Assembly: GCA_019752595.1 (NCBI GenBank)
Contig: JAIELV010000001.1
Coordinates: 378,551-442,550 of the forward strand
Length of the DNA stretch: 64,000 nt
Direction of reading: 5' to 3'
From: Patescibacteria group bacterium
GTDB taxonomy: Bacteria; Patescibacteriota; Minisyncoccia; Phycocordibacterales; Phycocordibacteraceae
In this document: one piece after another, positions 1-64,000 of the stretch
How positions within the stretch are numbered: position 1 is the stretch's first letter
Layout: every line of letters begins with the position of its first letter
Translations under genes and position numbers: made by a program
The notes under the pieces: generated by a model
Told to the model about the DNA's origin: nothing
Databases searched by the model: none
The model's input: the letters and a program-made list of their open reading frames with translations, nothing else

Positions 1-1213
1 GAATATGTTCGCGGTCTTTTGCCTTAGCCAAATCAAACGCTGTTCTTTTCTTGACGACATCCTTTCTGTGCTCAATAAAGTGCGAAAGTATACCTGCGAG
101 TGAAAGCGTTTCAGGTACGCCGTCAACCAAAAGCACCATATTGTAATGGAAGGCCTCCTCAAGCTGAGTGTGTTTATAGAGGTAGTTCAAAACCGCCTGT
201 GGCTGTGCGTTGTTCTTCAGTTCAATCACGACGCGAATGTCTTTCGTTGATTCGTCTCGAATATCACGAACGCCTTCCAATTTTTTATCGCGCACCAAAT
301 CGGCAATCGCTACAATCAAATCCGATTTGTTTACACGGTACGGAATCGAGGTAATAACAATGATGTTGTTCCCTTTCTTGTCTTCAGTAATTTCGGCAAC
401 ACCGCGCACCACCACTGGACCTCTACCGTTTGCGTACGCATGCGCAATATCCTTTGCGTTGTACGCCACTCCGCCTACGGGGAAATCGGGACCTTGCACG
501 AATTCAAGCAAATCTTCAGTCGATGCGTCGGGGTTATCAATGAGGTGTACCGTTGCGTCGACCACTTCATTCAAGTTATGCGGAGGAACATTCGTCGCCA
601 TACCGACGGCGATACCTAATGTTCCGTTCAAAAGAATGTTCGGCACTCCAGCGGGAAGCACATCAGGTTCTTTCTGCGTACCGTCGTAGTTGGGGCGCCA
701 CTCTACTGTTTCTTTTTCCAAGTCCGCAAGAAGGTCTGCAGAAAGTTTCGACATTTTCGCTTCGGTATACCTCATTGCTGCTGCAGAATCGCCGTCAATT
801 GAACCAAAGTTACCTTGCCCGATTATGAGTGGGTAACGCATGGTGAAATCCTGCGCCATTTTTACAAGTGCGTCATACACCGCGGTGTCGCCGTGCGGGT
901 GGAATTTTCCCAAGACATCTCCGACTACCGCTGCAGATTTCCTTGGCTTCGAGCTTGAGGTCAAACCCATGCGGTGCATGGTGTAGAGAATTCTTCGGTG
1001 TACTGGCTTCAAACCGTCCCGCACATCAGGAAGTGCGCGTGAAGTAATAACCGACATCGCGTAATCGAGGTACGACTCGCGCATCTCGTCCGTTATCGAA
1101 CGCGAAACGACGCGAACCTGCCCGCCGGCAGACGGGGACCCATTTTTTGAACTAGAATCGGCGGGTTCTTCCCCGCCACTTCGTGCCTTTTTCGGTAGTT
1201 TATTTTTCGCCAT
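1..1213 (-). CDS. gyrA: DNA gyrase subunit A (or topo IV ParC-like), N-terminal part. Start is ATG at 1213 and the gene runs out of the window.
   Basis: My translation of the minus strand gives [13 protein letters not shown]...[19 protein letters not shown]...[70 protein letters not shown]. This is the type IIA topoisomerase A-subunit signature, including the active-site Tyr region. Confidence 0.88.
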
Positions 1214-1254
1214 TTGGTCGTTACAGTATACCCTTTACCACTTTCAAGAGAAAG

Positions 1255-1515
1255 CTACTCCGCTCTATTTTTGACTCCTGAAAAATCAGGCATTTCAGGG
1301 AACGGCGGTAATTCGGGAAGTTGTATATTCACGGGGGTTGCAGTGTTTTCCACTTCGCTATCATCTTTCAGTTTCAATGGCCCGACCGACACAAGTAACA
1401 CAAGCCATACCGCAGTCACACACGCGGTAATAATAATCGTAAAAACCGCCACAAAACGGCGTCGCTCCTCAATGGGCTTTTTTCTCATTGAAAGGAGCCA
1501 ATCGAAAAAGCTCAT
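1255..1515 (-). CDS. small single-TM hypothetical protein
   Basis: 86-aa ORF with one hydrophobic helix, co-directional between the MBL hydrolase and gyrA. Confidence 0.35.
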   Translation of the reverse strand: MSFFDWLLSMRKKPIEERRRFVAVFTIIITACVTAVWLVLLVSVGPLKLKDDSEVENTATPVNIQLPELPPFPEMPDFSGVKNRAE

Positions 1516-1522
1516 ACTCTAT

Positions 1523-2149
1523 TTATTCAAGCACCACAACGTCACCGTCCATAGCATCCAGCTCTTTTTTTCTCACCGTAAATTTATCAGTCGGTTTTAC
1601 GCCAGTCTCTCCTGCCGCTTTCAAAAACGCTGTGATGTCTTTATCGGAAGATATGGCATACGGAATAACCGCGTTCGGCTCAATCCCAGTCACCAGTTCA
1701 TGCGCCGCTTTTGGCTCGAGTGTTCCTTCACCAACAGGCACAAGCACGATGCCGACGCCGTCTAATTCAGCGCGCACATCAGCAGGAAGTTTTGACGAGG
1801 AGAGCGCGCCCAAGACCAGCACCTTCATACCGTCCATTTCAATTATATATATCGTGTTACCGACATCAGAAAGCACGTCGCCATAATCAGAGCGCGAAGA
1901 AAAACCTGTCACCCGCACATCTCCTACTTCATACGCGCCTGGACCTGAAATAACGAACGGTTCTTTTTCGCCATGCGTTGCGGTGTCAGCGCCATTCCAA
2001 TCAACATCAGGAACGGATATCAAAACAACGTCTGACCCGAATTTTGAAACTTTATGTTTTTTTGAACGCTGGGACGGCGGATTGACTGCAACCGTCACGG
2101 GCCCCGCTGAAATTTTAAACCCGTATCCTCCGACTTTCTGAATTACCAT
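1523..2149 (-). CDS. metal-dependent hydrolase, beta-lactamase-fold (UPF0173-like)
   Basis: 208 aa. The glycine-rich pattern and the GxxxLVLGAL / DxVLISVPD-type motifs are typical of MBL-fold hydrolases. Confidence 0.7.
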   Translation of the reverse strand: MVIQKVGGYGFKISAGPVTVAVNPPSQRSKKHKVSKFGSDVVLISVPDVDWNGADTATHGEKEPFVISGPGAYEVGDVRVTGFSSRSDYGDVLSDVGNTIYIIEMDGMKVLVLGALSSSKLPADVRAELDGVGIVLVPVGEGTLEPKAAHELVTGIEPNAVIPYAISSDKDITAFLKAAGETGVKPTDKFTVRKKELDAMDGDVVVLE

Positions 2150-2181
2150 TGAGCGATTATATCACTACCCCCTGCAGAAAC

Positions 2182-2496
2182 TTAATCCTTTCTCCGAGTA
2201 GCGCGCTTGCGGGAATCGGCTCGATCTCGGGCACCTTGTTCTTTTTTCAGCTGAGCGTAATCTTCCTCTACTTCAATTGCGAGAGCTTCTCCGATTACCA
2301 AAAGTGCATTTACTTCTCTTTGAGAACGTCCTTGTGTCGGAGTATTCACCAGACCGATCATAAGGCCGAGCGTTTCTTGCCGCTCTTCACGGTTTCTTCC
2401 GCTCGCTGGAACCATCCTTCCGCGGGGAGAGCAATAGAGTTTCTGACCAAAACGACCGTTTGCTTCCCGAGGTTGTTTTTCTGTCGGTGATACCAT
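2182..2496 (-). CDS. hypothetical protein
   Basis: 104-aa ORF upstream of, and co-directional with, the MBL hydrolase. No recognisable motif. Confidence 0.3.
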   Translation of the reverse strand: MVSPTEKQPREANGRFGQKLYCSPRGRMVPASGRNREERQETLGLMIGLVNTPTQGRSQREVNALLVIGEALAIEVEEDYAQLKKEQGARDRADSRKRATRRKD

Positions 2497-2572
2497 ACGT
2501 ACCTTTGTATCCCCCTACCGAGCCTTCGTCAAACGGCATGAGGCTCAAGAAAATGCGCAAGTACTAAAACCA

Positions 2573-2601
2573 AAATGTGCTATACTTAGTATAGCACATT
2601 T
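2573..2601. repeat. 29-bp perfect palindrome AAATGTGCTATACT-T-AGTATAGCACATTT. A second family member is at 25167-25193.
   Basis: Seen directly in the sequence. Both copies are followed by TGCGTG. Confidence 0.8.
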
Positions 2602-2721
2602 GCGTGTTCCACCTTCCTCTGCTATTGTTCCCCGACAAAGCCTTTAGGGGCTTTTGTCACTTCGGAGCGGCTTAACCCTTTGTACGGCAACGTACAAACA
2701 CCCGCCCTGATTACTGCAAAA

Positions 2722-3813
2722 ATGGCTAAAGCTAAAAAAGAAGTTGTTGTGTTGCCCGAAAACGAGGCAATGGAGAAACTCTTGCAAGAGAGTGCCATTC
2801 CCCCTGTCGGAGGCGACACCATTGAAGGACCAGTGGTCTACATCGGTTCAGGTAAGGTGTACATTGATCTCGCACCGTTCGGTACGGGAATTATTTACGG
2901 GCGCGAATACCTTTCGGCTCGCGACGTTCTCCGCAAAGTCGCTTTGGGCGATACCGTTTCCGCGAAAGTAATTGGTTCGTACAGCAAGGAAGGCTACATC
3001 GAGCTTTCACTCAAAGAGGCACGTCAGGCGATGATTTGGTCTGATGCTGAGCGCGCAATCGCTGGTGGCACCGTATTCGAACTCCCTGTCAAAGACGCAA
3101 ACAAAGGTGGGCTCATTATTCAGTGGCAAGGTATTCAGGGCTTTTTGCCCGCTTCTCAGTTGAAGCCTGAACACTACCCACGTGTGAAGGAAGGTGACAA
3201 ACAGCTTATTCTCGACGAGCTCAAGAAATTCATTGGACAAAATCTTTCAGTTTCAATCATTACCGCAGATCCGCGCGAAGGAAAACTCATCTTCTCTGAA
3301 CGTGGTGGCGCGAAGGAAAATAAAGGTGCACTCGCTGACCGCTATGCTGTGGGCGATGTTGTAGAAGGAATGGTAACGGGCATCGTCGACTTCGGTATCT
3401 TCGTGAAAATCGAAGAAGGTCTTGAAGGGTTGGTACACATTTCAGAAATCGACTGGGGATTGGTGGAAGACCCTCGCCTATTCGCAAAAGTAAATGAACC
3501 CATCAAGGTCCGTGTCATCGACATCAAAGACGGAAAGATTTCTCTTTCTCTCAAACAAATGTCGGAAGACCCATGGGTTTCTGCAGCAAAGAAATACAGC
3601 AAGGACGACACAGTTGAAGCTGCGGTCATCAAGTACAACAAGTACGGTGCCCTGGCATCAATTGAAGAAGGCGTTGCGGGATTGGTACACGTTTCAGAAT
3701 TTGAATCTGAAGCAAAACTCCGCGAGGCGCTGTCACTCGGCAAGACCTACAAGTTCAAAATTTCTTTGTTTGAACCAAAGGATCACCGCATGACCCTCTC
3801 GTTGAACAAATAA
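2722..3813 (+). CDS. rpsA: 30S ribosomal protein S1 (short, multi-S1-domain form)
   Basis: Repeated S1 domains (GxVxGxVxxIxDFGxFV...). ATG at 2722 (MAKAKKEVV) is preferred over the TTG at 2680. Confidence 0.88.
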   Translation: MAKAKKEVVVLPENEAMEKLLQESAIPPVGGDTIEGPVVYIGSGKVYIDLAPFGTGIIYGREYLSARDVLRKVALGDTVSAKVIGSYSKEGYIELSLKEARQAMIWSDAERAIAGGTVFELPVKDANKGGLIIQWQGIQGFLPASQLKPEHYPRVKEGDKQLILDELKKFIGQNLSVSIITADPREGKLIFSERGGAKENKGALADRYAVGDVVEGMVTGIVDFGIFVKIEEGLEGLVHISEIDWGLVEDPRLFAKVNEPIKVRVIDIKDGKISLSLKQMSEDPWVSAAKKYSKDDTVEAAVIKYNKYGALASIEEGVAGLVHVSEFESEAKLREALSLGKTYKFKISLFEPKDHRMTLSLNK

Positions 3814-3825
3814 GATCTTTACAAC

Positions 3826-3857
3826 AAAAAATCCCCGCACTCGCGGGGATTTTTTGT
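3826..3857. terminator. bidirectional rho-independent terminator
   Basis: CCCCGCACTCGCGGGG stem flanked by an A-run and a T-run, between convergent rpsA and pth. Confidence 0.6.
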
Positions 3858-4456
3858 TAATTAAATCGGTTCATCGCCACTGTGTGGCCCTCGACAGCAA
3901 TTGTCTCCACCGCTTCTATCACTTTCTTCATTACCTTTTTATATTCGGTTAAATTATCGGGTGAAAATTTGCCCAAGAGAAATTTCAACACTTTCTCCTC
4001 CCCTGTTGGCTTCTTTGCAATACCTTTTGGAGTCTTTGGAGAAACACCAACCCTGATGCGTATGAAATTTTTCGTCTTCACCGCTTTTATAACTGACTCG
4101 ACGCCGTTATGCCCCCCAGAACTCTTACCGCGCGAAATTTTGAACGTCCCCAACGGCATATCAAGCTCGTCGTGAATAACAATGAGGTTATCGACGTCCT
4201 TTTTTGACTTCACAAAGCGTAAAACCGCGACCCCAGATTTGTTCATAAAGGTATCTGGTATGAGCAAGGTTACTTTTTTGCTACTCAAAGTACCTGTTGA
4301 TGATTGAAATGGCGGTTTCTTCTCAATTTTCCATTCTGAAAAGTCATGCGTAGCGTGAATTCTCTCTACAACCATGCGTCCCGCATTGTGTCGCGTGTTT
4401 TCGTACTCACTTCCTGGGTTTCCTAGTCCAACTATCACAAACATAGGAATAAGCAT
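3857..4456 (-). CDS. pth: peptidyl-tRNA hydrolase
   Basis: GLGNPG and HNG motifs, about 199 aa. Confidence 0.9.
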   Translation of the reverse strand: MLIPMFVIVGLGNPGSEYENTRHNAGRMVVERIHATHDFSEWKIEKKPPFQSSTGTLSSKKVTLLIPDTFMNKSGVAVLRFVKSKKDVDNLIVIHDELDMPLGTFKISRGKSSGGHNGVESVIKAVKTKNFIRIRVGVSPKTPKGIAKKPTGEEKVLKFLLGKFSPDNLTEYKKVMKKVIEAVETIAVEGHTVAMNRFN

Positions 4457-4629
4457 ACACCGTATTAATCAGATTCTTAAACACCTAAGCGGAGAGAAGC
4501 GTTTTTGCAACACTAAGACTCGGGCAAACGCCCCGGAGTGGTGTTGCAAAAACGCTTCGCGGAGCGAGAAAGCATTGCGACACGTTTTGACCCTTGTGTG
4601 CAAATGAACTCAAGCGTACAATTTCACAC

Positions 4630-5193
4630 ATGACTCCCGATAAGAGTGCAATCTTGGACGACGTCATAAAATTTGCACTCATCGCACTCCTTATTGTCGT
4701 ACCGCTTCGATGGTTCGTCGCACAGCCGTTCATTGTGCGTGGCGCATCCATGGAGCCAGTATTCGAAAACGGCGAATATCTGATTGTTGACCAGCTCACC
4801 TACCGTTTCGAAGAGCCTGAACGTGGAGATGTCATTATCATGCGCTATCCGAAAGACCCTGACGTCTTCTTTATTAAGCGAATCGTAGGGCTACCAAGCG
4901 AAACGGTCGAACTCCAAGGGAAACAAGTCATCATCCGTCGCGGAGTAAATGAAGAATCAATCACGCTCGACCAATCATTCATCGAGCCAGAGCGGATGCG
5001 CGACGAATACGGAACCTATGCCTTAGGCGATGATGAATACTTTGTGATGGGCGACAACAGAAATGAAAGTTCCGATTCGCGCTCATGGGGTTCACTGCCA
5101 CGCGACAACATTATCGGCCGTCCGTTTATCCGCCTTTTCCCGCCAACACGAATTGATCTTTTCCCCGGTCACATTACAACTCAACCACAATAA
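4630..5193 (+). CDS. lepB: signal peptidase I
   Basis: N-terminal TM helix, catalytic SMEP (Ser) box, GDNRxxSxDSR box. An alternative start is at 4594. Confidence 0.85.
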   Translation: MTPDKSAILDDVIKFALIALLIVVPLRWFVAQPFIVRGASMEPVFENGEYLIVDQLTYRFEEPERGDVIIMRYPKDPDVFFIKRIVGLPSETVELQGKQVIIRRGVNEESITLDQSFIEPERMRDEYGTYALGDDEYFVMGDNRNESSDSRSWGSLPRDNIIGRPFIRLFPPTRIDLFPGHITTQPQ

Positions 5194-5202
5194 AAAAATT
5201 CT

Positions 5203-6312
5203 ATGCGTTCACTTGAGCGAGGCACACGAAGAGAGACACTTGAGAAAGCGATAGCGCGTATTGCGTTCGCCTACGGATTCACCTCGCAACCTGTTGCGAT
5301 TTCACGAAAGACTGCGAGCGCTACGCACGCCGACACAAAAACCGCTGCATCACTTTCACTTTTGAAATCTGCAACTACCACGGTGTCTGCAGGACCACTG
5401 CAACTCTGGGGCGCATTGAAAACAACACATGGCACCGCACTCTCACTCGCGGTCGTCGGCACCAAACAGGCAATCGGCAACGCACTCGTGGTGAAAACAG
5501 CGCTCTCGATTGTTGAACTTTCAGGTTTTGAAAATCCTTCGGTCATGGTGTCTTCTGTTGGTGACGCAGAATCAAAACGTCGCTTCACGCGCGAGCTAGG
5601 AAACTTCTTTAAGAAAAACGCTGAACATATACCCACTGACCTGAAAGCGAAAGTCGCGCATGATCCTGATGGTGCGTACCGCGAACTTTTGACACGAAAA
5701 GATCCAATGATGGAAAAAGCACCTCGCACTATTGATTACCTTTCTGAGAACTCAAGAAAAGCTATGCTTGAAACGCTTTCGTTCTTTGAAGCAGTTGGCA
5801 TTGGCTATACCATCGACGCACGCCTCCACGGCGAAGCAGGAGTTGCGGGCGATTTGGTATTCGCAATAGACGCGCAAGACAAATCGGGCGAACGCATCCG
5901 TATCGCAACAGGCGGACGTTTTGAAAATGAAACAAAGAAAGCGGGACTTCCTGAAGGTCGCACTGCAACCGCGCTTACCCTCTCCCTCTCAAAGGCTCTG
6001 CGATTGGACGAAATGCAACAGGCACCGAACTGTTTCGTGGTTCACGTCGGCGATGCAGCAAAATTGAAGGCATTCACTCTTCTTGAATCACTCTGGAAGG
6101 CACACGTTGCGGTGACCCAAACCCTTATGTCTGACAACTTTCGCGACCAAATAGAGAAAGGCAGGCTTTCAGGCGCAAAATATCTTGCCATCATCGGTCA
6201 ACGAGAAGCTCTCGACAGTACGATCATTGTGAGAAATGTAGCGACCCAAATGCAGACCACGCTCCCTATGGAAAAACTTGAAGGATACGTCCTTCGCGGT
6301 GCACGTGCATAG
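5203..6312 (+). CDS. histidyl-tRNA synthetase-like protein (class II aaRS fold plus anticodon-binding domain) with a degenerate motif 2
   Basis: N-terminal GTRRETLEKAIARIAFAYGF matches the HisRS N-terminus, ATGGRFE resembles motif 3 (GGRYD), and the C-terminal AKYLAIIGQREALDSTIIVRN resembles an HGTP_anticodon domain. The motif-2 arginines (FRYERPQ.GR.R.F) are replaced (LKTTHGTALSLAVV). Confidence 0.55.
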   Translation: MRSLERGTRRETLEKAIARIAFAYGFTSQPVAISRKTASATHADTKTAASLSLLKSATTTVSAGPLQLWGALKTTHGTALSLAVVGTKQAIGNALVVKTALSIVELSGFENPSVMVSSVGDAESKRRFTRELGNFFKKNAEHIPTDLKAKVAHDPDGAYRELLTRKDPMMEKAPRTIDYLSENSRKAMLETLSFFEAVGIGYTIDARLHGEAGVAGDLVFAIDAQDKSGERIRIATGGRFENETKKAGLPEGRTATALTLSLSKALRLDEMQQAPNCFVVHVGDAAKLKAFTLLESLWKAHVAVTQTLMSDNFRDQIEKGRLSGAKYLAIIGQREALDSTIIVRNVATQMQTTLPMEKLEGYVLRGARA

Positions 6313-6322
6313 AAGTTGAAAC

Positions 6323-6877
6323 ATGCCAAGACGGCAAGAACAAAAACCATACACCCCTGAAATTCTAGCGCGCGCCGAGGCACTTCATAGTTCTGGTCTT
6401 ATGTGGAAGACAGTCGCGGAGAGAATCGGACACTCGTTTGGTTCCCTCATGACAACTCGTTCTCAAATAAAAAAGAACACAACTCGTGTGACGGCTGGAG
6501 AAATGCGTGCAGAGTCTGCGCGAAAAATGGCGTACGTAGAAACATTGATTTCACTTGGAATGAAGCCGAAGGAAATGCAGCACGTCTTGAAACTATCAGG
6601 CAGCGCGTTGTCTATGCGATTTCTGAGCTGGGGCTTAGATCGCGAAGAACGCGTGGCGCTACGCCTCGCGGATGAAATATTTGCAGGCACACTACAAAAA
6701 GCGCGAGCGATTGTCCGCGAATATAGTGGCTCATCTCTACCAGCAAGGAAAAGTGCCGAGTTACGTGAACTAAAGCGAGAACTTCATCGCCGCTCTGAGC
6801 TGAGACTCGCTGAAATCGAAGCCCTTGTCCATAATTCCCAAGACGCGTCTATTTCAGAAACTCACTCGGAAGCGTGA
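6323..6877 (+). CDS. hypothetical protein, possibly HTH-containing
   Basis: 184-aa ORF in a co-directional operon-like array. No clear motif. Confidence 0.45.
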   Translation: MPRRQEQKPYTPEILARAEALHSSGLMWKTVAERIGHSFGSLMTTRSQIKKNTTRVTAGEMRAESARKMAYVETLISLGMKPKEMQHVLKLSGSALSMRFLSWGLDREERVALRLADEIFAGTLQKARAIVREYSGSSLPARKSAELRELKRELHRRSELRLAEIEALVHNSQDASISETHSEA

Positions 6878-6915
6878 ATTGCAAAAACCCCCCCTGTGTG
6901 CTTAAATAACGCGCT

Positions 6916-7164
6916 ATGGCAGTAAACGTATCAGTCGTTAAACACGGCACGGAGAACTCAATGAGCCTTATTCGAAGGTTCACGAAGCGCATGCAAGGCG
7001 CAGGTATTGTCCGCAAGGTAAAGGGTATGCGCTACAAGTTGCGCAGTCAGTCAAAAAACCGCCGCAAAACTTCAGCATTGGTACGCGTTGAAAAGCACGC
7101 AAAAAAGACCGAAATGGAGAAATTGGGTCTCCTTGAGGCTCGCCCAGAACGCCCTCGCAGATAA
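6916..7164 (+). CDS. rpsU: 30S ribosomal protein S21
   Basis: 82-aa basic protein. LIRRFTKRMQ...RKxRxxxK pattern of S21. Confidence 0.8.
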   Translation: MAVNVSVVKHGTENSMSLIRRFTKRMQGAGIVRKVKGMRYKLRSQSKNRRKTSALVRVEKHAKKTEMEKLGLLEARPERPRR

Positions 7165-7170
7165 CAGCAC

Positions 7171-7563
7171 GTGGCTTCCTTCTCTCTCGTCAATGAAACC
7201 CGAAACCCTCTCCTGAGGGTTTCTTTTCGTAAAATCGCAAAGGAAGTTATGGGCGAGAAGTATTCCCTGTCGGTTATTTTCACTACACCGAAAAAAATAG
7301 CTAAGTTGAATGGAAGCTACCGCGGGAAGCCTACTTCAACAGACATCCTTTCGTTCGGGCTCTCAAAAACAGAGGGCGAACTCTACATTTCAATGCCTGA
7401 TGTTGTAAAAAAAGCCCCACTTTTCTACCTTTCAACTAAAAAATATCTCGAGTACCTGTACATTCACGGCCTCATACACCTCAAAGGTTTTGATCACGGA
7501 CGAAAAATGGAAGCGGTAGAGAAAAAATACTGCAAACGGTTCGGGTTCACGCATCCCTCGTAA
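7171..7563 (+). CDS. ybeY: rRNA maturation endoribonuclease YbeY
   Basis: TDILSF motif and H..HxxGxDH zinc motif (HGLIHLKGFDH). Confidence 0.8.
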   Translation: MASFSLVNETRNPLLRVSFRKIAKEVMGEKYSLSVIFTTPKKIAKLNGSYRGKPTSTDILSFGLSKTEGELYISMPDVVKKAPLFYLSTKKYLEYLYIHGLIHLKGFDHGRKMEAVEKKYCKRFGFTHPS

Positions 7564-7657
7564 ATCAGCGTGATAATATAACGGAAAGGTTGGCTTTAAG
7601 GAGTGTGCTTTTTGGTTTCCCTATACCCTAAACGCTGAACCCTAACCACTTCTCACA

Positions 7658-8830
7658 ATGGCATCACGCATCGCAGTCGGCATAGATATAGGCACCTACC
7701 AGGTTCGGGTTGTTATTGCTCGCGAATCCAGTGACCGCTCTTCTTTGTACCCGAAAATTATCGGCACAGGCTACGCGGAATCAAAGGGACTTCGTCACGG
7801 CTACATCGTGAACCACGACGACGTCGCTGCTGCTATTCGCGTTGCCGCACACCAGGCGGAAAAACTGGCTGGAGTAAGAATAAAAACAGCATTCCTTTCA
7901 ATTGGCGGTATTGGTATCGATGAAGTACGCGGTGTCGGCGAAGCGGTTGTCTCGCGTGCGGACAACGAAGTTACCGACTTGGATATCGACAAAGCAATCG
8001 AAACATCGCGGGCAAACATCGCGGGCAAACTCATCAACCGCAGAGTCCTGCACACCATCCCCCTCTCCTACACGATTGACGGCGCGGAAGTTTTGGGGCG
8101 CCCTCAAGGCATGCGCGGTGCGAAAATTTCTGTTGAAACTCTTTTTGTTACCTGTCTCAAACAACACGTTGAAGATTTAATTGAATCGGTGGAAGGCGCG
8201 GAAATTGCAGTCTCCGACATCATGGCGTCGCCCTTGGCAGGTTCGCTCGTCACCGTATCGAATGCTGAAAAAAAAGCAGGATGCGTGTTAGCAAACATCG
8301 GCGCAGAAACTGTTTCGATTGTTGTCTTCGACAACGGTCTCCCGATGTCGATGAAAGTGTTCAAAATCGGCTCGATGGATATCACCAAAGACATCGCGCT
8401 CGGACTTCGCATCTCACTTGATGAGGCAGAGCAACTCAAACTTGGCGCTGTCACACACGCACAGTACTCAAAGAAAAAATTTGATGACATTCTCTCGGCG
8501 CGTCTTGCGGATATCTTTGAACTAATTGATGGACACTTAAAAAAACTCGGGAAAGACCAAATGCTTCCTGCAGGAATTATTTTGACAGGTGGTGGCTCGG
8601 GTATCGGGCCGATAAAAGAAATTGCGGAATCTTCCCTAAAGCTTCACTCAAAAATTGCACAGATTAATATTCCTGCGGATGCAAAAATAAAAGATTCAAC
8701 GTGGGCAGTTGCCTACGGCATGACCATTTGGGGCCTGACGGGCGATTCATTTGCACGTCCCGCTGCAGGAGAAGCGATTTCTGATATCGGCAAATCAATA
8801 GGGGGCTTTTTCAAACAGTTCCTCCCGTAA
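7658..8830 (+). CDS. ftsA: cell division protein FtsA
   Basis: Actin-like ATPase (GIDIGT), 390 aa, directly upstream of ftsZ. Confidence 0.88.
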   Translation: MASRIAVGIDIGTYQVRVVIARESSDRSSLYPKIIGTGYAESKGLRHGYIVNHDDVAAAIRVAAHQAEKLAGVRIKTAFLSIGGIGIDEVRGVGEAVVSRADNEVTDLDIDKAIETSRANIAGKLINRRVLHTIPLSYTIDGAEVLGRPQGMRGAKISVETLFVTCLKQHVEDLIESVEGAEIAVSDIMASPLAGSLVTVSNAEKKAGCVLANIGAETVSIVVFDNGLPMSMKVFKIGSMDITKDIALGLRISLDEAEQLKLGAVTHAQYSKKKFDDILSARLADIFELIDGHLKKLGKDQMLPAGIILTGGGSGIGPIKEIAESSLKLHSKIAQINIPADAKIKDSTWAVAYGMTIWGLTGDSFARPAAGEAISDIGKSIGGFFKQFLP

Positions 8831-8864
8831 AAAATAGCTGTCAAAAAACTCACTTTTGTTAAAA

Positions 8865-9143
8865 TTATTCTTTTCGTTTTTTTGATTTATCTTCTAAAGC
8901 CTTAGAATATAACGCGTCACAAAGTAAATACGAACCTCCAAGAGCGTTAGCGAACACGAGCCCACTGATGAGAATCAGCTCTTCTGTGGATTCTGGGTCA
9001 AAGACAAATGGTGATACCGCGGCCGCACCTAATCCGACTACGCCACACAGTGCGTTCGCTCGACGATTGTTTCGCTCGCGTAAATGGCGCGCTACGCGAT
9101 CCCCTGGTGAAGGTTTTGGAGTGTGGTCGGGAGATTCCGTCAT
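8865..9143 (-). CDS. small membrane protein (hypothetical)
   Basis: ORF antisense between ftsA and ftsZ with a Gly/Ala-rich hydrophobic segment. Weak support. Confidence 0.25.
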   Translation of the reverse strand: MTESPDHTPKPSPGDRVARHLRERNNRRANALCGVVGLGAAAVSPFVFDPESTEELILISGLVFANALGGSYLLCDALYSKALEDKSKKRKE

Positions 9144-9267
9144 AATAAGCACTTTAACTCGTGGAAAAATTAACACAATGTCAGTAAAAGTCAAACATTG
9201 CAACGGCTATGTCTTTTCACTATGATATGAACACTAATTAAAAAGCCCGCCACCCTTACAAAAACCT

Positions 9268-10437
9268 ATGCCACAAGTACATTCAGAGTTGGAGTCAGCT
9301 GCACGAATCCGCGTCATCGGCGTCGGAGGCTCAGGCAAAAACGCCTTGAACCACATGGTCACCTCAAAGGTGAAAGGGGTTGATTTCGTTGTCGTAAACA
9401 CCGATGCGCAGGACTTACAGCAGTCACTGTCACGCACGAAGATTCACATCGGCAAGAATTTGACGAGAGGTTTGGGTGCAGGAATGAATCCTGCAGTCGG
9501 TAAGCGAGCTGCAGAAGAAACACAGTCTGAAATTCAGGACGCGCTTCGCGGGAGCGACATGGTGTTTATCGCGGGAGGTATGGGCGGAGGAACATGCACG
9601 GGTGCCGCGCCGATTGTTGCGCGCATCGCAAAAGAAACAGGAGCTTTGACTGTGGCCGTTGTTACCAAACCATTCTCGTTTGAAGGTCAGCAAAGAATGC
9701 GCCTCGCAGAACAGGGCTTGGAAGATTTGAGAAAAGAAGTGGACGCACTCATTGTCATTCCGAACGATCGCTTGTTGGCAGTTGTTGACTCAAACACAAC
9801 CGTGAGAAGCGCATTCGCGATGTGTGACGAAGTGTTGCGACAAGCTGTTGAAGGCGTTTCAGATTTGATTACGACTCCAGGCAACATCAACTTGGACTTC
9901 GCAGACATCAAGGCAATCATGGAAGACGCTGGTTCAGCACTCATGGGCGTTGGTCTTGCGCAAGGCGAGAAGCGCGCGGAAGAAGCAGCGCGTGCAGCTA
10001 TCAATTCCCCACTCTTGGATATTTCAATCAATGGTGCGAAGGGCGTCTTGCTCTCAATTGCAGGTGGTGAAGACTTGGGACTTTTGGAAGTACAGGCAGC
10101 AGCGCAGATTGTTACGGAATCTATCGATAAGAACGCAAAAGTTATCTTTGGTACCTCTAAAGATGAACGCCTGAAGAAAGGCGAAGTACGCGTGACCGTT
10201 ATCGCAACGGGCTTCCCAGAAGAATTAACGGCGCGCGGTGGTACTCCTCTCTTCCAGGCAACACCGAAGAAAGAGAAGAAGGAAGACGAGGGTAAGATTT
10301 TCAACACCATCATGCCAGTAGCTAAGGATGAAGAAATCGTCGCTCCTGCTCGCAAAGAACCTGAACCAAAACCCGCTGATGACGACGATGATTGGGGTGC
10401 GGTTCCAGCGTTTCTCCGAAGAAACAAGAAAAACTAA
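9268..10437 (+). CDS. ftsZ: cell division GTPase FtsZ
   Basis: GGGTCTGAAP tubulin signature, 389 aa, acidic C-terminus. Confidence 0.95.
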   Translation: MPQVHSELESAARIRVIGVGGSGKNALNHMVTSKVKGVDFVVVNTDAQDLQQSLSRTKIHIGKNLTRGLGAGMNPAVGKRAAEETQSEIQDALRGSDMVFIAGGMGGGTCTGAAPIVARIAKETGALTVAVVTKPFSFEGQQRMRLAEQGLEDLRKEVDALIVIPNDRLLAVVDSNTTVRSAFAMCDEVLRQAVEGVSDLITTPGNINLDFADIKAIMEDAGSALMGVGLAQGEKRAEEAARAAINSPLLDISINGAKGVLLSIAGGEDLGLLEVQAAAQIVTESIDKNAKVIFGTSKDERLKKGEVRVTVIATGFPEELTARGGTPLFQATPKKEKKEDEGKIFNTIMPVAKDEEIVAPARKEPEPKPADDDDDWGAVPAFLRRNKKN

Positions 10438-10871
10438 TGACCAATCAAGAAAAACAACGCGCCCCGAACGGCCACGGCAGACGGGGTGTTGTTATGCGTA
10501 CTCGCGTAGAACATATCTTTCACGCTCTTGCAACAATTGAATCAGCTGATTCCTACACTGGAATGAGCGGACCACTTGCTGTAGCAGCATTTCGTAGATT
10601 ACAAGACAAAAGTGCCGAGGTTTCATTGGCTAGCTCCATCATAGACGGTTCGGATTTAGTTCCAGAGACACTCAAAGCGCGAGCGCGTTCGATAGCCCAC
10701 GCAATTCAGATAACAGTAGGCCGGTGCCGGACAATTGATAGACGTCGTCATGAACCGATTGAAACCGACTCGGAAGGCGTTACGCCTGGAATGAGAGACT
10801 TTCTTAAAAGAAGCGCGCAAGAGGCGGCGCGTATAGCAGCAAAAAGAATTCATATTATAAGGGGGGAGTAA
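10437..10871 (+). CDS. hypothetical protein downstream of ftsZ
   Basis: ATG overlaps the ftsZ stop (ATGA). 144 aa, no recognised domain. Confidence 0.4.
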   Translation: MTNQEKQRAPNGHGRRGVVMRTRVEHIFHALATIESADSYTGMSGPLAVAAFRRLQDKSAEVSLASSIIDGSDLVPETLKARARSIAHAIQITVGRCRTIDRRRHEPIETDSEGVTPGMRDFLKRSAQEAARIAAKRIHIIRGE

Positions 10872-10890
10872 AAAAAATTACCCATACAAC

Positions 10891-11175
10891 ATGTTAGTGG
10901 CCCGAGAACTCGTTGAACAATATCTCCGCAGTGAAGCTGAAGAGATTGCCACGATAGCCGCTCGAGAGGTGTCCAGAGCGATGCAACCAGGCTCGAATAT
11001 CGGTTTTAATCCCGAACTGCATCCTATTCAAATAGAAAACGCTACTGCGCATATTCATGCGTATCCCGCCCATCGGCAAGATTCGGAAGCATCAGACGCA
11101 ATGATGAAACGTGCACTTCACAACTGGGGCGTGATGTATCGCGCTCACGGTGCCCGCACAAGGAGATCTGACTAA
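10891..11175 (+). CDS. hypothetical protein
   Basis: 94-aa ORF with no motif. Confidence 0.3.
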   Translation: MLVARELVEQYLRSEAEEIATIAAREVSRAMQPGSNIGFNPELHPIQIENATAHIHAYPAHRQDSEASDAMMKRALHNWGVMYRAHGARTRRSD

Positions 11176-11234
11176 CACTATAACTCGTTTGTACACTTCC
11201 ATTCTTGTCTAGTCCGCTATACACTGTGTAGCTA

Positions 11235-12158
11235 ATGTACGACCTAGCGATTATCGGAGGAGGACCAGCGGCTTCAGCGGCGGCAGTCTACGCAGCACGT
11301 AAACTACTTAAAACGGTCATGGTTGCCGATTCTTTCGGTGGACAATCAGTGGTTTCGGAGGAAATTCAAAATTGGATAGGCACGGAAAAAATTTCAGGAA
11401 ACGATCTTGCAAAAAATCTTGAAGCACACGTGCGCGCATACGCGGGCGACGTTGTTGATATTAATAAGGGAGAGTGGGTAACCGCGATTACCGCAAAAGA
11501 CGGAGGCTTTTCAGTTGCAACAAAAAGCGGGAAAGCGTTTGATGCAAAGACGGTACTGGTTGCAACGGGCGGTTCACGCAGAAAACTTGAAGTGCCTGGC
11601 GCAGCTGAATTTGATAACAAAGGCCTTACCTACTGCGCATCCTGCGATGGCCCCCTATTCTCAGACATGGACGTCACGGTTGTCGGTGGCGGCAACGCGG
11701 GCTTTGAAACGGCCGCGCAGCTTCTCGCCTACTGTAAAAGCGTCACGCTTTTACACAGAAGCCCTGCATACAGCGCAGACCCAGTGACGGTTGCAAAAGT
11801 GCTCCAGCATCCAAACATGAAAGGTATTTTGAATGCGGAACCAACAGAAGTGTTTGGAGAAAAATTCGTAAAAGGCATAAAGTATAAAGACAAGACAACG
11901 GGCGAAATTCACACCCTCAACACGCCAGGCATTTTCGTTGAAATCGGATTGGTGCCATCAACAGATTTTGTAAAAGAGTTGGTTACTCTGAATAAAGTTG
12001 GAAAAATTGAAGTTGATCCGAAAACACAAATGACGAGCCGCGAAGGCGTGTGGGCTGCAGGTGACTGTACTGACGGGCTCTACCACCAAAACAACATTGC
12101 TGTCGGAGACGCAGTAAAAGCGATTGAAGACATCTACATCTTCCTCAAAACCCGTTAA
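11235..12158 (+). CDS. trxB: thioredoxin-disulfide reductase
   Basis: GGGPAASAA FAD-binding site, redox-active CASCDG motif, NAD(P)-binding GGGNAG. Confidence 0.9.
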   Translation: MYDLAIIGGGPAASAAAVYAARKLLKTVMVADSFGGQSVVSEEIQNWIGTEKISGNDLAKNLEAHVRAYAGDVVDINKGEWVTAITAKDGGFSVATKSGKAFDAKTVLVATGGSRRKLEVPGAAEFDNKGLTYCASCDGPLFSDMDVTVVGGGNAGFETAAQLLAYCKSVTLLHRSPAYSADPVTVAKVLQHPNMKGILNAEPTEVFGEKFVKGIKYKDKTTGEIHTLNTPGIFVEIGLVPSTDFVKELVTLNKVGKIEVDPKTQMTSREGVWAAGDCTDGLYHQNNIAVGDAVKAIEDIYIFLKTR

Positions 12159-12163
12159 CGCCT

Positions 12164-13093
12164 ATGTCCATTCTCATATCGGGCTCTCTTGCCTATGACC
12201 GCATACTAAATTTCGCTGGGAAATTTGCCGAACACATTCTTCCCGATAAAATTCACACACTCAATGTCAGCTTCTTCTCTCCAGAAATGGAAGAATCATT
12301 TGGCGGGACTGCGGGTAACATAGCGTACAACTTACAGCTACTCGAGGAATCCCCCATTCTTCTTGCTCGAGGAGGCAGTGATTTTCGAGATTACACTAAA
12401 TGGTTTGAGAAAAACCGCATACCGACAGAGAGTGTTGAAATTGATACCGAACTGAAAACAGCCGTCGCCACTATCATTACCGATGAGGCAAACAATCAAA
12501 TTGCTGCTTTTTACCCTGGCGCAATGCTTGAGCCATACAAAAAACCGATTCCCGAGGGACGTGTAGGAATTGTAGCTGCAGGAAATCCTGATGACATGAA
12601 ACATATGCCTAACGCTTTTAAAGAGCGTCACATTCCCTATATCTACGACCCCGCGCAGGGGATACCTATTCTTTCGGGAGAGGATTTGAAAGCGGGTATG
12701 ACAGGCGCAGAGATTGTTATTTCAAACGATTATGAGCTTTCACTCATGAAAGAAAAAACGGACTGGGATGAGGCGGAAATTCTGAAACATGCGAAAGTGC
12801 TTGTCACTACGCTTGGCGAGCAAGGTTCGCGCATTATGAGCTCCTCAGAGACACTCATAATCGCTCCCGCTGAGGCCGAGAGTGCAGAAGACCCCACAGG
12901 CGCGGGCGACGCGTACCGTGCAGGCTTTATTGCAGGGTACGTACGCGAATTTCCTCTGAAAACGTGCGGTCAGCTGGGTGCAATCGTCGCCTGTTATACT
13001 GTCGAACGGCACGGAACGCAGACGCACCGATTTACGCTTGCGGAATTGCGGGAACGCTATCATAAAAATTTTAATGAAACAGTGAATATATGA
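12164..13093 (+). CDS. PfkB-family carbohydrate/nucleoside kinase, possibly an adenosine kinase given the ahcY neighbour
   Basis: GGTAGN and DPTGAGDAY PfkB signatures. The stop overlaps the ahcY start. Confidence 0.8.
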
Positions 13094-14343
13094 GTGATGT
13101 TAAAGATGTAACCCTCGCTGCGGAAGGTAAGAAGAGAATTGAATGGGCAGAGCGTGACATGCCAGTATTGCGCTCGGTACGCGAAGAGTTTGCAAGAACA
13201 CAAATTTTTAAGGACATGAATTTTTCTGCGTGCCTCCACGTAACGGCGGAAACGGCGAACCTCATGCGCACACTAAAAGCAGGTGGCGCGAATGTACTTT
13301 TGGTTGCCTCAAATCCGCTCTCAACGCAGGACGACGTCGCTGCTTCCCTCTCTGTTGATTACGGCATCGAGGTGCATGCAATCCGCGGCGAAGACAAAGA
13401 CACATTCTTTAAACACATCGAGGCAGCACTCGCACACAAGCCCGTTATCACTATGGATGATGGTGCGGATTTGATAACAACGTTGCACCAAAAATATCCT
13501 GACCAAGTAAAGGAAATTATGGGCTCAATGGAGGAAACAACAACGGGTGTTATTCGCCTTCGTGCGATGGAAAAAGACGGCGCACTAAAGCTCCCTGTTG
13601 TTGCCGTAAACGATGCAAAAACAAAGAACCTCTTCGATAACCGCTACGGTACAGGCCAGTCCACTTTGGACGGTATTATCCGTGCAACCGACAGTTTGAT
13701 TGCAGGAAAAGTGGTTGTGGTCGGCGGCTACGGCTGGTGCGGTAAGGGTTTTGCCATGCGTGCCCGCGGTATGGGTGCCCACGTTATCGTGACCGAAATC
13801 GACTCTATAAAGGCCTTAGAAGCCGTTATGGACGGCTTTGAAGTCATGCCTATGGAAGCGGCGGCTAAGAAAGGAGACATATTTTGCACTCTTACGGGCG
13901 ACATAAACGTTATAGATAAGGACGATTTCCCACTTATGAAAGACGGGGCAATTCTCTGCAATTCAGGCCATTTTGACGTCGAAATTAACCTCAAGGCGCT
14001 CGAGGCAATGGCTGAGAAAGTCACGAAAAATGTGCGTAAAAACGTTGATGAATTCTTGGTCAAAGGGAAAAGAATTTACGTTATCGGCGAAGGACGCTTG
14101 GTAAACCTTGCCGCGGCAGAAGGTCACCCTGCATCCGTTATGGATATGAGCTTTGCCACGCAAGCCCTCGCCTCTTCATGGGTTGTTGAGAACCGCGGGA
14201 AACTTTCCGCACGCGTATACGACATCGACGAAGCAATTGAGAAGCGTGTCGCTGACTTCAAACTCAACTCCATGGGCGTTTCAATCGACACACTTACAGA
14301 AGAGCAAAAACACTACCTCGACAGCTGGCAACACGGCACATAA
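13090..14343 (+). CDS. ahcY: adenosylhomocysteinase
   Basis: 417 aa. NAD-binding GYGWCGKG and the conserved SAHH core. Confidence 0.93.
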
Positions 14344-14373
14344 ACAAAAACGCCCCATTCGGGGCGTTTTTTA
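14344..14373. terminator. bidirectional rho-independent terminator
   Basis: CGCCCCATTCGGGGCG hairpin with an A-run upstream and a T-run downstream, between convergent ahcY and fba. Confidence 0.6.
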
Positions 14374-15321
14374 TTTCTTAAGAAGTTCCTTTACTGCGTC
14401 TATTTGATTCGCTGAGCCGAAGACTTCGTTTTTGTGCGCGATGAAGTTCGCATACTCTTCCATGTACTGTTTGCCCGGGTCTCGCAAATCGATACCAGCA
14501 GGTTTATCGCGTAAATATTCGCGGTGAACAGAGGTCCAGATTAATCGCCCGTCGGTATCAATGTTAATTTTTACAACGCCGTACTTATGCACGTCACGCA
14601 AATCATTTTCATTAACACCTTTTGCTCCCGACAATTTTCCTCCCGCCGCTTCAATGCGTTGCACCTCCTCCTGCGGAACTGACGACGAACCGTGCATGAC
14701 CATTGGCAATCCAGGCAATGCTTTATTCAACTCTTGCAGGCGGTCAAAATGAATCTTCTGGGAGCCAGAGAATTTGTACGCGCCGTGGCTGGTGCCGACC
14801 GCAACGGCAAGGCTGTCGCATCCCGTCATTTCCACAAACTTCTTTGCTTCTTCAACATCAGTCAGGTGTGCGTTCGCTTCATCGACGGCAATATGTTCCT
14901 CAACTCCTCCCAATTGCCCTATTTCCGCTTCCACACGAATTCCCTTTTCGTGCGCATGGTCTACGACACGTTTAGTGATTTCAACATTCTTTTCAAACGA
15001 CTCCATCGAGGCATCAATCATGATGCTCGAATAAAAGCCTGAATCAATTGAATCATGCGCTGAATCCTCATCACCATGGTCCAGGTGCACCGCAAAAATC
15101 ACATCAGGGAACATTTTGTCGCATTCCCGAATCAGCGCTTCCAAGATTTGTTTTCCTGCGTATTTTCTTGCGCCTCGCGATATCTGGAGTATGAATGGAG
15201 CTTTTGACTGCTGATTCCCGCGGAACAGACCGAGAATCTGCTCCATGTTGTTGATGTTATACGCACCGATTGAAAACTTTCCGTATGCCGCTGCAAACAA
15301 TTCTTTTGTGGTAACAATCAT
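14371..15321 (-). CDS. fba: fructose-bisphosphate aldolase, class II
   Basis: Class II FBA motifs (HLDHG, GTSHG). Confidence 0.88.
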   Translation of the reverse strand: MIVTTKELFAAAYGKFSIGAYNINNMEQILGLFRGNQQSKAPFILQISRGARKYAGKQILEALIRECDKMFPDVIFAVHLDHGDEDSAHDSIDSGFYSSIMIDASMESFEKNVEITKRVVDHAHEKGIRVEAEIGQLGGVEEHIAVDEANAHLTDVEEAKKFVEMTGCDSLAVAVGTSHGAYKFSGSQKIHFDRLQELNKALPGLPMVMHGSSSVPQEEVQRIEAAGGKLSGAKGVNENDLRDVHKYGVVKINIDTDGRLIWTSVHREYLRDKPAGIDLRDPGKQYMEEYANFIAHKNEVFGSANQIDAVKELLKK

Positions 15322-15339
15322 AAATAGTCTTTAATGTTA

Positions 15340-16122
15340 TTAAGATTTCACGGGCGACACCTTATTTAAAAGTGCCATAATCTCGCCATGAAGAACAGTG
15401 CTTGAACATAACTGCCCTTCCTGATCGCGGTCAAAGCGTTCAGGCACGTTTCCGAAAAGATCGGTCGCCTTTCCTCCCGCCTCTTCAACCAGCAATTTCG
15501 ACGGGGTCATGTCATACACGGAGCGACCACCAAAGAGAGACGCAGAAAATTCCCCCGCCGCAACCAAGGCACTCATGTAATGAATAGAAAGACCGACAAT
15601 TGAAGTTCCGCCGTGCGCTTTTATTGCTTCCAAAAGCGGGTGCAAATTCCTAACCTCTTTCAGTTTCCCCATACCAACCACCGTCCGCTGAAGGGTCGCG
15701 GATTCCGTTACGTGTATCTTCTTTCCGTTCATGAAGGCCCCCTTGCCTTTTTCTGCCGTAAACATACGGTCAAGAAACGGATCGTATACAACACTAAGTA
15801 TAGGTGTACCTGATTGTGTCAATGCAAGCGCAAACGTTGCAGTGGGAATACCGTGTGAGAAATTGTGTGTGCCGTCGACAGGATCGCAAATCCATACATA
15901 TTCGCTTTTTTCAGAGAAATCATCGCCTTCTTCGGAAAGAACGCTGTGCTCAGGGTAGGCATCCTTGAGTGCCTTGAGTACCAAATCATTAATAGCGAGG
16001 TCGGTTGCGGTAACAGGCGTGTTGTTATCTTTCCACTCCTGGTTGCAGTTCAGAGTGAAATTCTTCTTTATTATCTCGCCAGCCTGTTTTGCTAAATCTT
16101 TCGCTACATCACTATGCGCCAT
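15340..16122 (-). CDS. inositol monophosphatase / FBPase-family phosphatase
   Basis: DPVDGT and EEG motifs of the IMPase superfamily. Confidence 0.8.
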   Translation of the reverse strand: MAHSDVAKDLAKQAGEIIKKNFTLNCNQEWKDNNTPVTATDLAINDLVLKALKDAYPEHSVLSEEGDDFSEKSEYVWICDPVDGTHNFSHGIPTATFALALTQSGTPILSVVYDPFLDRMFTAEKGKGAFMNGKKIHVTESATLQRTVVGMGKLKEVRNLHPLLEAIKAHGGTSIVGLSIHYMSALVAAGEFSASLFGGRSVYDMTPSKLLVEEAGGKATDLFGNVPERFDRDQEGQLCSSTVLHGEIMALLNKVSPVKS

Positions 16123-16161
16123 ATATGTATCTGAATGCGCCTAGTATACCCTTCAGGACTG

Positions 16162-17508
16162 TTACTTGGCTAGCGGAAGGGTAACAATGAAATGCGAACC
16201 AACGCCCTGAATTGATTCTACGGAAACCGTACCTTTCATTGCTTCCACAATCTGTTTGGTGATCCATAAACCTAAGCCCGTGCCCACCTCTTTTCTTACG
16301 CGGTCGCCTGGCACACGGTAAAACTTTCCGAAAAGTTTTTTCACATCTTCCGCACTCATACCAATACCCGTGTCGGATACACGCAAGACAAAATTCTTGC
16401 CATCACTCTTCCCACTGATAGTTATTTCTCCTTTGTCGGAATACTTTACGGCGTTTGAAACAAAGTTCGTCACTACCTGACGCAATCGTCCCTCATCCGC
16501 CGTAATCAGAACGCCTGACGGCACCTGAACCGCTACGGCAAGCCCTTTCGCGCTTGCAGCAGGAGTCAGGCCTTCGGCTACGGACTGTATAACTGATGCG
16601 GGATCAAAATCTTTTATTGCGTACTCCAGTCTTCCCTGCTCAATGCGTGCGACGTCTAGAATGTCTGCAATCAGCATGTTTTGCGCCTGCGCAGCGTCGT
16701 CAATGCGTTTCAAGAGCTCAGGTGCATTTTCTGCATGGACACCTTTTTCTTTTAGTTCCGCTACATACCCACGAATAATTGTGAGCGGAGAACGAAGCTC
16801 ATGCGACACCATACCAACGAAATCGTCTTTCAATTGGTCAACTTCTTTCAAACGGCGATAGAGCTCTGTGTAGTCAATAATGCGTGCGTGATGAAAAAAG
16901 AGAAACAGGAGCAATAAGAGAATTCCAAATAAAATGAAAAAGCTCGTTTGAATATTGCCTGCTATCTGTCGGTCGGCCTCAGAGAGGCTTTGGCGTGTGA
17001 GAAGGACCCCGAGCGTCTGTTTATCTTCAGAAAGAATGGCGCGCGCGGTTCTAAAAAAACGCTTTCCACCAAGAACCTCTTCAACGGTAAACGATTGCTC
17101 TGGCTCGGCAACCGCAAGCGAAAGTACGAAGTCATATCCCACTAAATTAGTCCCTCGCTGAGCCTCATTCAGTGCCGATGTAATTATCCATGCGTCCCCT
17201 ATTTTTTCGACTGCAAGAAATTCGACGATGGTGGGATTTCTATCCGCCATGTCGCGCATGTAGAGAGAAAGTTTCTCAGGGTCGCGTATGTAGAGGGCCG
17301 ACAGCGGTGCGAATGCATCTTGCAGAGATCCCACGCGCACATTTACCAGCCTGTCCTGCGCATCTTGTGCAATCGTTGAAAAACGATTTGCAATATATAT
17401 AAATGAAACAAAAATCGCTACTGCGACAAAAACGGTGAGCCACAGTTGTGGATTTGCAAATATTTTTGCTAAACCGCGCGAAAGTGTTCGGGTATCAAAA
17501 AGAGACAT
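16162..17508 (-). CDS. sensor histidine kinase (2 TM helices, HisKA plus HATPase_c)
   Basis: H-box HELRSPLT, and N, G1 and G2 boxes (GTGLGL). No response regulator nearby. Confidence 0.85.
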   Translation of the reverse strand: MSLFDTRTLSRGLAKIFANPQLWLTVFVAVAIFVSFIYIANRFSTIAQDAQDRLVNVRVGSLQDAFAPLSALYIRDPEKLSLYMRDMADRNPTIVEFLAVEKIGDAWIITSALNEAQRGTNLVGYDFVLSLAVAEPEQSFTVEEVLGGKRFFRTARAILSEDKQTLGVLLTRQSLSEADRQIAGNIQTSFFILFGILLLLLFLFFHHARIIDYTELYRRLKEVDQLKDDFVGMVSHELRSPLTIIRGYVAELKEKGVHAENAPELLKRIDDAAQAQNMLIADILDVARIEQGRLEYAIKDFDPASVIQSVAEGLTPAASAKGLAVAVQVPSGVLITADEGRLRQVVTNFVSNAVKYSDKGEITISGKSDGKNFVLRVSDTGIGMSAEDVKKLFGKFYRVPGDRVRKEVGTGLGLWITKQIVEAMKGTVSVESIQGVGSHFIVTLPLAK

Positions 17509-17512
17509 TCCG

Positions 17513-19162
17513 TTATACAGCTACAGTCGGATCTTTGGGACCTGCACGAAGCACTCCGAGAATAATGAGGGCAATCAAGGCAAATACGACAAACGCCACG
17601 ACACCGACAAGGGTTAAGTTACTTTGCAAAAGCGAAAGCGGAGTGACTTCAGGAGTTTCGGGTATCAAAAGCGGAGTAAATTCGGCAGCTTCCGCACGCT
17701 TTACGAACGGCACTGCAGGGCTTTTTGCCAAAATACGTCCACCTGCGTCAACGGTGGCAACATACAACTCGTGATTGCCATCCTCAAGCTCGGTGTCTAA
17801 GGTGTAACTCCATGCACCACTTGCATCTGCTTTCACTGTAACAACTACGGGCGTTGAAAACACATACAATGTGACGAAACTGTTTGGAAGCGCGCGTCCT
17901 GAAAACGTAACTTCTTCCTTAAACGCAGGTAACGAGGATATGTCGGATTTTACAGCCCCACTCGTGTCAGGTTCAGAATCAAAAGGTTTCAATGTGACAT
18001 TAATCGTGTGAACCTCGAACACATTTTCTGCTACTTCCCCTGCAACTTTTGGAGATTCAACAGGAACCTGTATAACATCCGTCGTAAGCACGTTAAAGCC
18101 AAGAAGCACGCGTTCGCCGTCCGTCAGGAAACTTCCTGAAGTATACGCATTCTGGGGATCCGTGTTGTATATGTTTTGCTCGTCGTAATTTGAAATACCG
18201 TCCCTGTCTACGTCTTCGTACAAACCAAGACCGCCACGACCCAAAAGTTCTTCCCGTGCCTTTGACACTTGCTCGGTGTTTTCCGAAACCACCTCCAGGA
18301 CCGTGCGTGCGGACGGTGAGAGGTCCACATCAACACCCGTGTCAGCTTTAATGAGCAAGCGGAGCTCATCAAGTGACGACTTCAACACTGGTTGCAGTTC
18401 GTTTGCTCCTACACGTTCGTCGCCTGAAGCGATGGTGGAGCGTACATCTTGAGAAAGTTTTGCAGTCAGCGTTTCAATACGCCTCCGACGCTCGTCCACA
18501 TCAAACGCGCGCGTTGATGGTTCTTTTGGCTCTCGAGTAGAAAGTTGCGCTTTGTCGAATGCGTTTTCTACTTCTCGCGTCACACGGTCGCGTACGGCAT
18601 TTTCTACTCTTCTCACCTCGCGCTGGAATTGTCGAAGTGATGCACCGATATCACTTATCATCTCCTGCGCGCCTGTATTCTCTGGAGTACGCTCTACACC
18701 AGGGAGTGCTCCCGTACTCGTTGCGGGAGTATCCCGTGGCACAGGAACAGGCGTGGGCACAGGAACAGGCTGCGTAATCAAAACGCGTGGCGCGGAGTCG
18801 TTTGGCTGAACGGGTGGTTGCACGACCGTAGTTCCAGTTGGTGGTGTCGACGTTGGAATAACTATCGGAACATACCAATCAGGAAGCTGAATCTGAATGT
18901 TACTAAGGTCTATGGTTGTCGTGGCAACGTCTTCGTCATCAGTGTCAGAACCCATCGGTTCATTCGTCCTCTCACCACCGTCTTCACCTACTTGCCGACT
19001 CGGATCCCATCCTGCAGGTCGAGTTGACGAGGAAACACCAAGCGCACCGACAGTGTTTGCGGTTAACGCATCTCCTGAGGTCAGGGCGTTCATACCACCT
19101 ATAAGGCCGACACAGAGGAGTGCGAACAACGAAAGCATGCCCAAAAGCGGTGCGGGCTTCAT
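17513..19162 (-). CDS. secreted/surface protein with Pro-rich linker, coiled coil, Ig-like domain and C-terminal TM anchor
   Basis: Signal peptide, PVPVPTPVPVP tract, Asp-rich calcium-binding-like DVDRDGISNYDE, C-terminal hydrophobic anchor. Confidence 0.6.
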   Translation of the reverse strand: MKPAPLLGMLSLFALLCVGLIGGMNALTSGDALTANTVGALGVSSSTRPAGWDPSRQVGEDGGERTNEPMGSDTDDEDVATTTIDLSNIQIQLPDWYVPIVIPTSTPPTGTTVVQPPVQPNDSAPRVLITQPVPVPTPVPVPRDTPATSTGALPGVERTPENTGAQEMISDIGASLRQFQREVRRVENAVRDRVTREVENAFDKAQLSTREPKEPSTRAFDVDERRRRIETLTAKLSQDVRSTIASGDERVGANELQPVLKSSLDELRLLIKADTGVDVDLSPSARTVLEVVSENTEQVSKAREELLGRGGLGLYEDVDRDGISNYDEQNIYNTDPQNAYTSGSFLTDGERVLLGFNVLTTDVIQVPVESPKVAGEVAENVFEVHTINVTLKPFDSEPDTSGAVKSDISSLPAFKEEVTFSGRALPNSFVTLYVFSTPVVVTVKADASGAWSYTLDTELEDGNHELYVATVDAGGRILAKSPAVPFVKRAEAAEFTPLLIPETPEVTPLSLLQSNLTLVGVVAFVVFALIALIILGVLRAGPKDPTVAV

Positions 19163-19222
19163 TAGGAGTATCGTACCACCACACTACAGCACCCTTAGGT
19201 CGCCCGAACGTTCGTGTGGAAA

Positions 19223-19894
19223 TCAGTTCTTATGGAAAAAACTGAACTTCGTATCGTGGTCGTAATGGTCAACTCCTTCTTTGTTTTTCAGAAACGCGAC
19301 GGCTTGATACGTAACTGGAGTGGCAAGAATTTCAATTGCCAACTTGAAGACGTAGTTTGAAACTGCGATAGAGATCAGGAGTTCGTTCGGCAAAATACCC
19401 CAAAACGCAATTGCAACGAACAAGGTTGTATCAAGAGCCTGCGCTACCACAGATGAACCAATGGTGCGCGCCCACAGATGTCTTCCTGAGGTCATTACTT
19501 TCATTTTTGCCAGTATGATCGCGTTCACGAAGGAGCCAAGAAAATATGCGACAAGACTTGCAAGAACAATACGAGGTGTCATGCCAAGAATTGCTTCATA
19601 TGCCGCTTGATGCGCCCAATCAGCTGCTGGCGGGAGCACACCAACAATTGACGTCATTAGCGCGAGGAGGAACGTTGAGAAAAAGCCCATCCAGATAACC
19701 GCACGCGCTTTTTTGAATCCATAGACCTCGGTCAGCACGTCTCCGAGGATGTACGCCAACGGAAACAGAAGAGTGCCCGCATCAAATACAAACCAGGTGA
19801 GGTCGGTAATTTTTGTCGAAACAATATTTGATATCAAAAGGACCGTAACAAAAAATACGGAAATGACTGTGAAGTATTTGTACGAGTGCGACAT
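19223..19894 (-). CDS. queuosine-precursor transporter family (YhhQ/DUF165-like) membrane protein
   Basis: Polytopic membrane protein with a YhhQ-like conserved pattern (SNI...K.....DxG......YxLxDVLTEVYG). Confidence 0.65.
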   Translation of the reverse strand: MSHSYKYFTVISVFFVTVLLISNIVSTKITDLTWFVFDAGTLLFPLAYILGDVLTEVYGFKKARAVIWMGFFSTFLLALMTSIVGVLPPAADWAHQAAYEAILGMTPRIVLASLVAYFLGSFVNAIILAKMKVMTSGRHLWARTIGSSVVAQALDTTLFVAIAFWGILPNELLISIAVSNYVFKLAIEILATPVTYQAVAFLKNKEGVDHYDHDTKFSFFHKN

Positions 19895-19899
19895 AATTT

Positions 19900-20718
19900 T
19901 TAAAGTTTATGAGTAAGATCTCCAACTGGAACGAGTGTAATACGATTTAGATTAGGGCTAAGTACTTTTACTAATCTGTGAAGACGTGCCATTTCGACAT
20001 CTAACTCTTCCTTGGATCTAATTCTTTGCTCCGAAAAGACGAAAAGCTTGCTTTCGACAAGCTCTATATCATGCCTCCATTCGTCCACATCTAATACTGC
20101 AAGCACATCTGGGGTCAGAATTTCAAATGCTTCTCGTTCGTACCCTTTTGGAGCATATAATCTGAATTTTTGATTGAATCCTGGGGGTGGTGAAACACGA
20201 GGAAGGAAAAACTCTTTTATTCCCGAAAGGCTTTTGTTGTGCGTGTTATTAAGATAGAAGTGTGGGAAGGTACCCGAAAACACTACTTCGAACACGGAGT
20301 AGAACCTATATTCGGCAGATTTACCAAAACCGTTTTGGTAGCTGTATTGAAAAAATCGAAAAGCGCGGTCCTCAATCGTTCCCATAAGTCCGTGTGTGGT
20401 TGATTTATTGTGACCTTCACGGAACATCAATGCATCATTTTGAAAGTACGGCTTCCAAACATACGTGTACCCGTATTCAGCTGCCAACTCTTTCCAAAAA
20501 CGTTCAGCGAGCTTTGAGAGATGAGAAACGTACAGCACCACGACTACCGACGCCAAAAATGCCGCGAGGACAAACACTCCTGCTACCACCTCTACGGGAA
20601 TGAGGGAAAAATAAATACTCGTAACGCCGAAAATTATAAGTAATACGTCAAGCAACGCAAAACCTAAGAGTATATACACGAATTGCTGTTCCGATACTTT
20701 TTGTTCGTTTTGAATCAT
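19900..20718 (-). CDS. membrane protein, hypothetical
   Basis: Two N-terminal TM helices. The longer ORF (to 20769) would overlap tRNA-Ser, so I chose the ATG at 20718. Confidence 0.5.
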   Translation of the reverse strand: MIQNEQKVSEQQFVYILLGFALLDVLLIIFGVTSIYFSLIPVEVVAGVFVLAAFLASVVVVLYVSHLSKLAERFWKELAAEYGYTYVWKPYFQNDALMFREGHNKSTTHGLMGTIEDRAFRFFQYSYQNGFGKSAEYRFYSVFEVVFSGTFPHFYLNNTHNKSLSGIKEFFLPRVSPPPGFNQKFRLYAPKGYEREAFEILTPDVLAVLDVDEWRHDIELVESKLFVFSEQRIRSKEELDVEMARLHRLVKVLSPNLNRITLVPVGDLTHKL

Positions 20719-20722
20719 AGAG

Positions 20723-20809
20723 CGGAGAGGGAGGGATTCGAACCCTCGGTACAGTTTCCCATACGCCACATTTCGAGTGTGGTGCCTTCGACCACTCAGC
20801 CACCTCTCC
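20723..20809 (-). tRNA. tRNA-Ser (anticodon CGA)
   Basis: Manual fold: acceptor GGAGAGG/CCTCTCC, anticodon loop CUCGAAA, long variable arm, T-loop GGTTCGAAT. No CCA encoded. Confidence 0.9.
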
Positions 20810-20929
20810 TTGGATGCAACTTCGCGATTCTAGCATTTTTCAATCAAAATGCTATATTTCAAGCCACGGCTTCATGCAATGAAGCCGCTCGGCTCATAAA
20901 GAGCGCCTTCTGCGATAGCAGAAGGATCG

Positions 20930-20969
20930 GCCCGCCAAACGTGCAGCTCTGCTCACGTTTGAGTGGCCT
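20930..20969. repeat. 40-bp direct repeat, copy 1, containing the hairpin AAACGTG...CACGTTT
   Basis: Identical to 21041-21080. Confidence 0.85.
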
Positions 20970-21040
20970 TCTTGAAACAGTTTTGCTCACGCAAAACCTC
21001 GGCTTAGAAAAAGCCCTTATCTGCTAAAGCAGATAACTCA

Positions 21041-21080
21041 GCCCGCCAAACGTGCAGCTCTGCTCACGTTTGAGTGGCCT
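21041..21080. repeat. 40-bp direct repeat, copy 2
   Basis: Identical to 20930-20969. Confidence 0.85.
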
Positions 21081-21127
21081 CGCTCGAAGAAAATGAATTC
21101 GTACACGATTCATTTTCCTTCTCGCTC

Positions 21128-21199
21128 GGCCCCATCGTCTAACGGCTAGGACGCATCCCTTTCACGGATGAAATCGGAGTTCGATTCTCCGTGGGGTCA
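21128..21199 (+). tRNA. tRNA-Glu (anticodon TTC)
   Basis: Manual fold: acceptor GGCCCCA/TGGGGTC, anticodon loop CTTTCAC, T-arm CGGAG-TTCGATT-CTCCG. Confidence 0.88.
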
Positions 21200-21204
21200 T
21201 GATT

Positions 21205-21232
21205 CATAAAACCGCCTTGTGGCGGTTTTTGT
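21205..21232 (+). terminator. rho-independent terminator after tRNA-Glu
   Basis: AACCGCCTTGTGGCGGTT followed by a T-run. Confidence 0.6.
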
Positions 21233-21348
21233 ATACATGAACTCAAGCGAGCAAACTGCTTTGCTCGCGTCTGGAGAATCGAAGGTGGTTGAGCATATGA
21301 GTGAGCAATACGAATGCGAAACCCGTACTGCTTCTGTAAGAAGCGATT

Positions 21349-21366
21349 CTCCGTGGGGTCACAAAG
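21349..21366 (+). repeat. 18-bp duplicate of the tRNA-Glu 3' end (CGATTCTCCGTGGGGTCA)
   Basis: Exact copy of tRNA-Glu 3' end 21182-21199, about 150 bp downstream. Followed by a long hairpin at 21363-21409. Confidence 0.8.
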
Positions 21367-21570
21367 TACAAAAAGCCGCCAAGCAGTTGGCGGCTTTTTG
21401 TACTTTGTGACGGACGGAGGCATGTTTTGTCAGCAGACAAAACAGCTGAGGCGGGGCAGAGAACACTTAGTATTTTACTCCCCCTGGGAGTAGAATACTT
21501 AGTGATTCGTGACCACTTTTTCTGCAATTGAAGAATGAAAACCGCCTCAAAAAACCATCGAATCTACACA

Positions 21571-21894
21571 ATGAGCGTCGCGCGCGTATACCCTTTGTAC
21601 ATTACAAAAGTAAAGAAAAAAGGACGCACAAAAGCTGAAGTTGATGAAGTCACTCGCTGGCTTACGGGGTATACGCAAAAACAACTCGAGGTGCATTTAA
21701 AAAAACAAACTGATTTCAAAACCTTCTTTGCGAAAGCGAAAATAAACCCCTCGCGAAAATTAATTAACGGCGTTGTGTGCGGCGTTCGCGTCGAAGACAT
21801 CAAAGAGCCCACTATGCAGGCTATACGCTATTTGGATAAACTTGTCGACGAACTAGCCAAAGGCAGACCGATAGAAAAAATCCTTCGAAAGTAA
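21571..21894 (+). CDS. small conserved hypothetical protein (DUF2200-like)
   Basis: About 108 aa starting [21 protein letters not shown]. The N-terminal pattern recalls the DUF2200 family. Family assignment is from memory. Confidence 0.45.
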
Positions 21895-21998
21895 ACTTTA
21901 CACTTTGAGCTAAGGGTATCCGAAAACACTCGAACGTAATTGCCAATTAGTTATTTACACCTTATCAAAGAAAAGAAAAGAAAAGAAATAATTTTAGC

Positions 21999-22214
21999 CT
22001 ACTGTTCAGAGCGGGCAGATTGAAGCCATGTGCGGAACAAATCAATCTTTCCCTGCTCTAGAGATAACACCTTCCCTGGCGTAAACGATTTTGCATATAC
22101 AACATCTTGTGAGGCGCCTACAAACACCCCCTGGACGGCATCAAATATATGTTTGCCGAATTGAAAGGCACGTATTCCTTGAATATCAGACACTCGAATA
22201 TACTCACCCGCCAT
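21999..22214 (-). CDS. hypothetical small protein
   Basis: 71-aa ORF with no motif. Confidence 0.25.
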   Translation of the reverse strand: MAGEYIRVSDIQGIRAFQFGKHIFDAVQGVFVGASQDVVYAKSFTPGKVLSLEQGKIDLFRTWLQSARSEQ

Positions 22215-22320
22215 ACACCCATTTAACTACTTTTCGGCAATCACGCAACAATTTCAGTAGTATTACAAACCGACGATTTTAACACTAGAAGAAATTTGCC
22301 TGCCCATAAGTGATACCATA

Positions 22321-22767
22321 ATGCATATGAACGAGACCGACTGGCAGACCCCTGATTTTATGAAGAAAAAGAATATCCCTCACTATTATGGTGATTCGGT
22401 GCGCAACATGTTTATTGCGTCCGCCGTAATCTACGCAATCGCGCTTCCCCTGTTTGGCAGCCTCTTACCCCTTAGTGTGTACGTCGGTATCGGTATCGTG
22501 CTTCTTCTGGTATTCCTTGCGGGTATCACGAACCCACACTCGCAGATACTCATGTTCATAAACGCGGGCGTTGCAGGGATTGGAGTCTATCTCATGCAGA
22601 CTGCCGCAATTTCTGGGTTCGGAGTAGATTCCACTGCTCTTTTCGTACTTCGCCAAATGGTCGTTATTCTATTATTGATAGCTTTCTACGACGCCGTCAA
22701 AACCGCTCGAAACATGCTCATAGGAAAAATCGGAACCGCCCCACAACCAGGAGAGTTCAGTAAATAA
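22321..22767 (+). CDS. membrane protein (3-4 TM), hypothetical
   Basis: Hydrophobic helices. Alternative starts are at 22327 and 22360. Confidence 0.5.
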   Translation: MHMNETDWQTPDFMKKKNIPHYYGDSVRNMFIASAVIYAIALPLFGSLLPLSVYVGIGIVLLLVFLAGITNPHSQILMFINAGVAGIGVYLMQTAAISGFGVDSTALFVLRQMVVILLLIAFYDAVKTARNMLIGKIGTAPQPGEFSK

Positions 22768-22793
22768 AACGCGAAACGCGCGCGTTACTCTAT

Positions 22794-22883
22794 TTAGAAA
22801 ACCTGTCTTTTACGTACTGAAGAATTTGCTGTTTTGCATAGTCGCGAACCAATCCTGCAAGCTCTGCGCTGTCTATCATCTTT
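22794..22883 (-). CDS. 29-aa small ORF (MIDSAELAGLVRDYAKQQILQYVKDRFSK) with a strong SD
   Basis: GGAGGAAAG-ATG is the only strong Shine-Dalgarno I noticed in the window. It lies downstream of a near-consensus sigma70-like promoter at about 23075-23103 on the minus strand. Confidence 0.3.
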   Translation of the reverse strand, partial: KDDRQRRACRIGSRLCKTANSSVRKRQVF

Positions 22884-23074
22884 CCTCCGTCGTTTCGACG
22901 TAGTCGTAAATTACCTCGGGACCAGGATTCTATTACAAAACGAAACGTTATGTATTTTTGTTTATAGACAAACGTGACTACACACGCAATTTCGCTTGCG
23001 TCGTGTTCAATATGACTTTCTTACACGTTCAAAACTGGTGTTGGGCGTCGGCGCTCCCTTCTTTCTGCCATTTA

Positions 23075-23103
23075 TATATTATAGCAGAAAAAGTATAATT
23101 GTC
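23075..23103 (-). promoter_or_regulatory. near-consensus sigma70-type promoter (TTGACA-16 nt-TATAAT) reading leftward
   Basis: The minus strand reads TTGACAATTATACTTTTTCTGCTATAAT. Confidence 0.45.
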
Positions 23104-23653
23104 AAAGATTCCCTAGTACGGCTTCGGCGGGCACTGCTCCTTCTCTTAGAATAATAGGTTGAATTCCGCGCGCATCAACAACTGTTGAGGGTAGAGAGTC
23201 GGGCAACACACCCTCATCGATTACCTCCGTAATCATCCCCGCGCGCTCTGCAAATTGCGCACGTATTTCTTTCGGTGACGAAAGTGTCGGTTGGTCTGCA
23301 ACATTTGCTGAAGTTGCTGTTATCGGCTTCCCCAACTCACGCACGAGGCGCAGCGGCACGGGATGATTCGGAATACGAACACCCACAGTCCCCGTCCCCG
23401 CAGTCAGATTGTCAGGAAGATTTTTTGCTTTCAAAACAATAGTGAGTCTCCCAGGAAGAAATTTCACCGTAAGCTTCTCAGCAAGAGGTGTAACTTCAGC
23501 GTACTGACGCATCATTTCTATACCAGAAACAACAATAGAAATTGGCTTGTTCTCATTGCGTCCCTTTAATTCAAAAAGACGCGAAACAGCCTCGGCGTCG
23601 GTTGCATCAACACCAAGACCGTAGATCGTGTCGGTTGGATAAAGAACAATCAC
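23102..23653 (-). CDS. tsaC: L-threonylcarbamoyladenylate synthase (TsaC/YrdC)
   Basis: PTDTIYGLG and KGRxxxKP motifs, 183 aa. Confidence 0.85.
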   Translation of the reverse strand: MIVLYPTDTIYGLGVDATDAEAVSRLFELKGRNENKPISIVVSGIEMMRQYAEVTPLAEKLTVKFLPGRLTIVLKAKNLPDNLTAGTGTVGVRIPNHPVPLRLVRELGKPITATSANVADQPTLSSPKEIRAQFAERAGMITEVIDEGVLPDSLPSTVVDARGIQPIILREGAVPAEAVLGNL

Positions 23654-23658
23654 TGAAG

Positions 23659-23991
23659 TTAGTGCTTACGCGGTTCGTTGGGTGTGAATGACGCTGGAAT
23701 TGCGTGTGTTCCAGATTTCCATGTTTTCACTATTTCCCGCATCCTGGCATTCCACACACCGCGTCCACCTTTTCTGTGGCTTATGCCCTTTTGCTCCCCA
23801 TGGTCAGTCCTCAAATAACTTCCACCCTGCCGTTCTTTTCCGATAGAGGAAGCTGTTGCCATACCTCTATAAAGTGTACGCCCATCATTTGGGACGTCAA
23901 GAAAGGCGCAGTAGAACTGTGGGTTAATCTTCAGAAAGCCCATCTGACCAGATGTACGCAGGGTCCTTGCCCTCTCGGGGACCGAGTTCAC
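23659..23991 (-). CDS. hypothetical protein
   Basis: 110-aa ORF, basic and Gly-rich, no clear motif. Confidence 0.3.
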   Translation of the reverse strand: MNSVPERARTLRTSGQMGFLKINPQFYCAFLDVPNDGRTLYRGMATASSIGKERQGGSYLRTDHGEQKGISHRKGGRGVWNARMREIVKTWKSGTHAIPASFTPNEPRKH

Positions 23992-24221
23992 GCGGCGTAC
24001 ACCTAGGGAAGGAAAAAGCGTCTGTGATTGGAATTTGAAATGCAGCTTCTTCGATTAGAATTTTTGAAGCTGCCACGGGAGTGATTTTCGGCTCTCTTTG
24101 ATCAGCAGTTTTCCTCGTGCGTGTTCTTTTTCTATCGCGCTCTGTAGACATAAGTTTCGAATTCTAACCAAATACCACTGGGGTTGCAAGGAATTTTGTT
24201 GCACGATATTGTACAAACTTC

Positions 24222-24294
24222 GGGCGGTTAGCTCAGTTGGTAGAGCATTCCCTTGACGTGGGAAGGGTCACAGGTTCGAATCCTGTATCGCCCA
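24222..24294 (+). tRNA. tRNA-Val (anticodon GAC)
   Basis: Manual fold: GGGCGGT acceptor, D-arm GCTCAGTTGGTAGAGC, anticodon loop TTGACGT, T-arm ACAGGTTCGAATCCTGT. Confidence 0.9.
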
Positions 24295-24300
24295 CTCGAT

Positions 24301-24567
24301 ATGAATCTTGAAGAAATTGAAAAAGAGATCTCGGCAATTCAAGAACGTAATAAAAAAGTCGAGACTGATAAAGCGTGGGAGGTGAGCCTAGCACGCAAGA
24401 TCCTTATTGCGGTCATGACGTACGTAGTCGTGCTTCTCGCACTATTTGTAGTAGAGGCACCGAATCCTTACTTGAATGCGTTTGTGCCGAGCACGGGTTT
24501 TCTTCTTTCAACGCTTTCGCTACCCTGGTTTAAAAAGAAGTGGATAGAATCGCGTAAACAAAAATAG
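24301..24567 (+). CDS. small membrane protein, hypothetical
   Basis: ATG immediately after tRNA-Val. Coiled N-terminus plus TM helices. Confidence 0.4.
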   Translation: MNLEEIEKEISAIQERNKKVETDKAWEVSLARKILIAVMTYVVVLLALFVVEAPNPYLNAFVPSTGFLLSTLSLPWFKKKWIESRKQK

Positions 24568-24592
24568 CGGGTGTAGGATTTCTCCTATACCT

Positions 24593-25168
24593 GTGGATCT
24601 CGAAAAACAAAAACTCCTGGTTCCACGCGTCCCACGAAGAGCAGTACTTGCAGGTCTGTTATTGCCGCTTGTGAAAACGGTTCCTGCGACGCGTGAAGAA
24701 CGACAACGACTTGCTGAGCAAAATATTTCACACCTTCCTGAAATAGTGCTTGCCGATTTGCGCGCGCGAACTTCGGGGGTCGGAGAAACCCATTTCGGCG
24801 ACGAGCTTGCTGCAGGCAGATTCCTGGCGAGTGAAAACGAGCTCGGGAGAGAAGTGAGCGCTGCCATACTTGAGCTCCAGGGCGAGGGCGACCAAAAGAT
24901 AGCCCCTGATCTTGCAGAAGCACAGGTGTATTGGCTACTCAGAAATTCTGGGCATGGTCAAAGGCTGTCGCGTACAGAACGTGAAGCTATTGTTGCTCTT
25001 TCAAATTGGTGGCCTGAGATCTTTGAGCCGTATTACGACGACGGAGATGGTTCGCGCCGCACGCTTGTTGAAGAAATGCGAAACTACCCCTCGCTTCAAA
25101 GAGCTTTTGAAAGAAGCGGGCGTCAAGACATAGAAGTTGCCGACGCGAAATCCCGCTCATCCGACTAA
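24593..25168 (+). CDS. hypothetical protein (GTG start)
   Basis: 191-aa ORF with no motif. Confidence 0.45.
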   Translation: MDLEKQKLLVPRVPRRAVLAGLLLPLVKTVPATREERQRLAEQNISHLPEIVLADLRARTSGVGETHFGDELAAGRFLASENELGREVSAAILELQGEGDQKIAPDLAEAQVYWLLRNSGHGQRLSRTEREAIVALSNWWPEIFEPYYDDGDGSRRTLVEEMRNYPSLQRAFERSGRQDIEVADAKSRSSD

Positions 25169-25193
25169 AGTGCTATACTAAGTATAGCACTTT
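25167..25193. repeat. 27-bp perfect palindrome AAAGTGCTATACT-A-AGTATAGCACTTT, a family member of 2573-2601
   Basis: Sits between the convergent 3' ends of the 24593 ORF and orn. Confidence 0.8.
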
Positions 25194-25203
25194 GCGTGGG
25201 CAC

Positions 25204-25767
25204 TTAGAGGGAAAGGAGTTTGGTGCGGTAGTATTTCAACTCCTCAATAGAGCGAAGAATATCTTCTTTCGCGCGATGCGCTTTCTCCCCTTTCATGTTT
25301 TGCCACTCGTCATACAGCTCAGGTTTCCACCTGCGTGCAAGTTCTTTCAGAGTTGAAACATCAATGTTTCTATAAAACAGGTGGTCATACACCGTCGGCA
25401 TTTGTGCTTTCAAAAACATTCTATCCATGTGTACAGAATTTCCGCACAGTGGGGCTGTTCCTGCTTCTGCGTGTTCAGAAATGAATGAGAACAATTCTTT
25501 TTCTGCTTCAGCGAGGGTCACGACGCTTGCAACAGACGCTTCTAAAACTCCGCTCTTTTCATGAAGCGCTTTCACTTCGGGAGTGATACGGTCAAATGCG
25601 CTTCTGTCCGCGTGGATTGTAATTTCAGGGCCTTCAGCAACAATGTTCAATTCTTTGTCGGTAATCACCGTTGCAACCTGAATAATTTGATCCGTATTCA
25701 CATCTGCCAAGGACGTCATTTCAACATCCATCCATACCCACAGGTCGCTTCGTGTATGCATATTCAT
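25204..25767 (-). CDS. orn: oligoribonuclease (DEDDh 3'-5' exonuclease)
   Basis: WMDVEMTSL exo I motif and H-x4-D exo III motif, about 187 aa. Confidence 0.85.
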   Translation of the reverse strand: MNMHTRSDLWVWMDVEMTSLADVNTDQIIQVATVITDKELNIVAEGPEITIHADRSAFDRITPEVKALHEKSGVLEASVASVVTLAEAEKELFSFISEHAEAGTAPLCGNSVHMDRMFLKAQMPTVYDHLFYRNIDVSTLKELARRWKPELYDEWQNMKGEKAHRAKEDILRSIEELKYYRTKLLSL

Positions 25768-25833
25768 ATCAGGAAACAGTGTAGCGTACCTCGCCGTTTT
25801 TTACACAACAACTACCAATACCATATCACACCT

Positions 25834-25867
25834 ATGTCACTATGTTACCATGGTAACATAGTGACAT
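25834..25867. promoter_or_regulatory. 34-bp perfect palindrome ATGTCACTATGTTACCATGGTAACATAGTGACAT upstream of orn
   Basis: Seen in sequence in the orn 5' region. Confidence 0.6.
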
Positions 25868-25923
25868 ATATACACGCCACACATTCCGCATGTAAATACT
25901 AGACAATTTAAATACTGTGTAAT

Positions 25924-26577
25924 TTAAATAATATGCAAAAGCTCGGGAAGCACACTCACCTGCTTCCATGCAGCCCCCCTCAATTCCTCTGTGCCATTAC
26001 CAACAAGCACCCCGCGTCCCGTATACCGAAAACCCTCAATATCATTAATTGAATCTCCTACAAACAGTATTTCTTCTGGCTTCGCACCCACTTTATCGCC
26101 GAAGTCCTTGAGAGCTCTTACTTTCGCCTGAAGCTCGTCAGAATCTTCGTTATACGCAATTCCAGAAAACACACCGTCCGTATACACAAACGATGTGTAT
26201 GAATACGCATGCTGTATGCCAAGCGCTTCGGCTACAGAACGTACGTAATCTGTGAGTCCTGAAGAAATGACGGCGAGAGGGTATTTTTTTAGAAGAACAT
26301 CGGCGACCTCTTTCGCACCTGGAAGCAGTCGGAAGTTTTTAAAAACACTGTCTGCCTGCTCTTTCGTAATGCCTGGTGTTTTTTTAAGATACAAATCCGC
26401 CATCATGTCGGTTACTGCACGAAAAGAAAGTGCGCCATCGACATACAGTCTGTGCAACCGCACATTGTCTTCGCGGGACAAACCGAAAAGCACGTGCAAT
26501 TCCTCCCACACATAAGAATCAATAAGAGTGCCGTCAACGTCAAACGCGACGGCTTTGATAGCAGGCATTTCTCCCAT
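25924..26577 (-). CDS. HAD-superfamily hydrolase
   Basis: FDVDGTL motif I, and motif IV GDSxND. Confidence 0.8.
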   Translation of the reverse strand: MGEMPAIKAVAFDVDGTLIDSYVWEELHVLFGLSREDNVRLHRLYVDGALSFRAVTDMMADLYLKKTPGITKEQADSVFKNFRLLPGAKEVADVLLKKYPLAVISSGLTDYVRSVAEALGIQHAYSYTSFVYTDGVFSGIAYNEDSDELQAKVRALKDFGDKVGAKPEEILFVGDSINDIEGFRYTGRGVLVGNGTEELRGAAWKQVSVLPELLHII

Positions 26578-26582
26578 AAAAA

Positions 26583-26792
26583 TTAATCGTCCTCTTCTTC
26601 AGCGTAACGTCCTCGCAATACATCGTGTGCAGTAGCGCGCCATGCTTGCCTTCCAGCCCTTGTCGCAGCACGACCGTCAGCAGCTTTCCACTTTGCTTCC
26701 GCTTTCTTCCCTATCTTCCTTTTTCGCGGACTCACCTCTCCATCCTTCGGTGCCTCGCCTTCCCCTGCCTCTAAATGCGTGAAGTCTGCCAT
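26583..26792 (-). CDS. small basic protein, hypothetical
   Basis: 69 aa, Lys/Arg-rich, operonic with the HAD hydrolase. Confidence 0.35.
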   Translation of the reverse strand: MADFTHLEAGEGEAPKDGEVSPRKRKIGKKAEAKWKAADGRAATRAGRQAWRATAHDVLRGRYAEEEDD

Positions 26793-26845
26793 GATGATTC
26801 AAAAGTTACTGAATGATATAGTACCCACTGAAACCACTGATTGCA

Positions 26846-28006
26846 ATGAAAATCCTAGCTATAGAAACCAGCTGCGACGAAACTGCAGCAACCATCCTTG
26901 AAGGCTCGGGGGACGTCAAAAACGCACACTTTAAAATCCTCGGAAATGCTCTTCTCTCACAGGCTGATCTTCACGCTGCATACGGGGGCGTATACCCTAA
27001 CCTCGCGAAACGCGAGCATCAGTTAAACCTTGTTCCGCTCACACTTCGCGCGCTCACTGAAGCGGGGTTGTACGAAAAAGAAGAAGGCATTACCCCGTCG
27101 CAAGAAGAAGCGTTGAATGAAGTGCGCGAACAAGGTTTTAAAGATGCAATAAAAAACTTCCTGTACGAAGTAAAAACCCCTGAGATAGATTTAATTGCGG
27201 TTACACATGGTCCAGGCCTTGAGCCTGCGTTGTGGACAGGTATCAGTTTCGCATCAGCTATCGGGAAAGCGTGGAACATTCCTGTGATGGGAATCGACCA
27301 CATGGAAGGACATATTGTTTCTGCGCTTTTAGAACCCGTCGACAAAGGTTATTCGCTTCGCCCACCGAAATTGCCTCTCCTCTCGCTTTTGATTTCAGGC
27401 GGACACACTGAATTCGTCCTTATGGAAGAGTGGTTTGTGTATGAAAGAATTGGCGAAACCAAAGACGACGCTGTGGGCGAAGCATTTGATAAAGTCGCTC
27501 GCCTCTTGAATCTTGCCTATCCAGGCGGGCCGCAAATCGCGGCGCTTGCGGCCCGCTCGCGAGCACGCGACAAAAACGACATTATTTTTCCTCGCCCCAT
27601 GGCGACTGACGCGACCTGTGATTTTTCTTTCTCTGGGTTGAAAACAGCAGTGATGTACAAACTTCAAAAGATGGACAAAATTAGCGAAGAAGACAAAGAG
27701 CACATCGCGCACGCATTTGAAGACGCGGTGCGCGATGTGCTCGTCATCAAAACCCGCCGTGCACTCACCGAAAAAATGCCTGGCTCATTCCTAATCGGTG
27801 GCGGTGTGTCGGCAAACGACCTCGTTCGTCGTGGACTGGTGGATTTAGTACAAAAGGATTTCACGGACACCGAAGTATTTCTCCCTGAAAAAGAATTGAC
27901 GGGCGACAACGCCATTATGATAGGTGTAGCTGCATACCTCCGCGCCTCTTCAGGCAGGAAACCACAAGGACCGCTTTTTGCATCGGGCTCCCTGCGACTC
28001 TCTTAA
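26846..28006 (+). CDS. tsaD: tRNA N6-adenosine threonylcarbamoyltransferase TsaD/Kae1 family
   Basis: MKILAIETSCDETAA start, HxEGH metal motif (HMEGHIVS), 386 aa with an insert. Confidence 0.88.
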   Translation: MKILAIETSCDETAATILEGSGDVKNAHFKILGNALLSQADLHAAYGGVYPNLAKREHQLNLVPLTLRALTEAGLYEKEEGITPSQEEALNEVREQGFKDAIKNFLYEVKTPEIDLIAVTHGPGLEPALWTGISFASAIGKAWNIPVMGIDHMEGHIVSALLEPVDKGYSLRPPKLPLLSLLISGGHTEFVLMEEWFVYERIGETKDDAVGEAFDKVARLLNLAYPGGPQIAALAARSRARDKNDIIFPRPMATDATCDFSFSGLKTAVMYKLQKMDKISEEDKEHIAHAFEDAVRDVLVIKTRRALTEKMPGSFLIGGGVSANDLVRRGLVDLVQKDFTDTEVFLPEKELTGDNAIMIGVAAYLRASSGRKPQGPLFASGSLRLS

Positions 28007-28009
28007 AAT

Positions 28010-29113
28010 TTATACAACCAAAAGTGCTCCTGGGAACAGCATTTGCCCGAGCGCTAAAACGCCGACCATCAAAAAGAGTAAAAGAAAACCAAGCGCTACA
28101 TTTGCAGGGTGCTGGCGTTTCATTTCTATAAAAATCATCAACACGAGCCCAATCGCAATAATCGTTGCAAGTACTATGTACACCGACTGCGCCACAGATT
28201 TAGGCGACGTAACAAGCTTCTGAATAAAAGGCATACCTGCGTCCGTTGTAGCAAGAGCAATCAAATCTGAAGTCGTCGCTGCTTCAGCTCTCACGGCTAT
28301 GAACGTGTCGTCATTTAACACAATAGACGGTTCTTCTTGTTCAATGTGATCATGGTCAACGCCGTGTTTTTCTTCACCAGCGACTTCTGCACCATGTGCG
28401 TCTTCAACTGTAGCCCCCTTCACAGCAACAGGCGCGCTCGGAAGCGTGCTTGATGCAGTTTTTGGCAGGGTTGGAGTTGGTTTCGGAATCGTGGTCGCCT
28501 TCGTTACGCTCGTCGGAAATGTACTGAAAGTAGATGCGGGTGAGCCGAACATTTGCACCACGAAAACAGTTGGACGCCCTTCAAACACTCCCTCGGCAAC
28601 GCCGATACCGATTTCGGTAAAGTGCGAGTTCAGAATGTTTGCGCGATGCCCTGGCGAATCCATCCATGCCTTAACGACGTCCACGGAATCGTAGAAACGA
28701 ACTGCAAGATTTTCACCTGCATACACAAAGTTGTAGCCCGCGGTTTTAAACCAGTGCCAGGGCGTAAGTCCTTCGGGTGAATTGTGTGCAAAATACCCTT
28801 TCGACGCCATGTCTTCTGCTTTCAGTTGTGCTGCGCGCTCCAACACAGGATTTACTCTCAAAGAAAGGAGTTCGTTTTGTGCACGGTCAATGTTCGTCAA
28901 TTCAACCACTGCGGAAGAAATAACTGCCGCTAGGTAATCAGTATTTTCAAGAATCGCGCGTTGCAAAAGCAGCGTTCCTAAACCGACGATTGCAATGAGT
29001 GCGCCGACCGCGAGAACCGCTTTCACGCGGAAAAAATGCGGCTTGTATTCGTTATCCGAATGCGGGATGAAAGAATCGCGTATTTCGCTGACTATTCTTT
29101 CTAAAAAGTTCAT
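28010..29113 (-). CDS. membrane-anchored CAP/SCP (PR-1-like) domain protein
   Basis: N-terminal TM helix, CAP-domain motifs (GYFAHNSPEG...GENLA...WMDSPGHRANIL), Thr/Pro-rich linker, C-terminal TM helices. Confidence 0.7.
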   Translation of the reverse strand: MNFLERIVSEIRDSFIPHSDNEYKPHFFRVKAVLAVGALIAIVGLGTLLLQRAILENTDYLAAVISSAVVELTNIDRAQNELLSLRVNPVLERAAQLKAEDMASKGYFAHNSPEGLTPWHWFKTAGYNFVYAGENLAVRFYDSVDVVKAWMDSPGHRANILNSHFTEIGIGVAEGVFEGRPTVFVVQMFGSPASTFSTFPTSVTKATTIPKPTPTLPKTASSTLPSAPVAVKGATVEDAHGAEVAGEEKHGVDHDHIEQEEPSIVLNDDTFIAVRAEAATTSDLIALATTDAGMPFIQKLVTSPKSVAQSVYIVLATIIAIGLVLMIFIEMKRQHPANVALGFLLLFLMVGVLALGQMLFPGALLVV

Positions 29114-29221
29114 ACTTTATTATACCACGGGAAAATCTATTTTGCAAGTGCTCCCACTACTTCTAGGGTATCACGAAAAAAACCGCCTAGAATGGCGGTT
29201 TTTCTGTCATCTGGAAGATAT

Positions 29222-29755
29222 TTATTCGCCTCTCTCTCCAAGGAGGTCAACCTGTGCGCCTTCTAGTGGTGCCGTGGAAACAGTAGTCACTTCAACGCGG
29301 CGCGGACGTGCAGGGAGCCTGAATTCACCGACAACACGTCTGCGAGAAACTCCATCACCACCTACTACGTTTTCGTAACGCGCAGTAACGGAACGTGGAA
29401 GTGTTGCAAAGGGGTCTGAAGAGTGGACAGGGTTTGCAGCAAGAGCACGTGCCTCGGCGTCGCGTTCAGCCTGCATTTCTACAAAACCCTGAATAATTCG
29501 CGCGTCAACTTGAGCTGCGGTTTCGACAGGAATTGCTGGCGTTACTTCGCGAATAATACCTGCTTTCTCTCGTGGTGCGCGCGCTGCATCAACCATCCGA
29601 GATACTGAAAAACCTTCTACAAAATTGCGATATATAGGATTCTGCTGAATTGCATATCCGGTCGCCAACAGCAAGAGCGCTGACGCAGTAAGCATGCTTC
29701 TCGAGTGTGGACGTGAAGCGGTGACGATAGTTGCTTCCATCATGTTTTTTGACAT
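29222..29755 (-). CDS. secreted hypothetical protein
   Basis: Signal-peptide-like N-terminus. Intrinsic terminator downstream at 29175-29206. Confidence 0.45.
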   Translation of the reverse strand: MSKNMMEATIVTASRPHSRSMLTASALLLLATGYAIQQNPIYRNFVEGFSVSRMVDAARAPREKAGIIREVTPAIPVETAAQVDARIIQGFVEMQAERDAEARALAANPVHSSDPFATLPRSVTARYENVVGGDGVSRRRVVGEFRLPARPRRVEVTTVSTAPLEGAQVDLLGERGE

Positions 29756-29861
29756 GCTTCGTATTATAACCCCTTTTTTAGAATATGCAAGCCCTCGGAT
29801 ATTCCAACAAAAAACCGCCCTTCGACAAGCTCAGGGCGGTTTTTGAATCGAGTGGAATCGA

Positions 29862-30311
29862 TTAACGAGTGACCTGGATGTCTGCTCCGCCGAGTTCAGT
29901 CTCGGTAGCAACTACAGTTACGCGATTATTTCCATCTTTCACTATTGAGTAAAGCGTCGTGTACGCTGAACTACAATCTGAAACAGCGCCCGCCGTAACG
30001 GTCGGATCAACAGGGAGAGAAGGGAGATAAGTCGGGACCAATGTTGCACAGAGGTCAATACCACCAGTCTTTGCAATAGTTGTCGTAGAAGTGGTTATTA
30101 CAGACGGTAGTGCACCTTTATTGTCTGCAATGTACTGACCCACGGCATTCAATATCGCATTCACATTTGAAGTTCTCTGACTGTTATTTGCCTGTGCAAA
30201 CTGGCGAGCCGGGTTGATAGCAACCAAAACGACACCTGCGAGAATCGCGATAATACCGATAACGATGAGGATTTCAATCAAAGTGAAACCTCGAACAGTT
30301 TTTTTCTTCAT
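29862..30311 (-). CDS. type IV pilin (prepilin-type N-terminal methylation motif), probable major pilin
   Basis: MKKKTVRGFTLIEILIVIGIIAILAG is the class III signal. Strong terminator downstream (29808-29845). Confidence 0.85.
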   Translation of the reverse strand: MKKKTVRGFTLIEILIVIGIIAILAGVVLVAINPARQFAQANNSQRTSNVNAILNAVGQYIADNKGALPSVITTSTTTIAKTGGIDLCATLVPTYLPSLPVDPTVTAGAVSDCSSAYTTLYSIVKDGNNRVTVVATETELGGADIQVTR

Positions 30312-30416
30312 AAATACATATTATAAATAACTAAATAATGGCTTATCTAAAGAGCTTTTCTCGGAATACCATAGCATGCCCTGCTACTTGAAATCAATCA
30401 ACTTTTGTTTTCTAAT

Positions 30417-30839
30417 TTAAAGAGCATAGAGCTCCTCCCAAGCGGTTACGTCGCCCGTATCAGAGTCAATAATCGCTTCAATATTCGTCGTGGCACCGTT
30501 TACTACCCCTTGCGCACGCACTCTACTCTCCCCTGACGCTGGAGTATTGGGTGTAAGAGAAACGACCGTGCAGGTTTGTGTCCCGACCGCAACCGAAAGG
30601 TTACTGATTGCACGCTGAGGATCATTCACGGTCGCAATCCGCGACGCCTGCACGCAAGCTTCCGCCAGACCTTCGCTTTTCAGTTTATTTTCTACATCAA
30701 GAAGCATGAACCTGCCCATAATTCCCTGCTGTGCGAGCGTCAACACCGCAAAAAGAAACACCAAGCCGAGAATGGTGATGGTGATAAGAGCGAAAAACCC
30801 ACGCTCTGTTCTGTTTTTCTGCATCTTAGTTTTTGACAT
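30417..30839 (-). CDS. pilus-associated minor pseudopilin-like protein (PilX-like)
   Basis: Basic N-terminus plus a hydrophobic helix (RGFFALITITILGLV). Start chosen at MSKTKM. Confidence 0.5.
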   Translation of the reverse strand: MSKTKMQKNRTERGFFALITITILGLVFLFAVLTLAQQGIMGRFMLLDVENKLKSEGLAEACVQASRIATVNDPQRAISNLSVAVGTQTCTVVSLTPNTPASGESRVRAQGVVNGATTNIEAIIDSDTGDVTAWEELYAL

Positions 30840-31311
30840 AACGGGTAACAGCAGATATCGGAACTCCGTTTGCGGAAAAGACAAAAACCAGAGAGTCGGG
30901 TTCACCTACACCTCCTGCAATGCGCGAAAAATTCAGTCCTGTCATTGCGACGCGGTCGGAATGCACTGGAATCGCTCCCGAACCACGGTTTACTGTTATT
31001 TCATTCCCTGTATTGGTAACCGTTACTGTCCCCAACGGGGTAACGGTGGTGAGCGAGGATCCCTGAGCGCCGACAACTGGAGCACTGATTGAAGTGGCGG
31101 AATTTAAAATGTTCAGAATTTTCTGCGTCACGTTTGCTGCCTCCATTTCTTGGACAGTAGATTTACTCTGTCGTTCAGTATTCGTGAACAGCGGGTAGCT
31201 GGCAACAACCACTCCCGTCACCAAAAATGTCGCCAACGCGAGATATACAACCGCTTCAATGAGCGAAATTCCGCGGAGCGACTTATGGCGTGCAGGCTGA
31301 AGGTAAATCAT
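30826..31311 (-). CDS. minor type IV pilin / pseudopilin
   Basis: RGISLIEAVVYLALA prepilin motif. Confidence 0.7.
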   Translation of the reverse strand: MIYLQPARHKSLRGISLIEAVVYLALATFLVTGVVVASYPLFTNTERQSKSTVQEMEAANVTQKILNILNSATSISAPVVGAQGSSLTTVTPLGTVTVTNTGNEITVNRGSGAIPVHSDRVAMTGLNFSRIAGGVGEPDSLVFVFSANGVPISAVTRYVKN

Positions 31312-32782
31312 AAATGATACGCAATATATCGTTTGAGCGGTTTACCGCAAACACGTAGTTGTCGAGGTACGCAAGACCGCGAGTTACCTGCGAGAAATTC
31401 AGGCCGCAGGTGCTCTGCACAACAGGATTTGCGGAATCTTCGATATTCAGCACGAAAAACGGTTCGTTACTATCGGTAGTTGAAAGATAGGCAAAGCGAC
31501 CACGAACCTTGGTATCCGAAACTTCACTGTTCGGCCCAAGTCCCATCTTCAAAGAGCCCAGCAGTGCGACGGATGAGGGGGTAGAAACATCAAGGACGTA
31601 GTAGTCCCTCTCTGTTGAACCGTTTACCCGTGCCCGACCCAAATACGCAATCCCACCAGCAACATCAACCGACCACCCGTCTTCAGTGCTCTCTGCAGGA
31701 GTCGCAGCGTGTGTGCGAGCATTAAATTTCATATTCATCGTTCCTGGGGTCGAAAAATTAGGCGGGAGGGATAGTGAAGCGGGATTAGAAATATCGATGA
31801 TAACTAATTCGCCGTAATCTGCAGAGGTCGCGAGGTACGCGTAATTACCCGATACAACAATGTCGTTAATGTTATGCGTAACTTCAAGAGACCCGAGCTG
31901 AACTGGCACCTGAGGATTTGAAACATCGATAACATGAAACTCGGGACCTGCAGTTTCTCTGAGCCCGATGTACACGCGCTCGTCGTAGTAAGCAATACTC
32001 CAACCTTCGGGATATGAGCCTGAGCCATCGACACCTGCAAGTGTCAGCTCGGCCGCTACGCTAGGATTCGCAGGATCGGAAATATCGATGACCTGTAGCT
32101 GGTCTTCGTTGTCGTTTTGAATGACGTACGCATACTGCCCAGCAACATCAATGCCATAGAGGCCGTTCCCCGTGTTCAACTCTCCCACAGCAGGATCAGT
32201 CGGATTTTCAGGGTCGTCAACGCCGAACACATAAAAGTCTTCATTTCCTCCTGAAGAAGGGTCTGCTGTTACAAACGCGTAGCGATGGCCGTTAAACCAT
32301 TGCGCGTCGACACCGGTGCCGTCTGCGCCGGAAACATCAACAGAGCCCAAAGAATCAGGGTTATCCCATTCCGTGCTCGGAGGAAACGGGTCGCACCCGC
32401 CCCCCAAGGCAAGTGCGTTTTGAATGCTAGCCACTGCCGACACTATCCCCGCGGAAAGCGCTCTGTTTTTTTCCGTAGATGTGCTGAAGGAAGTGTCGGT
32501 GATTTTCAGACACGGGGAAGAATTGGTTACCGTACGCGTATAGCCTGCGTTTACGTTCACCGTCGAGGAAAGTGCATTGAACCCTGTAGCAACGGAAGCA
32601 AGCTGGAGATCAGTTTGGGACGATGATTGTGCTTGGTATACGGTTTCCTTCGTGAGTTCAGTATCCAAACCAGCAGTCTGACCGTTAAACGAAAGCAAAA
32701 CGGCGCTCGACATAATAATCGTAAAAACCGCAAGGGCGATGACGACTTCGACTGTAAGAAATCCTCTTTTCATAATTACCAC
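31283..32782 (-). CDS. pseudopilin with a C-terminal LVIVD-repeat beta-propeller domain
   Basis: KRGFLTVEVVIALAV prepilin-like N-terminus. Repeated xYAYVxxxxxxLxVIDISNPxxP units are typical of LVIVD repeats. Confidence 0.7.
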   Translation of the reverse strand: MVIMKRGFLTVEVVIALAVFTIIMSSAVLLSFNGQTAGLDTELTKETVYQAQSSSQTDLQLASVATGFNALSSTVNVNAGYTRTVTNSSPCLKITDTSFSTSTEKNRALSAGIVSAVASIQNALALGGGCDPFPPSTEWDNPDSLGSVDVSGADGTGVDAQWFNGHRYAFVTADPSSGGNEDFYVFGVDDPENPTDPAVGELNTGNGLYGIDVAGQYAYVIQNDNEDQLQVIDISDPANPSVAAELTLAGVDGSGSYPEGWSIAYYDERVYIGLRETAGPEFHVIDVSNPQVPVQLGSLEVTHNINDIVVSGNYAYLATSADYGELVIIDISNPASLSLPPNFSTPGTMNMKFNARTHAATPAESTEDGWSVDVAGGIAYLGRARVNGSTERDYYVLDVSTPSSVALLGSLKMGLGPNSEVSDTKVRGRFAYLSTTDSNEPFFVLNIEDSANPVVQSTCGLNFSQVTRGLAYLDNYVFAVNRSNDILRIIYDLPSACTP

Positions 32783-33222
32783 TCTACTCTTCCTTCGGTA
32801 TTAACTGAAATCGTCGCGGTCTTTGCACCATCAGTCACAGCCATGGCTGCCGCGGTTGATGTGCCAGAAAGCTGTCCAAATACAAACTCGGTGTCACCGC
32901 CAGTCGTCACTCCCGCGCCTTTTGCTATCGAACGCTTATTCGTCCCCGCAACAAAAGAAACCCCCTCAAACAAGGTGTACTGAGCTGCTTCAACCTTTAG
33001 GCCATGCGAAGTCTGATTAATATTTGAAAGCGCTTTCGTACGCTGCCCCATCAGCAGAGTTGCTATCAGGTTCTGCTCATTGAGCGCCACGGAACGGCCA
33101 ATCGCGTCCGTCATAAAAACCGCTCCGGTACCTAGAATGACCGAAAGAATCCCAATGACGACAATCACTTCGATCATCGAAAATGCGCGTACCGTGTTAC
33201 CGCTGGAGGCTTTGTGTAATTT
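32776..33222 (-). CDS. pseudopilin (GspH/FimT-like)
   Basis: RAFSMIEVIVVIGIL class III signal. Start chosen at MKLHKASS. Confidence 0.7.
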   Translation of the reverse strand, partial: KLHKASSGNTVRAFSMIEVIVVIGILSVILGTGAVFMTDAIGRSVALNEQNLIATLLMGQRTKALSNINQTSHGLKVEAAQYTLFEGVSFVAGTNKRSIAKGAGVTTGGDTEFVFGQLSGTSTAAAMAVTDGAKTATISVNTEGRVEW

Positions 33223-34348
33223 CATATATAGGAGCAATAACGGAAACGGCAACAAATCCCACAACGAGACCCATAACAAGCATCAAAATAGGCTCGAGAA
33301 TCGAAGAAAGATTTTTCGTCAAATCGTTCAGCTCGGCTTCATACATATCAGAAAGATACAAAAGCGTGTCAGACAACGACCCTGTTTTCTCGCCGATTGC
33401 TATCATGTGTGTCGTCATCGCGGGGAAGAACGGTGCGCGCTTTGAAAGCGTTTTAGAAATCTGCTCCCCTCGCTCAGCAGATTTTGCAAGTGCCAGATAT
33501 TCTTTTCGGTACACAAGATTCTCTGTCGTTTCCGCGACAATCAAGAGTGCGTCGGTAATTTTCAAACCGCTTTTCAGGAGAAGTCCGAGCGTGCGGTTAA
33601 AGTTCGACATGTTGTATGCGGCCATGATGGTGCCGACAATCGGCATTTTCAGAAACGCGTAGTCGAATACAAAACGGACCTTCTCGCTTGCACGGATGAT
33701 CATCGCCAGAGCGAACCAGCACGCAGCAAGGACGAAGAACGTTAGGATGCCATGTTTCTGCAAGAACGTACTCATCGCCAAAAGCATCTTCGTGGTGAAC
33801 GGGAGTTCAACTGCAAGAGATGCAAAAATCGGCATTATTTTTGGGAATATAAACACCGTCAAAAGCCCAGTGATTCCCAAGGTCGCAAGCGTAATAACGA
33901 TAGGATACACGAGAGCGCCAGTAATACGTCGCTTCAACTCATACCGCTTTTCAAGCTCATTCGCGAGATATATAAGGTTCTGAGAAAGAATGCCTGACAG
34001 TTCCCCAACCTTGATGATGTTCAAAGCAAAGTGGCCGAATGTATTCCCAAAACGCTTCATTGAAACGTGCAAATACTGCCCGCTTGAAATGTCGGTTATA
34101 AGGCGTTCATACACGCGCTGGGCGCCTCCCCCTTTCGACTGCTCTTTCAATATGTGGAGACTTTCAAGAATTGGTACGTTTGACTTGATAAGAAACGAAA
34201 GGCGCTTCGCAAAAAGCATTTGGTCTTTCACTGAAAAACGTACTGACATAGAAAACAGCGGTGCCGTCTTTTTTTTCGGAGAAGCGTTCACTGTGGCTTT
34301 TATTTTTTCACGCGCAAAATACGCTTTAACTGATTCAAGAAATTTATT
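33197..34348 (-). CDS. pilC: type IV pilus assembly platform protein PilC (T2SS F-domain)
   Basis: Two GspF-type domains and polytopic membrane segments. Start chosen at MNKFLESVKAYF. Confidence 0.85.
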   Translation of the reverse strand, partial: NKFLESVKAYFAREKIKATVNASPKKKTAPLFSMSVRFSVKDQMLFAKRLSFLIKSNVPILESLHILKEQSKGGGAQRVYERLITDISSGQYLHVSMKRFGNTFGHFALNIIKVGELSGILSQNLIYLANELEKRYELKRRITGALVYPIVITLATLGITGLLTVFIFPKIMPIFASLAVELPFTTKMLLAMSTFLQKHGILTFFVLAACWFALAMIIRASEKVRFVFDYAFLKMPIVGTIMAAYNMSNFNRTLGLLLKSGLKITDALLIVAETTENLVYRKEYLALAKSAERGEQISKTLSKRAPFFPAMTTHMIAIGEKTGSLSDTLLYLSDMYEAELNDLTKNLSSILEPILMLVMGLVVGFVAVSVIAPIYEITQSLQR

Positions 34349-35558
34349 CATGGATGACACGAAGTATTTCTGCAACAGTCGTCTGCCCCTGTAGAGCCTT
34401 GGCAAGCCCGTCCTCAAACATCGTCGTCATGCCGTTTTTCACGCCGATTGCACGAATGTCGGTAGAAGATGCTTTTCTTAAAATCGCATCTCGAACTTCG
34501 GGATCCATGACCAGCACTTCGTTGACACCAATTCTTCCTGAAAATCCCGTCATATTGCACTTCTCGCATCCTTTGTGACGGTAGAGCGTGCCTAATTTCC
34601 CTTTCAGATGCTCAGGGAGAATCGAAAGCAAGTTTTCTTTCTCCGCCTCCGTTGGTTTATACGCTTCACGACAGGTGTGACAAATACGGCGCACCAGACG
34701 CTGACCGATAGCGATCGAAACGGTAGAGGCCACAAGGTATGGCTCGATTTTCATATCCAGAAGGCGTGGGAGTGTCGTCGCCGCATCATTCGTGTGAAGT
34801 GTGGAAAGTACCAAGTGTCCCGTGAGTGCGGTATTCACCGCAATCGCTGCAGTTTCTACGTCACGAATTTCACCGACCATGATGATGTCAGGGTCCTGAC
34901 GGAGCATGGAGCGCAAACCGTTTGCAAACGTCAAATCACTCCTCGGATTGACCTGTATCTGCTCGATACCCTCAATCGCATACTCAATAGGGTCTTCAAG
35001 TGTGACAATTGAAACTTCTTTTGAATTCAACATTTTAATGAGCGTGTACAGGGTTGTTGTTTTTCCACTTCCGGTCGGACCTGTAGAAAGAATCATACCG
35101 CTCGGTTTTTTCGCCGCTTTTACAATCTTCGCCGCATCGGACTCAGAAAATCCGAGCATCTCCAATGTGTAATTCGCTGCCTTGTCTGACAAAAGACGCA
35201 TAACGACATTTTCTCCGTGATACGTGGGCGCGATTGAGACGCGCACATCAACAAATTCCTCCATGTTCGGAAATACAAGGCGGAATCGACCGTCCTGCGT
35301 TGCCTGATGCTCGTCAGTGCGGAGTCCTGAAATAATTTTAATTCTCGAAACCACTTCTCCGTGAATTTCTTTTGGAAATATATATACCTCCTGCAAAACA
35401 CCGTCGATACGAAATCGGATTTTTACCCCAGAAGGGGTTGGGTCGACATGTATGTCAGAGGCTCGACTTTCCTGCGCTTTTTCAATAAGCGCGTCAACAA
35501 GGGAAATAATTGAAAGATGAGCCCCCTTTGCAAGTTCCTGTTCTACTGAGGTCGGCAT
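34344..35558 (-). CDS. pilB: type IV pilus assembly ATPase PilB/GspE family
   Basis: Walker A GPTGSGKTT, Asp box, His box, and CxxC...CxxC zinc motif. Start chosen at MPTSVEQ so the terminator at 35638-35668 stays intergenic. Confidence 0.88.
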   Translation of the reverse strand: MPTSVEQELAKGAHLSIISLVDALIEKAQESRASDIHVDPTPSGVKIRFRIDGVLQEVYIFPKEIHGEVVSRIKIISGLRTDEHQATQDGRFRLVFPNMEEFVDVRVSIAPTYHGENVVMRLLSDKAANYTLEMLGFSESDAAKIVKAAKKPSGMILSTGPTGSGKTTTLYTLIKMLNSKEVSIVTLEDPIEYAIEGIEQIQVNPRSDLTFANGLRSMLRQDPDIIMVGEIRDVETAAIAVNTALTGHLVLSTLHTNDAATTLPRLLDMKIEPYLVASTVSIAIGQRLVRRICHTCREAYKPTEAEKENLLSILPEHLKGKLGTLYRHKGCEKCNMTGFSGRIGVNEVLVMDPEVRDAILRKASSTDIRAIGVKNGMTTMFEDGLAKALQGQTTVAEILRVIHE

Positions 35559-35637
35559 AGAAAATAAGCCACTCGAATTCCCTGCGGGAAAAGAGCGGCT
35601 TACGCCACTATACGCCTGTTTTGCCAAGGGGGCAAGA

Positions 35638-35668
35638 CAAAAAAACCGCCCAACTGGGCGGTTTTTTA
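35638..35668 (-). terminator. rho-independent terminator
   Basis: ACCGCCCAACTGGGCGGT plus a T-run on the minus strand. Confidence 0.6.
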
Positions 35669-35683
35669 CCAAATTTGTAACCA

Positions 35684-36514
35684 TTATTCGTGGTCTTCTC
35701 CTTCCCCAGGAAGCCAAAAGACGTGTGTGATAAGGGTCAAATCGCCGTCCTTTTTTGCAAACTCGTTTGCGCGCCCCTGTGCGTCGCGCCCGATAGCGAC
35801 ACCGAATTCAGGATGCTCCGCATTCCCTGCCTGAAGAGCAGCGTGTGCCGCGCCCAAGGCTTTGCCTGCCAACTGCCCTACCGTAGTGGAAGAATCCGTA
35901 TGCGCGTACATTAATTCAAGCTGAGCGAAGTCGTGCGCATTCGGATGTTCGTTTGCAGGATCGGTTGCGCTTGCCCCACCCGCTCCGCCGTCAGGGTCGT
36001 TCGTGTAATCCACACAGGAGCCGAGGTTCGCGTTGTTGAATGCCTCATCCTGGTGCGCGAGTCCGAATGCGTGCGCAACTTCCTGACACATCACCAGACG
36101 GCGCCATGCAGGAGCATTATAGGAAGCAGTATTGAAGTACGAATCATTCATCTTCGCAGTTCCTTTGGTGATATGACCGTTACTGTCCGCCCAGATTGAG
36201 GCAATGCCAAGCCAGCCGTTGTTTCCATACGCAGCATTGCAGACCTCAATTCTTCCCGTTGTTCCTTTGCACTGTCGCGGACTCACGAGCCCCGCAACAA
36301 TAGTGGTGTCCAATACTGATGATGCGCTCCAATCGGAAGATGCTTCCGCAAGATACGCATCCCAGACACTTGTTACGTTGTCGCCTAATTTCAGCGTGAA
36401 CGGATTTGAGGTCCGCGCCCAATGATAATTCCCCCATGAGTGGGAAGCGTATGCCACTCCCGCAACAGAGAACGCGAGAAGAAGTGCGAACGCAAGCAAT
36501 GATTTTCTAAGCAT
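35684..36514 (-). CDS. secreted protein with a metzincin-like motif (putative metalloprotease-like)
   Basis: Signal peptide MLRKSLLAFALLLAFSVAGVAYA. CQEVAHAFGLAHQDE resembles HxxGxxH zinc motifs but lacks a canonical HExxH. Confidence 0.4.
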   Translation of the reverse strand: MLRKSLLAFALLLAFSVAGVAYASHSWGNYHWARTSNPFTLKLGDNVTSVWDAYLAEASSDWSASSVLDTTIVAGLVSPRQCKGTTGRIEVCNAAYGNNGWLGIASIWADSNGHITKGTAKMNDSYFNTASYNAPAWRRLVMCQEVAHAFGLAHQDEAFNNANLGSCVDYTNDPDGGAGGASATDPANEHPNAHDFAQLELMYAHTDSSTTVGQLAGKALGAAHAALQAGNAEHPEFGVAIGRDAQGRANEFAKKDGDLTLITHVFWLPGEGEDHE

Positions 36515-36589
36515 CTTTGTATAGTTAGTAGAATGAGTAAATCTGTATACAGCGTACACCTTTCTCTTCTAGCGTCTACTACATATAAA

Positions 36590-36628
36590 GGAAAACCCCG
36601 CCCTTTTATTTTAGGGCGGGGTTTTCGT
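36590..36628. terminator. bidirectional rho-independent terminator
   Basis: AACCCCGCCC...GGGCGGGGTT hairpin flanked by A-runs and T-runs. Confidence 0.6.
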
Positions 36629-36639
36629 AGGAAGACTGT

Positions 36640-39600
36640 TTAGTTATCAGTCCAAGGTACAAGTGTCGGTAATTCGAGGCTCAAAGCAGGACACTCAATA
36701 AGATTCATCTGGCGCAGAGTGGTGATGTACACCAAGCCTGTTGCCGACGTCAAATTCCACGGCTTCAAGATTGAATCAGGGTTTGATGCCTGGAATGCCT
36801 TCACTGCCTCTTCGGTCATCGGACCAAAGAAACCTGTAATCGGAAGGTTTGCACCAACCCATTTGTTGAGGAATGCCTGAAGTTTCTTCACTTGTTCAAG
36901 GTCGTTCTTTGACCAAGCGCGCTTCAAGAATTTATCCATGTACAAACCGCAGGTTTCTCCAAGCACTCCCCCTGCACCGTCGGTGTTGCTGGGGCCGATT
37001 GAAGCACCGAGAACGAACGGACCGTTACTGCCGTTCGAGAACAACTGAGGGTCTGCGCCACCTGAACCGCCGCCTCCGCCACCGCCGTTACCTGGATTAT
37101 TTACTTCAGTTAACGATGTTGGTGAATACGAATTCGGATTGTTTGGGTCATTGTCCAAGTGACAGCCTGGGTCGCCAGCGTCTGAAAGACCGTCGCCGTC
37201 GTTATCCAAACCGTCTGAACAATCGAAGTCAGGATTCCAGACGTTTGTGAAGGTACAAGTGACTACATCACCTGCATCAACAAGTATCTGATGACCATTT
37301 GTGATTGATTCGCCTGCTGATTGACCGTCATAGAGGCAGGACACGGAACCGAAATCCCAGTTTGACGGAATTCCCGTTTCAACAATCGTGTGCGTTCCTT
37401 CCGTGTTCAGAGTGAGTGTGTTCATTCCGTCTTCGGAATCAAAGTTTTGGGCTTCGCCTCCGTTAAGAGAGAAGCTGAACTGATTGAAGAAGGTCGGAGG
37501 AATTTCCCCATCGTACGAAAGTACTTTCTTCACAATCAAGACAGGCTTGAAAGGTGCGCAATCAGGGTCCGCAAGGTCTATAAGGTTGTCACCGTCGTTG
37601 TCTGATTCATCAGTACACATAGCGAGCGTAGTTTCATTTCCTTCGCTCTGTCCGTTTGGATCATATACCGTACCGCCGTCACCGTTATCGACGAAACAAC
37701 CTGGATCATTTTGGTCAATCAAACCATCTGACGGGACATCGTTTTCAATACCGTCTGCACACGCTGGCTTATCATTGTTTGTGATTGTACAGGTTGCAGT
37801 TTGTCCGAGAAGCAAACTTCCTGAGCATGACTCAGAGTGCGTAACGGTGTAACCAGCGTTCGTGCTCGAATCTTCAAGTACAGAGTAACTTCCAGGAAGG
37901 ATTGAGAGGAGCACTTCTCCAACCGTGTCGAAGAAGTATGAAGAGCCTGTATTGTTCAACTTGAATGAGAACGTCGAGGTTGCATTCGTCTTGCCGTTGT
38001 CATTCACGAGTACTTTCTTCACCAAGACCGTCGTTGCTTGATCGTTATTCGCGAAGTAACACTGCTTCGTCTCGCCGATTGCAATAGAACCGCTGCATGC
38101 ACCTGTCATCGTTGCTGTGTATCCCTGTACAGGATCTTCAGTAACAGTGAATGTGCCAGGGAGAACAAAAATCGTGTTTTGCCCTGTACCTGAACTGATT
38201 GGCGTAAACGCGGTGTCGAGGAACGAAGTCGTTCCGCTGTTTGTCGTGTATGAGAGGTCGAATGTAAAGTCTGCAGGACCTTTCGTGCCACCAAGGTTGT
38301 CATTAATTACCGTTTTGTGAACAATTACTTTCGGAATGTATCCACTGCAACCAGAATCATTCAGGTCAACAAATGTATCTCCATCGTTATCCTGTCCGTC
38401 AGAGCAGGTAGCGAGCGTTGATTCGTTTCCTTCTGAAGTTGCATTGGCGTTGTATGAATCAGGATTATTTGCCTGAAGGTCAGTGTGACAACCAGGGTCT
38501 GCTGAATCCGTCAAACCGTCGCCATCATCGTCTGTACCGTTTGAGCATGCAGGGAGCGGAATATCGTTGTTCGTAATTGTACAGATAACATTCTGACCCA
38601 GGCCGACAGTAACGGTGTCAGCGTCTACCTGCGTTCCGCCTGTACATACCCATGCGGATGCCGCATATCCTGCAGGTCCTGATTCAGAAAGATTGTAATC
38701 ACCTGCGTCGAATGAAACAACGCCTGAGCTGTTGACTGAAGGACCTACACCTGAAAATCCTGTTGCACCAGTTGCTGTAAGAGTAAACGCTGAAGCGGGA
38801 GTGGTGCCGTTGTTGTCGTTGTCATCAATCACTACCTTATTAAGCGTGAGTGAAGAAGTGTTGTCATCGTTTACAATCGTACAATTTTTGTTTTCACCGA
38901 TAGCAAGCGTGATTGTGCCGTTTGAAGCACAGTCACCGCCGATGGTACCTGTGTATCCCGCTGCCGCTTCTTCGCTCACCGTGTACGTGCCTGCGTTCAA
39001 TGTGTTCGCAACACCCGATGTAACAATTGAGCTTGCAATCTTCAAGATAAAGTCAGCGATAACCTTCACGCCGCCGTTGTCGTTCGTTACAGTCTTTGTG
39101 ACGCTAAGGGTCGGTGCAATATCATTGTTTACAATCGTACAGGTCTTGTTCTGACCTGCAGACAAAGTGACGGTGCCGTTTGCTGCACAATCGCCACCAA
39201 ACGTTGCCGCGTATCCTGCTACATTCGTTTCGGAAACTGTGTGCGCACCGATAGAAACTGTAGCGGGAGTTCCTGATGTCGTAGGATTGCCGTCGATAAA
39301 GAGTGGGAAATCGCCAACACCAAGCGTTCCGCCGTTGTCGTTCGTAACCGTCTTCACCACAGTCAATTTCGGAGCAGGAAGCGCGTTGAATGCGACGCAG
39401 TGATAAGTTGTCGCAAATGCTGGAGAAGAAATGCTGTCGTAGTTGTCGTAGTTTTCTACGTCAGAGGAGCAGTAAATTTCTGCTGATACGTTTCCACCAG
39501 AAACTCCCGTGAACGGAACATAGTTAGCCTGCATCTGCTCGCGAACCCAAACGGATGAACCTGCTGGTACTTGTGCAGTTGCTACACCACTTCCATTTGT

Positions 39601-40689
39601 TGCAGGGAACGGCGTCCATGAGCCACCAGCTGCACCGACGTTGTCTCCTGGGTTTGCTGCTGCACTTGGTGCCCATTCAAAATTCCATCCTGATTGAAGG
39701 CGGCAGTTCGGATGTGTGCTGAGGAATGTAGAAGCGGTTGACGCGGTAATGTTTGCTCCACCGCTCATGTTCGGAAGGTCTGCTTCTGAATCACAGACAA
39801 TCTTCGTTGCTGAAATAGTTGCTGGAACTGGGTCATCGTTGTTCGTAATCGTACAGGTTGAAGTACCACCTGCAGTCACAGTCAAAACACAGCTGTTAGA
39901 TGTGTTTGGAGAATAGCTGACCGCGTACCCAACAGGAGTAACTTCAGTAATCGTGTACGTACCAGGAGCTACTGAAAGTGAGTTTGAACCGTCTGCCTCA
40001 AACTGAATCGGGGAACCGTTGTTTACCTTGAATGAGAAGTTAGAAGCCGTTGCTGTTCCTCCGCTGTTGTTGGTAACAGTCTTATTTACGACAATCGTTC
40101 CTGGCATTGCGTCTCCCGTAAGGAGAACGTCATCAAGTCGGAATTTATCACTTGAAGAGAGGCTGGAGCCGTAAAATCTGATTCTGAAGTTCGCATTGTT
40201 ATTTGCACCTGAAGGAAGCGAGTGGGAAGCCTGAAGCCAGTTTGATTGTGTGGGTGAATCATCGTAGTTAACGATAGTGGTCCACGTACTCCCCCCGTTT
40301 GACGACCACTGAACCTCAAGTTCGTCGTCGGCAGAAAGACCGCCAGGAATTTTATACCAATACGAGAGCACAATATTTTGAGAACCGACAGTCGATATAT
40401 TTTTCCTCAACTCGTCACCATTCGCATCCTTTACTTCGGCTGCGCTAGAACCGCCGTGTGTATCGTTGATGATGTCCCAATCGTTATCAGCAGCCGACCA
40501 CTGAGAAAAATTTCCTGTTTCAAATCCATCTGAAAAAAGCGTCGCTGCCTGCGCATTCTGCGGAAACGCGAGAAGCGCACCTGCCGATGTAATAAGGAGA
40601 GCCAAAATCGTAAGAGAGCTTACGAGGTTTTTTGCCCAGCCCGAAATCCCATAAAACTTAGTAATGTTGATCATAAAATAAATACTCAA
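36640..40689 (-). CDS. giant cell-surface repeat protein (1349 aa) with a C-terminal peptidoglycan-binding-like domain
   Basis: Signal peptide. More than 8 repeated units of about 100 aa (KTVTNDNGGT...TCTITNNDI), Asp-rich DGxDNDGDGxxD calcium-binding-like inserts, and a C-terminal KKLQAFLNKW...GFFGPMTEEAVKAFQ PG_binding_1-like motif. Confidence 0.75.
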   Translation of the reverse strand: MSIYFMINITKFYGISGWAKNLVSSLTILALLITSAGALLAFPQNAQAATLFSDGFETGNFSQWSAADNDWDIINDTHGGSSAAEVKDANGDELRKNISTVGSQNIVLSYWYKIPGGLSADDELEVQWSSNGGSTWTTIVNYDDSPTQSNWLQASHSLPSGANNNANFRIRFYGSSLSSSDKFRLDDVLLTGDAMPGTIVVNKTVTNNSGGTATASNFSFKVNNGSPIQFEADGSNSLSVAPGTYTITEVTPVGYAVSYSPNTSNSCVLTVTAGGTSTCTITNNDDPVPATISATKIVCDSEADLPNMSGGANITASTASTFLSTHPNCRLQSGWNFEWAPSAAANPGDNVGAAGGSWTPFPATNGSGVATAQVPAGSSVWVREQMQANYVPFTGVSGGNVSAEIYCSSDVENYDNYDSISSPAFATTYHCVAFNALPAPKLTVVKTVTNDNGGTLGVGDFPLFIDGNPTTSGTPATVSIGAHTVSETNVAGYAATFGGDCAANGTVTLSAGQNKTCTIVNNDIAPTLSVTKTVTNDNGGVKVIADFILKIASSIVTSGVANTLNAGTYTVSEEAAAGYTGTIGGDCASNGTITLAIGENKNCTIVNDDNTSSLTLNKVVIDDNDNNGTTPASAFTLTATGATGFSGVGPSVNSSGVVSFDAGDYNLSESGPAGYAASAWVCTGGTQVDADTVTVGLGQNVICTITNNDIPLPACSNGTDDDGDGLTDSADPGCHTDLQANNPDSYNANATSEGNESTLATCSDGQDNDGDTFVDLNDSGCSGYIPKVIVHKTVINDNLGGTKGPADFTFDLSYTTNSGTTSFLDTAFTPISSGTGQNTIFVLPGTFTVTEDPVQGYTATMTGACSGSIAIGETKQCYFANNDQATTVLVKKVLVNDNGKTNATSTFSFKLNNTGSSYFFDTVGEVLLSILPGSYSVLEDSSTNAGYTVTHSESCSGSLLLGQTATCTITNNDKPACADGIENDVPSDGLIDQNDPGCFVDNGDGGTVYDPNGQSEGNETTLAMCTDESDNDGDNLIDLADPDCAPFKPVLIVKKVLSYDGEIPPTFFNQFSFSLNGGEAQNFDSEDGMNTLTLNTEGTHTIVETGIPSNWDFGSVSCLYDGQSAGESITNGHQILVDAGDVVTCTFTNVWNPDFDCSDGLDNDGDGLSDAGDPGCHLDNDPNNPNSYSPTSLTEVNNPGNGGGGGGGSGGADPQLFSNGSNGPFVLGASIGPSNTDGAGGVLGETCGLYMDKFLKRAWSKNDLEQVKKLQAFLNKWVGANLPITGFFGPMTEEAVKAFQASNPDSILKPWNLTSATGLVYITTLRQMNLIECPALSLELPTLVPWTDN

Positions 40690-40893
40690 TTTATTAATTA
40701 TTGATATATAAAGCCAGAGATACTAAGGGCGGAAAAGAGCGGGCCAGAAGACATTTCTTCCAGATTAGTCTTCCCTTGTAATACATCAAATGCCCCTGTG
40801 GGTCAATACTTGACTCGTGTTGTAACAATGAGTATTTCTCTTCGCAAGAGGCAAGAAAACAAAGGTGTCTTTTGCATACCCACAAGTGTCTTA

Positions 40894-40941
40894 TTGTCCT
40901 TTAAAAAGGACACTACATTTGACTGTCCTTTATAAAGGACA
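40894..40941. promoter_or_regulatory. two 18-bp palindromes, TGTCCTTTAAAAAGGACA and TGTCCTTTATAAAGGACA, 30 bp apart
   Basis: In the divergent intergenic region between the giant surface-protein gene and valS. Confidence 0.55.
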
Positions 40942-41035
40942 TAGGTAAAAGACAGCAGGAAGTACTGTAAATAAACGGCTAATCTAAAGAATGTTTCCCA
41001 GAAAAGATATCCACCTGTGATAGTATTCAAAAATC

Positions 41036-43285
41036 ATGCACGACAAGTTTCTTAAGCCCTACGATTTCAAAGGAACTGAAACTGAAATCTATAAACGATG
41101 GGAAGAAGCGGGCTACTTCAATCCCGACAAACTCCCCCTTCGGCTAAACGCTCAGGGCAAGCTGGAAGACCGCAAAGAGCCGTTCACGATTGTCCTCCCT
41201 CCTCCGAATGTAACAGGCACCCTTCACATGGGTCACGCGGCAATGCTCGCGGTTGAGGATATTTTGGTCCGTACCGCCCGCATGCAGGGCAAGCGGGCGC
41301 TCTGGATTCCAGGCACCGATTCCGCAGCTATCGCCACACAATCAAAGGTTGAGGGTGAGATATATAAGAAGGAGAAGAAAACTCGCTACGACATCGGCCG
41401 CGAAGAGCTTCTAAAACGAATTGACGCATTCACCAAGGAAAGCGAATCAACCATCATTAGTCAGGTAAAGCGCATGGGCTCATCTTTGGATTGGAGCAGA
41501 TACGCATACACGTTGGACTCCAAACGCTACAGCGCCGTGATGACAGCATTCGTTCGCATGTTTGATGCAGGGCTGATCTACCGTGGAGATAGAATTGTGA
41601 ATTGGGATCCGAAACTCCAAACAACTGTGTCTGACGACGAAATTGAATACGTCGAAGAATCAGTTCCCTTCTACTATTTCAAATACGGCCCGTTCACTAT
41701 CGGTACCGTACGCCCCGAAACAAAGTTCGGCGACAAATACGTCGTTATGCATCCAGACGATGCGCGATATAGGGAATGGAAGCACGGCCAGCAAATAGAG
41801 GTGGAGTGGATTAATGGACCGATAACCGCAACGGTGATTAAAGATGAAGCAGCAGACATGGAGGTGGGTTCGGGTGTCATGACCATCACTCCCGCACACT
41901 CCGTCATAGACTTTGAAATAGCCAAGCGCCACAACCTAGACATTGAGCGTGTTATCGACGACCGCGGAATACTTTTGGACATCGCAGGTGAATTCAAAGG
42001 TCAGCACATCAAGAAAGCTCGACCAATGATTGTGGAAAAACTTCAGGCAAAAGGTCTGATTGAGAAAGTTGACGAGAAATACGTTCACAACATTGCCACC
42101 AACAGCCGAGGCGGCGGAATTATCGAGCCACAGATAAAACTTCAGTGGTTTATTGCGGTTAATAAAGAATTCGTCATCCCCCATTCTGAAATCCCTGGAA
42201 TCGCTTCGGGCTCAACGACTACACTGAAGGCGCTCATGCGAGCTGCAGTTGAAAGTCACGCGACCACGATTCTGCCCGAGCGTTTCGAACGCGTGTACAT
42301 GCACTGGATTGATAACTTGCGCGACTGGTGTATCTCGCGCCAGATTTGGTTCGGACACCGTATTCCTGCTTGGTACCGTTCGACTGACGCTCACGGCAAG
42401 TCGAACGGTACCCCGAGCGAAAGTCGAGGGGTAGAAATAAAAGTGTCAGTTGATTCCCCTGGCGCAGGCTGGGAACAGGACCCCGACACTTTGGACACGT
42501 GGTTCTCTTCGGGTTTGTGGACATTCTCAACGTTGGGCTGGCCTGAAAAAACTGAAGACTTGAAACGCTTTCACCCGACGTCAGTTCTTGAAACGGGATA
42601 CGACATTATTTTCTTCTGGGTTGCCCGCATGGTGTTGATGAGTGCATTCCACTTAGGGCAAGTGCCATTCAAAACAGTGTACCTCCACGGCTTGGTGCGC
42701 GATGCGAAAGGAAAGAAAATGTCTAAATCCCTCGGGAACATCATCGACCCCGTCGATATGATTGAAAAATACGGCGCCGACGCCGCTCGCCTCTCCCTCA
42801 TCATAGGCGCGGCACCTGGAAACGATATCAAGCTTTCTGAAGACCGCGTGCGCGGATACAAAAACTTTGCCAACAAAATCTGGAATATTGCGCGTTTCGT
42901 TCTCGAAAGCACTGAGGGGCTTGATGTAACTACGAAGCCGACACTCAGTGTCGAAGACACAGCTGACATTGAAGAATTGAATAAAACAATCGCCGAAGTC
43001 ACCAAGCAAATGAACGATTACCGTTTGGATTTAGCCGCGGACGCTACGTACCACTACATCTGGCACACATTCGCTGACGTCGTGATTGAAAAGAGTAAAG
43101 CAGCTCTCAAAGGCGACGACCTCGCAGCAAAACAGAGAACCGCGTGGAAGTTGTACACAATTCTCACCACATCATTGAAACTCATCCATCCGTTCATGCC
43201 GTTTGTGACGGAAGAAATTTGGACACACCTTCCAAAGAAAGATTCAGACATGCTGATCGTGGCCCCCTGGCCCACCATCTCCTAA
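41036..43285 (+). CDS. valS: valyl-tRNA synthetase (short form, no C-terminal coiled coil)
   Basis: HMGHA (HIGH) and KMSKS motifs, with editing-domain insertion. Confidence 0.9.
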   Translation: MHDKFLKPYDFKGTETEIYKRWEEAGYFNPDKLPLRLNAQGKLEDRKEPFTIVLPPPNVTGTLHMGHAAMLAVEDILVRTARMQGKRALWIPGTDSAAIATQSKVEGEIYKKEKKTRYDIGREELLKRIDAFTKESESTIISQVKRMGSSLDWSRYAYTLDSKRYSAVMTAFVRMFDAGLIYRGDRIVNWDPKLQTTVSDDEIEYVEESVPFYYFKYGPFTIGTVRPETKFGDKYVVMHPDDARYREWKHGQQIEVEWINGPITATVIKDEAADMEVGSGVMTITPAHSVIDFEIAKRHNLDIERVIDDRGILLDIAGEFKGQHIKKARPMIVEKLQAKGLIEKVDEKYVHNIATNSRGGGIIEPQIKLQWFIAVNKEFVIPHSEIPGIASGSTTTLKALMRAAVESHATTILPERFERVYMHWIDNLRDWCISRQIWFGHRIPAWYRSTDAHGKSNGTPSESRGVEIKVSVDSPGAGWEQDPDTLDTWFSSGLWTFSTLGWPEKTEDLKRFHPTSVLETGYDIIFFWVARMVLMSAFHLGQVPFKTVYLHGLVRDAKGKKMSKSLGNIIDPVDMIEKYGADAARLSLIIGAAPGNDIKLSEDRVRGYKNFANKIWNIARFVLESTEGLDVTTKPTLSVEDTADIEELNKTIAEVTKQMNDYRLDLAADATYHYIWHTFADVVIEKSKAALKGDDLAAKQRTAWKLYTILTTSLKLIHPFMPFVTEEIWTHLPKKDSDMLIVAPWPTIS

Positions 43286-43340
43286 ACCCACGCTGCCACC
43301 CTTACCCGTTGGCGTCCCTGTCCTCTGTTGCCCACCTCCA

Positions 43341-43364
43341 AATCTTCCCATATATGGGAAGATT
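43341..43364. promoter_or_regulatory. 24-bp perfect palindrome AATCTTCCCATATATGGGAAGATT, copy 1
   Basis: Overlaps the first ATG of the TrpR-like gene. Identical to 43831-43854. Confidence 0.7.
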
Positions 43365-43821
43365 TTCTCGAGAAATGGAGTACACTTATAACAATATGAA
43401 AATCCGCCCTGGAAAACTGACGAGGCAACAAACCATAGAGACACTCGACGCGCTTTACACTGCAGCGAGTGCAATCAAGGGTAGGGATGCTGTAAAAATG
43501 TTTCTTCGTGATCTACTCACAAAAAGCGAGCGCGTTATGCTCGGTAGAAGAATACTTATCGCGCAAAAGCTTTTAGCAGGAGAAACTCAAACAGCCATTA
43601 AACAGTCTCTCGGGGTTGGAAACGACACAATTGCCAGAGTTGAACAGTGGCTTCAAGACCAAATTCCAGGATACGAACAAGCGCTGAAGAAAATGGAAGA
43701 AGTGTACGACGCGCGCGCGATGCGGAGAGCTCCGCTTGGTACGTTTGGATATTTAAAAAGAAAATACCCTCTCCACTTCCTATTCTTTCCTATTCCGAAA
43801 CGACCCACGAGTAGAAAATAG
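43354..43821 (+). CDS. TrpR-related YerC/YecD-family DNA-binding protein
   Basis: ERVMLGRRILIAQKLLAGETQTAIKQSLGVGNDTIARV is a Trp-repressor-like HTH. Start is uncertain (43354, 43375 or 43396). Confidence 0.65.
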   Translation: MGRFSREMEYTYNNMKIRPGKLTRQQTIETLDALYTAASAIKGRDAVKMFLRDLLTKSERVMLGRRILIAQKLLAGETQTAIKQSLGVGNDTIARVEQWLQDQIPGYEQALKKMEEVYDARAMRRAPLGTFGYLKRKYPLHFLFFPIPKRPTSRK

Positions 43822-43830
43822 TTTTCAACC

Positions 43831-43854
43831 AATCTTCCCATATATGGGAAGATT
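43831..43854. promoter_or_regulatory. 24-bp perfect palindrome AATCTTCCCATATATGGGAAGATT, copy 2
   Basis: Downstream of the TrpR-like gene and upstream of prsW. Confidence 0.7.
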
Positions 43855-43933
43855 GCACATTACGTTACTCACGAAATCACCCCAAGAATACTTAATGGAT
43901 TGGGTATGAAATTTTATACGTTAGAATAAAGCA

Positions 43934-44668
43934 ATGTTTTCCCTCTTCGGTATAGAGGCTTCTGCTGCATTGATTGCACTTGCTGCAGGATTTATACCTG
44001 CACTCATTTGGATGGTTTTCTGGATGTACGAGGACAAGCGCCGTCCTGAACCGCGCCACATGGTGATTCGCACCTTCCTTCTCGGCATGCTGTGCGTGAT
44101 TCTGGTTTTGCCGTTGGAGAAAATGGCGGTTGATGCGGGTATCCCCGTGTCGTTCTTTCTCTTTTTTGTGTGGGCAGGCATAGAAGAAATAGTGAAATTC
44201 GCGCTTGCGCTTTTGTTTGTGCTTCGCAATTCTGCCGTTGATGAACCGATTGATATTCCGATTTATATGATTTCAATCGCTCTTGGCTTTGCAGCGCTCG
44301 AAAACACACTTTTCCTTTTAACACCGATTACAGACGGAAAACTTTTGGAGAGCATCGTCACGGGAAATTTGCGCTTCGTGGGTGCGTCACTGATTCACGT
44401 GCTTTCATCGGCGGTTATCGGTGGTGCGCTTGCATTCGCCTTCTATCGCGATTTTTGGGACAAAGTGTGGTATGCCGTCGTGGGAGTTATCCTCGCAATT
44501 TCATTGCATGCAGTGTTTAACTTCCTTATAATCACTACAGGCGCAGGCAACATACTGACCGTTTTCTTGGGCGTGTGGGTCGGCATCATTTTCCTTCTCC
44601 TCACACTTGAACGAGTCAAAGCGCTCCGACGTCCAGCCTGGTGGCAAAAAACATTTATGAAACGCTAA
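43934..44668 (+). CDS. PrsW-family intramembrane metalloprotease
   Basis: Polytopic. EExxK (IEEIVKF), FAALEN and HxxxxxxxG motifs typical of PrsW/DUF818. Confidence 0.7.
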   Translation: MFSLFGIEASAALIALAAGFIPALIWMVFWMYEDKRRPEPRHMVIRTFLLGMLCVILVLPLEKMAVDAGIPVSFFLFFVWAGIEEIVKFALALLFVLRNSAVDEPIDIPIYMISIALGFAALENTLFLLTPITDGKLLESIVTGNLRFVGASLIHVLSSAVIGGALAFAFYRDFWDKVWYAVVGVILAISLHAVFNFLIITTGAGNILTVFLGVWVGIIFLLLTLERVKALRRPAWWQKTFMKR

Positions 44669-44678
44669 TCATTCTCAT

Positions 44679-45164
44679 ATGGCAAAAAAACCATCTTTCT
44701 TCGACAGACTGACAGGCGCTTCAAACTACGAAACCGATTTCGATTCTTTTGAGGATGAAGCTCCGCAGGCAAAACCCGTGCGTGGCCAGCAAGCACAAAC
44801 AGCGCAACCAGTTGCAATGCAAAGCGAAGAGGTAGGCGTAGCGCAGTTGACTGTTGATGTATATCAGACGGATGCCGACATTATCATTCGCGCATTGGTT
44901 GCAGGTGTACGCCCTGAAGATTTGGATATCGCTATTACGCGCGACATGGTGACTATCAAAGGAAAGCGCGTGGAGCAGAAAGAAGTACAGGAAAACAATT
45001 ACGTGTATCAGGAATTGTATTGGGGTGCATTTGAAAGAACCGTAGTCCTTCCTGCCGAGGTAGATGTTGATATGGCTGAAGCTTCAGAAAAGCATGGACT
45101 TTTGACCGTACGACTTCCAAAGATAAACAAAGACCGTCAAACGAAACTTAAAGTCCGCGGGTAA
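44679..45164 (+). CDS. Hsp20/alpha-crystallin small heat-shock protein
   Basis: Alpha-crystallin domain pattern (DVYQTDADIIIRAxVAGV...LPAEVD...GLLTVRLPK). Confidence 0.8.
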   Translation: MAKKPSFFDRLTGASNYETDFDSFEDEAPQAKPVRGQQAQTAQPVAMQSEEVGVAQLTVDVYQTDADIIIRALVAGVRPEDLDIAITRDMVTIKGKRVEQKEVQENNYVYQELYWGAFERTVVLPAEVDVDMAEASEKHGLLTVRLPKINKDRQTKLKVRG

Positions 45165-45237
45165 AGGTACCTCAGGAACAAGCCTCACGGCTTTCACCTT
45201 TCTGGCTCCTCGGCTCGGAAATAAAAAGCGGAGCTTT

Positions 45238-45633
45238 TCATTTCTCTCGCTCTACGTCACCAGTGATTGCCTGAACTTCCGTCCAGCCAATACTTTTCCC
45301 CCATACGCCGTTCTCTTTTCGCACTGGCCACCTACCTTCACGCACAATACGTAATCCAATCGGATTTCGATTTGGTGTGTGCTCTACTTCCTGAATTGAA
45401 TTAATCGTGAGTGGAAACCTGAGTGGAACCTGAACACCATCAAGGTACAAGCCTGCATCTCCACCATCAGCAACAACTTTTTCAAAAAGACCCACTGCAC
45501 TCAAAGCGCTTCCCTCTTCGGACACCTGAAGTATTTTTGGTTCAACTGTTTCCATCGCGGAATTCATGACGCCTTGCATCCGAAGATGCGCAAGCGCGTA
45601 CATGGGAGAAGGACAGTACAACTCTTTCGACAT
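45238..45633 (-). CDS. hypothetical protein
   Basis: 131-aa ORF with no motif. Confidence 0.35.
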   Translation of the reverse strand: MSKELYCPSPMYALAHLRMQGVMNSAMETVEPKILQVSEEGSALSAVGLFEKVVADGGDAGLYLDGVQVPLRFPLTINSIQEVEHTPNRNPIGLRIVREGRWPVRKENGVWGKSIGWTEVQAITGDVEREK

Positions 45634-45639
45634 ATAGCG

Positions 45640-46242
45640 CTAGTTACTAACGGGAAGTCCACCAAGATCTTCGCTCTGAATTTCTTTGTAGAGTGGGTTT
45701 TTCTTAAGTGCTGGTTTGCCATCTTTCTCCACTACGTAGTATGCAAAACCGCGCATGCGCTTTACTGGCTCATAGTCAGCGTGCCCAGGCATCGATACAG
45801 GGTTTGCTTCATCAAAATTCACAGGGCTATCGTCTGCCGTTACGAAATATGTGTTCCCCGTGTTAACCACCAAATGCCCTTCTTCAGGAGGCATGTAGAC
45901 GTGATCTCCTGCCTTTACGGGGATTGCTTTGAACGATTCAATAACGTCGTCCAATGGTTCTCCATTCGCATCCTTTGCACGCTTCTGTAAAAGCGCTACA
46001 CCTTCACCGAGAAGAATGTAATAGTTTTCATCCAGCTGACCTACGTGATAATGGCCGTACGTTTTTATGTATTCGCCTGAGATCATCCCTGGCTCCCACA
46101 CAGTGACGTTCCGCTGGTCTTTGCCTCCGCGAATCATGTAGTAGTGGATAGACGGCCCGCCCGCGTTTGGGTCCATCAAAACCTCCTGCATCTTTTCGTG
46201 CGTGCGTGCTGCGTAGTGTTTTCCGACAAATTGAAAGTCCAT
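45640..46242 (-). CDS. cupin-type (archaeal-type) glucose-6-phosphate isomerase
   Basis: About 200 aa cupin. TYGHYH metal motif and YMIRGGKD-like block resemble the cPGI family (Pyrococcus-type). Confidence 0.6.
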   Translation of the reverse strand: MDFQFVGKHYAARTHEKMQEVLMDPNAGGPSIHYYMIRGGKDQRNVTVWEPGMISGEYIKTYGHYHVGQLDENYYILLGEGVALLQKRAKDANGEPLDDVIESFKAIPVKAGDHVYMPPEEGHLVVNTGNTYFVTADDSPVNFDEANPVSMPGHADYEPVKRMRGFAYYVVEKDGKPALKKNPLYKEIQSEDLGGLPVSN

Positions 46243-46284
46243 ATGTATTTACAGGGTAGCAAAAAATAGTACCACAAAAACTTT

Positions 46285-47424
46285 CTAGAGGTTTCTCTCA
46301 GGGTAAAGACTCCTATTTAGAAATTCGATATACGAATCCCAATCACGCGAAACGGTGTGCCCTCCTACTCGATGTGTTTTGAATTCGAGAGTTGGAACCT
46401 GACCTCTCCTCATTCGAATCTTATTTGCGGATGCGACTGTTTTTTCCTGTAACTCAGGTGCTGACCACCAATCAGTTTCATCAACAGAAACGAGGACGGG
46501 CACATCCGACATCGCTAAGAGATGTTTTTGGCCGTACGGTATTTTTCTAACCTGAGCAATGAGATTCAAAAATCCGGGACGATACCAATGCGAAAAAAGA
46601 TACGCCATCAACGCGGAAGGCTCGCCTGCTCCGCTTTTGAGTGGTGTTGCTCCCGCTTTACCCGAGGCAACAGCAATGCCTGCCTTAAATGGGTGTTCGT
46701 GCGCTAACGCAACATGAACCGATTTTCCAAGGCGTGAAAAACCCATGACCGCCATGCGTGCAGCGTCTATCATCGGTTCATCTTGGATAGCGTGTGCAAT
46801 GTGCGACATACTCCACGCCCACATTGCAATAGCGCCAGGCCTTTGGTGTGCTTCTAAAAGTTCGGGATATAAACCGTATCCACCGATATCAGACGGTTTC
46901 GGATGCGTGTCGGGAACGATGTCATCATATGAATACGTAACTGCAGCATAGCCTCGCGATATAATTTCGTTTACATCAAAACGATCTTTTTTCGATCCAC
47001 GGTGTTCCTCTCTGAAAGCAATTTCGTACCGAGGACTTATGGAATGCACGGTTCTGGACAGGACATTCGGATCTGAAGTTACGGAATGATTACCGTATAT
47101 ATTTGGAGATACCAAGACTGGAAAGTTTCCTTCCTTTGCAGGAGTATTAAGCAACACAATCACCTTGATTGATTTCCCCGCTCTCGATAATGTCACTGCA
47201 AATTGTTTTCTATATCCTATTTCATTCCCTGTAGTGGAATCAAAAATAGGACCTTCTTCAAGGAGTTCTTTTTCAAGATGGGGCGATTCCTTTGGTACCT
47301 TCCCGTACACTTTGTCGGTAAAAAAGTGACGTGCTCCCGATATCCTTTCAGGGTAAATTTCTTCGTCGCGAAACTCACCGTCCGCGTATCTAAATGCCCG
47401 AATATCGGACTCCAAAGAACTCAT
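46285..47424 (-). CDS. alpha/beta-hydrolase, glucuronoyl-esterase (CE15)-like
   Basis: GFSRLGKS nucleophile elbow resembles the CE15 G-C-S-R-x-G motif, 379 aa. Confidence 0.45.
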   Translation of the reverse strand: MSSLESDIRAFRYADGEFRDEEIYPERISGARHFFTDKVYGKVPKESPHLEKELLEEGPIFDSTTGNEIGYRKQFAVTLSRAGKSIKVIVLLNTPAKEGNFPVLVSPNIYGNHSVTSDPNVLSRTVHSISPRYEIAFREEHRGSKKDRFDVNEIISRGYAAVTYSYDDIVPDTHPKPSDIGGYGLYPELLEAHQRPGAIAMWAWSMSHIAHAIQDEPMIDAARMAVMGFSRLGKSVHVALAHEHPFKAGIAVASGKAGATPLKSGAGEPSALMAYLFSHWYRPGFLNLIAQVRKIPYGQKHLLAMSDVPVLVSVDETDWWSAPELQEKTVASANKIRMRRGQVPTLEFKTHRVGGHTVSRDWDSYIEFLNRSLYPERNL

Positions 47425-47503
47425 GATGCTTGGGGTATGAATACATACTCAAGCACCTCATTCAACAATGCCGAAGCGAGCTTTGTCGTTGTATTCATTT
47501 CGG

Positions 47504-47577
47504 TGCTTGGGGTGAGATTCGAACTCACGACCCCTCCCTCTTCAGGGGAGTGCTCTAACCAACTGAGCTACCCAAGC
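47504..47577 (-). tRNA. tRNA-Phe (anticodon GAA)
   Basis: Manual fold: GCTTGGG acceptor, anticodon loop CTGAAGA, T-arm GTGAGTTCGAATCTCAC. Confidence 0.9.
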
Positions 47578-47787
47578 GAACGAGAAGGAAAATAAGGAAC
47601 TTGTTCACTTATTTTCTTCGAGTGAGCTTGGGAAAGCTTGGCTTACCCATAGCAAACTCGCTTAGGATAATAGCGCGAAGTGCGTCTTTTTGCGAGTGAA
47701 AGAAAAAAGAAAGCTCACTCTCTTTTTTCGCGAACCGAGCAAAAAGAATCCTAAGCGAATTAGCTTAGGAAGCTTGGACAAGGCTTC

Positions 47788-48192
47788 CTAATCTACCCTT
47801 CCTGTGCGCGATACCAACCCCGTCGTAGGAGTAGCTCTGGGAGTAACGTCCTTCAGAACAACCTCCCGAGCACTGTCCTCACTCATAACGTCTACTATTC
47901 GGTATAACTGAGCGTAATCAGCAAGCGTTTTTCTTTCAAGCCAGTTCGCAAGTTTACTAGCACCCAAACAAATTCCATACGAAATTGGCACACTGCCCAA
48001 AACGCTGGAAACCGCTAACTCGGGAGAGCGCGTTAAAATACCAATAAAAAGAGGCGCGGCAGCGGGTATGTAGGAAGCGAATTGAATTGGTACTTCGTTA
48101 TTTCTTAAAAAATTTACTGCGGGGAAACGCCATTCCAATTCATCAAAACGTCCACGCACCCCCTCTACCGTCAAAGCCTCACTTTTTTGCAT
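47788..48192 (-). CDS. hypothetical protein
   Basis: 134-aa ORF. Confidence 0.35.
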   Translation of the reverse strand: MQKSEALTVEGVRGRFDELEWRFPAVNFLRNNEVPIQFASYIPAAAPLFIGILTRSPELAVSSVLGSVPISYGICLGASKLANWLERKTLADYAQLYRIVDVMSEDSAREVVLKDVTPRATPTTGLVSRTGRVD

Positions 48193-48227
48193 AGCGAGTA
48201 AAAACTAGCACAAAACGATTTTTGGGT

Positions 48228-48551
48228 CTACTGCCCCACCGCCGCCTTTGCTTGCTCTATGAGTTTTGCAAAGTCAAAACCTGCGCCTGCCTCCTGAAGC
48301 TTGCTGAGCGCGTCAGACATCTGTGCAGACTGCCCTTGTGCGGTTTGGTAGGCAGTCATAATTCCCTCGAGGTACGGTTGAAGGTAGAGCCACGTGAGGT
48401 ATGGCAGTACAACTACGAGAACGACCCACCAGACGAAGTGAATGATGCCGCCAATCATGGCGTCGCGTCGCATGTCTTTCAGCATGCGGTTATTCTCTTT
48501 GGTGAGAGCGTATAAGTCTTTCAACTGATCTTCAGGAATGATGACTCCCAT
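48228..48551 (-). CDS. small membrane protein, hypothetical
   Basis: 107 aa, central TM helix (WWVVLVVVLPYLTWLYL). Confidence 0.4.
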   Translation of the reverse strand: MGVIIPEDQLKDLYALTKENNRMLKDMRRDAMIGGIIHFVWWVVLVVVLPYLTWLYLQPYLEGIMTAYQTAQGQSAQMSDALSKLQEAGAGFDFAKLIEQAKAAVGQ

Positions 48552-48576
48552 ATTGAAAAAGTATACATCAAATTTT

Positions 48577-48648
48577 GTGCCATCGTCAGGAGTCGAACCT
48601 GAATCAGCTCGTTAGGAGTGAGCCGTTCTATCCATTGAACTACGACGG
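48577..48648 (-). tRNA. tRNA-Arg (anticodon CCT)
   Basis: Manual fold: GCCGTCG acceptor with a G-T wobble, anticodon loop CTCCTAA, T-arm TCAGGTTCGACTCCTGA. Confidence 0.85.
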
Positions 48649-48663
48649 CGAGTGAGAAAGAAC

Positions 48664-48685
48664 ATAGAAATGCTAGCATTTCTAT
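48664..48685. promoter_or_regulatory. 22-bp perfect palindrome ATAGAAATGCTAGCATTTCTAT just upstream of the tRNA-Arg 5' end
   Basis: Seen in sequence. Confidence 0.5.
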
Positions 48686-48836
48686 ACTTTTCGAACGAGC
48701 CGTCGAAAGCTTTTGTTTCAAAAGCTTACTGCGGGGCGTTCTCGACTTCAACCCTTGCAAGACTTACACGCGAGGCCGTGCAAAGAGCTTATCACGCTCA
48801 GTATGACGAAAAAACCGCCCTTTCGGGCGGCTTTGC

Positions 48837-49094
48837 TTAAGCCTTGAGGCCTAGAAGTTCTGCAATTTTCTCGCGGTCAAAGCCAATAATGACGTCGTCA
48901 CCAATAACAATAACTGGTACGCCCATTTGGCTGGTGATATCAAACATTTCCTGACGGCGTTCCAAATCTTTTGAAACGTCGTAATTTACGAACTGAATGT
49001 TGTTTTCAGCAAAATACTCCTTTGCCATCTGGCAGAAGTGGCAGGTGGGGGTCGAATAAATCGCTACTGTTTTTTGCTGTGTGGTTGATTCCAT
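48837..49094 (-). CDS. glutaredoxin-like protein (CxxC thioredoxin fold)
   Basis: VAIYSTPTCHFCQMAKEYF active site, about 85 aa. Terminator downstream at 48808-48836. Confidence 0.75.
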   Translation of the reverse strand: MESTTQQKTVAIYSTPTCHFCQMAKEYFAENNIQFVNYDVSKDLERRQEMFDITSQMGVPVIVIGDDVIIGFDREKIAELLGLKA

Positions 49095-49183
49095 ATATCT
49101 TTTAGTTAACTTGGATGACAAGTGTACCATACTTGTCTTTTGGGTGTGGAAAAGAGTATTTTCTCTCGCTCACATATAGATTT

Positions 49184-49534
49184 TTATTCCCCCCTTTGTT
49201 CTTTAAAGAAGGCTGTGCGTCTCTCCATGCACCCGTATCCTCCCTCAGGAAAACCGCCGCTACACACGAGAGGCTGATCGGTACCATGGATGCCGCATTT
49301 CAACATCCCTGTTGCAGGGTCTTTTTCTAAATGCCCGCATTTCCCCTCCATTTTGTAATACCCTCGTACATCCCGCCCTGTATCTGGTCGCCCCACAAAT
49401 TTCAATACCGTTCCAGCAGTCTTGAGAATACTCACCTCATCATCATTCAAAGGTAGGATGATGTTTTGACAGCACGCTGCCTCGCAGTTCGCGCAATTTG
49501 GCCTCGACAACAGTTTAGGTGCTTCTTTGTTCAT
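49184..49534 (-). CDS. YkgJ/UPF0153-family CxxCxxCC metal-binding protein
   Basis: CANCEAACCQ motif plus additional conserved Cys. Confidence 0.6.
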   Translation of the reverse strand: MNKEAPKLLSRPNCANCEAACCQNIILPLNDDEVSILKTAGTVLKFVGRPDTGRDVRGYYKMEGKCGHLEKDPATGMLKCGIHGTDQPLVCSGGFPEGGYGCMERRTAFFKEQRGE

Positions 49535-49536
49535 AT

Positions 49537-49923
49537 TTATTCTTCCCCGCGCAAGAAAGCGTCTTTATCAAATCCTGATGGTGCAACACCCTGCATCTCA
49601 CGCTGAAGCCTGCAACTCAACGATCCTGGTACAAAAGTTTTGCATGCATGAGGTCTGTCTGGATTCTCGTGTTGCGTACATATTGAATTCCCTGTGAGAG
49701 GGTCTTTTCCTATGTGTCCACAATCGCTGCGAAATTCATACAACGCTATTGCATGCATAACGTCTAAGTCTCTCAGCGGAGCTAAGTCTGTGCCACCACG
49801 CCTCAGAAACGCTGCTTCTTTCGGAGTAAATACACCTTCAATCCCTGCCTTACAACACGCCGAACAATTTGCGCAGGTTATCTCTCCGCGATTTTCTATA
49901 CTCATCAAAATACTAAACAACAA
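49537..49923 (-). CDS. YkgJ/UPF0153-family CxxCxxCC metal-binding protein (tandem paralog)
   Basis: CANCSACCK motif. Confidence 0.6.
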   Translation of the reverse strand: MLFSILMSIENRGEITCANCSACCKAGIEGVFTPKEAAFLRRGGTDLAPLRDLDVMHAIALYEFRSDCGHIGKDPLTGNSICTQHENPDRPHACKTFVPGSLSCRLQREMQGVAPSGFDKDAFLRGEE

Positions 49924-49941
49924 TTTAGAACAAAAAACAAG

Positions 49942-50319
49942 TTATCGCCCAAACCAACTCATAACTGTTTCCCAAAAACTTTTTTTCTCAGGAGTTACAT
50001 CTTGTGCGTTTTGCACCTGACTTGCCACAAGCACGATCTGTTCTTCTCCAGGTTTTGCTAGCTGATACCGAAGCCGTATCTCCTCTTCAATCCCCCGTTC
50101 GGTTCCCAGCTTCGAAAGCGAGCTCTCCACGGCAGATTTCCTTGAACGAAGCTCTTCAAGTGCCTGTGCAGCCCCCTGGTGCGTCAGGCGTGCTTCCTCT
50201 GCCTTTCCGTACAATCGCCACGCCGCAGCCCCTAGTGTTGCTATAAGGAGTGCGAGGACAACCAAAGCCACCCAGCCGATAGCCCGTATAAAAAACCTTT
50301 TCCATTGGAGGGGCGTCAT
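49942..50319 (-). CDS. FtsB/DivIC-like septum formation initiator (TM plus coiled coil)
   Basis: N-terminal TM helix followed by a predicted coiled coil, about 125 aa. Confidence 0.45.
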   Translation of the reverse strand: MTPLQWKRFFIRAIGWVALVVLALLIATLGAAAWRLYGKAEEARLTHQGAAQALEELRSRKSAVESSLSKLGTERGIEEEIRLRYQLAKPGEEQIVLVASQVQNAQDVTPEKKSFWETVMSWFGR

Positions 50320-50473
50320 ACTTACGTTATACTAACCTGAAATAAACAAACCGTATGTTGTTTCATAAAAAGACCAAAGGGATTATCAAGATTGTGTGGA
50401 TTGTACTCGCAGTACTCATCATACTGAGTATGATTCTCCTTTCCTTCCCTATTTTTAACGCTTAAAAGGCTTT

Positions 50474-52273
50474 TTATCGGCCTTCGTCGGGTTTGACCAT
50501 TTTGAGGAATACATCTGGGGGGATGTGCATTTTCTTATGCTCGCCACGACGTTCTTTTCCTTTCTTCTGCTTCTCTAGAAGCTTTTTCTTTCGGGAAACG
50601 TCTCCTCCGTATAGGTATCCCGTTACGTCTTTGCGCATCGCCGATATTGATTCCGACGCCACAATGCGCCCGCCTGCCTTCGCCTGAATTTTGACCACGA
50701 ACATTTGGCGCGGGAGTGTTTTCTTCAGCTTCTCAACAGTCGCGCGGGCTTCTTCGTCAATACGCCGAGTAGAAACAACTCGTGAAAAGGCTGGTATGAG
50801 TTCATCCGCAACGAGAACGTCCATTCGCATGACGTCCGCCACGCGCATATCACCGAATTCATACGACAAAGATGCGAAACCTGAAGAAACACTTTTCAGC
50901 TTATCGAAAAAGCCTCGCATCAACTCTCGAAGTGGCATCTCGGCCTCTATCACCATACGGTCATCGGCAAACAAATTCGCAGCACCCACAATTGATTCGT
51001 GTTCGTACAGAAGTTGTGTGATGGGCGAAAGAAATCGTGGTGGCGTAATGATGTTCAAAGAAACCCACTGCTCTTTTATCTGCTGAATCATGCCGTATTC
51101 GGGAAATTGTACGGGAGTAAAGACAGAGACTTCGTTCCCTTTTGTATCAACAATCTGGTACAGAATGGACGGCGTTGTAATAACGGGTTCAAGATTAAAC
51201 TCACGCCGTAGTCTTTCGGTGACAATCTCGAGGTGAAGCATGCCCAAAAATCCACAGCGGAATCCTTTACCTAAAATAGAAGAACCGTCTTCTTCAAAGG
51301 AAAGTGCCGCATCCGACAGCCTGAGCCTCGTCAGCGCCTGCTTTAAAAGAACAAACTCATCCTGTGTCTCTGGGTACAGGGATGCCCACACCACTGGCCG
51401 TGGCGTTGCGTACCCTGAAAACGCAGGTAATGAGCACGTGCTGGTTTTTAACGTGTCACCGACTATCGCAACACCAGGCTCCTTGATTCCCGTTACTACA
51501 TAGCCAATCTCGCCAGCCTTCAATGAATCCGCTGATTTTTCGGCGGGAATAAACCACCCTGTTTCTAGAGCAATCATTTTCTTTCCAACTGCAGAGAAAA
51601 GTATCGTGTCTTTTGCGCGTATCTCCCCGTCTAACACTCGAACGAATGCCACTACGCCTCTATGTTCCGAATAAGAAAAATCAAACACTAACGCCCTCCC
51701 GCCCTGTCCCGTATATTCTGTTTTTGGTGCGGGAACCCTGACAACGATTGCCTCCAAAAGTTCCTGCACCCCCTCGCCTGTTTTTCCCGAAACACTCAAG
51801 ATTGATTCGGGGTCAACTGAAAGGTTTTTTGAAAGTTCTTCACGAATTTCAGGAACGCGCGCCGCAGGCGCATCTATTTTTGAAATGACAGGAATAATAG
51901 TGCATCCTGCTGCTTTTGCCATACCCAATGTTGCCAATGTCTGCGCCTGTATGCCCTGTGTTGCATCGACCAAAAGAATGACACCTTCAACTGCGGTGAG
52001 CGCACGTGAGACTTCGTACCCGAAATCGATGTGACCAGGAGTGTCGATAAGATTCAAAATGTACTCCTGCCCTTTATCTCTAAATGACATCCTGACGGGC
52101 TGCATTTTTATCGTGATCCCGCGCTCGCGCTCTAAGTCCATTGCGTCCAGCACCTGCTCACGCATCTTGCGTACCTCGATAGTCTTGGTGACCTCAAGCA
52201 TGCGGTCGGCCAACGTGCTTTTGCCGTGGTCAATGTGAGCTATGATGCTGAAATTTCTTATATGAGAAAGCAT
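50474..52273 (-). CDS. lepA: elongation factor 4 (LepA)
   Basis: NFSIIAHIDHGKST G-domain start and the LepA-specific C-terminal domain, 599 aa. Confidence 0.93.
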   Translation of the reverse strand: MLSHIRNFSIIAHIDHGKSTLADRMLEVTKTIEVRKMREQVLDAMDLERERGITIKMQPVRMSFRDKGQEYILNLIDTPGHIDFGYEVSRALTAVEGVILLVDATQGIQAQTLATLGMAKAAGCTIIPVISKIDAPAARVPEIREELSKNLSVDPESILSVSGKTGEGVQELLEAIVVRVPAPKTEYTGQGGRALVFDFSYSEHRGVVAFVRVLDGEIRAKDTILFSAVGKKMIALETGWFIPAEKSADSLKAGEIGYVVTGIKEPGVAIVGDTLKTSTCSLPAFSGYATPRPVVWASLYPETQDEFVLLKQALTRLRLSDAALSFEEDGSSILGKGFRCGFLGMLHLEIVTERLRREFNLEPVITTPSILYQIVDTKGNEVSVFTPVQFPEYGMIQQIKEQWVSLNIITPPRFLSPITQLLYEHESIVGAANLFADDRMVIEAEMPLRELMRGFFDKLKSVSSGFASLSYEFGDMRVADVMRMDVLVADELIPAFSRVVSTRRIDEEARATVEKLKKTLPRQMFVVKIQAKAGGRIVASESISAMRKDVTGYLYGGDVSRKKKLLEKQKKGKERRGEHKKMHIPPDVFLKMVKPDEGR

Positions 52274-53920
52274 TTATGCGTTCGGTCTTCCCTTCAGTTT
52301 CTGCGAAACAATCGCCACGACCTCTTTGAACTCCCGACTCTCTAGAAGATACAGAGTAGCAGCCCATGCCGCAAGCCCTGCAACAAAGGCAGAGACCGCC
52401 TGAGTCAAAACCCCCATGAACGTTGAGAGTGGTACGCCAGGGCCAATTAGGGTAAGTGTTGCATACGCTGCCGCCCCGCCGATAACAGACGCAGAAAACG
52501 ATGTCATGAGCGTATCAACAGTGCGTCCTTCCCAACCGAAACGACGAGCAAACAAATACCCAAAGAGAAGTGCGGCGAGCATAATCGTGATGGAGTATGA
52601 AAGCGGAATCATCAAAACTTCTGTACCAGGGACATTCTCGACACGAAACAGTGACTCAAGAAAATTTCGAGCAAAATCTGCCTGCGTCAGCCACCACACG
52701 CCATACGAAGCGGAAGCTGCAGCCACAAATGTACCGCCGACGTTGACGATAATAGGAACAAGAGACGACTGCGCAGCATAGTACGCACGAGAGAAAATAA
52801 GAATCACTGATTGCGCAATTAAGGAAAGTGCAAACAGTGCAAGTATGGCGGCAGTAAGCCGTGTGTCAGACCAAGAAAACTCTCCCGACCCGAGAATGAT
52901 ACGAACTATATGTGCACGCAAGACAATCATCAGCGTAATCGCGGGCATCGTCCAGAAAATGATATGCCGTACTGACGCCCATACTTCTTTTGTAAATCCC
53001 ACGATATCCTTTTTTGCCATCATCGCGGCCAAAGCGGGGAAAAGCGCTGCAGCGTATGAAATGCCAATCACCGTAAGCGGTACCGACTGTAAGTTGGAGG
53101 CAAATGAAAGTGCGGAAATAGTGCCCGCAACGGTCATCGAGGCAATCGATGCAAATACCAAGAGAAGTACTTGTTGGGAAGAAAGAGCAAGAGCGCGAGG
53201 CACTGAGGGAAGCGCAACTTCAATAACTGATTCACGCAGCGACGTAAGCGTCGGTAGTTGGATGTGTTTTGCGTGGCCGATAATCGGAATCACCTGCGCA
53301 AGAAGGTGTAGTACAGCCCCGAAAACCACTCCCCACCCCAACCCCGCAACACCCATTTCAGGTACAAGAAATATCGCGCCGAAAATAATCCCACAGTTGT
53401 AGAGAACTGGTGCGAGTGCGTAAATAACAAAGCGTCGCATGACCTGAATCACCGACGTCGCGATTGATGAAAGTCCGAGAAGAATTGGTTGCACGAGCAT
53501 TATTTGCGACAAGAGAATAGTGTCTGCTTGTGCGGAAAGCGTAAACCCAGGAAACATAAAAGGTACGAGTGTGGGAATGAAAAACCACAAAATTGCCGAA
53601 GCGAGAACAGAAACGACACCGAATGCAAAAAGCACATTCCCTACGAGTGCCCCCTGCGCTTTTTCTTCCCGCGCAGACAAAAGCGGAACAAGCGCAAACG
53701 AAGAAACAAAGAGAGTGAGGAACGCAAATATCAAATCGGGAATACGGAACGCGGCAAAATATGCGTCGAGTGTTGGGCCTGCACCATAGAGATGCGCAAA
53801 CGTTCTATCGCGGACTAGAGCTAGTACTTGCGAAAGTACAGAAAAACCCGCAAGCACGTATGCAGCTTCGTGGAGGCCCCGAATGGGACGGGTCATCGCC
53901 TCAAGTACCCTACCGACCAT
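52274..53920 (-). CDS. murJ: lipid II flippase MurJ/MviN
   Basis: 548 aa, polytopic. Conserved MurJ N-terminal pattern (…LSQVLALVRDRTFAHLYGAGPTLDAYFAAFRIPD). Confidence 0.85.
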   Translation of the reverse strand: MVGRVLEAMTRPIRGLHEAAYVLAGFSVLSQVLALVRDRTFAHLYGAGPTLDAYFAAFRIPDLIFAFLTLFVSSFALVPLLSAREEKAQGALVGNVLFAFGVVSVLASAILWFFIPTLVPFMFPGFTLSAQADTILLSQIMLVQPILLGLSSIATSVIQVMRRFVIYALAPVLYNCGIIFGAIFLVPEMGVAGLGWGVVFGAVLHLLAQVIPIIGHAKHIQLPTLTSLRESVIEVALPSVPRALALSSQQVLLLVFASIASMTVAGTISALSFASNLQSVPLTVIGISYAAALFPALAAMMAKKDIVGFTKEVWASVRHIIFWTMPAITLMIVLRAHIVRIILGSGEFSWSDTRLTAAILALFALSLIAQSVILIFSRAYYAAQSSLVPIIVNVGGTFVAAASASYGVWWLTQADFARNFLESLFRVENVPGTEVLMIPLSYSITIMLAALLFGYLFARRFGWEGRTVDTLMTSFSASVIGGAAAYATLTLIGPGVPLSTFMGVLTQAVSAFVAGLAAWAATLYLLESREFKEVVAIVSQKLKGRPNA

Positions 53921-53926
53921 ATTCTT

Positions 53927-56260
53927 CTAGTTCGTCGGTGTTTTTACGTCGTCTGGCGACTCAACCGGAACATCAAAAGGATTCTCGCCTGCTTCAAGCG
54001 CCGAAATAACGCTCGTCAGTGTTGTGTTGTCTGGATTTTCTTCCTGTAAAGATTTGAACTGTATGAGGGCGTCCGTGAGGCGATTCAAAAATACATATGC
54101 CTGCCCCAAAAAGAACGAGGCATTCGCGTACTCAGGATTTATAGCAAGCGCTTGCTCAAACGAAGTCTTTGCATCTGTGTATCGTTTTGCCTGAAGTTGA
54201 AGAAGACCAAGCTGGTAGATAAGTTGCGCATTGTTTGGCTCCAGTACGACAGCGGAAGTGACTGAGTCGATAGCATCTGAAAGCCTTCCTTCGTTAAAGG
54301 ATACCTGTGCCAAAAGAAGAATTGCGGGAGTGTAATCTGCCTTTTTCTTGAGTGCTGCTTGCGCAAAATCGGTCGCGCCGTCTGCGTCATTTATGGCAAG
54401 TCGTATCTGCGCCATTCGGTAATCAACTTCTGGTGTTTGTGGATTGTACTTCCGCGCCTCTTTGAGTGCCTCTTCTGCGGTTTCGCCAGAGCCTTCAATC
54501 CCCAACGGAACGACAGAGGCGTAGACTGACGCGCGTGAAAGCCAGTTTTGGTAATTTTTCGAATCTAAATCTGTAGCACGCTGTCCTGCGTTTATTGCAT
54601 TGCTTAGAAGTTCGCGGAACTTCACCTGCGCTACTTCGTCGGACGATCCCTCCGTAACAAGCGCACTCAAGCGAGACAATTCGATGGCAACGAGTGTGCG
54701 ATAGTACCTATCCTGTTCTGAAAGGCTGAGCGCCGAAAGTATTGATGTGCGAGCACCTTCAAAATCTCCTTGTAATGAACGGTTCACTGCGTCTTGACTG
54801 CGCATTGTTGATGCAAAAACTGTAGAGCCACCATAGAGCGACACCAGTGAAGCAACTGAGAGAAGCAGTATGACCAAAACGGCAAAGAAGCCAGCGCGGG
54901 GGCTTTTAGCAAACGTTATGTGTAGCTCGTTTGAAAGACGAGTGCCACGCAAAGACGCAAGGAAAAGACCGATAAAGAGATACATCAGGAGTGTGAGGCC
55001 TTGATCGGGCACATAGAACAGATGAACCAAAAGCAGATAGAGTGTTCCAACTGCGGTCGTTACGATTACAAAATACGCCTGTTCATTGCCTTCGGGTGCT
55101 GAAAGAAGTGCTTTCGTGACGAGTGATAGTAAGGTGCCGATAACCAAAAGCCACATCAACGCGAGCACTGCTCCCCCTGTTGCTACTGATGACGGAATTG
55201 CACCAAAGCCTGCTGAGAAGGCTATATCCCAAAACGGTGTAGCAACGATTGATTCAGGGCGCGACTCAAACCATTCAAAGGCGAATGTATTTGGTCCAGT
55301 GCCAAAAACAGGGCTTTTTGCAAATACACTTTGCATAACAGCCACTGTTCCCTCTACTGAAGGGCGAACTTCAAGCGATTGAATATTGAGAGCGTTCTGC
55401 AACGAAAGTGCTACTCCGTTTCCTGCAAAAAGGAAAAAAAGTGAAATGATGACCACTAATCCCGCTGCTGCACCTTTCATGCCGATGTCCGCTCCGTGCC
55501 CACCTCGCCCAAACGAGCGAGTGAGTGCGTGAACAAAAACCGCAAATGAAATCAAGGCAACTAGCGACCACACAACGTTAAAGTTGATGATCGCAAGCAT
55601 ACCTATTGAGATTGCGAGAGCCGCATTCACCACAAATCCGCTTACTCTTGTGAAAGAAAGTGACTCGAGGGAAACGAGTGCAAGTGTTGCGAGAAGCCCG
55701 AAAAAGACCGCGAGCCCATTCCATCCGCCAATGAGGTTCGAGATTGGAGAGTCAAAATATGCAACGGGTACGCCACCAAAGAAAAACTGTACTGCCTGGA
55801 AGAGGATAACCACCACGCCCGCCGCAAGAACGCCTAAGAGCACGGCAAACACTTGCTTTGCATGCTGTATCGAAAGAAGTACAACGACGGTGAGTGAAAC
55901 ACAGAGTGCAATAAAACCAAATGTATCTGAATCAATCTGGTAGCCAAACAGTGACGCCTGCGGATGCCCTGAAAAAAATGCAGAGGCCAGAAACGCAAAC
56001 GGGAGTGCAAGGAGCGTAAAGAGTGTGAACGAAACAGGAATCGAAAGGGAGCGCGTTTTAAATGTGTTGAGTGCGAAAAGGATAAAAAGAACAGTGACGG
56101 CAAGTAAGGCGAGCATGACTTTCGAGAACTGGAACACTGCCCCATCAATGGGGAGGAAGAAAATCGGAATTAAAAATGCGAGGCCAGCAACCAAAAGTGC
56201 AGGAAAGCCTGCCGATCGTTTTTTCGACGAAAGCTCTTCGCTAAATGTAGGTTCTTCCAT
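53927..56260 (-). CDS. O-antigen ligase (Wzy_C)-like polytopic membrane protein with C-terminal TPR repeats
   Basis: More than 10 TM helices with a large periplasmic loop typical of O-antigen ligase-like proteins. The C-terminal 250 aa contain TPR repeats. Confidence 0.7.
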   Translation of the reverse strand: MEEPTFSEELSSKKRSAGFPALLVAGLAFLIPIFFLPIDGAVFQFSKVMLALLAVTVLFILFALNTFKTRSLSIPVSFTLFTLLALPFAFLASAFFSGHPQASLFGYQIDSDTFGFIALCVSLTVVVLLSIQHAKQVFAVLLGVLAAGVVVILFQAVQFFFGGVPVAYFDSPISNLIGGWNGLAVFFGLLATLALVSLESLSFTRVSGFVVNAALAISIGMLAIINFNVVWSLVALISFAVFVHALTRSFGRGGHGADIGMKGAAAGLVVIISLFFLFAGNGVALSLQNALNIQSLEVRPSVEGTVAVMQSVFAKSPVFGTGPNTFAFEWFESRPESIVATPFWDIAFSAGFGAIPSSVATGGAVLALMWLLVIGTLLSLVTKALLSAPEGNEQAYFVIVTTAVGTLYLLLVHLFYVPDQGLTLLMYLFIGLFLASLRGTRLSNELHITFAKSPRAGFFAVLVILLLSVASLVSLYGGSTVFASTMRSQDAVNRSLQGDFEGARTSILSALSLSEQDRYYRTLVAIELSRLSALVTEGSSDEVAQVKFRELLSNAINAGQRATDLDSKNYQNWLSRASVYASVVPLGIEGSGETAEEALKEARKYNPQTPEVDYRMAQIRLAINDADGATDFAQAALKKKADYTPAILLLAQVSFNEGRLSDAIDSVTSAVVLEPNNAQLIYQLGLLQLQAKRYTDAKTSFEQALAINPEYANASFFLGQAYVFLNRLTDALIQFKSLQEENPDNTTLTSVISALEAGENPFDVPVESPDDVKTPTN

Positions 56261-56321
56261 ACGTTATATACGTCTTACTATGAGTACGAGTATACCACGC
56301 ACCACGTAATAGAATTTTTAA

Positions 56322-56366
56322 GAGTTGGTGAAAAAAGAAACACCCCTCGATTTTATTCGAGGGGTG
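56322..56366 (-). terminator. rho-independent terminator (3' of rnpB)
   Basis: CACCCCTCGAATAAAATCGAGGGGTG hairpin followed by a T-run on the minus strand. Confidence 0.55.
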
Positions 56367-56377
56367 AATCATATTTT

Positions 56378-56866
56378 TACGCGTCGCACCGATAAGCCGA
56401 GTTCTGTCTTCGTTTTGGAAACCAAAACGGAGGCAATCATGTATCTGGGATTTTCGTTACCGAAAACCTCGAGCGGCACTCCCGCACACCAACTTTGCCA
56501 TCGTCGTTCTTGTGCCAACCATGGCTCACTGAACTGGCGATATTCACTGTTCTGGCGTTTACCCGAGGTATATTTTCTCGGAACGACAGAGGCACAATGA
56601 CAAAGTTGGTGTGCGGGCACGGCCTTGCACTCAGGTATGTATTTAGCCGTTTCATTCTTACCTTTCAGTAAGACTCGCCCCGCCGTCACCGAAGTGACAT
56701 CGGGGCGTCCTCGGCCTTTCGGCCTCGGACGTTTCTGCTCGCAACACGCGCTCGGGCGTAACCGAGCGGACGGGCGTTACCCGCTACCTTGCTCCGTATC
56801 ATTTCTGATGCGGGAGTGTTCGGACTTTCCTCTCCTTTGAAAGAGCGACTGCCTGGTGCTCGCTTA
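56378..56866 (-). ncRNA. rnpB: RNase P RNA (bacterial type)
   Basis: Minus strand carries the P4 strands GGAGAGGAAAGTCCGAAC (5') and GACAGAACTCGGCTTATCGGTG (3'). The ends can pair as P1 (GCGAGCACC/GGTGCGACGC). No credible ORF. Confidence 0.75.
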
Positions 56867-56948
56867 ATTATACCACGTTTTCAACTATTTTGCAGCTCGC
56901 CTCGCGACTACACTTTGATTTTCTACTGCAGAGTACCGCAAAGAAAAT

Positions 56949-57281
56949 CTAGGCGGAAATTATCAGCACCGAACGCTTGATAGCAACAAACGCGTACCCC
57001 CACAAAATCGGGAGCCAAATCGGCATAAGCCCTAGAAGAGTTCTTGAGGTGAATGTTTCGACACCAGTTGAAACAAATAGTGATTCCCCTATCGTGAGCA
57101 CCACGAGACCAAACACAAATACTAGGAAATCTTTTTCTTCTTTTCTAATTAAAAAAGAAATAAGGATGATAAAGAGGTACGTTGTCGCCAAAAGGTAATC
57201 ATTTTTCACAATCGGAATTAACCCAATCATGATAAGAATTGGTATCGCGTTCAGAAATATGCTTCTGACTTTTTTATGCAT
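56949..57281 (-). CDS. small polytopic membrane protein, hypothetical
   Basis: 110 aa, 3 TM helices. Confidence 0.4.
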   Translation of the reverse strand: MHKKVRSIFLNAIPILIMIGLIPIVKNDYLLATTYLFIILISFLIRKEEKDFLVFVFGLVVLTIGESLFVSTGVETFTSRTLLGLMPIWLPILWGYAFVAIKRSVLIISA

Positions 57282-57297
57282 ACTGCCCGAAGGGTGC

Positions 57298-58314
57298 TTA
57301 CTGCCGAGAACACAAACTATTTTGATTTGTCATTTTTCCGTAAAAACCTGAGGCATTCGCAAGATACGCTAGCGGGCACGCTGCGAAATTTGTTTTTACG
57401 GGATATGAGGAAGCGTTAGATAGACCGCGGTTCGTTCGAAGATCAATGACGCCAAAGCCAAAAGAACCTTCAATTCTCCCCACGCGCCCGAGAAGTGTCC
57501 CACGCGCTATAAGTTCAAGTTTTTTGATAAGGCACGCATTCTCTCCCACATGCGGTTTCCCGAGACACACAGAATCTGTAACCATTTTGTATATCGAATT
57601 TGAAAGTTCTTTCACGTGCGTTACATACCCAATGACGTCCTTGCAGAGCGCGAAATAAATTGTGTTGTCTTCGGGATCCGCGGAGAGCCCGTATTCCTGA
57701 GTGATGTGCGTAATGTACACATCACCTGGTGCGACAATATCGTACTTATTCAATTCCCCACTTCCGACAACTTTCACAACCGCATAGTCAGGCACACCAC
57801 TTGCGTTCATGCTTCCCGTTGGAGCTATAGAAGTGACAATTGAAAGTTGAACGGGATCAATCGTAAACGTTTTTCCTTCGCAGGACGGAAGCGTAGCGCG
57901 TTCATTCTCGCTTGGAATTTCAGGAGTGATCCTTTCAGAAGCCAGAAAACCAGGGTCGTAGGGCTTTGAAACAATAACGTCGGGCTTCGGTTCACTCTGA
58001 GGCGTCGTGGGCTGTGCCGATTCCGTTTGGTTTCCTAAAGCATTTGTCTTTGGTGGTACGGGTTTAGATTCTGGCGCTGACGAAGGTTTCGAAACAATAG
58101 GCGTTGCAGGTATCTCGTCCGACACCACGTCACTTTGCGCTTGCTCAACCACGGGCAACATCTGTACCTCATTCTCAGTCGAACTTCCAGGATTCATGTA
58201 TAACCCGTAGGCAAACGCACCAACAAGAAATATTCCTACGACACTTAATACGAGCGTTTGAGGTTTTATACCTAGCATATGGTTAATATGGTACCGCACT
58301 AAATGTACGCGCAT
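57298..58314 (-). CDS. membrane-anchored extracytoplasmic protein (TM, Pro/Ser-rich linker, C-terminal domain)
   Basis: N-terminal TM helix, PxxP-rich low-complexity linker, Cys-containing C-terminal domain. Confidence 0.5.
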   Translation of the reverse strand: MRVHLVRYHINHMLGIKPQTLVLSVVGIFLVGAFAYGLYMNPGSSTENEVQMLPVVEQAQSDVVSDEIPATPIVSKPSSAPESKPVPPKTNALGNQTESAQPTTPQSEPKPDVIVSKPYDPGFLASERITPEIPSENERATLPSCEGKTFTIDPVQLSIVTSIAPTGSMNASGVPDYAVVKVVGSGELNKYDIVAPGDVYITHITQEYGLSADPEDNTIYFALCKDVIGYVTHVKELSNSIYKMVTDSVCLGKPHVGENACLIKKLELIARGTLLGRVGRIEGSFGFGVIDLRTNRGLSNASSYPVKTNFAACPLAYLANASGFYGKMTNQNSLCSRQ

Positions 58315-58326
58315 GCCATACCTGGT

Positions 58327-59406
58327 CTATGGAGTGAACTTTTTTGTTCGGTACAAAGCTCCGCCGTTTACCTCGAGTGTTTTTTTCAGTTCCGCCGTCT
58401 TTAGTTTCACATCGTCAAACCCTATATTTTCAACATTCACGACGGTAATGACCACACTTCCGCCTTGAAGAAAAATGAGAGTGTCCGTATAGCCTGGAAA
58501 TTCGACCCCTTTAAATATGTCGTACATGTTCATATCGCCCACGAGATTAATAGTGTCTTCTCCGCCAGCCCCATCAAAAAACACACCTTTTCCAGTCCAA
58601 TACGAACGAGCAAGCGGGGTGTTGGCTGCGTACTTCGTTGTATCGGACGTATACGTGGAACCCGAACCAATACGAAATAATTTGGTAAGCCCGCTCACGC
58701 GGCCCGTCGCTACGTCAACAACTGCAATCTGGTAGTGTCCTTCTCTCAGTCGGACGACTGCCTCTGTACCCGCCTCAGTAATATATTTCTCCTCCAAGTA
58801 CCATTCAAATACTTTTGCATCTGCACGCGGAGAGGTTTCTGCGGTTATACGTGCTTCATGTATACCGTTTATGCGCCCCAATAAATCCTTGTGAATAACA
58901 AACATACGGTACTGTGGCGTCACCGCAGTGGGATCACGCACCTCAATGTGATATTGCAAACCGAAAGTAAGCGGACCTTCGTCGGGCGAGAGTGAAACTG
59001 AAAAAGCGCCAGCGGCAACCTTCTCTTCAAGAGAAGAACTTTGCGTTACTATCTCGCCCCCCCATGCGCACGTCCCTGCGCCTGCCGAAATCGCACACAC
59101 GTCGCGCGCGGATGCTTTGGTCACATTCGGAAACATCGCGACGACTTTCAATTCATAGCTCACCGTTAGGTCGCGTCTTTCGTTTGAAGTACCCGCATCA
59201 GTTTTTGGATCGTATGCAGTTGCGCCTGATACATCGGAAGCAGTAGGAACAACATCAACAACTGTTTCACTTTCAGATATAGGTTTAGTCTGCTTGATGT
59301 ATTGCGATGTAAAAAAGACGTACGCCAACCCTCCTAACATTCCAAGCGCTAACGCAACAATGGCTATTTTGACCATAGGATGCGTACAGTGTACGACAAT
59401 CTGCAC
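58327..59406 (-). CDS. membrane-anchored extracytoplasmic protein, hypothetical
   Basis: N-terminal TM helix (IAIVALALGMLGGLAYVFF) and a C-terminal beta-rich domain. Confidence 0.5.
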   Translation of the reverse strand: MQIVVHCTHPMVKIAIVALALGMLGGLAYVFFTSQYIKQTKPISESETVVDVVPTASDVSGATAYDPKTDAGTSNERRDLTVSYELKVVAMFPNVTKASARDVCAISAGAGTCAWGGEIVTQSSSLEEKVAAGAFSVSLSPDEGPLTFGLQYHIEVRDPTAVTPQYRMFVIHKDLLGRINGIHEARITAETSPRADAKVFEWYLEEKYITEAGTEAVVRLREGHYQIAVVDVATGRVSGLTKLFRIGSGSTYTSDTTKYAANTPLARSYWTGKGVFFDGAGGEDTINLVGDMNMYDIFKGVEFPGYTDTLIFLQGGSVVITVVNVENIGFDDVKLKTAELKKTLEVNGGALYRTKKFTP

Positions 59407-59410
59407 ATCA

Positions 59411-59588
59411 TTGCGGTGAAATTATATCCTTTGCGCGAACCCATTTCGAGCAGAACCCCTGACCTATCGCGCCTCGCGGACTCGGCGCTCCCCGCGCGAG
59501 GACGCGCGGGCGACCGAAGCCCTGCCGCTTCCTATGCATTTCTGTTTTGGCGGGGGAAGTGCATTGAAGAATTGGAATGGAGCGGCAG
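59411..59588. repeat. IR1-L: 178-bp inverted repeat, perfect reverse complement of 61554-61731
   Basis: Direct base-by-base comparison. GC-rich with internal hairpins (CCGCGCG-AGGA-CGCGCGG). Confidence 0.9.
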
Positions 59589-59689
59589 GGCTTCGGTCGA
59601 AATGCATTGTGCTTGCCCCTCCCTCCCAGTGCGCGCACATCAGTTTTGCCGTTTTTAGGAAAAATTATAAAACGGCAAAACTGACTCCC

Positions 59690-61249
59690 TTAAATGCTAC
59701 CGGAAAATCCAAGCGGAATTTCTTTCGCGAGACTTTCCAAATGTTCGGTCATAAATTGGTCTTTTTCATAATACGGGACAATTTTCCGAACCATTTCGTA
59801 CAAACTCTTTGTCTTGGAACTAAGTTGTTCTTTGCCACGAATTTCTGCAGCTTGACACGCGCACATCAATTCAAAGGCAATAATATATTTTGCGTTTTCA
59901 AAAATAGTTTTTGCTCGTCGCGCCGCGATTAGTCCCATAGAAACTATGTCTTGAAAATCCTCGGTTGAGGTTAGTGTTTGAATGGAAAGCGGAACACAAA
60001 GCGACCTATTCTCGGCAGTAAGAGAGGTTGCCATAAATTGACCTCCCATCAAACCAAACTGCAATCCGGGTACAGGAGAAAGAAAAGGCGGCAATCCATT
60101 GCTGTGATGGCTGTCCAAAAATCTATCTATTCGTCTGTCGGACAAATTTGAAAGCGTCGTGAGACTTATGGCGAGTTGGTCCATCGCCATCGCAATATAT
60201 TGGCCGTGAAAATGCCCATTGTGAAAGACATCTTGCTCGCTTTCTATAACTAATGGATTATCGTTAGAAGAATTTAATTCGTCCTCTACTACCTGACTAA
60301 TAACTTCTAGATTGTCGCGAATTGGTCCGATAATTTGCGGAGTGCATCGCAAAGAATATGCGTCTTCAATTTGAATGGGATTTCCTTGCGGATTATCCTT
60401 TCTATTTTTTTGTAATGTACTGCCGACCGAATCTTCATCGGCAATCATTTTACTATCAGCGAGAATGGCAAAAATATTTTCTGCTGTGATTTGCTGCCCT
60501 TTGTGAGGTTTAAGAGCGTGGACTCTGGGGTCAAATGGTTTTCGAGTTGCTTTCAGTGTTTCAAGTGTAATAGCCGAGACGACATCGTAAGTCGCGAGCA
60601 AACTTTTTACTTCGTCAATCAAAACAGAAGCCATACCAACCATCGCTGAAGTTCCGTTTATCATTGCCAAACCCTCTTTAAAACCAAGTGTCATTGGCTC
60701 AATTTTTGCCGCCTTTAGTGCGTCCGCACCCGATATAATTTTTCCATCAAATTTTGCTTTCCATTGGCCGATTCCGACCAACGCAATGCAAGCAAGCGGC
60801 GCAAGGTCGCCACTTGCGCCCAACGAACCCTTTTCAGGAATACAAGGAATAATCCCTGCGTTGAAAATCGCAATAAACTTTCTGAAATTTTCTTCGGAAA
60901 TTGCAGAATTACCTCTCGCTAAAGAGTGTATGCGAGCGAGCATAGTTGCCCGCACGATTTCATCGGGCAGAAAATTTCCTACATTGGTCGCGACACCATT
61001 GAGCAAATTTACTTGCAACTCACCGAGTTTGTTTTCCGGAATAAGCCAACTCACAAAACCTCCCATTCCGGTATTTACTCCGTAAATAGTTCTTCCGTCT
61101 TTTACAAGTTTTTCGAGTGTTTGGCGGCACTTGGCAACTCGCTCGAAAACCTCATTATCAAAATCAATAGTCGCCTTTGGATTACGCGCAACCGCAACAA
61201 GCCCTGCGAGGGTAAGTTGTTCCGAATCCATTTTAAATACGGTTTCCAT
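59690..61249 (-). CDS. histidine/aromatic amino-acid ammonia-lyase (MIO-dependent HAL/PAL/TAL family)
   Basis: 519 aa. GSLGASGDLAPLA carries the Ala-Ser-Gly MIO-forming triad. Hairpin terminator at 59641-59685. Confidence 0.85.
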   Translation of the reverse strand: METVFKMDSEQLTLAGLVAVARNPKATIDFDNEVFERVAKCRQTLEKLVKDGRTIYGVNTGMGGFVSWLIPENKLGELQVNLLNGVATNVGNFLPDEIVRATMLARIHSLARGNSAISEENFRKFIAIFNAGIIPCIPEKGSLGASGDLAPLACIALVGIGQWKAKFDGKIISGADALKAAKIEPMTLGFKEGLAMINGTSAMVGMASVLIDEVKSLLATYDVVSAITLETLKATRKPFDPRVHALKPHKGQQITAENIFAILADSKMIADEDSVGSTLQKNRKDNPQGNPIQIEDAYSLRCTPQIIGPIRDNLEVISQVVEDELNSSNDNPLVIESEQDVFHNGHFHGQYIAMAMDQLAISLTTLSNLSDRRIDRFLDSHHSNGLPPFLSPVPGLQFGLMGGQFMATSLTAENRSLCVPLSIQTLTSTEDFQDIVSMGLIAARRAKTIFENAKYIIAFELMCACQAAEIRGKEQLSSKTKSLYEMVRKIVPYYEKDQFMTEHLESLAKEIPLGFSGSI

Positions 61250-61254
61250 AGGTC

Positions 61255-61476
61255 TTAGTTGATAAAGTAGTTTAAAGGTTTTTTATAGATTTTCGCCAAC
61301 TCTGCTAATTCTACCGCGTCCACACTACGCTCGCCTCGTTCTATTTTGGACAAGTACGCCTGTGGCTTCTTCAGCTTTTTACCTGCCTCCACCTGCGTCA
61401 AATTTGCCGCTAGGCGAGCGGAACGGAGTTTTGCTGCAAATTTTCTATATTGAGCCGAATATTTCTTCCTCGTCAT
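61255..61476 (-). CDS. XRE-family helix-turn-helix transcriptional regulator
   Basis: 74 aa. LTQVEAGKKLKKPQAYLSKIERGER HTH_3 signature. The longer ORF to 61608 runs into IR1-R and was not used. Confidence 0.75.
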   Translation of the reverse strand: MTRKKYSAQYRKFAAKLRSARLAANLTQVEAGKKLKKPQAYLSKIERGERSVDAVELAELAKIYKKPLNYFIN

Positions 61477-61553
61477 TATTTTAACATGGTATAACCCATT
61501 GTGGAATATACCAGTTTGGTATATTCTTTTGTGAGAGCGGAACGCCCTCACTT

Positions 61554-61731
61554 CTGCCGCTCCATTCCAATTCTTCAATGCACTTCCCCCGCCAAAACAG
61601 AAATGCATAGGAAGCGGCAGGGCTTCGGTCGCCCGCGCGTCCTCGCGCGGGGAGCGCCGAGTCCGCGAGGCGCGATAGGTCAGGGGTTCTGCTCGAAATG
61701 GGTTCGCGCAAAGGATATAATTTCACCGCAA
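61554..61731. repeat. IR1-R: 178-bp inverted repeat (partner of 59411-59588)
   Basis: Perfect reverse complement of IR1-L. Overlaps IR2-L by about 6 bp. Confidence 0.9.
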
Positions 61732-61857
61732 CTTGATACTTCCATCGGATTTAATTCCGAATCTGCGCCCGAGGCGGGCGGGCGCAGATGCATTTTCGCG
61801 CGCAGACGCGCGGTATTCTCTGACGGCGGGGAGAATCCGAAATGCGGGGATTTGCCC
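61726..61857. repeat. IR2-L: about 132-bp inverted repeat, perfect reverse complement of 63272-63405
   Basis: Direct comparison. Contains internal hairpins (TCTGCGCCCG-AGGC-GGGCGGGCGCAGA). Confidence 0.9.
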
Positions 61858-61879
61858 TTGTTTCAATCCAAAACCACTT

Positions 61880-63532
61880 ATGGATAACAAACCAAAATAT
61901 TTTCTATACGCGCGTAAGTCGTCAGAGGATGATGACCGCCAAGTGATGAGCATTGAGGCGCAACTGTTTGAACTGCGTGAATACGCGTGTAAAGAAAACC
62001 TTGAAATTCTTGAGGAATTTCAAGAGTCGAAAAGCGCAAAGACACCCGGCCGTGATATTTTCGGCCTCCTCATGGCGAAAATTGAGCGTATGGACGGCGT
62101 AGGCATACTCGCGTGGCATCCCGATAGGTTGGCGCGTAATAGCGTGGACGGAGGCAGAGTTATTTATGCCGTAGACACGCGCAAACTGGTGTCTATGCGC
62201 TTTCCGACATTTTGGTTTGAACCCACCCCGCAGGGGCTGTTTATGTTGCAAGTGGCGTTCGGCCAATCGAAATATTATTCCGATAATTTGAGTGAGAATA
62301 TCAAACGGGGTATCCGCCAAAAATTGCGACGAGGCGAGTGGTTGAACTGCGCTCCCTTTGGCTATCAGAATAATTTGCGTATCAGGAATATCGAACCGCA
62401 CCTAACCGAAGCGCGTATCGTGAAATTAGCGTACGAAGAATACGCCAAAGGGTCGCACACTCTCGTTTCGCTCGCGCAATTTTTGGCGGAGCTGGGCGTA
62501 CTTACGAAAAACCGAACGCCACTTGCCAAAGTTTCCATCAAACGGCTTCTAACGCACCGCGTCTATATCGGCTTTGTGAAGCACGCAGGCGAATGGTTTG
62601 ACGGAAACTTTGAGCCAATTCTTTCACCGCAATTATTTGAAGCCGTACAGAAAATCGTCGTGAGCAAGGAACGGCCGCGCAAAAGGAAAATCAAGCACGA
62701 TTTTCCTTTTACCGGACTTTTTCGATGTGGCGAGTGCGGAAGCATGATTAGCGCACAATGGGCAACTGGAAAATCCGGCGGTCGCTACCGCTATTATCGG
62801 TGTTCGAAAAAGCGCGGCCGTTGCTCTCAACCGTATGTGCAGGAAAGTGAGTTAGCGGACAAAATCACGGCACGGCTTCAAACAATCTCACTCCCCGATA
62901 GGTATACCGGCTGGATGCTGAACAAAGTGGACGAATGGGAGCGCGAAGAAACCGCCTCAACGGGGAGCGAGGTTCAAAATCTTTCCGAGCAAATCAAAGC
63001 GAACGAGGCACGCATGGAGAAACTCGTTTCTGCGTACTTAGATAACGATGTACCGAAAGAAATGTACTTGAAGCGAAAAGACGCGCTCATGCGTGTCCTC
63101 GCCGCTTTGAAAGTCGAAAAGAAAAATTTTGAACGCGGAAGAAAGAATTGGGTCGAACCCCTGCAGAAGTGGATTTTGGATATGAAACAAGCCGATTTTT
63201 TGTCCTCATCCAGCAATTTCGGAGAAATTGCCTCCTTCGTCAAAAAAGTCGGAACGAACCCTATGGTTCGTGGCAAATCCCCGCATTTCGGATTCTCCCC
63301 GCCGTCAGAGAATACCGCGCGTCTGCGCGCGAAAATGCATCTGCGCCCGCCCGCCTCGGGCGCAGATTCGGAATTAAATCCGATGGAAGTATCAAGTTGC
63401 GGAGACGGCGAGATTCGAACTCGCGGAGGTTTGACCCTCACTCGCTTTCCAAGCGAGCGCACTAGACCACTATGCGACGTCTCCGTTGCCTTCTTGTATA
63501 CCATATATGTAACCTCCCTACAGCTTCCGTAG
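61880..63532 (+). CDS. large serine recombinase (resolvase domain, recombinase domain, zinc ribbon)
   Basis: YARKSSEDDDRQVMSIEAQ catalytic Ser motif near the N-terminus and a CGECG...YYRC zinc-ribbon. The C-terminal reading frame continues through IR2-R and the antisense of tRNA-Ser, so the true stop is uncertain. Confidence 0.8.
   Translation: MDNKPKYFLYARKSSEDDDRQVMSIEAQLFELREYACKENLEILEEFQESKSAKTPGRDIFGLLMAKIERMDGVGILAWHPDRLARNSVDGGRVIYAVDTRKLVSMRFPTFWFEPTPQGLFMLQVAFGQSKYYSDNLSENIKRGIRQKLRRGEWLNCAPFGYQNNLRIRNIEPHLTEARIVKLAYEEYAKGSHTLVSLAQFLAELGVLTKNRTPLAKVSIKRLLTHRVYIGFVKHAGEWFDGNFEPILSPQLFEAVQKIVVSKERPRKRKIKHDFPFTGLFRCGECGSMISAQWATGKSGGRYRYYRCSKKRGRCSQPYVQESELADKITARLQTISLPDRYTGWMLNKVDEWEREETASTGSEVQNLSEQIKANEARMEKLVSAYLDNDVPKEMYLKRKDALMRVLAALKVEKKNFERGRKNWVEPLQKWILDMKQADFLSSSSNFGEIASFVKKVGTNPMVRGKSPHFGFSPPSENTARLRAKMHLRPPASGADSELNPMEVSSCGDGEIRTRGGLTLTRFPSERTRPLCDVSVAFLYTIYVTSLQLP
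63272..63405. repeat. IR2-R: inverted repeat (partner of 61726-61857)
   Basis: Perfect reverse complement of IR2-L. Abuts the 3' end of tRNA-Ser(GGA). Confidence 0.9.
63400..63484 (-). tRNA. tRNA-Ser (anticodon GGA)
   Basis: Manual fold: GGAGACG acceptor, anticodon loop TTGGAAA, long variable arm, T-arm GCGAGTTCGAATCTCGC. No CCA encoded. Confidence 0.85.
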
Positions 63533-63551
63533 TACTACATACAGACATATC

Positions 63552-63586
63552 GGAGCGCGGCCACAAGCCGCGCTTTTGGTTTTCTA
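63552..63586 (+). terminator. rho-independent terminator (plus-strand orientation)
   Basis: AGCGCGGCCACAAGCCGCGCT followed by TTTTGGTTTT. Confidence 0.55.
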
Positions 63587-63597
63587 CTTAAACAAAA

Positions 63598-63924
63598 TCA
63601 CCAGCTACCGCTTGCACCCCCGCCACCCGAAGAACCACCTCCGAACCCGCCGAAACTTCCTCCACTCGAACCACCCCATGTACTTCCCCCTGTCCACCAC
63701 GGCGGAGTCGAACCTGAAGAGCGCGCTTCACGGTATGCGCTTGAAACCGCGAAATCAACAATCAGCCCGATAACAATCAGCGGGATCGCGCTTATCAAAG
63801 CCACGCTTACACCTGCAAAAAGTGCAACCACACCTGCTCCTACTGCACCAAAAACACCTCCCAACCACCAGTCCTTTGTACGCGACATAATCGACACAAC
63901 CCATGCGCCGACAAAGAAAATCAT
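63598..63924 (-). CDS. membrane protein with a Gly/Ser-rich C-terminal tail, hypothetical
   Basis: 2-3 TM helices followed by GGSSGGSFGGFGGGSSGGGG. Confidence 0.4.
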   Translation of the reverse strand: MIFFVGAWVVSIMSRTKDWWLGGVFGAVGAGVVALFAGVSVALISAIPLIVIGLIVDFAVSSAYREARSSGSTPPWWTGGSTWGGSSGGSFGGFGGGSSGGGGASGSW

Positions 63925-64000
63925 GTAGCCGATAAATCCGATATCTTCAAAAGAAAAATTCGCGCTTTCTTCAATCGGCGGAACCGCGCTCGGATCGCGA

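Follow-up and report, generated by a model that had tools for sequence, protein, structure and literature searches.

The open reading frame (ORF) directly downstream of lepB in this DNA encodes a protein that resembles histidyl-tRNA synthetase (HisRS) and lacks a recognizable catalytic motif 2, and the original prediction left its role divided among an inactive paralog, a HisZ-like regulator and an extremely divergent sole HisRS. The gene for HisRS, hisS, is essential, normally single-copy and a standard bacterial marker in phylogenomics and completeness estimates, and a degenerate gene in its slot raises the question of which enzyme charges tRNA(His) in the organisms that carry it. In what follows, the window is the whole 64-kb stretch of DNA that was analysed.

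The HisRS-like gene and its chromosomal slot

The gene and the neighbours that anchor its position are the following:

3857 to 4456, reverse strand: pth (peptidyl-tRNA hydrolase), upstream synteny anchor
4594 to 5193, forward strand: lepB (signal peptidase I), directly upstream of the gene and anchor of the conserved hisS slot
5203 to 6312, forward strand: HisRS-like ORF of the K-type family, with an ATG start and 369 amino acids
6916 to 7164, forward strand: rpsU-like ORF of 82 amino acids, downstream synteny anchor
7171 to 7563, forward strand: ybeY, downstream synteny anchor

The HisRS-like ORF has the position and length first proposed for it, and all of the peptides then quoted are found in its translation (GTRRETLEKAIARIAFAYGF at residues 7-26, LKTTHGTALSLAVV at residues 72-85, and ATGGRFE at residues 235-241). 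It starts 10 bases past the lepB stop codon, and because the intergenic gap is only 9 bases, the two genes are probably co-transcribed. The gene content of the window, which includes S1, pth, lepB, ybeY, ftsA, ftsZ, a trxB-like gene, valS, and type IV pilus genes, is that of a Patescibacteria (CPR) genome. A 184-amino-acid ORF downstream of the HisRS-like gene is restricted to the closest relatives.

Homology of the window protein to HisRS is far above chance. The hisS model TIGR00442 aligns with residues 84-355 at an E-value of 5e-21, with 75.1 bits against a cutoff of 286.75; the ValRS encoded in the same window passes its own model easily (868 against a cutoff of 704). Among structures in the PDB, HisRS 1qe0 is matched with an E-value of 3.6e-15 from the single sequence and 1.3e-29 from the family profile, and the alignments to PDB HisRS entries start at about residue 84, leaving the N-terminal 80-90 residues of the window protein unaligned. 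Pfam recognizes only HGTP_anticodon (PF03129), which scores 37 bits (cutoff 21) and covers residues 277-363. AlphaFold2, given 38 aligned family sequences, yields a confident model (pLDDT 88.2, pTM 0.87), which Foldseek matches best, and along its whole length, to HisRS structures (E-value 4.5e-23); the class II core, the insertion domain and the HGTP anticodon domain are all present in the fold. The TIGR00442, PDB, Foldseek and Pfam matches thus agree on the HisRS-like fold and anticodon-binding domain that had been proposed from the sequence, and the core of this HisRS fold is eroded to the same degree as in known HisRS-derived pseudoenzymes.

Relatives of the protein were compared in a joint alignment of 367 sequences, comprising 114 of the window protein's own family (K-type), 133 of an intermediate, more distant tier (D-type), 119 canonical Paceibacteria proteins, and E. 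coli HisRS (from NC_000913.3). The D-type sequences came from a profile search of 1.84 billion representatives, and the canonical group was found with the near-canonical protein P0262 (best 120 of 1,979 matches); the few canonical proteins that have NCBI names are called histidine--tRNA ligase (PGAP). The nearest homologs carry the labels Candidatus Kaiserbacteria, Paceibacteria or Patescibacteria. A degenerate-tier HMM applied to find the closest canonical sisters gave no discrimination (canonical proteins 417-460 bits, P0262 411, P0271 380).

The order gyrA (reverse strand), MBL, S1, pth (reverse strand), lepB, X, rpsU, ybeY, ftsA, ftsZ and trxB, in which X is the HisRS-type gene, is common to K-type, D-type, near-canonical and canonical loci. 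It was seen at the K-type loci L001, L003 and L091 and the D-type locus L004, and also at L005 and L006, where the gene is near-canonical and arginine-depleted (P0262), and at L008 and L009, which carry a fully canonical hisS. GTDB genomes were scanned with a canonical alignment and JGI metagenomes with a D-type one, and the two scans together yielded 160 further loci. Among all loci that extend far enough upstream, the HisRS-type gene directly follows lepB at 107/107 canonical and 38/38 degenerate ones. In an NJ tree, the K-type falls inside the D-type and the two form one long-branched clade inside canonical Paceibacteria HisRS, a placement possibly affected by long-branch attraction; the synteny result is independent of this tree. 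The base of the degenerate clade in this tree is occupied by forms that lack one to several catalytic residues, mostly arginines; these partly degenerate forms include P0277 (R259K), P0300, P0304 and P0313 (R259Q), P0291 (R311Q), and P0335 and P0354 (R311N), together with P0262 and P0271. As judged from gene order and sequence, the window gene is a positional ortholog of hisS that appears to have degenerated in place. The suggestion of a paralog does not hold, since the gene fills the slot defined by pth, lepB, hisS, rpsU and ybeY and nests inside Paceibacteria HisRS in the NJ tree.

The degenerate hisS ortholog is widespread, extending across a large part of Paceibacteria. The degenerate form was found in 43/80 loci of a metagenome sample, and both motif 2 and the HisA motif (RGLDYY) are absent in the best 150 matches of a search of 50%-identity representatives. 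The annotations conflict: JGI assigns histidyl-tRNA synthetase, the PGAP name differs, and one D-type relative is named HisZ at NCBI ("ATP phosphoribosyltransferase regulatory subunit"), a name contradicted by HMM scores and by the HisRS origin of the family. Since the protein would be non-catalytic and the pipelines disagree, metabolic reconstructions that count the degenerate gene as HisRS would be wrong.

Catalytic and putative tRNA-binding elements of the window protein

The elements of HisRS that can be located in the window protein, whether kept, replaced or reduced to remnants, are listed here with residue numbers of the 369-amino-acid product:

5239 to 5301, forward strand: motif 1 region, retained (residues 13-33, with a helix at 13-23 and a strand at 31-33)
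5398 to 5457, forward strand: short beta-hairpin LQLWGALKTTHGTALSLAVV (residues 66-85), replacing the strands and loop of motif 2, with FRHExPQ and R113 deleted
5557 to 5802, forward strand: HisRS insertion domain (residues 119-200), SSVGDxESRRRFxRELxNFFKK ... PRTIDYLSExSRK
5821 to 5850, forward strand: HisA remnant (residues 207-216), RLHGEAGVAG in place of LVRGLDYY, with R259, Y263 and Y264 lost
5911 to 5925, forward strand: HisB motif GGRFE (canonical GGRYD; residues 237-241)
5971 to 6000, forward strand: motif 3 remnant (residues 257-266), ALTLSLSKAL in place of GFAMGLERL (GxGxGxER)
6028 to 6309, forward strand: anticodon-binding domain (HGTP_anticodon; residues 276-369), with the motif IIGQREALD..T.IVRN

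The loop of motif 2 in HisRS reads G-1/C73 of tRNA(His). The degeneration of this motif was correctly recognized at the outset: within the 367-sequence alignment, 114/114 K-type sequences lack the segment YGPYFRHENPQ and with it R113, whereas R113 is present in 118/119 canonical ones, and the alignment with E. coli HisRS does not bear out the possibility that motif 2 exists and had been misplaced. In the hairpin that stands in its place, a basic residue is frequent among K-type sequences at the position after W69-G70. The damage goes beyond motif 2, the one motif first named as degenerate, since TXE, RGxxD, HisA and motif 3 are also deleted or replaced. In comparison with the canonical protein P0305, the missing segments are the N-terminal RGxxD, the TXE strands (SLGVGTDIRDKEMYVLKTK and HLAMRP), YGPYFRHENPQ, and part of the linker of the anticodon domain; the window protein is about 70 residues shorter than its canonical relatives, and about 50 core residues are absent.

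The histidine-binding positions have fared similarly. The R259 column contains arginine in 114/119 canonical sequences and A43/Y25/G19 in the K-type, and Y263 and Y264 are present in 118/119 and 119/119 canonical sequences, respectively, with the Y264 column occupied by H, Q, E or N in the K-type. The Q127 column (Q in 117/119 canonical sequences) contains T, L, A or V in the K-type, and the E131 column contains A, T or S. In motif 3, the glycines and the conserved ATP-binding arginine are lost, no helix follows the strand in the AlphaFold2 model, and the R311 column, with arginine in 113/119 canonical sequences, reads R37/T15/S11/Q10/D10 in the K-type. The peptide ATGGRFE, taken in the original prediction to be motif-3-like, is actually the HisB motif, the real motif 3 being the degenerate ALTLSLSKAL. 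The HisB residues G285, G286 and R287 (E. coli) are (near-)invariant in the K-type, the D-type and the canonical group, and in the K-type G237 and G238 are invariant and R239 is at least 90% conserved, making HisB the sole histidine-pocket motif retained.

Because the former active-site columns vary among close relatives and are not merely changed, cryptic catalysis is very unlikely. That the window protein would be very unlikely to activate histidine or to aminoacylate tRNA is strongly supported by the alignment, and the inactivity considered from the first agrees with the deletion or replacement of the catalytic residues and the free variation of the equivalent K-type columns.

Other parts of the protein are retained. 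Motif 1 forms the dimer interface in class II synthetases, and in the K-type A21, Y24, G25 and F26 do not vary, with P30 conserved to at least 90%, at the position where canonical relatives read YYGF.P. The insertion domain, which in HisRS clamps or contacts the acceptor stem, is the best-conserved block within the K-type. The anticodon domain of the D-tier is identical to the canonical consensus at 77/90 positions, compared with 54/88, 40/80 and 31/57 in other regions, and that of the K-type is fairly diverged (36/90). Isoelectric point and net charge, considered as a hint of RNA binding, do not discriminate among the three groups, all of which are basic (median pI 8.8-9.2).

The K-type gene is under strong purifying selection, of the same strength as that acting on ftsA. 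The family comprises at least 127 clusters at 90% identity, which are 40-95% identical to the window protein and whose full-length members have about 360-390 amino acids, and its alignment contains 41 invariant columns. The dN/dS ratio is 0.024, at near-saturated dS, against the nearest relative, L091, which is identical at 81.6% of nucleotides and 95.4% of amino acids, and in the same comparison the neighbouring ftsA and rpsU-like ORF give 0.012 and 0.016, respectively.

Candidate functions and the source of His-tRNA(His)

The reading that we prefer, with a probability of roughly 0.6, is that the gene is an in-slot descendant of hisS that has lost histidine activation and is kept as a non-enzymatic, putatively dimeric, tRNA(His)-binding pseudo-synthetase, a separate HisRS being encoded elsewhere. 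According to this reading, a bacterial hisS would have lost histidine activation in its original slot in a large clade of Paceibacteria, of which Kaiserbacteria would carry the most reduced form, with motif 1, the insertion domain, the HisB strand and the anticodon-binding domain kept and the ATP- and histidine-binding elements gone. The protein would form a dimer and, as its retained domains suggest, may still bind tRNA(His) without charging it, mainly via the anticodon-binding domain; recognition of the acceptor end in the manner of HisRS would be lost, since the motif 2 loop for G-1/C73 is deleted. Its role could be that of a tRNA(His)-binding factor, whether as a sensor, by sequestering or escorting the tRNA, or as part of another enzyme in the form of a subunit or scaffold, comparable to the HisRS-like domain of GCN2 or the SerRS-like SLIMP. 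His-tRNA(His) itself would come from a different HisRS, with its gene elsewhere in the genome.

Some HisRS activity must exist in these organisms, since histidine is used normally, accounting for 1.8% of residues in the long ORFs of the window, where the zinc motif HGLIHLKGFDH is intact in the product of ybeY. A second HisRS was sought, by hmmsearch with an HMM of canonical Paceibacteria HisRS and by phmmer with E. coli HisRS, among the ORFs in all six frames of the window and of 170 loci (∼1.8 Mb). Neither the 64-kb window nor the 583 kb from 47 degenerate-slot loci nor the 1.2 Mb from 123 canonical loci yielded a second HisRS-like ORF. Exactly one HisRS-like gene is present per locus, the double matches at L080 and L161 being split genes. 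Similarly, an out-of-slot copy of the canonical Paceibacteria type was found in 0/107 informative loci from GTDB genomes and JGI metagenomes, a search that bears on copies of this type only. These results speak against a simple duplicate and favour an enzyme of another type gained by horizontal transfer. No tRNA(His) gene from which identity elements might be read was found in the window or any fetched locus.

A related proposal is that the protein serves as a non-catalytic partner subunit, which would heterodimerize with a separate catalytic HisRS-like protein or lend its anticodon domain to it, in the manner of SLIMP with SerRS2 or HisZ with HisG. We regard this as unlikely, though worth keeping in view, since no candidate partner was found in the window and the fetched loci, and the degenerate forms share no conserved new neighbour, the downstream ORF of 184 amino acids being confined to the closest relatives.

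The single HisRS-like gene per locus could also mean that a competent HisRS gene is absent altogether from Kaiserbacteria-type and related Paceibacteria, hisS having been turned in place into a tRNA-binding pseudoenzyme and His-tRNA(His) being supplied by another route. Such a route might be an enzyme of unrecognised type, with the pseudoenzyme as the subunit that recognises tRNA, or an indirect tRNA-dependent pathway, or an activity supplied by a host. This seems improbable, and as an explanation of the missing second or out-of-slot HisRS it is much less likely than a horizontally acquired enzyme.

That the protein might instead be the sole histidyl-tRNA synthetase of the cell, with a radically remodelled active site, is suggested by its occupation of the hisS slot, the strong purifying selection, the normal use of histidine, the lack of another HisRS-like ORF in the window and 170 loci, the (near-)invariant HisB GGR, and the frequent basic residue after W69-G70. 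Against it stands the deletion or replacement of the arginines that bind ATP in motifs 2 and 3, of the arginine of HisA and of the residues of the histidine pocket, together with a high variability of the equivalent columns in close relatives that a conserved catalytic site would not allow. In addition, the helix of motif 3 is missing from the predicted structure, and about 50 residues of the core are absent. To our knowledge, no class II synthetase is known to function without the arginines named here. The extremely divergent sole HisRS of the original prediction is therefore, as an enzyme, very unlikely, its active-site positions not being conserved.

A role as a HisZ-type allosteric regulator of ATP phosphoribosyltransferase, also considered originally, is scarcely credible. 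TIGR00443 gives no match to the window protein and NF008942 an insignificant one (14.9 bits against a cutoff of 643), and the relatives score 19-42 bits against cutoffs above 270, always below their own hisS scores. Searches by tblastn found no hisG, D, C, B, H, A, F or I homologs in the window or about 90 related loci, and his genes were likewise absent across ∼1.8 Mb of related loci, CPR bacteria being generally without amino-acid biosynthesis, and the family derives from the Paceibacteria slot hisS and not from the HisZ clade. Finally, a decaying pseudogene or functionless relic of hisS, which might come to mind because every catalytic motif is lost and the protein is about 70 residues shorter than its canonical relatives, is practically untenable, being refuted by the selection analysis, the reading frame intact across at least 127 clusters, the 41 invariant columns and the confidently predicted fold.

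Comparison with HisRS and synthetase-derived proteins

If the pseudo-synthetase reading is right, the positional ortholog of an essential marker gene would be a pseudoenzyme in a large part of Paceibacteria. The family would also provide a natural series from canonical HisRS through single-arginine losses and loop deletions to a minimal scaffold of 369 amino acids, along which the conversion of a synthetase into a non-catalytic tRNA-binding protein could be followed. Full-text searches of the literature found no description of a degenerate family in the hisS slot, and the degenerate ortholog is apparently an undescribed variant within the known class of synthetase-derived pseudoenzymes.

HisRS itself (hisS, TIGR00442) is the best match of the window protein in both fold and sequence, and the two share the class II core with motif 1, the helical insertion domain, the HGTP anticodon domain, HisB, the chromosomal slot and descent. 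In contrast to HisRS, the window protein is without motif 2 (R113 and its loop), TXE, HisA (R259, Y263 and Y264) and the motif 3 arginine, and its active-site columns are unconstrained. HisZ is an ancient HisRS paralog that works with the short form of HisG in histidine biosynthesis, and the K-type differs from it in its origin inside the HisRS clade, its retained anticodon domain and its want of a significant match to HisZ models. SLIMP (SerRS-like insect mitochondrial protein) and the accessory subunit of Pol gamma are likewise derived from synthetases, belong to eukaryotes or organelles, and originated as paralogs; they descend from other parent synthetases, whereas the K-type appears to be an ortholog degenerated in place.

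The HisRS-like domain of GCN2 resembles the window protein in having a HisRS fold without catalytic residues and with an anticodon-type domain. GCN2 differs in being eukaryotic and in the fusion of this domain to a kinase, while the window protein is a stand-alone ORF of 369 amino acids in a bacterial operon and its core is more deeply eroded. The HisRS-like module of GCN2 binds uncharged tRNA (PMC11363354, PMC4335047). By analogy, the simplest reading is that the K-type protein would be the bacterial equivalent of this GCN2 module.

Neighbouring open reading frames in the window

Between the HisRS-like gene (5203-6312, + strand) and an rpsU-like ORF lies one further reading frame:

6323-6877, + strand: 184-aa ORF

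Searches of Pfam and NCBIfam gave no match for this ORF, and its counterpart in the closest related locus (L091) shares 65% amino-acid identity with it (dN 0.27), whereas the genes that flank it are 95-100% identical between the two loci. The more distant loci that carry a protein of the same family, L001 and L003, do not contain the ORF, which appears to be a lineage-specific, fast-evolving insertion.

Two other regions of the window contain the following features:

33197-34417: T2SSF, a type IV pilus/T2SS gene
34344-35717: T2SSE, a type IV pilus/T2SS gene
36640-40689, - strand: 1349-aa ORF with acidic double-disulfide repeats (NF033662, four stretches)
59690-61249, - strand: MIO-type aromatic amino acid lyase/aminomutase (TIGR04475 match)
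61733-63532: large serine recombinase
63399-63484, opposite strand: tRNA-Ser, overlapping the end of the recombinase ORF

The 1349-aa ORF, located downstream of T2SSE and T2SSF, probably encodes a large surface protein. Against TIGR04475, the model for a phenylalanine aminomutase that forms D-beta-Phe, the MIO-type ORF scores 800.3 bits with the cutoff at 800; its hutH score of 494 bits falls short of the cutoff of that model. Such an enzyme is uncommon in a CPR genome. Its position adjoining the large serine recombinase and the tRNA-Ser suggests an integrated mobile element.

Names and organism labels in public records

Public names are inconsistent within the single orthologous group of the HisRS-like protein (P0129, which is MCW9054656.1, P0014, P0399, P0183, and the JGI-named family members). 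Family members are named "histidyl-tRNA synthetase" by JGI, and NCBI names in the same group include [quoted passage not shown] "ATP phosphoribosyltransferase regulatory subunit," and "hypothetical protein."

A Paceibacteria-type hisS is present in many GTDB records that bear the title "uncultured Candidatus Saccharibacteria bacterium" (loci L010, L015, L016, L019, and others). In these records, hisS stands in the Paceibacteria gene order pth-lepB-hisS and its product is 59-81% identical to a Yonathbacteria HisRS; the Saccharibacteria label is probably generic or wrong.

Partly degenerate HisRS and insertion-domain cysteines

Ten full-length, PF13393-positive HisRS proteins in the hisS slot (P0262, P0271, P0277, P0289, P0291, P0300, P0304, P0313, P0335, and P0354; loci L005 and L006) have lost one to several catalytic residues, with changes including R259K/Q, R311Q/N/T/S, and changes at R121/R123. 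These proteins look like snapshots of the first steps of degeneration.

When relatives were aligned with E. coli HisRS, seven cysteines of the insertion domain (E. coli positions 173, 193, 196, 210, 215, 230, and 233) were found to be conserved in about two-thirds of canonical Paceibacteria HisRS (76-87 of 119). Three of the seven occur in about one-third of the sequences of the intermediate, more distant degenerate tier, and none is kept in the family of the window protein. The conserved cysteines of the canonical proteins suggest a candidate metal-binding cluster, one that is absent from E. coli HisRS.

Follow-up and report, generated by a model that had tools for sequence, protein, structure and literature searches.

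Hairpin-rich blocks at both ends of a Patescibacteria tRNA-Glu gene, candidate miniature elements of tRNA gene boundaries

Patescibacteria have tiny, tightly packed genomes with few recognised mobile elements. What, then, is the hairpin-rich DNA that surrounds a tRNA-Glu gene in the 64-kb stretch of such a genome analysed here as a whole (the window)? A first-pass annotation took it for a single 700-bp gap between divergent tRNA-Ser and tRNA-Glu genes, and offered three identities for it: structured small RNAs, an attenuator array for the tRNAs, or remnants of a mobile element. The divergent arrangement is borne out by ARAGORN, which calls tRNA-Ser(CGA) at 20722-20809 on the minus strand and tRNA-Glu(UUC), with no CCA encoded, at 21128-21199 on the plus strand (Rfam tRNA, 58.8 bits for each). 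The single gap is not, because tRNA-Glu sits inside it: there are two gaps, one from tRNA-Ser to tRNA-Glu (20810-21127) and one from tRNA-Glu to a DUF2200 gene that borders the region (21200-21534; gene at 21535-21894, plus strand, Pfam E = 4.4e-49). The region is indeed exceptional in its richness in hairpins, with 11 of the 47 perfect hairpins of the 64-kb window (stem of at least 8 bp) lying within 20831-21444, and fold z-scores of -8.7 on the plus strand and -8.2 on the minus strand for 20810-21127 and of -13.8 on the plus strand for 21200-21535. From comparison of sequences, the region appears to be a tRNA-Glu gene whose two ends have each received, at the exact boundary, a lineage-specific block of hairpins.

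The two tRNA genes are separated by a palindrome at 20827-20858 that can be read as a promoter on both strands and whose core is a perfect 9-bp hairpin (20831-20854). Toward tRNA-Glu it offers TAGCAT (20831-20836), 16 nt, and TGC-TATATT (20850-20858), and toward tRNA-Ser it offers TAGCAT, 16 nt, and TGC-TAGAAT (20835-20827). These hexamers were assigned by reading the sequence and not by a consensus scan, which returned only one weaker promoter-like site, on the minus strand (TTGAAA, 16 nt, AAAAAT; 20862-20835). The same element lies between the same tRNA pair in L139, L146, L140, L018, and L062 (L-numbers denote the related loci or contigs compared with the window) and also upstream of tRNA-Glu in L054; in L139, tRNA-Glu begins 9 nt past TATATT, the -10 box. 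We infer that the palindrome acts as a two-way tRNA promoter, in which case the locus offers a clean working model of such promoters in Patescibacteria.

Close relatives, retrieved with the DUF2200 gene as anchor (86-93% identity), indicate what has been added around this core. Against L139, window positions 20722-20866 match at 143 of 145 nucleotides, a clean gap of 260 bp follows, and the match resumes at 73 of 73 over 21127-21199; the 5' insertion (20868-21127, plus strand) thus occupies the space between the promoter and position +1 of tRNA-Glu. L146, whose tRNA-Ser is identical (89/89), has 154 bp at the same place, and L139 and L146 have the same tRNA-Glu sequence. The number of upstream units is zero in L139, one in L146, and two in the window. 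The 3' insertion (about 21200-21524, plus strand) starts at the 3' end of tRNA-Glu. In L146-L148 the DUF2200 gene lies 39 nt after tRNA-Glu with no 3' block, so that presence and absence vary among relatives at the same tRNA, although the DUF2200 gene beside the "empty" 3' site of L146 is another paralogue, and the site is therefore not strictly the same. Since relatives with identical tRNAs and promoter have zero or one upstream unit and nothing downstream, both blocks are best read as insertions at the tRNA ends. A neighbouring protein of 272 aa is 100% identical to a Patescibacteria protein at NCBI, and the nearest relative at genome level is a Saccharibacteria MAG; exact look-ups of the 272-aa and DUF2200 proteins of the window returned no record. 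The loci of relatives of the 272-aa protein (L001-L013) share almost no synteny with the window; L001 gave the first hint of tRNA-end fragments, and L004 the first hint of modules.

The 5' block consists of a hairpin (20867-20887), two tandem units of ~111 bp, and a leader hairpin. The 40-mers to which attention was first drawn (20930-20969 and 21041-21080) are identical, with 0 copies expected by chance and no third copy in the window, and are part of this tandem duplication (repeat family D1, 61 nt, 89% identity; family D4 also matches). Each is a hairpin, as claimed, and the predicted fold supports it: the two exact copies of this hairpin, H_c, span 20929-20969 and 21040-21080 on the plus strand and read GGCC-CGCC-AAACGTG...CACGTTT-GAGT-GGCC, and the base of the stem appears to mimic the tRNA-Glu acceptor stem. 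When occurrences elsewhere were sought, a diverged copy of the upstream unit was found in relatives, with one such unit in L146 and none in L139. The H_c orthologue in L146 (GGCCCGCC-AAATCTG...CAGATTT-GTGGGGCC) differs by two compensatory pair changes, and the 3' strand of this orthologue (TGGGGCC) complements the 5' acceptor strand of the tRNA exactly. A second hairpin, H_b, has a perfect 8-bp stem in both units (CCTTCTGC GATA GCAGAAGG at 20906-20925 and TTATCTGC TAAA GCAGATAA at 21017-21036, plus strand); three base pairs differ between the units, all of them compensated, and L146 carries CTTTCTGC TTC GCAGAAAG. The hairpins of the block are predicted to fold independently, in series.

The last part of the 5' block is a foldback module at 21079-21128 on the plus strand (GAAGAAAATGAAT...ATTCATTTTCCTTC), delimited from sequence and predicted fold, with a perfect core at 21089-21117. 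An 8-bp direct repeat, CTCGCTCG, flanks it at 21079-21086 and 21121-21128, and the final G of the second repeat is position +1 of tRNA-Glu, so that the block ends in the order acceptor-stem-like 40-mer hairpin, a T, foldback leader hairpin between CTCGCTCG repeats, and tRNA +1. This leader module has three copies in the window, every one directly upstream of a tRNA gene, the other two preceding tRNA-Phe (about 47578-47640) and tRNA-Arg (about 48650-48712) on the minus strand; it also lies ahead of tRNA-Glu in L146. TCNNTCG repeats flank the foldback in these other copies. The window's tRNA-Phe and tRNA-Arg each have the exact complement of their own 5' acceptor strand 55-56 nt upstream, as does, on a reading of the sequence, the tRNA-Glu of L146 at the equivalent place, and an inverted acceptor-strand copy is present in just 1 of 116 other tRNA-Glu loci. 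Among the modules of the region, the leader module is the only one to combine terminal inverted repeats with a flanking direct repeat, as foldback elements and MITEs do.

Because the promoter lies upstream of the entire 5' block, the block must be co-transcribed with the tRNA, and its hairpins, being within the transcribed leader of tRNA-Glu, could in principle form a cis-regulatory attenuator or leader array that controls tRNA transcription. We consider this highly improbable, and the corresponding proposal of the first-pass annotation is not supported: no alternative terminator/antiterminator pairing is seen, none of the plus-strand hairpins has a U-tract after it (the gap has just two terminator-like matches, both on the minus strand), Rfam gives no T-box or leader match, L139 has the same tRNA without any leader, and copy number runs from 0 to 2 among relatives.

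The 3' block carries the end of the tRNA itself. Positions 21182-21199, from T-loop to discriminator, recur exactly as a direct repeat of 18 nt at 21344-21361 on the plus strand (repeat family D2; 0.05 copies expected); this repeat had escaped the first-pass annotation, as had a 25-bp perfect hairpin at 21358-21411 (plus strand). Between the intact tRNA and the repeat lies unit A (21200-21343, plus strand; 144 bp inserted), recognised from its sequence, an inverted pair, and the hairpin search. It holds hairpins at 21208-21229, at 21247-21268 (containing the conserved GCAAACTGCTTTGC), and at 21330-21344 (the small GCTTCTGTAAGAAGC), together with an inverted copy of the T-arm (anti-T; GGAGAATCGAA at 21273-21283, inverted pair I13). 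The sequence TACTGCTTCTGTAAGAAG is common to L048 and L052 (18/18), where it lies beside tRNA fragments. The block thus runs from the tRNA 3' end through two hairpins, the anti-T-arm segment, an interior, and a TGTAA hairpin to the 18-nt direct repeat, and the same succession (hairpin, anti-T segment, interior, TGTAA, direct repeat) is seen again in L018, L108, L048, L045, L041, and L105. The 5' and 3' blocks share one overall order: a tRNA-end copy, a hairpin, the inverted complement of that end, more hairpins, and a second tRNA-end copy.

Further variants of this arrangement are found among the related loci. Short-range repeats of the tRNA-Glu 3' end lie 107-222 nt downstream in five other loci, and anti-T segments lie 40-53 nt downstream of tRNA-Glu in four. 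Downstream of tRNA-Ser in L018 there are three tandem units, each closing with a repeat of the tRNA-Ser 3' end, and behind the tRNA-Glu there come an anti-T segment of its own and P1, the first domain of the module described below; L108 and L048 have the full order with the complete P1-P2 module between anti-segment and repeat. The inserted units (144-220 bp) contain no ORF. A search beyond the 272-aa gene for a repeated tRNA-Ser 3' end found none. In the window, 21344-21361 is probably the displaced original 3' end of tRNA-Glu: the bases after it (CAAAGTAC...) resemble those after intact tRNA-Glu in relatives (GGGGTCACAAA...), and blocks of DNA downstream of it match L089 and L062. The 25-bp hairpin, recovered both as an inverted pair in the repeat search (I1) and by the hairpin search, begins inside this tRNA-end copy (GTCAC...GTGAC), and L089, L052, L040, L058, L075, and L062 have equivalent long hairpins that take in the tRNA 3' end.

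As in integration at tRNA genes, the tRNA is intact and a direct repeat of part of its 3' end borders the insert. The same picture could be left by larger integrase-borne islands or prophages that had entered the tRNA-Glu gene at its 3' end and were afterwards reduced by deletion to their attL and attR arms, the 5' block being an unrelated local duplication. Such scars would account for a repeat that extends from T-loop to discriminator, as in classical tRNA attachment sites, and for the way in which the DNA after tRNA-Glu varies among otherwise similar loci (L080, L094, L120; L039, L096); L015 has an island just after tRNA-Glu, an ORF upstream of tRNA-Glu in L124 has a serine-recombinase-like N terminus (on a reading of its first 40 residues), and arrays of partial tRNAs that arise through repeated integration have been described for tycheposons (bioRxiv 10.1101/2020.12.28.424599). 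We nevertheless regard this origin as unlikely. The same 150-220-bp architecture is intact in many lineages, with its internal inverted tRNA-end copy and conserved loops, and it occurs behind different tRNAs in one genome, an outcome on which random deletion scars would not converge; module pairing is also held by compensatory change. Searches of phage and viral collections returned no match for the 40-mer core or the P1 pattern and three for the P2 3' arm, all rejected by the covariance model of the module (R1), and BLAST of both blocks against phage records gave no match.

The P1-P2 module itself (21412-21516, plus strand; 105 nt, 91.6 bits with model R1) has two domains, P1 (21413-21452), a hairpin in three tiers that has an internal loop (GNA/GA) and an AGCA loop, and P2 (21455-21514), a long imperfect hairpin that ends in ...GTGACCAC. 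Within the 64-kb window both this module and the 40-mer are confined to the present locus. Model R1 finds 18 further matches (E < 0.001) on 12 other contigs and a weak match on L062. On 13 other contigs the neighbours of P1-P2 are tRNA genes or tRNA fragments, the modules being sometimes in tandem and sometimes enclosed by repeats, and the apparent association with tRNA-Glu is biased, since loci were gathered with a tRNA-Glu anchor. Its distribution is patchy: distant contigs whose tRNA-Glu sequences differ carry the module, whereas the closest relatives lack it, with none found by R1 in L139-L148. The loci compared include no excised form, no empty/filled site pair for it, and no identical dispersed copies.

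The structure of the module is well conserved. P2 is 91.8% paired, with 7 of 21 pairs changed on both sides and a covariation score (0.322) that exceeds the value in shuffles (0.141; 0 of 500 reach 0.322) and all slid controls, on a small and related sample that makes this contrast something other than a formal probability. The helices of P1 covary through all four Watson-Crick pairs around fixed GNA/GA and AGCA loops, and two diverged module copies in L018 keep the structure through compensatory changes. In each of the 17 module copies it is the tRNA (top) strand that folds better, with 31 G-U pairs vs 15. P1-P2 thus has what is generally looked for in a structured RNA, a conserved and compensated structure on one strand. 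Scans with Rfam 15, of the window at the gathering threshold and of the region at E up to 10, brought nothing but tRNAs to threshold, and five related loci searched at E up to 0.01 gave tRNAs only. The covariance-model scan called for by the first-pass annotation therefore names no RNA family here; the region's sub-threshold matches are miRNA-like and fall on the 25-bp hairpin, and we attribute such matches to long hairpins. P1-P2 is thus structured and conserved, and Rfam has no match for it.

Several more specific identities were considered and set aside. The tRNA-like 3' fragment raised the idea of a tmRNA or two-piece tmRNA, which does not fit a multi-copy sequence that lacks a tag reading frame and has no ARAGORN or Rfam call. 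SRP, 6S, or RNase P RNA does not fit the tandem occurrence and variable presence of P1-P2 or its lack of an Rfam match; known self-cleaving ribozyme classes likewise have no Rfam match. Kissing between the conserved CTGC hairpin loops and the AGCA loop of P1 was rejected because, on a reading of the sequences, the two show no covariation, with L075 and L018 as counter-examples, and a canonical K-turn in the P1 internal loop is unfit, position 2b not being A on a reading of the P1 sequences. A promoter inside P2 would leave P1 unexplained, and -10-like hexamers are expected in AT-rich palindromes. Target-complementary segments recall IS110 bridge RNAs and group II introns, but the units have no ORF and the proteins of the window include neither a cognate recombinase nor a reverse transcriptase, and the window and region scans gave no intron or HEARO-type Rfam match.

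Structured small RNAs, one of the identities first offered, therefore stay in contention, supported by compensatory pairing and by the folding bias of the tRNA strand, although they match no Rfam family. In this account the modules would be functional RNAs cut from the leader (263 nt) and trailer of the tRNA-Glu precursor by RNase P, by the enzymes of 3' processing, and, at the long perfect hairpins, perhaps by RNase III. The products, acceptor-stem-like 40-mer minihelices and a P1-P2 RNA, would either work in trans or serve tRNA-processing proteins as decoys or handles, and the tRNA-end copies would be functional mimicry and not attachment sites. Besides the behaviour of P1-P2 just described, the position of the 5' block between promoter and tRNA speaks for such RNAs, as does the pairing of H_b and H_c, kept between both window units and L146, and the orientation of the next gene, which is on the same strand in 9 of 9 scorable cases (from a reading of ORF maps). 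Set against this, relatives with identical tRNAs lack the 3' module and have zero or one leader unit, so that none of it can be essential; no promoter is evident for the 3' module, from which terminator-like hairpins separate the tRNA; and exact identity to the tRNA end over 15-22 nt exceeds what a helix needs. We rate functional RNAs as a serious possibility, but on balance an improbable one.

Compensatory change could also have arisen without selection. Palindromes beside highly transcribed tRNA genes might grow by intrastrand template switching in a lineage with reduced DNA repair, a mutational by-product with neither function nor mobility that would copy tRNA ends in inverted orientation and create apparent compensatory changes. 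Many perfect stems of up to 25 bp are in keeping with such a process, as are the inverted tRNA-end copies, which on either side of the tRNA are set apart from it by a hairpin, and template switching yields exactly such two-sided stem changes. It leaves unexplained, however, the conserved unpaired nucleotides, the blocks of 19-22 nt that are 100% identical with distant genomes, the direct repeats and tandem units, and the presence of one leader module at three tRNAs, and we find it very unlikely.

Of the three identities first offered, the remnant of a mobile element fits best: the blocks are absent or shorter in relatives, they carry copies of tRNA ends, and the 3' module is patchy. We therefore favour, at about an even chance, the view that the blocks are miniature elements, non-autonomous and either mobile or duplicative, for which the ends of tRNA genes are the target. 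Such elements could persist because an intact tRNA would always be left, either through insertion at the mature 5' end or through supply of a replacement 3' end, and they could be tolerated because, being located in the leader and trailer, they would be removed by RNase P and 3' processing. The duplex of an end copy with its inverted complement may form a folded attachment site for a recombinase acting in trans, and tandem copies may come from repeated insertion or unequal crossing-over. Several observations speak against mobility, among them the absence, noted above, of an excised form, an empty/filled site pair, and identical dispersed copies. P1-P2 behaves as a selected RNA and not as a scar, in its compensatory changes, conserved unpaired bases, G-U bias, and two diverged copies of preserved structure in L018. 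The 39 proteins of the window (64 kb of an 831-kb genome), searched with Pfam, include no recombinase, whether integrase or transposase, and no reverse transcriptase, and there is no phage or viral match.

A bolder form of the mobile-element reading is that these are a new class of protein-less Patescibacteria elements that recognise tRNA ends by built-in complementarity, which we think doubtful. The inverted tRNA-end copy of each element (its anti-T or anti-acceptor segment) would fold, in single-stranded DNA or RNA, so as to recreate or pair with the target, the folded copy would direct insertion at the mature 5' or 3' tRNA boundary, and P1-P2 would give a trans-acting recombinase or nuclease its handle. 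At this locus, hairpin modules of 150-260 bp, each with copies of the tRNA ends, appear to have been acquired, lost, and duplicated precisely at the borders of tRNA genes. If mobile, they would be among the smallest site-specific elements known and would imply a mechanism of targeting; if RNAs, P1-P2 would be a new class of conserved non-coding RNA tied to tRNA genes in several Patescibacteria lineages. For annotation, the locus suggests that orphan tRNA 3' fragments and "non-coding gaps" near tRNAs of these genomes are structured insertions and not assembly noise.

The modules share features with several known systems. If the functional-RNA account were true, they would resemble sRNAs derived from tRNA spacers, such as 3'ETS-leuZ of E. 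coli, in being structured RNAs from a precursor trailer or leader; they have no sequence or structural relation to 3'ETS-leuZ, are dispensable in relatives, and are bounded by tRNA-end copies. The base of the 40-mer and the helix of anti-segment and repeat appear to copy the acceptor stem (and T-stem) of the neighbouring tRNA, as tRNA-like minihelices do in the tmRNA domain and in viral tRNA-like structures, but there is no T-loop, D-arm, or anticodon analogue, no CCA, and no ARAGORN or Rfam call. A further analogy is with folded single-strand sites such as integron attC and the attP of CTX phage: direct and inverted target copies around a hairpin could mimic the target, structure is kept over sequence, and folding is strand-specific with G-T wobble. 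The context here is not of IntI or XerCD type and the target is a tRNA end, and an integron attC was rejected as an identity in the absence of the R/L box consensus.

Further likenesses are found among short repeats and tRNA-targeting elements. Like bacterial MITEs and foldback repeats (Correia, RUP, BOX, ERIC; REP/BIME), the modules are short, protein-less, hairpin-forming, intergenic, and apparently multi-copy, and the leader module adds terminal inverted repeats, an 8-bp flanking repeat, and presence at three tRNA genes of the window. To our knowledge the modules have no sequence relation to these families, and, unlike in MITEs, insertion here is tied to tRNA ends and the leader-module copies carry the acceptor-strand complement of their own tRNA. 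Integrative elements that target tRNA genes (tycheposons, cis-mobilisable elements, and the att scars of genomic islands) likewise insert at the tRNA 3' end with a repeat from T-loop to discriminator, regenerate an intact tRNA, form tandem arrays with partial tRNA copies, and are variably present. The units described here differ from them in measuring only 110-220 bp, without an integrase or any gene, and in having an inverted copy of the attachment sequence, covarying hairpins, and a mirror-image class at the tRNA 5' end.

The region at 20810-21535, described in the first-pass annotation as one gap between two tRNA genes, contains the tRNA-Glu gene itself and resolves into two gaps: 20810-21127, between tRNA-Ser(CGA) (20722-20809, minus strand) and tRNA-Glu(UUC) (21128-21199, plus strand; both identified by ARAGORN and Rfam), and 21200-21534, bounded on the right by a DUF2200 gene. 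The reported richness in hairpins holds, with 11 of the window's 47 perfect hairpins (stem of at least 8 bp) lying within 20831-21444 and both gaps folding much more strongly than shuffled sequence (z of -8.2 to -13.8). The two 40-mers noted earlier are indeed exact copies, with no further copy in the window, and belong to a tandem duplication of ~111 bp. An Rfam scan, which that annotation had proposed, matched the tRNAs and no other family. The window derives from a Patescibacteria genome: an NCBI protein from an 831-kb contig, labelled 'Patescibacteria group bacterium', has 100% identity to the 272-aa protein encoded beside the region, and the closest relative in the genome collection is a Saccharibacteria MAG.

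We fetched close relatives from contigs of JGI samples 3300045378-98 using the DUF2200 protein as anchor. The DUF2200 proteins of these contigs share 92-93% identity with that of the window, and their tRNA-Ser and tRNA-Glu sequences are the same; L139 and L141 have the HisKA, Big_13, and Vut_1 neighbours in common, and L146 and L148 the Sua5 neighbour. The inter-tRNA spacer exists in three states: 58 nt in L139 and L141, where ...TGCTATATTTCAAGCCAC directly precedes tRNA-Glu; 212 nt in L146, L145, L147, L148, and L140, where one 154-bp unit is added to those 58 nt; and, in the window, the 58 nt again (143/145 identical) followed by 260 additional bases (20868-21127, the 5' block) and then tRNA-Glu. 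On the 3' side, tRNA-Glu and the start of DUF2200 are separated by 39 nt in L146-L148 vs 335 nt in the window, the 'empty' 3' site in L146 adjoining a different DUF2200 paralogue from the window's. These differences indicate that both blocks arose by insertion or expansion, one at each mature end of tRNA-Glu.

Among these relatives the locus is a hotspot of rearrangement, and the divergent tRNA-Ser/tRNA-Glu pair has opposite orientations in the window (19900-21894) and in L139 (2091-3360). In L140 (2254-3360), two DUF2200 paralogues of 107 and 119 aa lie in inverted orientation on either side of the pair, and could drive its inversion via homologous recombination. The 272-aa protein family (window 19900-20718, minus strand; L004:5324-6163; L001:6001-6852) has no Pfam match, is labelled 'SPP1 phage holin family' by one source, and is found in three genomes beside tRNA fragments or tRNA-end modules. 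L139 has no such gene at its syntenic Vut_1/tRNA junction, and the family may represent the cargo of a tRNA-site insertion.

Each ~111-bp unit of the 5' block is predicted to fold into three serial hairpins, H_a, H_b, and H_c, the last being the 40-mer. Between the window's two units, H_b differs at 3 base pairs and H_a at 1, all compensated, and H_c is the same in both; the L146 unit is homologous, its H_c differing from the window's at 2 base pairs, both compensated (AAACGTG/CACGTTT in the window vs AAATCTG/CAGATTT). At its base, H_c copies the acceptor stem of tRNA-Glu (L146 GGCCCGCC...GTGGGGCC-T vs tRNA GGCCCCA...TGGGGTC-A). The block ends in a foldback leader hairpin with CTCGCTCG at either side, the second copy finishing on position +1 of tRNA-Glu. 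This leader module also stands directly 5' of tRNA-Phe and tRNA-Arg in the window, both of which have an exact 7-nt complement of their own 5' acceptor strand 55-56 nt upstream; the L146 tRNA-Glu has an acceptor-strand complement at the equivalent place (read by eye from the sequence), and among 116 other tRNA-Glu loci an inverted 5' acceptor copy of this kind occurs in only 1. The order of parts in the 5' block (5' acceptor copy, hairpin, acceptor-strand complement, leader hairpin, tRNA) is the mirror image of the 3' unit. Separately, in the metagenome loci L074, L114, L052, L048, and L072 the intact gene is preceded by repeated 25-35-nt tRNA-Glu 5' fragments, with GC-rich hairpins or a ~110-nt insert after each one, indicating that element-like insertions in other lineages also fall within the 5' half of tRNA-Glu or at it.

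On the 3' side (~21200-21524), the last 18 nt of tRNA-Glu (T-loop to discriminator) are repeated exactly 162 nt downstream. The copies are separated by two hairpins, 11 nt that repeat the T-loop and T-stem in inverted orientation (21273-21283), an interior of ~45 nt, and a small hairpin with a TGTAA loop; the second copy continues into a 25-bp perfect hairpin and then a 105-nt two-hairpin module, P1-P2 (21412-21516). Judged from sequence, the second copy is probably the original tRNA-Glu 3' end, shifted by a 162-bp insertion, because blocks of the DNA 3' of it match what comes after the intact tRNA-Glu in L089 and L062 and after tRNA-Ser in L019. In L108, L048, and L018, P1-P2 lies inside the unit, which begins with the tRNA 3' end, a hairpin, and an anti-segment complementary to the acceptor 3' strand, T-stem, and T-loop, and continues with P1, P2, and a TGTA-containing stretch of ~14 nt before closing with the tRNA 3' end in direct repeat. 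Three tandem units stand behind the L018 tRNA-Ser (two identical, with a different interior), and the L018 tRNA-Glu has its own version; the repeat and anti-segment always correspond to the tRNA beside them. Alternative interiors occur in L045, L041, L105, and L063; the window's 144-bp unit A (21200-21343) is of the same class, and it shares its interior ends with L048 and L052.

L001 (5230-5420, minus strand) has two inverted tRNA-Glu-like 3' ends ~115 nt apart (…TCCCCGTGGGGTCACCA and TTCGATTCCCCGTGGAGGTC on opposite strands) with no tRNA gene close by, and following them a window-like hairpin beginning ACAAAGTGCAA. The 98-kb IMG/VR viral contig L014 (477-748, where ARAGORN calls no tRNA) has a tRNA-Glu-like gene whose 5' and 3' parts are those of the window tRNA, interrupted in the anticodon loop by a ~200-nt insertion that looks like a group I intron.

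Close relatives differ in whether they carry the hairpin modules and in how many copies. The modules sit at tRNA boundaries and duplicate tRNA ends in direct and inverted orientation, and P1-P2 is patchy across distant lineages. We favour, at roughly even confidence, the reading that they are miniature non-autonomous elements targeting tRNA ends. Such elements would always leave the tRNA intact, the host's pre-tRNA processing would strip them from the transcript, and the duplex of end copy and inverted complement may serve as a folded attachment site. No enzyme for their mobility was found among the 39 proteins of the 64-kb window, and no modules were found in phage or viral contigs.

A covariance model built from seven P1-P2 copies gave one window match and 18 more at E <0.001 on 12 other contigs: one each in L019, L052, L040, L075, L018, and L058, two each in L089 and L048, three in tandem in L124, and three in L004 and two in L123, one in each of these last being an opposite-strand overlap. 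L062 gave a weak match, and by eye P1-P2 is also present in L108 and on the tRNA-Glu side of L018; the loci were collected via a tRNA-Glu anchor, so the apparent association with tRNA-Glu is biased. L124 (5677-7194, minus strand) also has a 505-aa ORF just upstream of tRNA-Glu, and the tRNA is followed by a tandem array of three P1-P2-type modules and by a methyltransferase-like gene; the ORF's N terminus (…IYTRKSTDTEDRQ…) resembles a large serine recombinase, both labels coming from the first 40 residues only.

P1-P2 matched no Rfam family in the window or five related loci. P2 is a long imperfect hairpin of two sequence types and one shape, with both-sided change in 7 of 21 pairs and 91.8% of cells paired; its covariation score of 0.322 is clearly above slid controls and compares with 0.141 for shuffled alignments (0/500 reach it), these being counts rather than probabilities from small alignments of related sequences. 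P1 is a three-tier hairpin whose outer and middle helices covary via all four Watson-Crick pairs, with a fixed GNA/GA internal loop and an AGCA end loop kept in most copies. The tRNA strand folds better than the opposite one in 17/17 copies (G-U pairs 31 vs 15). Covariation, strand bias, and structure-preserving copies within one genome speak for the main rival reading, functional RNAs from the tRNA leader or trailer, which we consider possible if rather doubtful; that close relatives lack the modules counts against their being essential. The readings can partly overlap, and mobility of an element may well require a structure in RNA or single-stranded DNA. Growth of the palindromes by template switching ranks below the RNA reading and seems quite improbable.

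The palindrome at 20831-20854, which forms the first hairpin, presents on both strands TAGCAT, 16 nt, and TGC plus a -10 box (TATATT or TAGAAT). The same element separates this divergent tRNA pair in L139, L146, L140, L018, and L062 and lies 5' of tRNA-Glu in L054; we infer that it is a shared two-way promoter of tRNA-Ser and tRNA-Glu. The window's tRNA-Glu would then be made with a ~263-nt leader holding the entire 5' block. That the region is a tRNA attenuator, also ranked below the leader or trailer RNA, is hardly probable. Elsewhere in the window, near-identical 12-13-bp palindromes at 2573-2601 and 25167-25193 (AAA(T)GTGCTATAC-loop-GTATAGCAC(A)TTT) include TGCTATAC(T), similar on both strands to the extended -10 box of the tRNA promoter. 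An 11-bp-stem hairpin, (A/C)AATCTTCCCA TATA TGGGAAGATT(T/G), recurs 490 nt apart (43340-43365 and 43830-43855). Two pairs of GC-rich perfect palindromes, members mutually inverted (59491-59510/61632-61651, loops AGGA vs TCCT; 61761-61789/63339-63367, loops AGGCGGG vs CCCGCCT), enclose segments of 2.1 and 1.6 kb, 63339-63367 lying ~30 nt from tRNA-Ser(GGA) (63399-63484).

Among known systems, the closest are tRNA-integrating islands and partial-tRNA arrays (tycheposons), which share the attachment-repeat logic. The blocks could themselves be scars of larger islands, a reading placed below the leader or trailer RNA and unlikely. Unlike tRNA-integrating islands and their arrays, the units here are <250 bp, lack genes, are internally structured, hold an inverted copy of the target, and have a 5' counterpart. 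The formal marks of a MITE, terminal inverted repeats and an 8-bp flanking repeat, are found in the leader module alone. The resemblance to folded attC and CTX attachment sites, and to bridge-RNA and group II guide segments, is one of analogy only, the defining proteins of these systems being absent from the window.

Follow-up and report, generated by a model that had tools for sequence, protein, structure and literature searches.

What does it mean when the end of a tRNA gene reappears, letter for letter, a short distance downstream of itself? This is the question raised by the tRNA-Glu gene at 21128-21199 (plus strand, anticodon UUC, CCA not encoded; called by ARAGORN and matched by Rfam RF00005 with 58.8 bits) in the 64-kb window, that is, the whole stretch of DNA analysed here. 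A preliminary description had seen in this repeat the att-like footprint of a decayed or excised element, or else of a miniature one. The answer developed below is that positions 21200-21361 are one copy of a widespread family of non-coding, highly structured elements of about 130-170 nt, for which insertion at the ends of tRNA genes is an explanation with roughly even chances.

The duplicated end of tRNA-Glu

Within the 64 kb, the 18-mer CGATTCTCCGTGGGGTCA is found in exact form at two places only, 21182-21199 (B1, the proximal repeat) and 21344-21361 (B2, the distal repeat), with no third copy in the window even when three mismatches are allowed. Two exact copies, set against shuffles in which 0.05 matches are expected and two or more were seen in 0 of 100, make the duplication real and non-random; its distal copy, formerly placed at 21349-21366, had been put 5 nt too far to the right. 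The repeats are spaced 162 nt start to start, with 144 nt between them, and their identity ends sharply on both sides (TT against AG on the left, T against C on the right). B1 begins at T-loop position 56 and ends with the discriminator, and thus comprises T-loop nucleotides 56-60, the 3′ strands of the T stem and acceptor stem, and the discriminator itself, within an intact tRNA-Glu. A decayed tandem duplicate of the gene was rejected, as the sequence upstream of the distal 18-mer has no similarity to a tRNA body.

B2 is followed by CAAAGT, a long hairpin, TTTGTGA, and GGAGGCATGT, the same succession that lies downstream of an intact tRNA-Glu in two relatives (L125 and L001). What follows B2 is therefore the native flank of tRNA-Glu, making B2 the displaced native end, while B1, within the gene, abuts sequence of foreign origin. 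The base after B1 is a T belonging to this foreign leader, and a C in every native context. The filled left junction of the window reads GGGGTCA followed by TGATTCAT; an empty junction would have GGAGTTCGATTCTCCGTGGGGTCA joined to CAAAGTAC, and a circle or tandem junction is predicted to run TGTAAGAAG, CGATTCTCCGTGGGGTCA, TGATTCAT. The tRNA-Glu gene of the window is a rebuilt one, its proximal copy abutting the foreign leader. Integration in tRNA genes is known to regenerate the gene and displace a 3′ fragment, with the T loop and the T/acceptor junction among the crossover subsites (PMC4383910). The att-like character first suspected is borne out by a repeat reaching from position 56 to the discriminator and by the native flank after its distal copy.

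The same locus was reached in relatives through DUF2200 homologues (P0002-P0011), the DUF2200 gene of the window lying at 21535-21894; an exact-protein lookup of the window's own DUF2200 returned no record. Relatives L112-L123 carry an identical tRNA-Glu gene, and the extra 162 bp are found only in the window among relatives with that gene. In one relative, whose DUF2200 is 86% identical, tRNA-Glu is joined directly to the sequence that follows B2 in the window, so that the 162 bp constitute an insertion/deletion polymorphism, the size difference that the preliminary description had proposed to look for. The DUF2200 ORF of L117-L123 lies within 5 nt of the tRNA. Since the “empty” relatives are 86-93% identical in DUF2200, and do not form a strain-level empty/filled pair with the window, gain and loss are not polarised at this locus; loss by recombination between the 18-bp repeats would leave the same pattern as gain. 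A search of genome contigs found the DUF2200 family to be horizontally scattered, with only L001 syntenic and L025 belonging to CPR.

A covarying fold with tRNA-specific arms

The general order of the element is a leader, often with a terminator-like hairpin, then the arm P0, the hairpin hpD, the arm P1, the core, and a direct copy of the tRNA's last ~18 nt, which forms the 3′ end. All features of the window copy lie on the plus strand. Its leader (21200-21237) contains a terminator-like hairpin, AAAACCGCC at 21208-21216 with GGCGGTTTT at 21221-21229, followed by a T run, as seen from sequence, inverted repeats and predicted fold; comparable leader hairpins occur in nine other loci. A consensus terminator scan did not call the hairpins at 21208-21230 and 21373-21396, because the T run lies partly within the stem as the scan defines it. 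An AT-rich TATACA box stands before the P0 arm, and a strong terminator-like hairpin comes after B2. The 5′ arm of P0, TGAACTCA (21238-21245; sequence and inverted-repeat search), is antisense to the acceptor 3′ strand TGGGGTCA, with six Watson-Crick pairs, one G-T pair and one mismatch in the window. It is followed by the conserved hairpin hpD (21246-21270), made of AGC, a 9-bp stem (21247-21255 with 21260-21268), the loop CTGC, and GT. Inverted-repeat search and predicted fold then place the 5′ arm of P1, GGAGAATCGAA, at 21273-21283. This arm is antisense to the T loop and the 3′ strand of the T stem, perfectly over 11 nt against TTCGATTCTCC at 21180-21190 and over 9 nt against 21344-21352. 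The preliminary description had missed this 11-nt inverted copy inside the interval. The antisense arms fit the genomic trailer (…CAC) and not a CCA end, and a retroviral-type primer-binding site was rejected on this ground.

The core begins with the junction AAGGT and the domain P2 (21284-21323), in which GGTT at 21287-21290 pairs with AACC at 21320-21323 around an inner stem GCAT/ATGC; the window has the “GAGCATATG” variant of P2, shared with eight other loci. The conserved junction CGTACTG and the hairpin P3 (CTTC, loop TGTAA, GAAG) complete it at 21324-21343, P3 itself being a 4-bp hairpin with a TGTAA loop at 21331-21343. Across the family, the core is a three-way arrangement of AAAAGG, P2, AAACCYGTACTG, and P3 with its TGTAA loop. 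B2 supplies the 3′ arm of both P1 and P0, and the predicted fold of the window element has a z of -3.9.

Is this fold maintained? Compensatory double changes were found in 21 of 32 pairs, amounting to 211 cells against 78 expected; the proportion of paired cells is 89%, compared with 74% in shuffles and 33-50% in slid controls, and none of 500 shuffles reached the observed score. P3 is paired in 100% of cells and has 17-20 double changes per variable pair, counted at positions that the search pattern left free. All nine pairs of hpD have changed on both sides across 40 members, and the three distal pairs of P1 covary with the T stem of each member's own tRNA. The unit is a structured single-strand element, RNA or ssDNA, selected for its fold. 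Counts of 46 for G-U and 37 for A-C give no strand signal.

The covariance model R1 matches the window once, at 21220-21365 on the plus strand (96.3 bits, E = 9e-23), and has 58 matches in the collected loci; no further copy was found elsewhere in the 64-kb window. A 31-nt signature, AAACCYGTACTGNNNNTGTAANNNNCGATTC, has 44 exact matches in metagenome contigs and none in viral contigs. Upstream of these matches, at a distance of about 70-150 nt, stand tRNA genes of at least 12 kinds, as well as tmRNA, in Patescibacteria / CPR. Each copy ends in a repeat of its own tRNA's T-loop-to-discriminator segment, and contains an internal arm antisense to that same tail. The left boundary of the repeat is sharp and constant at T-loop position 56, and the duplication measures 18-24 nt across members, its right boundary being variable. 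Behind tRNA-Leu and tRNA-Ala, for instance, the arms fit those T loops (CAACTC and CGAGTC, respectively): the arms are specific to each tRNA, the core is common to the family. Rfam 15 gave no match with E <= 1 over window positions 18000-26000 beyond tRNAs and spurious hairpins, nor was any family matched by ten members of the element. Hammerhead, twister, pistol, hatchet and tmRNA-like folds were likewise discarded, with no core match and no Rfam match, and no description of such elements was found in the literature (which does not prove that there is none).

These data bear directly on the idea that the 144 bp are a decayed or deletion-reduced prophage, island or integrative plasmid, with the 18-mers as attL and attR. 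The geometry of the repeats and the native flank after the distal copy do resemble such an integration, and tyrosine integrases usually target tRNA genes, but the islands found there have lengths that peak at about 13.6 and 39.9 kb (PMC4383910). Random deletions, moreover, would not leave remnants alike in size, sequence and covarying fold over more than 50 copies and at least 12 tRNA species. The interval retains no integrase fragment and no ORF remnant, and it has no phage or plasmid similarity and no match in viral contigs. Nothing recombinase-like was found between the repeats of the 44 metagenome copies, no version with an ORF was seen, and no autonomous, gene-carrying relative was found among the 44 signature matches. 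A remnant is therefore very improbable, and the reading is largely refuted already: a unit of ~150 nt found again and again at almost the same size, its sequence conserved and its structure covarying, is not the decayed or excised leftover first envisaged. The “miniature element” offered as its alternative fits best among those early options, the family and the antisense arms having gone unnoticed at the time. A phage origin was also rejected, as all 31 viral-contig matches to the 18-mer are phage tRNA-Glu genes without the element, and none is an attP. One of these 31 genes has an intron-like insert.

A purely local origin, with no mobile or functional unit, is no more credible. A palindromic terminator that seeded replication slippage or a tandem-inversion duplication (direct-inverted-direct) would account for the succession of B1, inverted copy and B2, for the terminator-like palindrome between B1 and the inverted arm, and for a smaller direct-inverted-direct layout, lacking the conserved core, at tRNA-Phe in the same window. 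It explains neither the presence of hpD, P2, GTACTG and P3 at unrelated tRNAs in many metagenomes, nor the sharp and constant left boundary at position 56. Local duplication, contradicted as it is by the conservation of the core, could still have first generated the arms.

Turnover, neighbouring modules and two main readings

The element is not the only conserved unit at this place. Between B2 and the DUF2200 gene lies a second and distinct one, the C-type module (21362-21523, plus strand), composed of a 25-bp hairpin with a terminator-like core (21358-21411), CGGAGGCATG, a hairpin, GAGGCGGGGC, another hairpin, and GTGACCAC. Its first hairpin, previously given a 19-bp stem, is in fact a perfect 25-bp one (21358-21382 with 21387-21411). 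Homologues of the module follow tRNA-Glu (L125, L001), tRNA-Val (L001) and copies of the element (L140, L167); it is absent from L117-L123, and its pattern has zero matches in viral contigs. The tRNA-Glu of L125/L126 is directly joined to it. The stacking order also varies, being tRNA-element-C in the window versus tRNA-C-degenerate element in L001.

The element itself is subject to turnover. The junction between tRNA-Cys and tRNA-Leu has 0, 1 and 2 copies in L166, L136 and L144, respectively; L144 holds four copies in 12 kb, L153 has identical tandem copies, and L171 and L140 have truncated ones. Within L144, the tRNA-Cys and tRNA-Leu(UAA) elements have a 42-nt core in common without a difference (0.86 identity), and identity to L144 is only 0.52-0.64 for the elements found at tRNA-Leu(UAA) in other contigs; such sharing within a genome could stem from gene conversion rather than transposition. 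Distal copies decay as the tRNA copy stays intact, and where the two differ, the antisense arm agrees more closely with the real tRNA in 9 of 14 cases and less closely in 1. Empty and filled sites, several copies per genome, and related copies at non-homologous sites are thus present, as in mobile elements generally.

The explanation that is given about even chances is that of a miniature, non-autonomous insertion element targeting the segment from the T loop to the 3′ end of tRNA genes. It would insert by att-type (Campbell-like) recombination within the repeat, with an enzyme presumably encoded elsewhere and supplied in trans; no recombinase, transposase or reverse transcriptase was found in or next to the element or among 30 ORFs of the window scanned with Pfam. 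The antisense arms would fold back on the element's own copy of the tRNA end, and the resulting duplex may mimic the target site, as in integron attC or CTX-phage attP, or may act as a guide in the choice of target. Several points count against an insertion element. The P0 arm, perfect over 9-10 nt in seven loci, is weak or absent in many members and strong in only about a quarter. The element of L140 persists beside an upstream tRNA that has decayed. Neither a circle nor another excised form of the element was seen, and a circle of 162 bp is ill suited as a substrate for tyrosine integrases of the classical kind. To our knowledge, classical att sites need neither an internal antisense copy of 18-20 nt nor a covarying three-way junction, features that suit a functional RNA at least as well.

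Such an RNA, a host-serving structured RNA gene or a cis-acting tRNA trailer in which the duplication is a structural part and not an insertion scar, is possible but rather unlikely. It would mimic the acceptor and T stems of the neighbouring tRNA, its arms pairing with the 3′ end of that tRNA or with the copy at the RNA's own 3′ end, and could serve in 3′-end processing, termination, quality control, or as a decoy. The strong covariation speaks for it, as do the z of the predicted fold, the highly conserved unpaired motifs (GAATCGAAAAGG, GTACTG and the TGTAA loop), and arms that stay complementary to the real tRNA despite the decay of the distal copy. P0 and the first 5 bp of P1 reproduce the tRNA acceptor and T stems, so that the element ends like a tRNA; it often abuts the next tRNA in arrays (for example in L136, L142, L160 and L162), and the family is kept in very small genomes. 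The TATACA box and the hairpin after B2 in the window count on the same side. Yet the element is dispensable, missing from close relatives with an identical tRNA-Glu and varying from 0 to 2 copies at one junction. Identical tandems, truncated copies and decayed distal arms are common, and G-U pairs are not favoured over A-C. A terminator-like hairpin separates tRNA and element in many members, and only one of the six tRNAs in the window has an element.

Significance and comparison with known systems

What could be new here is proposed tentatively, at less than even chances: either ORF-less modules of ~150 nt whose antisense arms let them recognise tRNA and tmRNA genes, or a previously undescribed group of tRNA-cognate “shadow” RNA regulators. 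Pairing with the 3′ end of the tRNA, the arms would work either as a split guide or as a target mimic that folds back; the modules may enter the gene at T-loop position 56 or at its 3′ end, rebuild the tRNA, and have their arms re-specified for each new tRNA. If so, the ends of tRNA genes in CPR bacteria would host an ecology of structured modules that mimic those ends, to which the C-type and D1-type modules and the small arrangement at tRNA-Phe would also belong. A mobile unit would be the smallest tRNA-targeting insertion element known to us, and would suggest that a recombination system acting in trans, perhaps directed by structure or by a guide, exists in a phylum from which little mobile DNA is known; a functional RNA would form a new tRNA-cognate class. 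The units also matter for annotation, as the tRNA fragments they produce will mislead island finders and tRNA predictors. The covariance model and the 31-nt signature make both readings directly testable in public data.

tRNA genes are classic landing sites, whose known occupants are kilobases long and bring their own integrase. Here the occupant is a tightly folded, gene-less unit of 150 nt that carries the tRNA end in both direct and antisense copies. Like the integrative elements of tRNA and tmRNA genes, it has a tRNA 3′ end duplicated exactly from the T loop onwards, a gene regenerated by element-borne sequence, a displaced native fragment that keeps its flank, tRNA as well as tmRNA targets, and tandem arrays beside tRNAs. 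Unlike them, it is about 0.16 kb long, uniform in size and devoid of integrase and genes: with repeats spaced 116-214 nt apart in all members there is no kilobase-scale variable cargo, and 144 nt cannot encode an integrase. The covarying single-strand fold, the internal antisense copy of the target, and related cores at many tRNAs also set it apart.

CIMEs are kilobase-sized deletion derivatives of known streptococcal ICEs, and MITEs have terminal inverted repeats and short target duplications of fixed length. The element resembles both in being non-coding, multicopy, bounded by target repeats and presumably mobilised in trans, but it has no terminal inverted repeats and duplicates 18-24 nt, and no autonomous partner was found. 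Assignment to MITEs was rejected because the ends (TGATTCAT... and ...GTAAGAAG) are not inverted repeats and the duplication, of 18-24 nt, has a variable right boundary. Integron attC sites, of 57-141 nt, are recombination sites folded from a single strand, as is the attP(+) of CTX phage. A direct-inverted-direct core, structure conserved above sequence, similar size and a branched variable tip are shared with them; the element differs in its tRNA target, its arms of 18-22 nt, and the lack of a GTTRRRY core, an integron integrase and a cassette array. By inspection, no GTTRRRY-type core lies at its boundaries and no cassette array is present, and identity with attC was rejected.

Pairing with a target is found in the guide-cleavage-site pairing of IS200/IS605, in the bridge or seek RNAs of IS110/IS1111, and in the homing crRNA of type V-K CAST, which matches tRNA genes. 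We know of no 18-nt target duplication in these systems, nor of any that exists as an ORF-less unit of 150 nt, and the element has no linked transposase, TnpB or Cas gene. Similarity lies in internal sequences complementary or identical to the flanking target, and in a scaffold of ~130 nt followed by ~18-20 nt of target-derived sequence. Lastly, from tRNA-like RNAs (the tRNA-like domain of tmRNA, YrlA/Y RNA modules and tRNA-derived SINEs), the element differs in its paired T loop, in the single hairpin that replaces the D and anticodon arms, in the absence of an Rfam match, and in that each copy mimics its own neighbouring tRNA. What it has in common with them is a reproduced acceptor and T stem, a place within tRNA arrays, and an end at the discriminator position.

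A second copy of the tRNA-Glu end

The tRNA-Glu(UUC) gene (21128-21199) lies on a Patescibacteria (CPR) chromosome among housekeeping genes (ftsA, ftsZ, aldolase, TsaD, LepA and a class I aminoacyl-tRNA synthetase), upstream of a gene for a DUF2200 protein (21535-21894). Its last 18 nt, CGATTCTCCGTGGGGTCA, take in nucleotides 56-60 of the T loop, the 3′ strands of the T stem and the acceptor stem, and the discriminator. A search of the whole window finds a second exact CGATTCTCCGTGGGGTCA at 21344-21361 and no third copy with up to 3 mismatches allowed, while no shuffled sequence contained two matches of the 18-mer. The preliminary description was right about an exact 18-bp duplicate of the tRNA end, but placed it 5 nt off (21349-21366), and the stem of the hairpin that follows is a perfect 25 bp, not 19 bp. 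Repeat identity stops abruptly at either edge. Since the sequence 5′ of the distal copy is unlike a tRNA body, a decayed tandem tRNA gene was rejected as the source of the second 18-mer.

Relatives found via homologues of the adjacent DUF2200 gene carry an identical tRNA-Glu in different surroundings. The DUF2200 ORF follows it at 5 nt or less in L117 and L119-L123, and another gene follows in L112 and L114. In L125 and L126, whose DUF2200 is 86% identical, GGAGTTCGATTCTCCGTGGGGTCA is joined to CAAAAATTC, a long hairpin, TTTGTGA and CGGAGCGATG, and then comes DUF2200; this sequence after tRNA-Glu is the C module, which the window carries after the second 18-mer. C-type sequence also stands immediately 3′ of the tRNA in L001, a more distant, syntenic Nomurabacteria MAG. 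Compared with this order of tRNA-Glu, C module and DUF2200, the window has 162 extra bp, made of one 18-mer plus 144 nt. The size polymorphism among relatives that the preliminary description proposed to look for is thus present, as a 162-bp presence/absence difference not polarised as gain or loss. The distal copy carries the native flank, while the proximal one, within the tRNA, runs into foreign sequence starting with a terminator-like hairpin; the base 3′ of the tRNA is C in every native context and T in the window. This polarity is the one expected of an incoming element that restores the tRNA and pushes aside its original 3′ fragment, a principle described in PMC4383910.

The tRNA-Ser/tRNA-Glu pair is also a rearrangement hotspot in L112-L114 and L117-L123 (relatives of window 19200-24300). 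It is flanked by two diverged DUF2200 genes in L113/L118 and lies between DUF2200 and a Vut_1 transporter gene in L112/L114; gene content from tRNA-Glu to tRNA-Val differs in the window, L001 and L119.

The element family and its fold

Just 5′ of the distal copy, L001 and the window have in common the stretch AAACC(C/T)GTACTG-stem-TGTAA-stem-CGATTC, with compensatory changes in the stem. Searched with its 8 stem positions free, this 31-nt signature has 44 exact matches, all in metagenome contigs putatively assigned to CPR; a set of 2.9 million viral contigs gave no match. As these matches were chosen on 22 fixed positions, conservation there is circular, and it is the free positions, together with 18 additional hits of R1, the covariance model of the family, that carry the case for structure.

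All signature matches except a few truncated ones have a unit of ~150 nt in common. It is built of a leader; the arm P0, antisense to the 3′ strand of the acceptor stem; hpD, made of AGC, a hairpin and GT; the arm P1, xxxGAATCG, which is antisense to CGATTCxxx; AAAAGG, followed by the long hairpin P2, of which two sequence variants occur; AAACCYGTACTG; P3, a hairpin whose loop is TGTAA; and finally the copy of the tRNA 3′ end. The leaders of L129-L132, L141, L153 and L172, members without a terminator-like leader, bear a purine-rich motif, (A)ACGAACGAAGTGAGTGA, between tRNA and P0.

In most loci ARAGORN calls a same-strand tRNA ~70-150 nt 5′ of the signature: Arg(CCU, UCU), Glu(UUC, CUC), Gly(UCC, CCC, GCC), Cys, His, Pro, Lys or Leu. 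A tmRNA gene takes this place in L134 and L145. The terminal segment of each unit copies the end of its own upstream tRNA, exactly over 18-24 nt in younger-looking copies, with a start-to-start spacing of 116-214 nt (mostly 135-176). With its 18-nt repeat and 162-nt spacing, the window copy is a typical member, and its place in the family is secure.

R1 matches the window once (21220-21365, 96 bits, E ~9e-23, E-values of this model being rough) and CPR-related loci 58 times. Its sole match in 791 kb of control loci, which included 31 phage loci with the same 18-mer in tRNA-Glu and 49 loci from other phyla, is L025, a Patescibacteria MAG. The element has no Rfam family and resembles no deposited phage or plasmid, and a literature search found no published description of such elements. 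On one phage contig (L087, IMG/VR UViG_3300010885_080919, 476-750), a tRNA-Glu gene uncalled by ARAGORN is broken after the anticodon-loop region by an intron-like insert of ~200 nt.

Divergent R1 matches include units behind tRNA-Leu(UAA), tRNA-Leu(CAG) and tRNA-Ala, whose P1 arms and terminal copies fit the T loops of their own tRNAs (CAACTC, CGAGTC, CAAATCC) and not CGATTC. The CGATTC of the signature is therefore target-derived rather than intrinsic to the element; the arms are tRNA-specific and the core is common to the family.

A hand-specified structure (hpD, P1, P2, P3) was scored on a 40-member alignment. Paired cells amount to 89%; column shuffles give 74%, and slid partners 33-50%. 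Both-sided changes occur in 211 cells against 78 expected, and no shuffle scored as high for covariation. P3 provides the cleanest structural evidence: although the search pattern left its four variable pairs as Ns, these are complementary in 40/40 members, and each has 17-20 double changes. In P1, the three outer pairs covary with the T stem of the member's own tRNA. The window unit (21200-21361) is predicted to adopt the family helices (z = -3.9). Its 11-nt P1 arm GGAGAATCGAA (21273-21283) is perfectly complementary to the tRNA's TTCGATTCTCC, and its P0 forms 7/8 pairs, one of them G-T. A perfect P0 of 9-10 nt occurs in L134, L139, L141, L145, L153, L159 and L163, among others, and many members have a weak one. 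Mismatches are about equally G-U (46) and A-C (37), so that the folded species, RNA or single-stranded DNA, is not told apart.

Uniform size and a conserved fold contradict another proposal of the preliminary description, that the interval is what is left of a larger, decayed element. The common core is left unexplained by a purely local duplication.

Turnover and the nature of the element

Several observations, the 162-bp difference at the window's own locus among them, speak for turnover or mobility. The tRNA-Cys/tRNA-Leu(UAA) junction is free of elements in L166, carries a single element in L136 and has two different elements in L144. Two identical tandem copies occur in L153, partial second copies in L137, L149 and L150, and 5′-truncated units in L171 and L140. 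Module order varies too: the window has tRNA, the A-type unit (our element) and C, and L001 has tRNA, C and a degenerate A (24.5 bits). Such differing stacks are expected if new units insert beside the tRNA, and unexpected from one inherited ancestral arrangement. L144 (1-2922) carries four members in 3 kb around tRNA-Cys, tRNA-Leu(UAA) and tRNA-Leu(CAG), among them a tandem pair of different subtypes at tRNA-Cys. Its tRNA-Cys and tRNA-Leu(UAA) elements have an identical 42-nt core and 0.86 identity overall, against only 0.52-0.64 between its tRNA-Leu(UAA) element and those of other contigs, which indicates that the core spread, or was converted, between different tRNA loci within this genome. 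Decay hits the distal copies, the tRNA copy staying intact; where the two differ (n=14), the antisense arm fits the real tRNA better in 9 and worse in 1.

What, then, is this element? We put at about even the chance that these units are miniature, non-autonomous insertion elements with a specificity for the 3′ end of tRNA genes. Of two live hypotheses this is the better supported, in line with the "miniature element" option of the preliminary description. Insertion would duplicate some 18 nt of target, in the manner of att-type recombination at the T loop or the T/acceptor junction, both among the recombination subsites in tRNA genes (PMC4383910). A recombinase would act in trans, and the antisense arms would fold back on the element's own tRNA-end copy to form a mimic of the target duplex, or might instead guide the choice of target. 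Against insertion count the lack of any linked enzyme gene, autonomous relative or observed integration or excision intermediate, and the unpolarised gain or loss at the window locus. The other hypothesis, a tRNA-cognate functional RNA, is possible but doubtful; it would fit the three-way junction, which is conserved, and the tRNA-like geometry of acceptor and T stem, both of which also count against the mobile reading, and in the window the unit has the look of a small RNA gene, with an AT-rich box before P0 and a strong terminator-like hairpin after the distal copy. The mobile-element and RNA readings are not mutually exclusive.

Neighbouring modules and other tRNA ends

From tRNA-Ser to DUF2200, the window is crowded with other small structured modules. 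One of them, of C type, occupies 21362-21523, downstream of the distal repeat and upstream of DUF2200. Its parts are a 25-bp hairpin whose core is terminator-like; CGGAGGCATG; a second hairpin; GAGGCGGGGC; a third hairpin; and GTGACCAC. GTGAC and CGGAG, the first segments of the module, are again complementary to the tRNA-Glu end. No Rfam family matches it. At five other loci a homologue comes after tRNA-Glu (L125, L001), tRNA-Val (L001) or an A-type copy (L140, L167), and L128 has one 5′ of a split tRNA-Ser 3′ end. This end (L128, 140-250) is seemingly divided into GAATCCCTCC and CCCTCTCCGC, ~62 nt apart, immediately 3′ of the C-type module and 5′ of a DUF2200 gene.

Two copies of another module, D1 (20880-21100), lie between tRNA-Ser and tRNA-Glu with a spacing of 111 nt; their 61-nt core is 89% identical, with 40 nt identical. 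L112 and L114 have none (58-nt spacer) and L117-L123 have one, the insertion point being the exact 5′ end of tRNA-Glu. On the minus strand D1 resembles the C-type module (AGGCC-hairpin-GGCGGGC), and it includes terminator-like hairpins.

A similar case is the end of the minus-strand tRNA-Phe (47502-47577), in an arrangement spanning 47427-47513. Its 3′ end, ACCCCAAGCA, is repeated 77 nt downstream (47427-47436), just ahead of the next ORF's ATG, and between the repeats lie an inverted copy, GGTGCTTG (47450-47457), and the 9-bp inverted repeat ATGAATACA/TGTATTCAT. In this lineage, the ends of tRNA genes seem to serve generally as sites where end-mimicking modules land or arise. Although the tRNA-Phe arrangement is smaller, is not matched by R1 and lacks the conserved core, it has the same direct-inverted-direct order as that of tRNA-Glu.
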